Source: an uncultured delta proteobacterium (GTDB lineage: Bacteria > Desulfobacterota > Binatia > Bin18). From it: a stretch of 19,094 nucleotides of DNA. The DNA is taken from the NCBI GenBank assembly GCA_963733195.1, contig CAVTCR010000038.1, positions 1-19,094 on the forward strand, written 5' to 3'. This document shows positions 1-19,094 of this stretch, piece after piece. Positions within the stretch are counted from its first letter, which is position 1, and each line of letters begins with the position of its first letter. The translations under genes were made by a program, and so were the position numbers. Below the pieces are notes generated by a model, which made no database searches, had not been told where the DNA came from, and saw nothing but the letters and a program-made list of their open reading frames with translations.

Positions 1-92
1 CTACGGTTGTGGTCATAATCTTGGTGAACAAATCAGGACCTGGGTAGCGAAACGGGATTGATGATAGCCTCAGAGGCTGAAAGAGTGAGACT

Positions 93-1349
93 GTGTTACG
101 AGTGTCTTTCTTTGCATATTCTTGTTGGTCGCTCCGACGGGAGTTTTCCATACTTGCCTGTCTGCTCCTTGGGGTCATCGCGCTGGTGACCACGGCATGC
201 GAGAGCAATTATCCGGCCGCCGCCAAACAACCTCAAGCAAATGACGAAGAACTCTCCCGGCGGGTGAAGACCATCACGGTCAGGGAAATGCCCTTGGAGC
301 GCACTATCTCTGTACTTGGCTCGCTCGCTGCGTATGATCAAGTGGCCTTGAGCACGAAAGTACCGGGGCGCGTGTTCCGGATTCCGGTTGACTTCGGTAG
401 TGGAGTGGAACAAGGGCAGATACTCGCGGAAATAGAGCCGCGCGACTATCAACTACAGGAGCAACAGGCGGAAGCGGCCTTAGCGCAGGCACGTGTCCGC
501 TTAGGTCTTTCACCGACAGGGAAGGATACACATGTTGATCCGGAACAGACTGGCACGGTGAAGCAAGCGCGTGCATTGCTAGACGAGGCTGATCAAAAGC
601 GAGACCGTTTCGCTGCACTTGTGGACAAGGGTTTTATTGCCAAAGCTGAATTCGACGCGGCTGACGCGGCATATAAGGTGGCACTCAGCCAGTATCAGGA
701 CGCTGTCGAAGAGATTCGCAATCGTCAAGCCGTGTTGATGCAACGTCGCTCGGAGCTGGAAATTGCACGCCAGCGTCTGGCGGACACGGTCATTCACGCG
801 CCGTTTGACGGGGTTATCCAGATCAAGGCTGCGAGTGTCGGAGAGTATCTGGCGGTAAGCGCACCTGTTGTTACTCTGGTACGGATGGATCCTCTCCGTT
901 TACGCGCTGAAGTGCCCGAACGTGCGGCATCACAGAGTGCAAGCCGGGCAGAAAGTACGGGTGACGGTGGAAGGGAATCCGAACGTGTATGAAGGACAGG
1001 TCATGCGCGTCGGGCCGACGATCAATGAGCAGAACCGTATGCTCACCGTCGAGGCCGATGTGCCGTAATCGCGATTATACTCTTCGCCCCGGATCCTTTG
1101 CGCAAGGTCGATATCGTGACGGACGAGGCGGACATGGCGATCACCGTGCCGACCAGCGCGGTTGTCACTTTTGCTGGTCTTGAAAAAGTGTTGATGGTGA
1201 ACGATGGCAAAGCGGTAGAAACGCCTATTTCTACAGGACATCGGACGAATGAGTGGACTGAGGTCACCGAAGGGGTGCACAGCGGAGATGTGGTCATCGT
1301 TGAGCCAGGCAATCTTCGGTCGGGGCAACCTGTCAGCGTCGTCCAGTAA
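93..1349 (+). CDS. RND efflux periplasmic adaptor (membrane fusion protein), split by about 3 frameshifts (~930, ~1067, ~1098)
   Basis: ORF pieces 93-992, 868-1068 and 1098-1349 join into one MFP. They show a lipoprotein-like N-terminus (VTTAC), KVPGRV..VDFGS.VEQGQILAEI, a coiled hairpin, IHAPFDGVI, VPTSAVV and EGVHSGDVVIV. The start codon is uncertain. Confidence 0.9.
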
Positions 1350-1358
1350 GAAGTTGAC

Positions 1359-4592
<3,234 letters not shown>

Positions 4593-4656
4593 GGAATCAG
4601 CTCCGCACGTAATGTACAAGAACACAGAGCTGCTACATATTATTTCGTGCGCTGTG

Positions 4657-5170
4657 TCTTGCCTATAAGCGCCGCCCCGCCAGCCAGCGACACGGTCAGG
4701 GCCGCGCTCTGGGCCGAGAGACCACGGTCGGTGAGTAAGGGCACTAGGTGAATGATATACCCATGGAAACTCACTGAGATAAGGAAAAACGCACTGACCA
4801 TGAGCCAGAAGGTGCCCGTGTGCCAGGTCTCATAGAAGCTTAGCCCTTCCTCCTGGCCGCGCTGCTTTAGACACCTCAGCTTGCCCAACGGTATCGCCGT
4901 CAGGCTCCTGTCCTATCAGCTGTGGCGTCTCCTTGAGCAGGAGCCCGACCACCGGGATGGCGACTCCCATAGCCATGAGGCCCAGGAGCACGTAGGCGTG
5001 ACGCCAGCCCACTGCGGCAATGAGGGCTTGCGCCACAGGAGGGCATGAGAGATCCCGCCTACGGTGATAACGGCTACAGCCAGTCCCAAGGCTAAGCCGC
5101 GTCTGCGATCAAACCAGCGAGAGAGCACTTTTGCATAGGGCACTGGCGTCGTCCCGCTACCCACTACTAC
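4657..5170 (-). pseudogene. Internal fragment of an MFS transporter, paralog of the gene at 15466-16728; both ends missing and frameshifted
   Basis: The translated pieces GSGTTPVPYAKVLSRWFDRRRGLALGL, AQALIAAVGWRHAYVLL and TGTFWLMVSAFFLISVSFHGYIIHLVPLLTDRGLSAQ align with the intact MFS at about 15877-16385. Confidence 0.9.
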
Positions 5171-5777
5171 TCAGACAGGAACGAAAGATGGTCACAACCT
5201 GGCCGTGCTTGACTGATCTGCGCAACGCATCCTTGCTCGTCGGCCATGTGTGGATGAGCCCATGATCGAACCAGCGTTGCAGACATGAGCGTGAGACGCC
5301 AAGTTCACGTGCGAGCAGTTTGTCGAGCCGAACCTCACACGGGTAAGGAAGTTCCAGGAGGATGGTTTGCTTGCCATCACTTGTAGCTGGCCCAGTCTGG
5401 GGGATGTGCTCGACTTGCACTGCTACGGTTGGCTCGACACGAACGCCAAGACGTTGCAGGAGGGCAAGATCGAAGGCATACCTCCAGGCCGTTTCGCGGT
5501 GGTTGTCTTGAAATTGTCGGTATAAGACCGTGCCAATCTCTTCTGGTGTGGACCGCGTGAAGATCGTACAGTTCCAGGTGCAGTCACAGTCTACGCAGCG
5601 ATAGATGAGCCAGACATCGATTCTCCGTTGATTAGCGTTCACGCGAAACGTGTCACTACAAGCGAATGGTCGCATTGTGCCACAATGTGAACAATGGCGG
5701 AGTACTCGCGGTGTTATTACTGGTAGAATCCGCCAACGAATTTCTCCATTGCTGACATGCTGTGTGGTGGTATTCAC
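5157..5777 (-). CDS. DUF1062-like protein with two CxxC pairs and a C-terminal S4-like RNA-binding segment
   Basis: Motifs are RHCSHCG...FRVNANQRRIDVWLIYRCVDCDCTWN and a C-terminal RLDKLLARELGVSRSCLQRWFDHGLI (S4-like). The likely start is GTG at 5777, 5 nt after AGGAAGG; the ORF track starts at 5783. Confidence 0.85.
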   Translation of the reverse strand: MNTTTQHVSNGEIRWRILPVITPRVLRHCSHCGTMRPFACSDTFRVNANQRRIDVWLIYRCVDCDCTWNCTIFTRSTPEEIGTVLYRQFQDNHRETAWRYAFDLALLQRLGVRVEPTVAVQVEHIPQTGPATSDGKQTILLELPYPCEVRLDKLLARELGVSRSCLQRWFDHGLIHTWPTSKDALRRSVKHGQVVTIFRSCLSSSG

Positions 5778-5780
5778 AGC

Positions 5781-5801
5781 CACCTTCCTTTCAGGGAGGT
5801 G
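5781..5801 (-). promoter_or_regulatory. Hairpin sequestering the Shine-Dalgarno sequence of the DUF1062 gene
   Basis: On the minus strand, CACCUCCCU-GAA-AGGAAGGUG pairs at 8 of 9 positions. The 3' arm contains the SD. Confidence 0.6.
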
Positions 5802-5849
5802 CTGCGCAACAGCATGAAAAGCCGAGAGACGGCTAACGCGAAACTTAGA

Positions 5850-5915
5850 TCAGGCGGCTGAGCGGAGTCTCAGAAAGTGTACAGCTGGCCCGAGGGCGGA
5901 AGGATGGTTGTGCAT
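5850..5915 (-). CDS. Putative leader peptide (uORF) MHNHPSALGPAVHFLRLRSAA
   Basis: The 21-aa ORF lies within the leader, with further in-frame AUGs at 5927, 5930 and 5939. UAAGGAG sits directly against the 5915 AUG, which is atypical spacing. Confidence 0.35.
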   Translation of the reverse strand: MHNHPSALGPAVHFLRLRSAA

Positions 5916-5971
5916 CTCCTTAGGCATCATCGGGGCCATTGCCGGTCCGAATGAGACGCGGAAAATGATAC

Positions 5972-6110
5972 CGCCAGATCTCAGTCGGCCGCTGCGCAGG
6001 CTCCGGTTCGCCTCGTGGGTACGAGGACTATGGGAGAATGTCGGACGCACCGATGCGTTGACGTGCACGGCTGTCCGCGTGAAGATGCAGGGCGCTGAGA
6101 TCTGTTAGCG
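5972..6110 (-). ncRNA. Putative structured cis-regulatory RNA domain in the DUF1062 5' leader
   Basis: A perfect 10-bp inverted repeat (cagatctcag 5975-5984 / ctgagatctg 6095-6104) extends to ~20 bp with bulges. It encloses the hairpins cctcgt-gggt-acgagg (6011-6026) and acgca-ccga-tgcgt (6045-6058), plus a cggac/gtccg pairing. Confidence 0.5.
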
Positions 6111-6170
6111 TCGAGGTAACATAAAGAGGTGTGTTGTACGGTCGAGACTCAATGGCGTTAGAATGCCACG

Positions 6171-6200
6171 ATCGTACGAAACTATTTACTCCGTAGTCAA
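6171..6200 (-). promoter_or_regulatory. Sigma70-like promoter for the DUF1062 leader
   Basis: Minus strand TTGACT (6200-6195) - 18 nt - TACGAT (6176-6171). The predicted TSS is ~6164. Confidence 0.55.
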
Positions 6201-6270
6201 GAGAGTCCCGAAGAGACAGGACAGCTGCCACTCCTTTTCCTTTTGAGTCTCTTATGATTGTTGTAATCCT

Positions 6271-6726
6271 ATGATCACGATCGATCCACAAGTATTAGGA
6301 AAAGAGGTGCCAGTCGGTGACTTCCTGGCGACAGAGGAAAATATCCGAGCATTTGCTGAAGCGACTGGCGATAACGATTCCCTTTCCATCGATCCCGACG
6401 CGGCTCGGCGGGCGGGCTATCCCAGCTGCATTGCCCCGCCACTCTTTGGGATGAAGATTCGTGGCGCCCTGGCGCTCCCTGAAGCGGAACTTGCACCGGG
6501 ATTAGTCAGCCTGAATGCCGGACTAGAGTTCGAGTTTTATGACGAACTCTATGCAGGTCAGACTTACGCCGTCTCGGTAAAGATTACCGACGTATACGAG
6601 AAAACTGGGAGGAGCGGGCCGCTGGGTGTCTTCGTGCGGGAAATGTTGATTCGGGATGAGACAGGACAACTTATCGTGCTGATGCGTGAACGGCGCATGG
6701 TGCGGTCGCCGGAGAGAAAGATTTGA
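6271..6726 (+). CDS. MaoC-like hotdog-fold protein (FAS1/HadA-like subunit)
   Basis: Motifs are IRAFAEATGD..L..D...AR.AGY...IAPP, LNAGLEFEFY and VYEKTGRSGPL. Confidence 0.85.
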   Translation: MITIDPQVLGKEVPVGDFLATEENIRAFAEATGDNDSLSIDPDAARRAGYPSCIAPPLFGMKIRGALALPEAELAPGLVSLNAGLEFEFYDELYAGQTYAVSVKITDVYEKTGRSGPLGVFVREMLIRDETGQLIVLMRERRMVRSPERKI

Positions 6727-6728
6727 GG

Positions 6729-6827
6729 CGTAAAACGTGAAGCGTGTTGCGTGAAGGAGATATAGGAGAGTCACGGCTTTTGCTTGACGCATCTCGTACC
6801 ACGCATCACGTAACACGTACCATGTAG
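6729..6827. repeat. Inverted array of degenerate 7-bp repeats (CGTGNNN x4 ... CACGNNN x6)
   Basis: cgtaaaa cgtgaag cgtgttg cgtgaag (6729-6756) and gacgcat ctcgtac cacgcat cacgtaa cacgtac catgtag (6786-6827). Confidence 0.7.
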
Positions 6828-6856
6828 TAAGTGATACATGACCTAAGAAAAAACAT

Positions 6857-7297
6857 ATGAATAAGAGATCTCCCAAGCCCTTTGCGGATATAGACATCGG
6901 CGACGAAATCGGACCGCTGACATATACTCCAACGCTCGCGGACATTCAGCGCTACGGGACAGAGGTGCGGATGGTCGATCAACGCTTCATGAGTCAGGAA
7001 GTCGCACAGCAGCGAGGTTTTCAACACGCGGTCGTGCCGGGGCCGTTAAGTGCGACGTTCCTGGTGCGGATGCTGACAACGCATTTCTTCGGCTGGCGGC
7101 TCCAGACTCTCGCCATCAGTTTTCGTGCACCCGTACGACACGGTGACACGCTCACCTGCATCGGAACTGTCACCCAAAAAGAAGAGCAGGCTGGAACTTT
7201 TCTCATTCATTGCGACCTCGTTGCCGAGAATACCAATGGAGATCGCTGCCTGGTAGGGACGGCAGTGCTCTGCCCACGTCGTGCCCCGATTGCATAA
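6857..7297 (+). CDS. MaoC-family hotdog-fold protein (HadB-like subunit)
   Basis: Motifs are FADIDIGDEIGPL, AQQRGF..AVVPGPL and ISFRAPVRHGDTLTCIGTV. Confidence 0.85.
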   Translation: MNKRSPKPFADIDIGDEIGPLTYTPTLADIQRYGTEVRMVDQRFMSQEVAQQRGFQHAVVPGPLSATFLVRMLTTHFFGWRLQTLAISFRAPVRHGDTLTCIGTVTQKEEQAGTFLIHCDLVAENTNGDRCLVGTAVLCPRRAPIA

Positions 7298-7350
7298 TTG
7301 CACCATGCAGAGATAGTGAGTTAATAGCCGACCACAAGTAGGAGGATGTT

Positions 7351-7824
7351 ATGCCAGAACTGAGCGTGTATCAGGCCCGTCGGGAAGAGTTGAAGCGACG
7401 TTATCTCTCTGCTGAAGCGGAAGTGCCTCAATCGGTCAACACCGGAGGTGTCGATCATCTTGCGCTGATTTGTTCAGACCTCGATACGACTATCCGATTC
7501 TACACAGAAGTCCTTGGCATGCGCCTCACCAAGATTATGGCGAATCGTGATGAGCCTACTTCCACGCATATCTTTCTCGATATGGGTGGCGGAAATCAAT
7601 TGGCGTTCTTCGATTTCCCGGAGAAGGGGCCGGCGCGCACGGTCCGTGGTGTCGGTAGTATGCATCATGTTGCGCTCAAGGCTACGCCAGAAAAATTCTC
7701 TGCAATCCTGGCGACCCTCAAAGACAAACACGTTCCGTATTCTCTGCATGGTACAGAAAACGCGGGATCGGTGTACGTACGCGACCCGGATGACATTTTG
7801 GTTGAGGTCACAACCGGGTATTAG
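7351..7824 (+). CDS. VOC/glyoxalase family protein
   Basis: Motifs are GVDHLAL...FYTEVLGM, MHHVAL and YVRDPDDILVE. There is a strong SD (AGGAGG). Confidence 0.9.
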   Translation: MPELSVYQARREELKRRYLSAEAEVPQSVNTGGVDHLALICSDLDTTIRFYTEVLGMRLTKIMANRDEPTSTHIFLDMGGGNQLAFFDFPEKGPARTVRGVGSMHHVALKATPEKFSAILATLKDKHVPYSLHGTENAGSVYVRDPDDILVEVTTGY

Positions 7825-7855
7825 CAGGAAGGGCAGCTATTCCTCCGTTAATTGC

Positions 7856-7883
7856 TTCATTCTTAATTTTTCATTCTTCATTC
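7856..7883. repeat. Heptamer tandem repeat (TTCATTC)-like x4 between convergent genes
   Basis: ttcattc ttaattt ttcattc ttcattc. Confidence 0.65.
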
Positions 7884-7887
7884 TCAG

Positions 7888-9102
7888 TTAGAGCCCCAGC
7901 GCCTTGGCAATATTGACCCGCTGAATCTCATCCGTGCCGCCAGGAATGCGCAGGTTGCGGGCGATGCGGAAGATCTTTTCAATCCCAGACTCTTTCATCA
8001 ACCCGTGCGCGCCGTGTAATTGCACGGCGCGATCGGCGATGCGATAGAATGCTTCGTCGCAGAATACTTTGAGGGCACAGACGACTTGCACAAGTCGTGG
8101 GTCAACTTTGAGTGTCCATAAATTTCCCTGGTCCGCCTGCCACAAACACTGTAAAGACATGCTTTTCATTGCCTGCACGTCAAGGTAGGAATCAACAATC
8201 ATCCACTGCAACGCTTGAAAGCGGCTGAGTGGGCCGCCGAACGCCTGACGATTCTTAATGTATGATACACAGCGATCAAGCAGATATTGTCCAAGCCCAG
8301 TGCACATACCGCCGCGCCGCACGCGAATCCAGTTAATCATGCCCATGCTGAGATAGAAGCCTTCACCCTCTTTGCCCCAGGTGCTGTCGAGAGGTGTACG
8401 ACAGTTGTCGAAGACTAGCTCGCCGGTCATGCCATCGTCCATGATCGTGCGATAGGTGCGACCGATACGTAACCCAGGCGCATCTTGTTCGACCACGAAT
8501 GTTGTCCCGCCTTCGCCGCGCTTGCTGGGGTCAGTCATCGCGCAGACGATAATCAACTCTGCGTATGGAGCGTTGGTAATATAGGCTTTTGTACCGTTAA
8601 TGATCCACTCATCTCCTTGCCGGTGGGCACGTGTCTCCATACCCAAGACATCTGAACCGCCACGATATTCGGTGATGGCGTAGGCCGCAGTTTTTTCTCC
8701 GCGGATCATCGGGATGAGATATTTTCGCTTTTGTTCATCGGTCAGAAACATCAACATCTGATTCGGCCCTTCGGTCCACGACAGCATCCATTGGGTGACG
8801 CCAATGCCATGCTGATAGACGGCCTCGTGGACAAAGAACATGTCGGTCAAACTGAACCCGCCACCGCCGACTTCTTTCGGCATGTGCAGGGCATAGAAGC
8901 CACGCTCGGCTGAGCGTTTGCGAATGCTGCGTTGGGCTTCTAACACTTCTGGTGCTAAGCGGCCGTCTTCACGCAAGTACAAATGCTCGTTTGTCAGATG
9001 CTCAGCGAGATCATGTTCGATCGGTTTCAGTTCGTCGTTGATGAAACGATGAATGTCACTGACGGTTTGTTGTACGTGCGTGGGAGGAGTGAAGTCGATC
9101 AT
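7888..9102 (-). CDS. Acyl-CoA dehydrogenase family flavoprotein (404 aa)
   Basis: The start MIDFTPP is typical. Other motifs are PKEVGGGG, AYAITEYRGGSD, WIINGTKAYITNA, RQAFGGPLSRFQALQW, AVQLHGAHG and RIPGGTDEIQR. The 55 extra upstream codons in the ORF track belong to the PIN remnant. Confidence 0.92.
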   Translation of the reverse strand: MIDFTPPTHVQQTVSDIHRFINDELKPIEHDLAEHLTNEHLYLREDGRLAPEVLEAQRSIRKRSAERGFYALHMPKEVGGGGFSLTDMFFVHEAVYQHGIGVTQWMLSWTEGPNQMLMFLTDEQKRKYLIPMIRGEKTAAYAITEYRGGSDVLGMETRAHRQGDEWIINGTKAYITNAPYAELIIVCAMTDPSKRGEGGTTFVVEQDAPGLRIGRTYRTIMDDGMTGELVFDNCRTPLDSTWGKEGEGFYLSMGMINWIRVRRGGMCTGLGQYLLDRCVSYIKNRQAFGGPLSRFQALQWMIVDSYLDVQAMKSMSLQCLWQADQGNLWTLKVDPRLVQVVCALKVFCDEAFYRIADRAVQLHGAHGLMKESGIEKIFRIARNLRIPGGTDEIQRVNIAKALGL

Positions 9103-9109
9103 GCGCCGT

Positions 9110-9394
9110 TCTTTACTGAAAGAGAGGTGTTGAAAGGATGTCGCCGGGGTATACACAGGAATTGTCGTTCGACGAGCAAAGGGATAAACATTCGGAAAAT
9201 TGTAAAGCCAGGAATGGAGATCCTTCGGTGTCAAATTAAAGGACGCGACCCCACACAGTTCCATCAATGTAAAAGTAGATATGCCCGCTTCTAGAGCGGA
9301 CAGAGATATTTAAAAATCTACGATTTACGGGGAAATGTGTATCGCGCGGAAAGAAACGGTCAATGACAAAGAGGTTACTATCGAGTAAGACCAT
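9110..9394 (-). pseudogene. PIN-domain (VapC-like) toxin remnant with a frameshift and an apparent internal deletion
   Basis: The ATG at 9394 overlaps the antitoxin 3' end and reads MVLLDSNLFVIDRFFPRDTHFPVNRRFL. After a shift near 9310 it continues SLSALEAGISTFTLMELCGVASFN...NVYP|FARRTTIPVYTP. The hhhDxN and TLxE motifs are present, but the later conserved Asp motifs are not seen. Confidence 0.7.
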
Positions 9395-9728
9395 ACCGGT
9401 CACCCTTGAGAGCCCGATCCATCTCTTGCCAACTGGAAAAGGATAACTTCTGCCTCGCTTTACGAGTTATCCGTTCAAAGTCCTCGCGTATTTGGACTGG
9501 AGTACGACGAGCAAGTTGAGGGTGTTTGCGCTCGATTTGCTTGCGCAGTGCGTCGTACATTGTTGTAGGATATTGCTCGATCTGCCGCAGATCTTGCTCT
9601 TCAAAGGGTTTAAGCGTTGCTATTGGTTTCCCCCGACGGGTGACAATAATGGCAGTGCCTTTTTCTACTTGGCGGAGCAGGGCGGTGGTCTGATTTTTTA
9701 GCTCACGAACACTAGCTGCTGGAGGCAT
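9378..9728 (-). CDS. Phd/YefM family type II antitoxin (116 aa)
   Basis: The N-terminus reads SVRELKNQTTALLRQVEKGTAIIVTRRGKPIATLKP. SD AAGGAG lies 7 nt before the ATG at 9728. Confidence 0.9.
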   Translation of the reverse strand: MPPAASVRELKNQTTALLRQVEKGTAIIVTRRGKPIATLKPFEEQDLRQIEQYPTTMYDALRKQIERKHPQLARRTPVQIREDFERITRKARQKLSFSSWQEMDRALKGDRYGLTR

Positions 9729-9748
9729 GTCTGTTCTCCTTATTTCTT

Positions 9749-9770
9749 TGTAGCTACGAAAGTAGCAACA
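9749..9770. promoter_or_regulatory. Putative autoregulatory operator of the toxin-antitoxin operon
   Basis: Imperfect palindrome TGT-A-GCTAC-GAAA-GTAGC-A-ACA, 21 nt upstream of the antitoxin start. Confidence 0.55.
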
Positions 9771-10083
9771 TTCCGTGTAGTCCTCAACTGCAACCACGTT
9801 CTGCAAGTTCATGCCACAGGTCTTGTGACTCCTTGTCGAGAAACGACAAAGCGCATAAAGAAGAAAAGAGATTAGAGGGAGAACCGCGTATGAAGTTCTC
9901 TGAAGTAGTGGCACAGACGCTGACCTGGCTTCAACGCGATGGTCGGGTGTCGTACCGAGCATTGAAGCGCGAGTTCGACCTTGATGACGAATTCATTGAA
10001 GACCTCAAAGCCGAACTCATCGAGGCCAAACGGCTCGCCGTTGACGAGAATGGCAAGGTGCTGGTTTGGACAGAGGCTGCACC

Positions 10084-10133
10084 AGTTCAAAGTTCCACCC
10101 TCTCCCCAGACGTCGGACTTCGGACGCCAGACA
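10084..10133 (+). repeat. Heptamer repeats in the linker before the cyclase domain
   Basis: agttcaa agttcca ... ccagacg tcggact tcggacg ccagaca. Confidence 0.65.
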
Positions 10134-10445
10134 CGAGACGGAGTGACGGCGAACGCCGTCAACTCACCGTGATGTTCTGTGACCTGGTAGGTTCAACAGC
10201 ACTCTCGGCCCAACTTGACCCGGAAGAATACCGCGAGGCCGTACGCAGCTATCAGCAGACAAGTGCTGAGATTATCGAACGCTATGGCGGGCATATTGCG
10301 CAGCATCTCGGCGATGGCTTGTTAGTGTATTTCGGCTATCCCTCTGCGCATGAAGACGACGCCGCGCGGGCGGTGCGAGCGGGGTTGGAAATAGTTACTG
10401 CCATACGAAAGACGGGTTCTTCTCCCTGGAAGGAGCCTGCTGGCG

Positions 10446-10551
10446 AAATCCTCCCTGTCCCTCCTTTGACAAAGGAGGGAACCAAAAGCCCCCTTTGGCC
10501 TGCCACCGGCCACAGGTGGTAAAGGGGGCCGCGCGCAGCGCGGGGGGATTT
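10446..10551. repeat. Composite palindromic element (CCCCTTT..AAAGGGG type) inside the cyclase domain
   Basis: Perfect hairpin TCCCTCCTTTG-A-CAAAGGAGGGA (10458-10480). A second stem, GCCCCCTTT/AAAGGGGGC (10488-10529), contains a nested CCACC/GGTGG. The outer arms are AAATCCTCCC/GGGGGGATTT. Confidence 0.85.
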
Positions 10552-11226
10552 GGCAGTATGGAAGTTGGGAAGGAATTACACGTCCGTCTTGGCATTCACA
10601 CTGGATTAGTGGTGATTGGCGAGATCGGCAGCAGCGAGAAGCGGGAGATGTTGGCGTTAGGCGAGACTCCGAACCTCGCTGCGCGCATCCAGGGGCAAGC
10701 TGCTCCCGATGAAGTCATGATCAGTGCGGCCACCTATCGCTTGGTCGAAGGGTTGTTTGCGTGTGAAGACCGCGGACAACCCGACCTGAAAGGCGTGGCC
10801 ACGCCACTGACGCTGTATCGTGTGGTGAAAGAGAGCGAGGCGCACAGTCGGTTTGAGGTAGTAGTGCGTAAAGGGCTCACGCCGCTCATTGGCCGCGAGC
10901 ATGAGTTTGGGTTGTTACAAGAACGCTGGGCGAGGGTGAAAGAGGGCGTAGGGCAGGTTGTGCTGCTTAGCGGAGAACCGGGGATTGGCAAATCACGATT
11001 AGTAGAGGCGCTTAAAGCAACGGTTGAGCCCGAGGGCGCACGCTTTCTAGAGTTACGCTGTTCGCCGTACACGCAGAACAGTGCGCTGGCGCCGGTGATC
11101 GAACATGTGCAGCGGGCATTGCAATTTCGCCCAGAGGATACAACGGAAGAGAAGCTGCAGAAGCTCGAACATGCCTTAGGGCGTCAGGAGAGACTGGACA
11201 AACTATCGGGCGGCGCAGCGGAACGA

Positions 11227-11301
11227 GTCATTGCGAGCGCAGCGAAGCAATCTTTGCAGGGAACAGAGATTACTTCGTCGCCTCCGGCTCCTCGCAATGA
11301 C
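11227..11301. repeat. GTCATTGCGAG...CTCGCAATGAC palindromic element (RPE/REP-like), 75 bp, in frame
   Basis: Perfect 11-bp terminal inverted repeat plus an inner CGAAGCAATCT/AGATTACTTCG stem. It is translated as VIASAAKQSLQGTEITSSPPAPRND. Confidence 0.88.
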
Positions 11302-11780
11302 ACTACCCGTTTGCAGGAGATGCTCCCACTGTTTGCTTCGTTACTGTCGTTGCCCCATCCCGAGGGCTATCCCGTACTGAGTCTGAGTCCGCAAAAACAG
11401 AAAGAGAAGACCCACGAAGCACTCGTGGAGTGGCTGTGTGACCACGCCAAGCAACAGATGGTGGTCTATGCGTGGGAAGATCTGCATTGGGCTGACCCGT
11501 CCACTCTGGAATTGCTCACGCTCTTTCTCGCGCAAGTGCCGACGACGCGATTGCTGGCCGTCTTCACTTATCGCCCGGAATTTACGCCGCCGTGGGGCGC
11601 ACATTCCTATCTCAGTCAGTTGACCCTCAGTCGGCTGGGGCGGAATCACGTAGAGACAATGGTAGAGAAAGTGACGTGCGGCAAGACCTTACCCAAGAAG
11701 TTGTACAACAGATTGTGAGTAAGACCGACGGCGTGCCGTTGTTTGTGGAAGAGTTGACGAAGATGGTAGTGGAACAAAAT

Positions 11781-11808
11781 GTAGGGGCGTATTGCAATAC
11801 GCCCCTAC
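11781..11808. repeat. GTAG-type REP palindrome inside the coding sequence
   Basis: Perfect 28-bp palindrome GTAGGGGCGTATTG-CAATACGCCCCTAC, read as VGAYCNTPL. Confidence 0.9.
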
Positions 11809-13227
11809 TGGGTATCCCTGCCACCTTACAGGACGCCCTCATGGCTCGGCTCGATCGGCTGGGACCAGCCAAAGAGATTGCGCAGGTAGGAGCCACGATA
11901 GGACGCGAATTTAACTATGCGTTACTTCAGGCGGTCTCTCCGCTGAGCGAAGACACGTTGCAACAGGGACTGAAGCAATTGGTTGAAGCAGAATTGGTCT
12001 ATCAAAGTGGCGTTCCGCCGCAGGCGCGCTATCTCTTCAAACATGCGCTGGTGCAGGATACCGCGTATCAATCGTTGCTCAAGAGCCGCCGCCAGCAGTT
12101 GCATCAAACAATTGGTAAGGTATTGGAGGAACAGTTTCCCCAGACGGTTGAGACGCAGCCTGAGTTTCTCGCCCATCACTACACTGAGGCGAGGCTTAAG
12201 GAGCAAGCCATTCCCTATTGGCAGCAGGCAGGTGAGAAGGCTACCCAACGGTCGGCCTATGTGGAAGCGATCAATCATCTCACCAAGGATGGAGTTACTC
12301 AAAAGTTTGCCGGATACCTCCGAACGTATCCAGCGCGAGCTCACCTTGCAACTTGCTCTTAGGTACTCAGCTCATCGTCACCAAAGGCTATGTGGCTAAG
12401 AAGTGGAACAGCGTACACCCGGCGCTAGAGCTGTGCCGGCATTGGGGAACTCTCGGCTCTTCCCGGCGCTGTGGGGCTTGGCAGTTTATCAATTACCGGG
12501 CGAGATCAGAGAGCGCGGGAATTAGAGAGCAATGCTTCCATTTAGCCCGACGAATCCAAAGCCTACTCGAACCGTCTCATACGGGCAGTTAGGGGGAGCA
12601 ACTGTTATTCTTCCTTGGAGAGTTCCCTCGCTCAAGACCACCTGGAGCAAGCGATTACCCGCTATGATCCTCAAAGGCAACGTCTGCCTCAATGCACTAC
12701 GGATCAGGCACGAAATGGGTAGTCTTGTCTATCCTATGCAGCCTGGGCGCTCTGGTGTCTGGGCTCTCCAGAGCAGGCCCTCGCAGAAGAAGAGCAAGAT
12801 GTAGCTCTGGCAGGAACATTCTGCATCCCTTCATGCTTAGCATATGCCTGAATTTGCCGCACCTGGGTACTCATGGTATCCGCCGGGAAGGGCAAGCAAC
12901 CAGGAACAGGCAGACGACGACGATTGCCCTGTGGGACACAGGTTTCCGTTACTGGTTAGCCTGGGGACTATCACGCGAGGTCGCGCATTGATATTCAGGG
13001 CAATGGAGGAAGGGACACTAAGCTCCAGCGGCATGCTTCATGGGCGACGGGGCAACCGGGGCACTGGGGCCGTAGATTCTTGCCCAGCTGGCTGAAGCAT
13101 ATGGGAAGAAGGGAGGAGGAGGAAGGATTCGCTGTGCTGGCCGAGGCGCTGGTAGGTGAGACAGAACTGGGGAGCGTGTACTATGAGACCGAGACTGTAT
13201 CGAGCTGAAAGGAGAGCTAACGCTAGC

Positions 13228-13293
13228 GGCTAAAGGCTCAAGGTTCAAGGTTCCAAATACCGATCCCCGAGTCTGAAGCCCCAAGCCTCAAAG
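13228..13293 (+). repeat. Heptamer repeats in the C-terminal TPR loop
   Basis: ggctaaa ggctcaa ggttcaa ggttcca ... ctgaagc cccaagc ctcaaag. Confidence 0.65.
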
Positions 13294-13655
13294 CGAAGCA
13301 GGAAGAATGTTTTCAAGGCCATCGAGATCGCCCGTCAAGCAACAAGCCAAGTCCTGGGAACTCCGTGCCAGCGACAAGCCTCGCCCGCTTGGAAAAACGG
13401 CAAGGCAAGCGAGCCGAAGCTCACAAGCTGTTGTCGAAGGTCTACAATTGGTTCACCGAAGGACTCGATACCAAGGATTTGCAAGAGGCAAAGGACGCTG
13501 ATTGAAGGAATTGAGAGATTGAAGAAGTGGACCATTGACAATGATTTTTAATCCATTTTTCCATGTTTGTGTTCACACCGAAACCTTCGTCGTTGTACTC
13601 GTCTGGTGGAACAAGAAGTGTTGGACCTCCTCGACAAACCTGCAACGCGTTTGGA

Positions 13656-14063
13656 TTACTCCCAGGCATTGCCAGTCTGCCAGAATGCGGTAACGCCCCA
13701 GTCGTCGGCAATCTTCCCATCGACAAAACGGTACGTACTGATGGTAACCGCAACACAACGCTCTCCTGGTGTAGGAGCACCCGGCCTGGCTTCTCCTTGG
13801 TAGGTGCCGCGAAAGGTCCACCGCACGGCAACCTTGTCCCCTTCAGCGAAGATGTCTTCCACTGTTGCGTGCACGTCAGGGAGGACCGCACGCAGCTGAA
13901 TGATCATTTTCCGCGCTCCTTCTAGCCCTCGGGGCCAGTTCGGAGCGGTGGGCGAATAGAAGGCAAAGTTCGGTGAGAACGTTTGGTCGATAAAATCGAG
14001 ATTACCTTTATTGAGTTCGTCAATCGCTCGTAAAAGGGTAGCTTTGTTTTCTTCTGCGGACAT
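13656..14063 (-). CDS. SnoaL-like ester cyclase (NTF2 fold), 135 aa
   Basis: Motifs are MSAEENKA, PDVHATVEDIFAEGDKVAVRWTFRGT, PTPG and YRFVDGKIADDW. SD is AAAGGAG. Confidence 0.9.
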   Translation of the reverse strand: MSAEENKATLLRAIDELNKGNLDFIDQTFSPNFAFYSPTAPNWPRGLEGARKMIIQLRAVLPDVHATVEDIFAEGDKVAVRWTFRGTYQGEARPGAPTPGERCVAVTISTYRFVDGKIADDWGVTAFWQTGNAWE

Positions 14064-14087
14064 GACAACTCCTTTACCGAGCAATTT

Positions 14088-15338
14088 TCAGGCACCCCCG
14101 CCTAAAGACACGTGTCGCTGTTGCACAGGATGTTGCAAACCTGAGTAGGGCAGCGTTCGTGGATACCGCCGTCCATTCAACACTTGTCCGATCACCGTTG
14201 CCCGCACCCAGTAGTGGTACGTCACGATAGTGAGAAACGTTGTGGTCCCCAACACGACGCTGAACTTCACGAAAGTGGGCATAGGCAGATTGCCGAGCAG
14301 GGCAGGAAACACCATCGTACAAGGCAGATGCACGAGATACATCCAGTACGAGGCGTCAGCTATATAGCGAGCGAAGGAAATGGGTTTCTCCAGGTAACGG
14401 AGAAAAAGTCCGAGAAACCCATAGATGAAGGACCACGTTGCCGCCGCAAGGCTTCCCAGTGCCAGGATATGGAGTCCCAGAGTCGGTCCCCTGGTTAACG
14501 CTTGGCCGGCACAAAAAATATACAGCCCAAAGAAAATGAATCCGATGATCAAATTTCCCCAGGCGCGTTGACTAAAGGTTGGCAAGAGCATGCGTCGGTG
14601 GTAGAGCAACCAACCAAAGAGGAAAAATACACCATACGCAACAAGAATGCGCGGAGGTGGCAGGAACGAGTCAGAGGTATCAAACGTCCACTCCTGCATG
14701 GGAAAGAGGGTCAACGTGGTAACCAAGGAAAAAAGCGCAGGCCCACAAAGAATAGGCACGGCCCAACTGAAGCCGTCGAACACGCGGTCCCGTATAGTTT
14801 GCGGAAGCCGCTGAACGACGGGCGCCGCCAGTAAGGCCACCCCGTAGAGAATGAGCAGGTCATAGAGAAACCACAGGTGGATGAGGTGATTGAGCAACCG
14901 GCCGGGAGTGAGGTCGTTCGGATCGATGGAGGCCTGCACGCTGCTGCGTGCGTGCGCGAACCCAGAAGCGACTATGACCAATGGGAAAAGGATAATCCAT
15001 GCGCAAGCAAGTGGTAGGGCGATCCGTTCCGCGCGGTTCCGAAACAGCACTCCAGCTCCTCGTGTAGTGTACAGGAAAGCCGCAAAGAATCCCGCGATGA
15101 CAAAGAAGACCGGCATGCGAAAGGAGTGAATGAACATCACCAGCAGATCAAAGAAGGCGCTGGGGTGGGCATCTTTGAAAGGCCACACGCGATCGGTGGG
15201 GAAGACGATATATCCCATCGCGGAATGGATGACGAGTCCTAAGAGCATCATGACCGCACGAAGACTGTCAAACGCGTGGTAGCGTTGAAGTTCTGCGTTG
15301 GGTGACGGTTTGCTCAGTGGCGCCACTTGGACAGCCAT
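14088..15338 (-). CDS. Acyltransferase-3 family membrane protein (OpgC/MdoC-like)
   Basis: Motifs are RYHAFDSLRAVMMLLGLVIHSA, IHSFRMPVFFVIAGFF, HLWFLYDL and YIADASYWMYLVHLP. SD is AAGGAGG. Confidence 0.9.
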   Translation of the reverse strand: MAVQVAPLSKPSPNAELQRYHAFDSLRAVMMLLGLVIHSAMGYIVFPTDRVWPFKDAHPSAFFDLLVMFIHSFRMPVFFVIAGFFAAFLYTTRGAGVLFRNRAERIALPLACAWIILFPLVIVASGFAHARSSVQASIDPNDLTPGRLLNHLIHLWFLYDLLILYGVALLAAPVVQRLPQTIRDRVFDGFSWAVPILCGPALFSLVTTLTLFPMQEWTFDTSDSFLPPPRILVAYGVFFLFGWLLYHRRMLLPTFSQRAWGNLIIGFIFFGLYIFCAGQALTRGPTLGLHILALGSLAAATWSFIYGFLGLFLRYLEKPISFARYIADASYWMYLVHLPCTMVFPALLGNLPMPTFVKFSVVLGTTTFLTIVTYHYWVRATVIGQVLNGRRYPRTLPYSGLQHPVQQRHVSLGGGA

Positions 15339-15465
15339 GCACGCCTCCTTCAGGTTTATCTAGAGCCGCCAGTGAGTAGCGGAAAGTATAACAAGAAGTT
15401 AGAAGCCGCCCTTTCATCACTGCGTAGCGCTCCACGTCATCTTCTCCTTTTCGTCGTACGCCTCT

Positions 15466-16728
15466 TTATGCTGCTTCCACTGCCGGCTCCCATACGCGGT
15501 ATGGCCCCAGCCGAGTCATCAGCCCTGCAGCGGTCAACGTGGCTACGGCAAACACTCCCAACACCAACTGGTACGAACCGGTCGCGTCAAACCCCATCCC
15601 CATCAGCAACGGGCCTACCACCCCACCCAGCGTAAACACGGCAAAGGCGTAGCCGTAGATTTCCCCGAATGCCCGCAGGCCAAAGTAGCGGCTGACCAGA
15701 TACGGGATCAGGTCCAATTCCGCCCCTTGTCCGAGACCGACGAGGACTGCAGCGAGAAACGCCAGGTTTCCAGCCGCCCCACTCCACAGCAGGATAACTC
15801 CTAGTGTAGTCGCACCAAAGAAGCACACCGCCACCGACGAAGCAAAGAACCGGTCGAGCAAATACCCCGTCGTCACTCGTCCTAATAGTATTCCGCCACC
15901 GAGCAGCGAAGCACCTAAGGCCGCCTCCTGAGCGGACAGACCACGGTCGGTCAGCATCGGCACCAGGTGAATGATACAGCCATGGAAACTCACGGACACG
16001 AAAAAGAATGCACTGACCATAAGCCAGAACGTACCTGTCTGCCAGGCCTCCCGGAGACTGAACCCTTCCTCGTGGTTGCTATGTGCGGTCCCCTCAGCAC
16101 GGCCCACAGCTTCACCATCAGGTGCCAGGCCCATTAGCTGTGGTGTCTCCTTGAGAAGCAACCCGACTACCGGAATGACAACTCCTATAGCTACGAGGCT
16201 CAAGAGCACATAGGCGTACCGCCACCCTATGGCAGTGATGAGCGCTTGCGCTAGCGAGGGCATGATCGATCCGCCGACGGCGATGGCGGCCACGGACAAT
16301 CCCAAGGCCAAGCCGCGCCGACGATCAAACCACCGGGAGATCACCTTTGCATAGGGCACAGGCGTTGTCCCGCTGCCAACTACTCCGATGAGCAGGTAGA
16401 TAACGTAGAAATGCCAAAGGTGAACTGAAAGGAAAGAAAGAGAGAGAACACCCACACCAAAAAGCAGCACGGCAGGCAGAATGACCTTCCGGGCGCCAAA
16501 GCGATCCACCAGGCGGCCAATGAGTGGAAGGGTCACAGTTATACCCAGCGCCGAGAGAGAAAACGCAAACGAGATCTGCGCCCGGCTCCAGCCAAATTCC
16601 TGACTCAAGGGTTTCAGGAATATGCCAAAGGTACCGACGATGAGGGGGCCATAGTGGAGGGCGAGGCCCACTCCTGATGCCAGCACGATCCACCAACCAT
16701 AGAAGACCTTGCCACGCTGTTGCTTCAT
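15466..16728 (-). CDS. MFS transporter (OFA/MCT-like), 420 aa
   Basis: Motifs are FYGWWIV, EFGWSRAQIS, GRLVDRFGARKV, RWFDRRRGLALG, GYLLDRF and FDATGSY, with about 12 hydrophobic segments. SD AAGGGAG precedes the ATG at 16728. Confidence 0.93.
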   Translation of the reverse strand: MKQQRGKVFYGWWIVLASGVGLALHYGPLIVGTFGIFLKPLSQEFGWSRAQISFAFSLSALGITVTLPLIGRLVDRFGARKVILPAVLLFGVGVLSLSFLSVHLWHFYVIYLLIGVVGSGTTPVPYAKVISRWFDRRRGLALGLSVAAIAVGGSIMPSLAQALITAIGWRYAYVLLSLVAIGVVIPVVGLLLKETPQLMGLAPDGEAVGRAEGTAHSNHEEGFSLREAWQTGTFWLMVSAFFFVSVSFHGCIIHLVPMLTDRGLSAQEAALGASLLGGGILLGRVTTGYLLDRFFASSVAVCFFGATTLGVILLWSGAAGNLAFLAAVLVGLGQGAELDLIPYLVSRYFGLRAFGEIYGYAFAVFTLGGVVGPLLMGMGFDATGSYQLVLGVFAVATLTAAGLMTRLGPYRVWEPAVEAA

Positions 16729-16785
16729 AGACGTGCTCCCTTTCCTCACGGATGGTTAGGGTCCCTCTCACTTCCCTCCGCGTCT

Positions 16786-16841
16786 GTTATCGATCCAAAA
16801 AGCCACGTCCCATCAGGCTGGCGACGGATCACCTCGTTAGT
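16786..16841 (-). pseudogene. 3' remnant resembling a YybH/NTF2-like protein C-terminus
   Basis: The minus strand reads TNEVIRRQPDGTWLF and then, after a frame change, IDN. This resembles the EV.RRQPDG.W...IDN end of YybH-like proteins. Confidence 0.5.
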
Positions 16842-16922
16842 AGATGGCAACTCGCCGTGAAGATACCTTTCCTGCTCTATTTTTCCAACAGTTCGTCACA
16901 TCCTAAGTCGTGAAACACCGAC

Positions 16923-17069
16923 ATGGCCCGCTCCAAGTGCAACCACCAGCGACAAGGCAAGCTCCACGACGCACACAAGATGTTGTCGGAAGTCTACAAC
17001 TGGTTCACCGAAGGATTTGATACAAAAGACCTACAGGAGGCGAGGGAGCTATTGGATGCGTTAGCGTGA
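16923..17069 (+). pseudogene. Orphan C-terminal fragment of a second cyclase-ATPase-TPR paralog
   Basis: The 48-aa frame ends ...QRQGKLHDAHKMLSEVYNWFTEGFDTKDLQEARELLDALA*. It is homologous to 13400-13520. Confidence 0.85.
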
Positions 17070-17233
17070 CGGAGATGAGAACCACAAAAAAGCGAAGACA
17101 TACCCGGGATACTGACCATCTTCAGAAAAAAGCAGCCTGAAGCTGTGAGAAAAAGGGGGCTCTTGAATGTAGAAGGTATCGGCTTCTTGATCGTCGTGGA
17201 TCCAGGACTTTCTCTGTAGGGCACTGGCCCTGC

Positions 17234-19094
17234 TCAGGGTGCCTTTTTCACCGTCCCTGTCTTCTTCGTATTATACCCATCAAGTGCCATCACTGCTTGC
17301 TTGAAAGCGGCAGAGCAGATGACGTTGACTAGCCTCTGGCCCATCTCGCTGCGGTAGAAGTCCTTGAGGAAGACGAGATCGTACTCCTCCCGTTCGACTG
17401 GAACGAAGCCGAGCCCAAGCGCTTTGGCTGCGGATTTGATACCAAGGCCGGTATCGACGAGGCCACTGGCGACGGCAACGGCGACGGCCATGTGTGTGGT
17501 GTCCTCGCGTTCGCATCCCTGAATTTGCTCTGGCTTCATCTTCAGTTTGCTGAGCTTGTAATCGAGAAGGACACGAGTGCCGGAGCCAGGCTGACGGTTG
17601 ACAAATGTGACATCTTTGCACGTGAGGTCCTTGATCCCTTTGATTTTCTTGGGGTTCCCTTTGGGCACGATAAGCCCTTGCTCGCGGATTACGAGGTTCA
17701 TGACGACGACTTTGGCAAGTAGTTGCTGCTTCCTGAGGTCAGGCAGATTGTAGGTACCAGTCGCTGAATCGAGTAAATGGGTGCCAATAATATGAGCCTC
17801 TCCCCGCTTAATTGCGACCAATCCACCGAGCGATCCGACGTTACTCGCGGATATTTTCAGCCCCGGGTACTGTGCCCGTAACTGGTCATCAAGAACACCA
17901 ACAGTAAGATCATTACTGCCGGTAAAAAGAATCGTGTTGGCGATCTCTTCGGCTGGGCGCAGCAGTTCGACTTCCACTTCTTGTCCGGCATTTAGTCCTT
18001 CATCCAATGAGGGAATGCGAAGCACCCCATCAGCCTTGACCATCGTGGTGATGACACCGGCGCCGCGTCCCAGTGGATTAACGATGATGCGATCACCAAC
18101 TTTTCCGAGACTCACACGCATAAACTCTTCGAGCCCAAGACGTGAAGGAACTTTACGGGGAAGAAAGGCTTTTACTTTTTGTGGCTCTTCTGCAGGGCAC
18201 CCAAGGAAATGAGCAATCAGTGGACGCAAAATCTGTTGGCAGATCACGACGGCTGATACAGGGTATCCGGGCAAACCAATGACCGGCTTGTCGCTGATTC
18301 GCGCGAGAATCGCCGGTTTCCCGGGCATGACGTCGATACCGTGTACGAGAACCTCACCGAGTGACTCCAACGCCCGAACAGTGAAGTCGTGCTCACCAGC
18401 AGAAGAGCCAGCAATGATGACGACGATATCGTGCTCTTTGATTGCACCGCTAAGAGCTTTGGTGATGGTCGGTAAATCGTCAATCACGCAGGGCAGGCGA
18501 TGTGGTTCTCCTTCCCATTCCTTAACAAAGGCTGCGGTGACACGAGAATTAAACTCGATGATCCTTCCCGGTTTCGCAGGATCGCCAGGTTCAATCAGTT
18601 CCGAGCCGGTCGGAATAATACCAACCGTTGGCTTAGCGACAACCGGAATCTTCGTATGTCCATCAGCTAGCAGTGCGCCGATGTCGTAGGGGCGCAACTT
18701 GTGACCACGTGGAAGCAGCGGTTCCGTGGCGACGATATCTTCACCAACCAGACGAACATGTTGCCACGGTGTTGCGGCATCACGAATTTCAACTTCTTCG
18801 GAACTTTTCTTAAATACTCGCTGGATCATCACCACCGCATTGGCCCAAGTTGGTAGGGGGTTACCGGTATCGACATATTGAAAAATAGCCTGGCCGTTTG
18901 TGGCGGTGCGACTGGATTTCTTGTTGGCTGACTTCAACGTTACGGCGGTGAACTCGCTGGCACCAAACGTATCTTCCGCACGTACGGCAATGCCGTCCAT
19001 TGCTGCACCGTGATAATGCGGCGCAGAAAGTACGGCGAAGATTGGTTCTGCTGTTGTTCGATGCAAGGCATCTTCTGCAGAGAAGATCGGCGCA
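17234..19094 (-). CDS. moeA: Molybdopterin biosynthesis MoeA fused to a periplasmic-binding-like (PBP) domain; 5' end outside the window
   Basis: Motifs are AAMDGIAV, VRLVGEDI, IIPTGSEL, GSSAGEHD, MPGKP and GLPGYPVS, followed by GSND, VGSLGGL, FVNRQPGSGTR and EEYDL. The frame stays open to the window edge (APIFSAEDAL...). Confidence 0.92.
   Translation of the reverse strand, partial: APIFSAEDALHRTTAEPIFAVLSAPHYHGAAMDGIAVRAEDTFGASEFTAVTLKSANKKSSRTATNGQAIFQYVDTGNPLPTWANAVVMIQRVFKKSSEEVEIRDAATPWQHVRLVGEDIVATEPLLPRGHKLRPYDIGALLADGHTKIPVVAKPTVGIIPTGSELIEPGDPAKPGRIIEFNSRVTAAFVKEWEGEPHRLPCVIDDLPTITKALSGAIKEHDIVVIIAGSSAGEHDFTVRALESLGEVLVHGIDVMPGKPAILARISDKPVIGLPGYPVSAVVICQQILRPLIAHFLGCPAEEPQKVKAFLPRKVPSRLGLEEFMRVSLGKVGDRIIVNPLGRGAGVITTMVKADGVLRIPSLDEGLNAGQEVEVELLRPAEEIANTILFTGSNDLTVGVLDDQLRAQYPGLKISASNVGSLGGLVAIKRGEAHIIGTHLLDSATGTYNLPDLRKQQLLAKVVVMNLVIREQGLIVPKGNPKKIKGIKDLTCKDVTFVNRQPGSGTRVLLDYKLSKLKMKPEQIQGCEREDTTHMAVAVAVASGLVDTGLGIKSAAKALGLGFVPVEREEYDLVFLKDFYRSEMGQRLVNVICSAAFKQAVMALDGYNTKKTGTVKKAP

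Follow-up and report, generated by a model that had tools for sequence, protein, structure and literature searches.

A new conserved RNA motif in the leaders of DUF1062 genes, with predicted alternative pairing at the ribosome-binding site

Leaders of ribosomal-protein operons autoregulate, as exemplified by the pseudoknot operator of the S4/alpha operon and the long-range pseudoknot of L20. Together with P1-switching translational riboswitches and RNA thermometers, they are the closest described systems to the leader discussed here, which precedes a gene of the DUF1062 family in a 19,094-nt stretch of DNA from an uncultured delta proteobacterium (hereafter the window; promoter, leader and gene lie on its minus strand). 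We find that the multibranch domain of this leader is one instance of an uncatalogued, conserved RNA motif. We regard this DUF1062 leader motif as a new family of RNAs that belongs to a general kind already known, and the leader most likely controls whether the ribosome-binding site (RBS) of the DUF1062 gene is open or shut.

The DUF1062 coding sequence (5157..5777) specifies 206 amino acids and matches Pfam PF06353 (DUF1062) with an E-value of 8.3e-35, scoring 120.9 bits where the cut-off is 23. From the sequence, the likely start is GTG at 5777..5775, 5 nt past the Shine-Dalgarno (SD) sequence, a position fixed through alignment with 18 relatives; another GTG, at 5783, overlaps the SD. The sigma-70-type promoter read in the first-pass annotation is indeed present at 6171..6200, with TTGACT (6200..6195) as the −35 and TACGAT (6176..6171) as the −10 hexamer, separated by an 18-nt spacer. 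It is the sole sigma-70-like site found in a scan of 5100..6800, a result that by itself is little proof because shuffled sequences average 0.8 sites. Both hexamers are unchanged in three soil-metagenome relatives (L004, L005 and L007; alignment A2), whose similarity to the window starts just 5′ of the −35. With a predicted transcription start near 6164, the predicted 5′ UTR (5778..6164) is about 387 nt long, close to the ~390 nt proposed earlier.

Leader DNA is 77% identical to that of these three relatives over ~428 nt, compared with 77–82% for the coding sequence; at this level of sequence comparison, promoter and leader are conserved to the same degree as the gene. The flanks on both sides show no similarity to L004, L005 and L007: promoter, leader and gene form a co-travelling module of ~1.05 kb with unrelated surroundings. 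Metagenome contigs part from the window at 5164/5165. Variable leader columns in this comparison fall at 47/44/56 by position mod 3, without 3-base periodicity, and the leader is therefore non-coding. Its minimum-free-energy fold (6165..5760) has an energy of −136.7 kcal/mol (z = −3.08), and none of 100 shuffles was equally stable. A search of 40 relatives recovered the DUF1062 protein from none of them, and no leader DNA apart from a 30-nt match adjoining the MaoC-like gene in G001; the comparisons below are therefore drawn from distant loci. In metatranscriptome run X20, contigs at the locus cover only 6285..6435 and 6639..6789, in the neighboring MaoC-like genes.

The core of the motif (5962..6129) consists of a helix P0, an internal loop, helix P1 with its extension P1b, and a three-way junction bearing hairpins P2 and P3; the three covariance models that we built (R1, R2 and R3) score it at 170.6, 129.2 and 57.7 bits in the window. 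P0 is tentative, proposed from the sequence: UACC (6115..6118) would pair with GGUA (5969..5972), and in most other clades the 5′ strand reads UGCC, within a nearly invariant UUUGCC. On alignment A10, where MAFFT shifts the window clade by one column, 89% of P0 cells are paired, and the exchange of UACC/GGUA for UGCC/GGCA is a single compensatory event. P1 joins CAGAUCUCAG (6095..6104) to CUGAGAUCUG (5975..5984) as a perfect 10-bp inverted repeat (6104..6095 with 5984..5975). It is continued by the irregular P1b, whose 5′ strand (6087..6094) pairs with about 5999..5988; P1b is seen in the minimum-free-energy folds of the window and six relatives, and some compensatory change is seen among its pairs on A7, an alignment fitted to the model. 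P1 and P1b together amount to ~18 bp, near the ~20-bp closing stem (6110 to 5972) that had been claimed for the multibranch domain. Beyond the junction, P2 (6042..6077, CGGAC...GUCCG) varies in its outer stem among GGAC/GUCC, GAAC/GUUC and GGAU/AUCC, and its inner stem is missing from L005 and L007, which have a 14-nt deletion. P3 (6001..6036) has an outer stem CUCC/GGAG (6036..6033 with 6004..6001), an inner stem CCUCG/CGAGG (6026..6022 with 6015..6011) and a variable loop. Sequence conservation peaks in P0 and P1, and most of the invariant letters belong to these two helices or to segment A (below), which supplies the P1b 3′ strand. The distal junction and branches vary between clades in length and sequence; cross-clade alignment of these parts is unreliable.

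Covariation upstream of DUF1062 homologs, a check proposed in the first-pass annotation, is found for P1. On A10, a structure-blind MAFFT alignment, RNAalifold predicts P1, 98.6% of its cells pair (slid alignments, used as a control, pair 19–48%), and 4 of its 9 pairs show compensatory change, with exchanges AU:10/CG:85, AU:32/GC:67 and AU:27/GC:70. Departures from Watson-Crick pairing are mostly G-U on the sense strand, and the three sequence types of P1 are connected through compensatory changes. On A7, compensatory change affects 18 of 37 pairs, a level reached by none of 500 shuffles.

The motif recurs upstream of DUF1062 genes in several groups of bacteria. All nine new sense-strand matches of R1 lie directly upstream of DUF1062; R2 finds the motif on the sense strand in the window, in 39 of the 80 loci drawn from metagenomes and in 66 of the 80 drawn from genomes, with a gap of 60–283 nt (median 128) between motif and start codon in 105/105 R2 loci, and R3 added loci L107, L046 and L166. 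Carriers include Mesorhizobium, Dongiaceae, Rhodospirillales, some Myxococcota and Entotheonella. Each of the six genomes searched has one strong match, always at DUF1062, and in the window's own 6.9-Mb genome the single match is at this leader: among the genomes searched, the element occurs only at DUF1062, as is expected of autoregulatory leaders. In Firmicutes and Bacteroides, these models detected no motif at the DUF1062 genes, which means that the RNA is not a requirement for the protein everywhere. An R3 scan of 150 Alphaproteobacteria genomes with stricter filters gave no new matches; it says little, because it failed to recover the motif of G108, which is found when that genome is searched directly. 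Only 2 of the 150 genomes have a DUF1062 match.

Rfam 15 has no match at gathering threshold anywhere in the window and, at E-values up to 10, only chance-level rows in 5600..6400; nor does it match the motif in 20 related loci, and the L142 and L141 leaders likewise give chance-level rows only. Searches of related leaders returned PreQ1-III at 13.3 bits (cut-off 63), which is chance, and HtrA_thermometer at 14.4 bits on the opposite strand. The earlier impressions of a long structured leader, and of an RNA belonging to no recognized family, have thus stood up: the leader is a conserved, covarying, folded RNA without an Rfam 15 counterpart in the window or the related loci.

Just before the start codon lies the SD-occluding hairpin that had been placed at 5801..5781. 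It is made up of an anti-SD arm CACCUCCC (5801..5794), a UGAAA loop and the SD-bearing arm GGAAGGUG (5788..5781), with the SD, GGAAGG, at 5788..5783, and it has equivalents in other clades, where hairpins of the CUUCC-loop-GGAAG type occupy the RBS. By a permissive criterion, such a hairpin occurs in 81 of 92 motif-bearing leaders, but also in 19 of the 28 loci where no motif was detected; when at least 6 bp are required, the counts are 66/92 and 9/28. Several of these 28 loci share the CUUCC/GGAAG hairpin, and some of those that do lie on contigs with too little upstream sequence to hold the motif.

Strands of the domain and segments of the spacer can pair in two ways. In state 1, segment A (CUGCGCAGCGGC, 5988..5999; inverted repeat I1) serves as the P1b 3′ strand; in state 2 its partner is A′ (GCUGUUGCGCAG, 5802..5813), which abuts the anti-SD on its 5′ side. 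The 3′ strand of P1, together with 5974..5971, makes up segment B, whose alternative partner B′ (CCGCCUGAUCU, 5847..5857) is complementary to the P1 3′ half plus GGCGG and is invariant in L004, L005 and L007; judged by eye, B′ variants in L008, L144 and L141 appear to suit the P1 sequence of their own locus. When the 5′ strand of P1 is barred from pairing, the structure predicted by RNAfold contains precisely A:A′ (12 bp) and B:B′, with an energy of −127.0 kcal/mol versus −136.7 unconstrained. In L141, L087, L086 and L012, states 1 and 2 are near-isoenergetic. Of the A nucleotides engaged in the A:A′ duplex, 65–79% are paired within the domain in state 1. These computations support two mutually exclusive partners for A (and, in the window, for B as well): the 5′ strand of the domain on the one hand and A′, with B′, on the other.

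They also support co-evolution of A and A′ across lineages. Among 18 lineage representatives, cognate A:A′ duplexes average −21.1 kcal/mol compared with −17.5 for swapped ones, and none of 5000 permutations was as low, a difference to which lineage G+C content may contribute. Nowhere in the spacer does A find a better partner than in the segment just before the SD in 43 of 90 leaders, including 14 of the 18 of the CCGAUCUCA type. For Mesorhizobium the count is only 22 of 60, and within this group spacer sequences are too alike for covariation to be informative. A cruder test of duplex energies against shuffled spacers gave a weak signal (median z −1.36; 12% below −2). As modeled, the alternative pairing speaks for a translational switch with two states. 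In these computations the closing stem is coupled to pairings that exclude one another, a hallmark of riboswitches, yet modeled RBS accessibility is the same in both states: over 103 leaders the means are 0.28 and 0.28, with 30 leaders up, 21 down and 52 unchanged.

The CxxC pairs and S4-like segment noted earlier in the downstream protein are both there: an N-terminal four-Cys beta domain is followed by a C-terminal S4-like domain in an AlphaFold2 model with a pLDDT of 93.1. The likeness to S4 RNA-binding domains is weak. Pfam S4 matches the C-terminal domain at E 0.013 (15.6 bits, below the cut-off of 22.8), and structural matches to S4 domains have low Z scores of 3.0–5.7 (RluF, with Z 3.5 and 24% identity, Hsp15, RsuA, TlyA and YlmH). 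PDB profile matches to RluD, RsuA and YlmH have E-values of 0.04–0.5, with RluD and RsuA at 0.04–0.3, and Foldseek against the PDB returned nothing at E up to 0.001. Our searches found 343 DUF1062 relatives, and one Atlas cluster of the family has about 8,000 members. Full-text literature searches yielded nothing on function. As regards the antibiotic response considered in the first-pass annotation, a table of PMC11471933 has DUF1062 beside an antibiotic, where the entry is a homopolymer-length difference.

Of the inputs that might set such a switch, we favor the S4-like, zinc-ribbon DUF1062 protein itself, at a probability of about 0.4, because the motif has one match per genome, at DUF1062, because P0 and P1 are the best conserved part, and because the protein has an S4-like domain. 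In state 1, A′ would be free and would extend the RBS hairpin across the start codon, turning translation off; in state 2, A:A′ would strip the base of that hairpin, leaving translation on or leaky. State 1 would most likely be locked by DUF1062 protein bound to the sequence-conserved P0–P1 helix, and the outcome would be negative autoregulation, as in ribosomal-protein operators. A riboswitch with a ligand related to the DUF1062 protein would account for the exclusive tie to one gene family as well. P0, P1, P1b and the junction would then be the aptamer for a small molecule or ion that fixes P1/P1b and so sets the equilibrium between A:A′ and the RBS hairpin, a reading that we hold to be possible although doubtful. 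The layout is classical for it (a P1-closed multi-stem domain whose 3′ strand re-pairs beside the RBS), the states are near-isoenergetic in several lineages, and the motif is widespread and matches no known family. Gene context offers an MFS transporter downstream in L005, a member of the window clade. Dongiaceae-type loci have, immediately upstream and in the same orientation, a GDT1-family gene together with a Mn2+ riboswitch. This context differs between clades, however, and yields no candidate ligand. Counting against the riboswitch, the region where a pocket would be expected, the distal junction and branches, is clade-variable, invariant letters are mostly helical, and the motif is tied, once per genome, to a single gene family of unknown function. 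Equally tentative is the more specific form of this idea, in which the domain would be a new riboswitch-class aptamer acting through a long-range, possibly H-type pseudoknot-like A:A′ pairing on the RBS hairpin, with DUF1062 the first gene family tied to its ligand. An equally new variant, if true, would make the leader the particular RNA that the S4/zinc-ribbon DUF1062 family recognizes and by which its specificity is defined.

Autoregulation by the DUF1062 protein must also be weighed against inputs of other kinds: temperature, an sRNA, some other trans-acting protein (for instance another factor of the S4 type or one associated with ribosomes), or the kinetics of folding during transcription combined with RNase processing of the long P1 helix. 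We consider these unlikely as a group, but they draw on the modeled accessibility of ~0.28: the SD is masked in both modeled states and, like that of an RNA thermometer, has to be opened by something. P1, being a long and perfect duplex, is in addition a possible site for a nuclease or protein. On the other side, ROSE, fourU and other thermometer families match at chance level only, and a covarying upstream domain of 130–170 nt exceeds the needs of a thermometer. A ribosome-stalling, leader-peptide or terminator-based attenuator, which the first-pass annotation had entertained together with a uORF, is far less probable still and is largely refuted for the window. Small ORFs do occur in the leader (for example 5850..6068, 72 amino acids), but they are not conserved in L004, L005 and L007: the 14-nt deletion of L005 and L007 falls within this ORF, and L004 reads AUG-UAG at the site of the window's 21-codon ORF. 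On these grounds, and because variable leader columns lack codon periodicity, we rejected a decayed coding sequence or uORF as the origin of the leader. The short hairpin AGCCG-UCUCU-CGGCU (5820..5834), which with its UUUU (5834..5817) might recall a terminator, exists as described, but its 5-bp stem is weakened and only partly kept in L004, L005 and L007. It is a spacer element, unconvincing as a terminator, and a scan of 5100..6800 called none on the minus strand, this hairpin included; in the Mesorhizobium version, by contrast, a distal hairpin with a U-rich tail (L142 2780..2794) fits the terminator pattern. We assign a similarly slight chance to a DNA-level element, be it a site bound by a protein or the inverted repeats of some mobile cassette, and to a UTR that is conserved yet non-regulatory. 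The ~1.05-kb module that sits between unrelated flanks, the failure to find the gene in 40/40 relatives, the divergence of the metagenome contigs at 5164/5165, the palindrome within P1 and weak antisense model matches would all suit such an element. Against it, the element is single-copy, and we rejected a repeat, MITE or mobile inverted repeat after the 487-nt intergenic DNA and the models each matched the window's own genome only once. The window scores 129 bits in sense versus 16 bits in antisense, P1, read on the sense strand, departs from Watson-Crick pairing mainly through G-U, the P1 arms are 110 nt apart, and the locus context in Mesorhizobium is constant; position relative to the start codon and co-evolving pairing at the RBS are RNA-level features.

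A motif tied to DUF1062 across several orders gives a first testable handle on a widespread protein family. Should the protein bind its leader RNA, this would reveal the specificity of DUF1062 and a new autoregulatory pair; should the RNA sense a ligand, a new class of orphan riboswitch would emerge, with a pointer to the DUF1062 pathway. The catalog of bacterial cis-regulatory RNAs gains a well-supported family with more than 100 instances, including some in the genetically tractable Mesorhizobium.

Among known systems, the DUF1062 leader resembles ribosomal-protein operators in being a structured 5′ leader that stands before the gene of a candidate RNA-binding protein, and before that gene alone. 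Its conserved helices are, by prediction, the likely protein site, and control is predicted to work through trapping or masking of the RBS with long-range pairing between operator and RBS; it differs in that DUF1062 is not a ribosomal protein, is only putatively RNA-binding, and has a leader that matches no Rfam ribosomal-protein leader family. With P1-switching translational riboswitches it shares a P1-closed multi-helix domain followed by predicted re-pairing of the P1-proximal 3′ strand beside an SD hairpin; a junction pocket conserved across clades is not apparent, and there is no multi-gene regulon. The short hairpin that pairs the SD with a pyrimidine-rich anti-SD right before the start codon is like that of RNA thermometers (ROSE and fourU, in Rhizobiales and others), whereas here it is coupled to a covarying upstream domain of 130–170 nt. 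Finally, the Mn2+ riboswitch yybP-ykoY (RF00080) is a cis-regulatory leader RNA of the same neighborhood in Dongiaceae-type and Rhodospirillum-type loci, found in 5 of the 20 loci scanned and not in the window; unlike the DUF1062 motif, it controls the GDT1-family gene, as a separate, non-overlapping element ~650–800 nt upstream.

The DUF1062 gene (Pfam PF06353, E = 8.3e-35) lies on the minus strand and ends at 5157. Its longest-ORF start, GTG 5783, overlaps the Shine-Dalgarno (SD) sequence GGAAGG (5788..5783), so the likely start, judged from the sequence, is the GTG at 5777..5775, which follows the SD by 5 nt and begins the 206-residue form in the protein collection. When 18 relatives are aligned, the N-terminus falls no more than 2 residues from the ORF start. 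The ORF is separated by 487 nt from a divergent MaoC/FAS1-dehydratase-like ORF (6271..6726), beyond which lie a second such gene (6857..7297), a glyoxalase-family gene (7351..7824; all three from Pfam) and, on the strand opposite to these, a 459-aa ORF (7888..9267; ORF call). The contigs of metatranscriptome run X20 map only to stretches of the two dehydratase-like genes. In a promoter scan, the TTGACT-N18-TACGAT element (6200..6171) that the first-pass annotation had named was the sole sigma-70-like site within 5100..6800; it predicts a leader of ~387 nt.

The long structured leader that the annotation had described is real: its fold has an energy of -136.7 kcal/mol (z = -3.08), none of 100 shuffles was equally stable, and the stem that closes its multibranch domain is a perfect 10-bp helix (6104..6095 with 5984..5975), extended by an irregular 8-pair stem. 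The minus-strand sequence also has the SD hairpin (5801..5781) and a small hairpin (5834..5820) where they had been placed. The region occurs once in the genome of 6.9 Mb, which rules out a dispersed repeat.

Searches of 40 relatives of the source genome detected neither the gene nor its leader, and the closest relatives of the protein are encoded on soil-metagenome contigs. Among the loci that we fetched around DUF1062 relatives (80 metagenome, 80 genome), the three closest from soil (L004, L005 and L007) encode proteins 75-82% identical to the window's. Their promoter and leader align over ~428 nt at 77% identity, with both promoter hexamers invariant, and their coding sequences are 77-82% identical; the window's flanks, 295 nt before the promoter and 297 nt after the stop, have no similarity to these loci. 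In two soil-metagenome DNA runs (X1 and X2), contigs track the window through DUF1062 and part from it at 5164/5165, a few bases past the stop. Given this divergence point, the unrelated flanks and the absence from the 40 relatives, promoter, leader and gene appear to behave as a ~1.05-kb module in differing contexts. L005 and L007 share a 14-nt deletion within the leader domain, L004 has AUG-UAG at the site of the window's 21-codon ORF, and the variable leader columns are distributed 47/44/56 by codon phase, without periodicity; the leader is therefore conserved as non-coding, and the uORF proposed at first is ruled out as a conserved feature. With nhmmer, the domain core was also matched in loci with protein identities of only 44-58%.

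A first covariance model (R1, from 7 sequences) found 9 further matches, all on the sense strand directly upstream of DUF1062. Its successor R2, from 16 sequences, gave sense matches in the window, in 39 of the 80 metagenome loci and in 66 of the 80 genome loci, the latter taking in nearly all Mesorhizobium, Dongiaceae, Rhodospirillales, Kiloniellales and Entotheonella, with part of the Myxococcota; DUF1062 loci of Firmicutes, Bacteroides and Eubacteriales had no R2 match. Antisense matches were weaker (at most 20.7 bits) and overlapped the sense ones, owing to a palindrome inside the closing stem, P1. R3, built from all 106 instances and run on 35 loci (33 of the 55 that were R2-negative plus 2 new ones, leaving out L158), added L107, L046 and L166. 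With R2 or R3, the window's genome and five others each have a single strong match, always at DUF1062, and the distance from the end of the motif to the start codon is 60-283 nt (median 128) across all 105 loci. Loci L014, L016, L017, L019, L055 and L079 lack an R2 or R3 match yet have a CUUCC/GGAAG-type hairpin before the start; some of these contigs are too short upstream, while the upstream sequence of L055 is ample. Leaders that have diverged further may exist.

The first-pass annotation had suggested an Rfam search and a covariation analysis of leaders from DUF1062 relatives. Neither the window nor 20 related loci matched Rfam 15, and leaders from two other clades did not match it at relaxed thresholds either; in the full-text literature, supplementary files being outside the search, no description of the motif was found, mentions of DUF1062 were incidental and mlr4111 had none. 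The covariation analysis revealed a conserved motif in which P1 covaries. RNAalifold predicts P1 when the 106 instances are aligned by MAFFT without regard to structure; in that alignment 98.6% of its cells pair (versus 19-48% in slid controls) and 4 of 9 pairs show compensatory change; its non-Watson-Crick cells are mostly G-U on the sense strand. Double changes connect three sequence types of P1: CAGAUCUCAG/CUGAGAUCUG in the window's clade, CCGAUCUCAG/CUGAGAUCGG in a second type and CCGGUCUCG/CGAGACCGG in Mesorhizobium. For the inner helices P1b, P2 and P3, compensatory change is seen in 18 of 37 pairs (reached by 0 of 500 shuffles) on a model-fitted alignment, which is biased towards the model's structure. 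An outer helix, P0, in which a nearly invariant UUUGCC ~10 nt before P1 could pair with GGCA 3-4 nt after it, is tentative, since its UACC/GGUA form in the window's clade is a single compensatory event. The motif is a member of no catalogued family and is solidly supported as a family. Its distal part varies by clade, with a three-way junction in the window's and a shorter form in Mesorhizobium. In the Mesorhizobium motif of L142, a G+C-rich distal hairpin followed by a conserved U-rich stretch (2780-2794) fits the intrinsic-terminator pattern and sits between the two P1 strands, a feature that the window's clade lacks; the Mesorhizobium clade might thus add premature termination to its control.

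In all clades, a hairpin just before the start pairs a CUUCC-like anti-SD with a GGAAG-like SD, although a permissive search, which found it in 81 of 92 distinct motif-bearing leaders, also did so in 19 of 28 loci where no motif was detected, and the count therefore lacks specificity. Two pairs of segments in the window (all minus strand) are complementary: A (5999..5988), the P1b 3′ strand, with A′ (5813..5802), directly next to the anti-SD, and B (5981..5971) with B′ (5857..5847). With the 5′ strand of P1 barred from pairing, RNAfold gave exactly A:A′ plus B:B′, at -127.0 kcal/mol versus -136.7 for the unconstrained fold, in which A′ lengthens the hairpin at the ribosome-binding site across the start codon. 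The A:A′ duplex is 13-17 bp long, and in the unconstrained state the domain itself pairs 65-79% of the A nucleotides involved. Of 90 leaders, 43 have the stretch just upstream of the anti-SD as A's best partner in the whole spacer, and 56 have it in the top tenth; it ranks first in 14 of 18 leaders of the CCGAUCUCA type but in only 22 of the 60 Mesorhizobium-type leaders. Cognate duplexes are more stable than swapped ones (-22.3 versus -16.7 kcal/mol for 77 pairs; -21.1 versus -17.5 for 18 lineage representatives, 0 of 5000 permutations being as low), a gap to which lineage G+C differences may contribute; counting against the switch, a comparison of the duplex with shuffles gave a weak signal (median z = -1.36). 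The two-state architecture is thus supported, and P1 may partly coexist with A:A′ as a pseudoknot. The polarity and effect of the switch we infer; a second result against it is that modelled accessibility of the ribosome-binding site was equal in both states (mean 0.28 versus 0.28; 30 up, 21 down, 52 unchanged).

The AlphaFold2 model of the DUF1062 protein is confident (pLDDT 93.1). Foldseek returned no match to it at E up to 0.001; in an independent structural search, residues ~147-206 align with the S4 domains of a mitoribosome assembly factor (Z = 5.7), of RluF (Z = 3.5, 24% identity) and of RsuA, Hsp15, TlyA, TyrRS and YlmH (Z = 3.0-3.4), and residues 23-120 with small beta-barrels (CarD, KorB-C, EF-P domain I). 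The Pfam S4 profile scored below its cut-off (E = 0.013), and in a PDB profile search the matches were RluD, RsuA and YlmH (E = 0.04-0.5), with a zinc ribbon of the TFIIS type at E = 0.48. An S4-like RNA-binding domain joined to a four-Cys domain is a reasonable, if not proven, reading of the protein.

Directly downstream of DUF1062 in the window (4640-5164, minus strand) are three short ORFs in different frames, two with weak MFS_1 matches (E = 0.0014 and 0.0053), which together resemble a disrupted MFS transporter gene; the equivalent position in L005 is occupied by an intact 457-aa MFS gene, with no DNA similarity to the remnant. On the plus strand, a 510-aa ORF (3060-4592) aligns with the AcrB/ACR_tran profile only in its C-terminal portion (629-1020 of 1021), and long ORFs upstream in other frames (93..992, 1359..1817, 2091..2903) may represent the remainder of an RND pump gene broken by frameshifts, or else errors of assembly. 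In L091, L141, L045, L143 and L113, a yybP-ykoY Mn2+ riboswitch (RF00080; 50-64 bits; locus coordinates ~1500-2100) lies ~650-800 nt upstream of the DUF1062 motif on the same strand; the order in L141 is riboswitch, GDT1-family cation transporter gene, DUF1062 leader, DUF1062.

The leader is most likely a cis-regulatory RNA that gates DUF1062 translation. We favour autoregulation by the DUF1062 protein, at a probability of roughly 0.4, because within the genomes searched the motif is confined to this gene and present once in each, DUF1062 often stands alone as a monocistronic unit behind a separate promoter, sequence conservation sits mainly in the helices while the distal junction drifts, and the product is predicted to resemble an RNA binder. 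The switch layout would suit a small-molecule riboswitch equally well, but it appears to lack a conserved pocket and has no regulon, and we consider this reading less likely. Other triggers seem less probable still. The annotation's idea of a ribosome-stress or antibiotic response found no support, and the DUF1062 passage of PMC11471933 lists just a homopolymer-length difference. We give very little weight to control by a uORF or terminator attenuator, and just as little to a DNA-level or non-regulatory element. The leader would work much as a ribosomal-protein operator or a translational riboswitch does.
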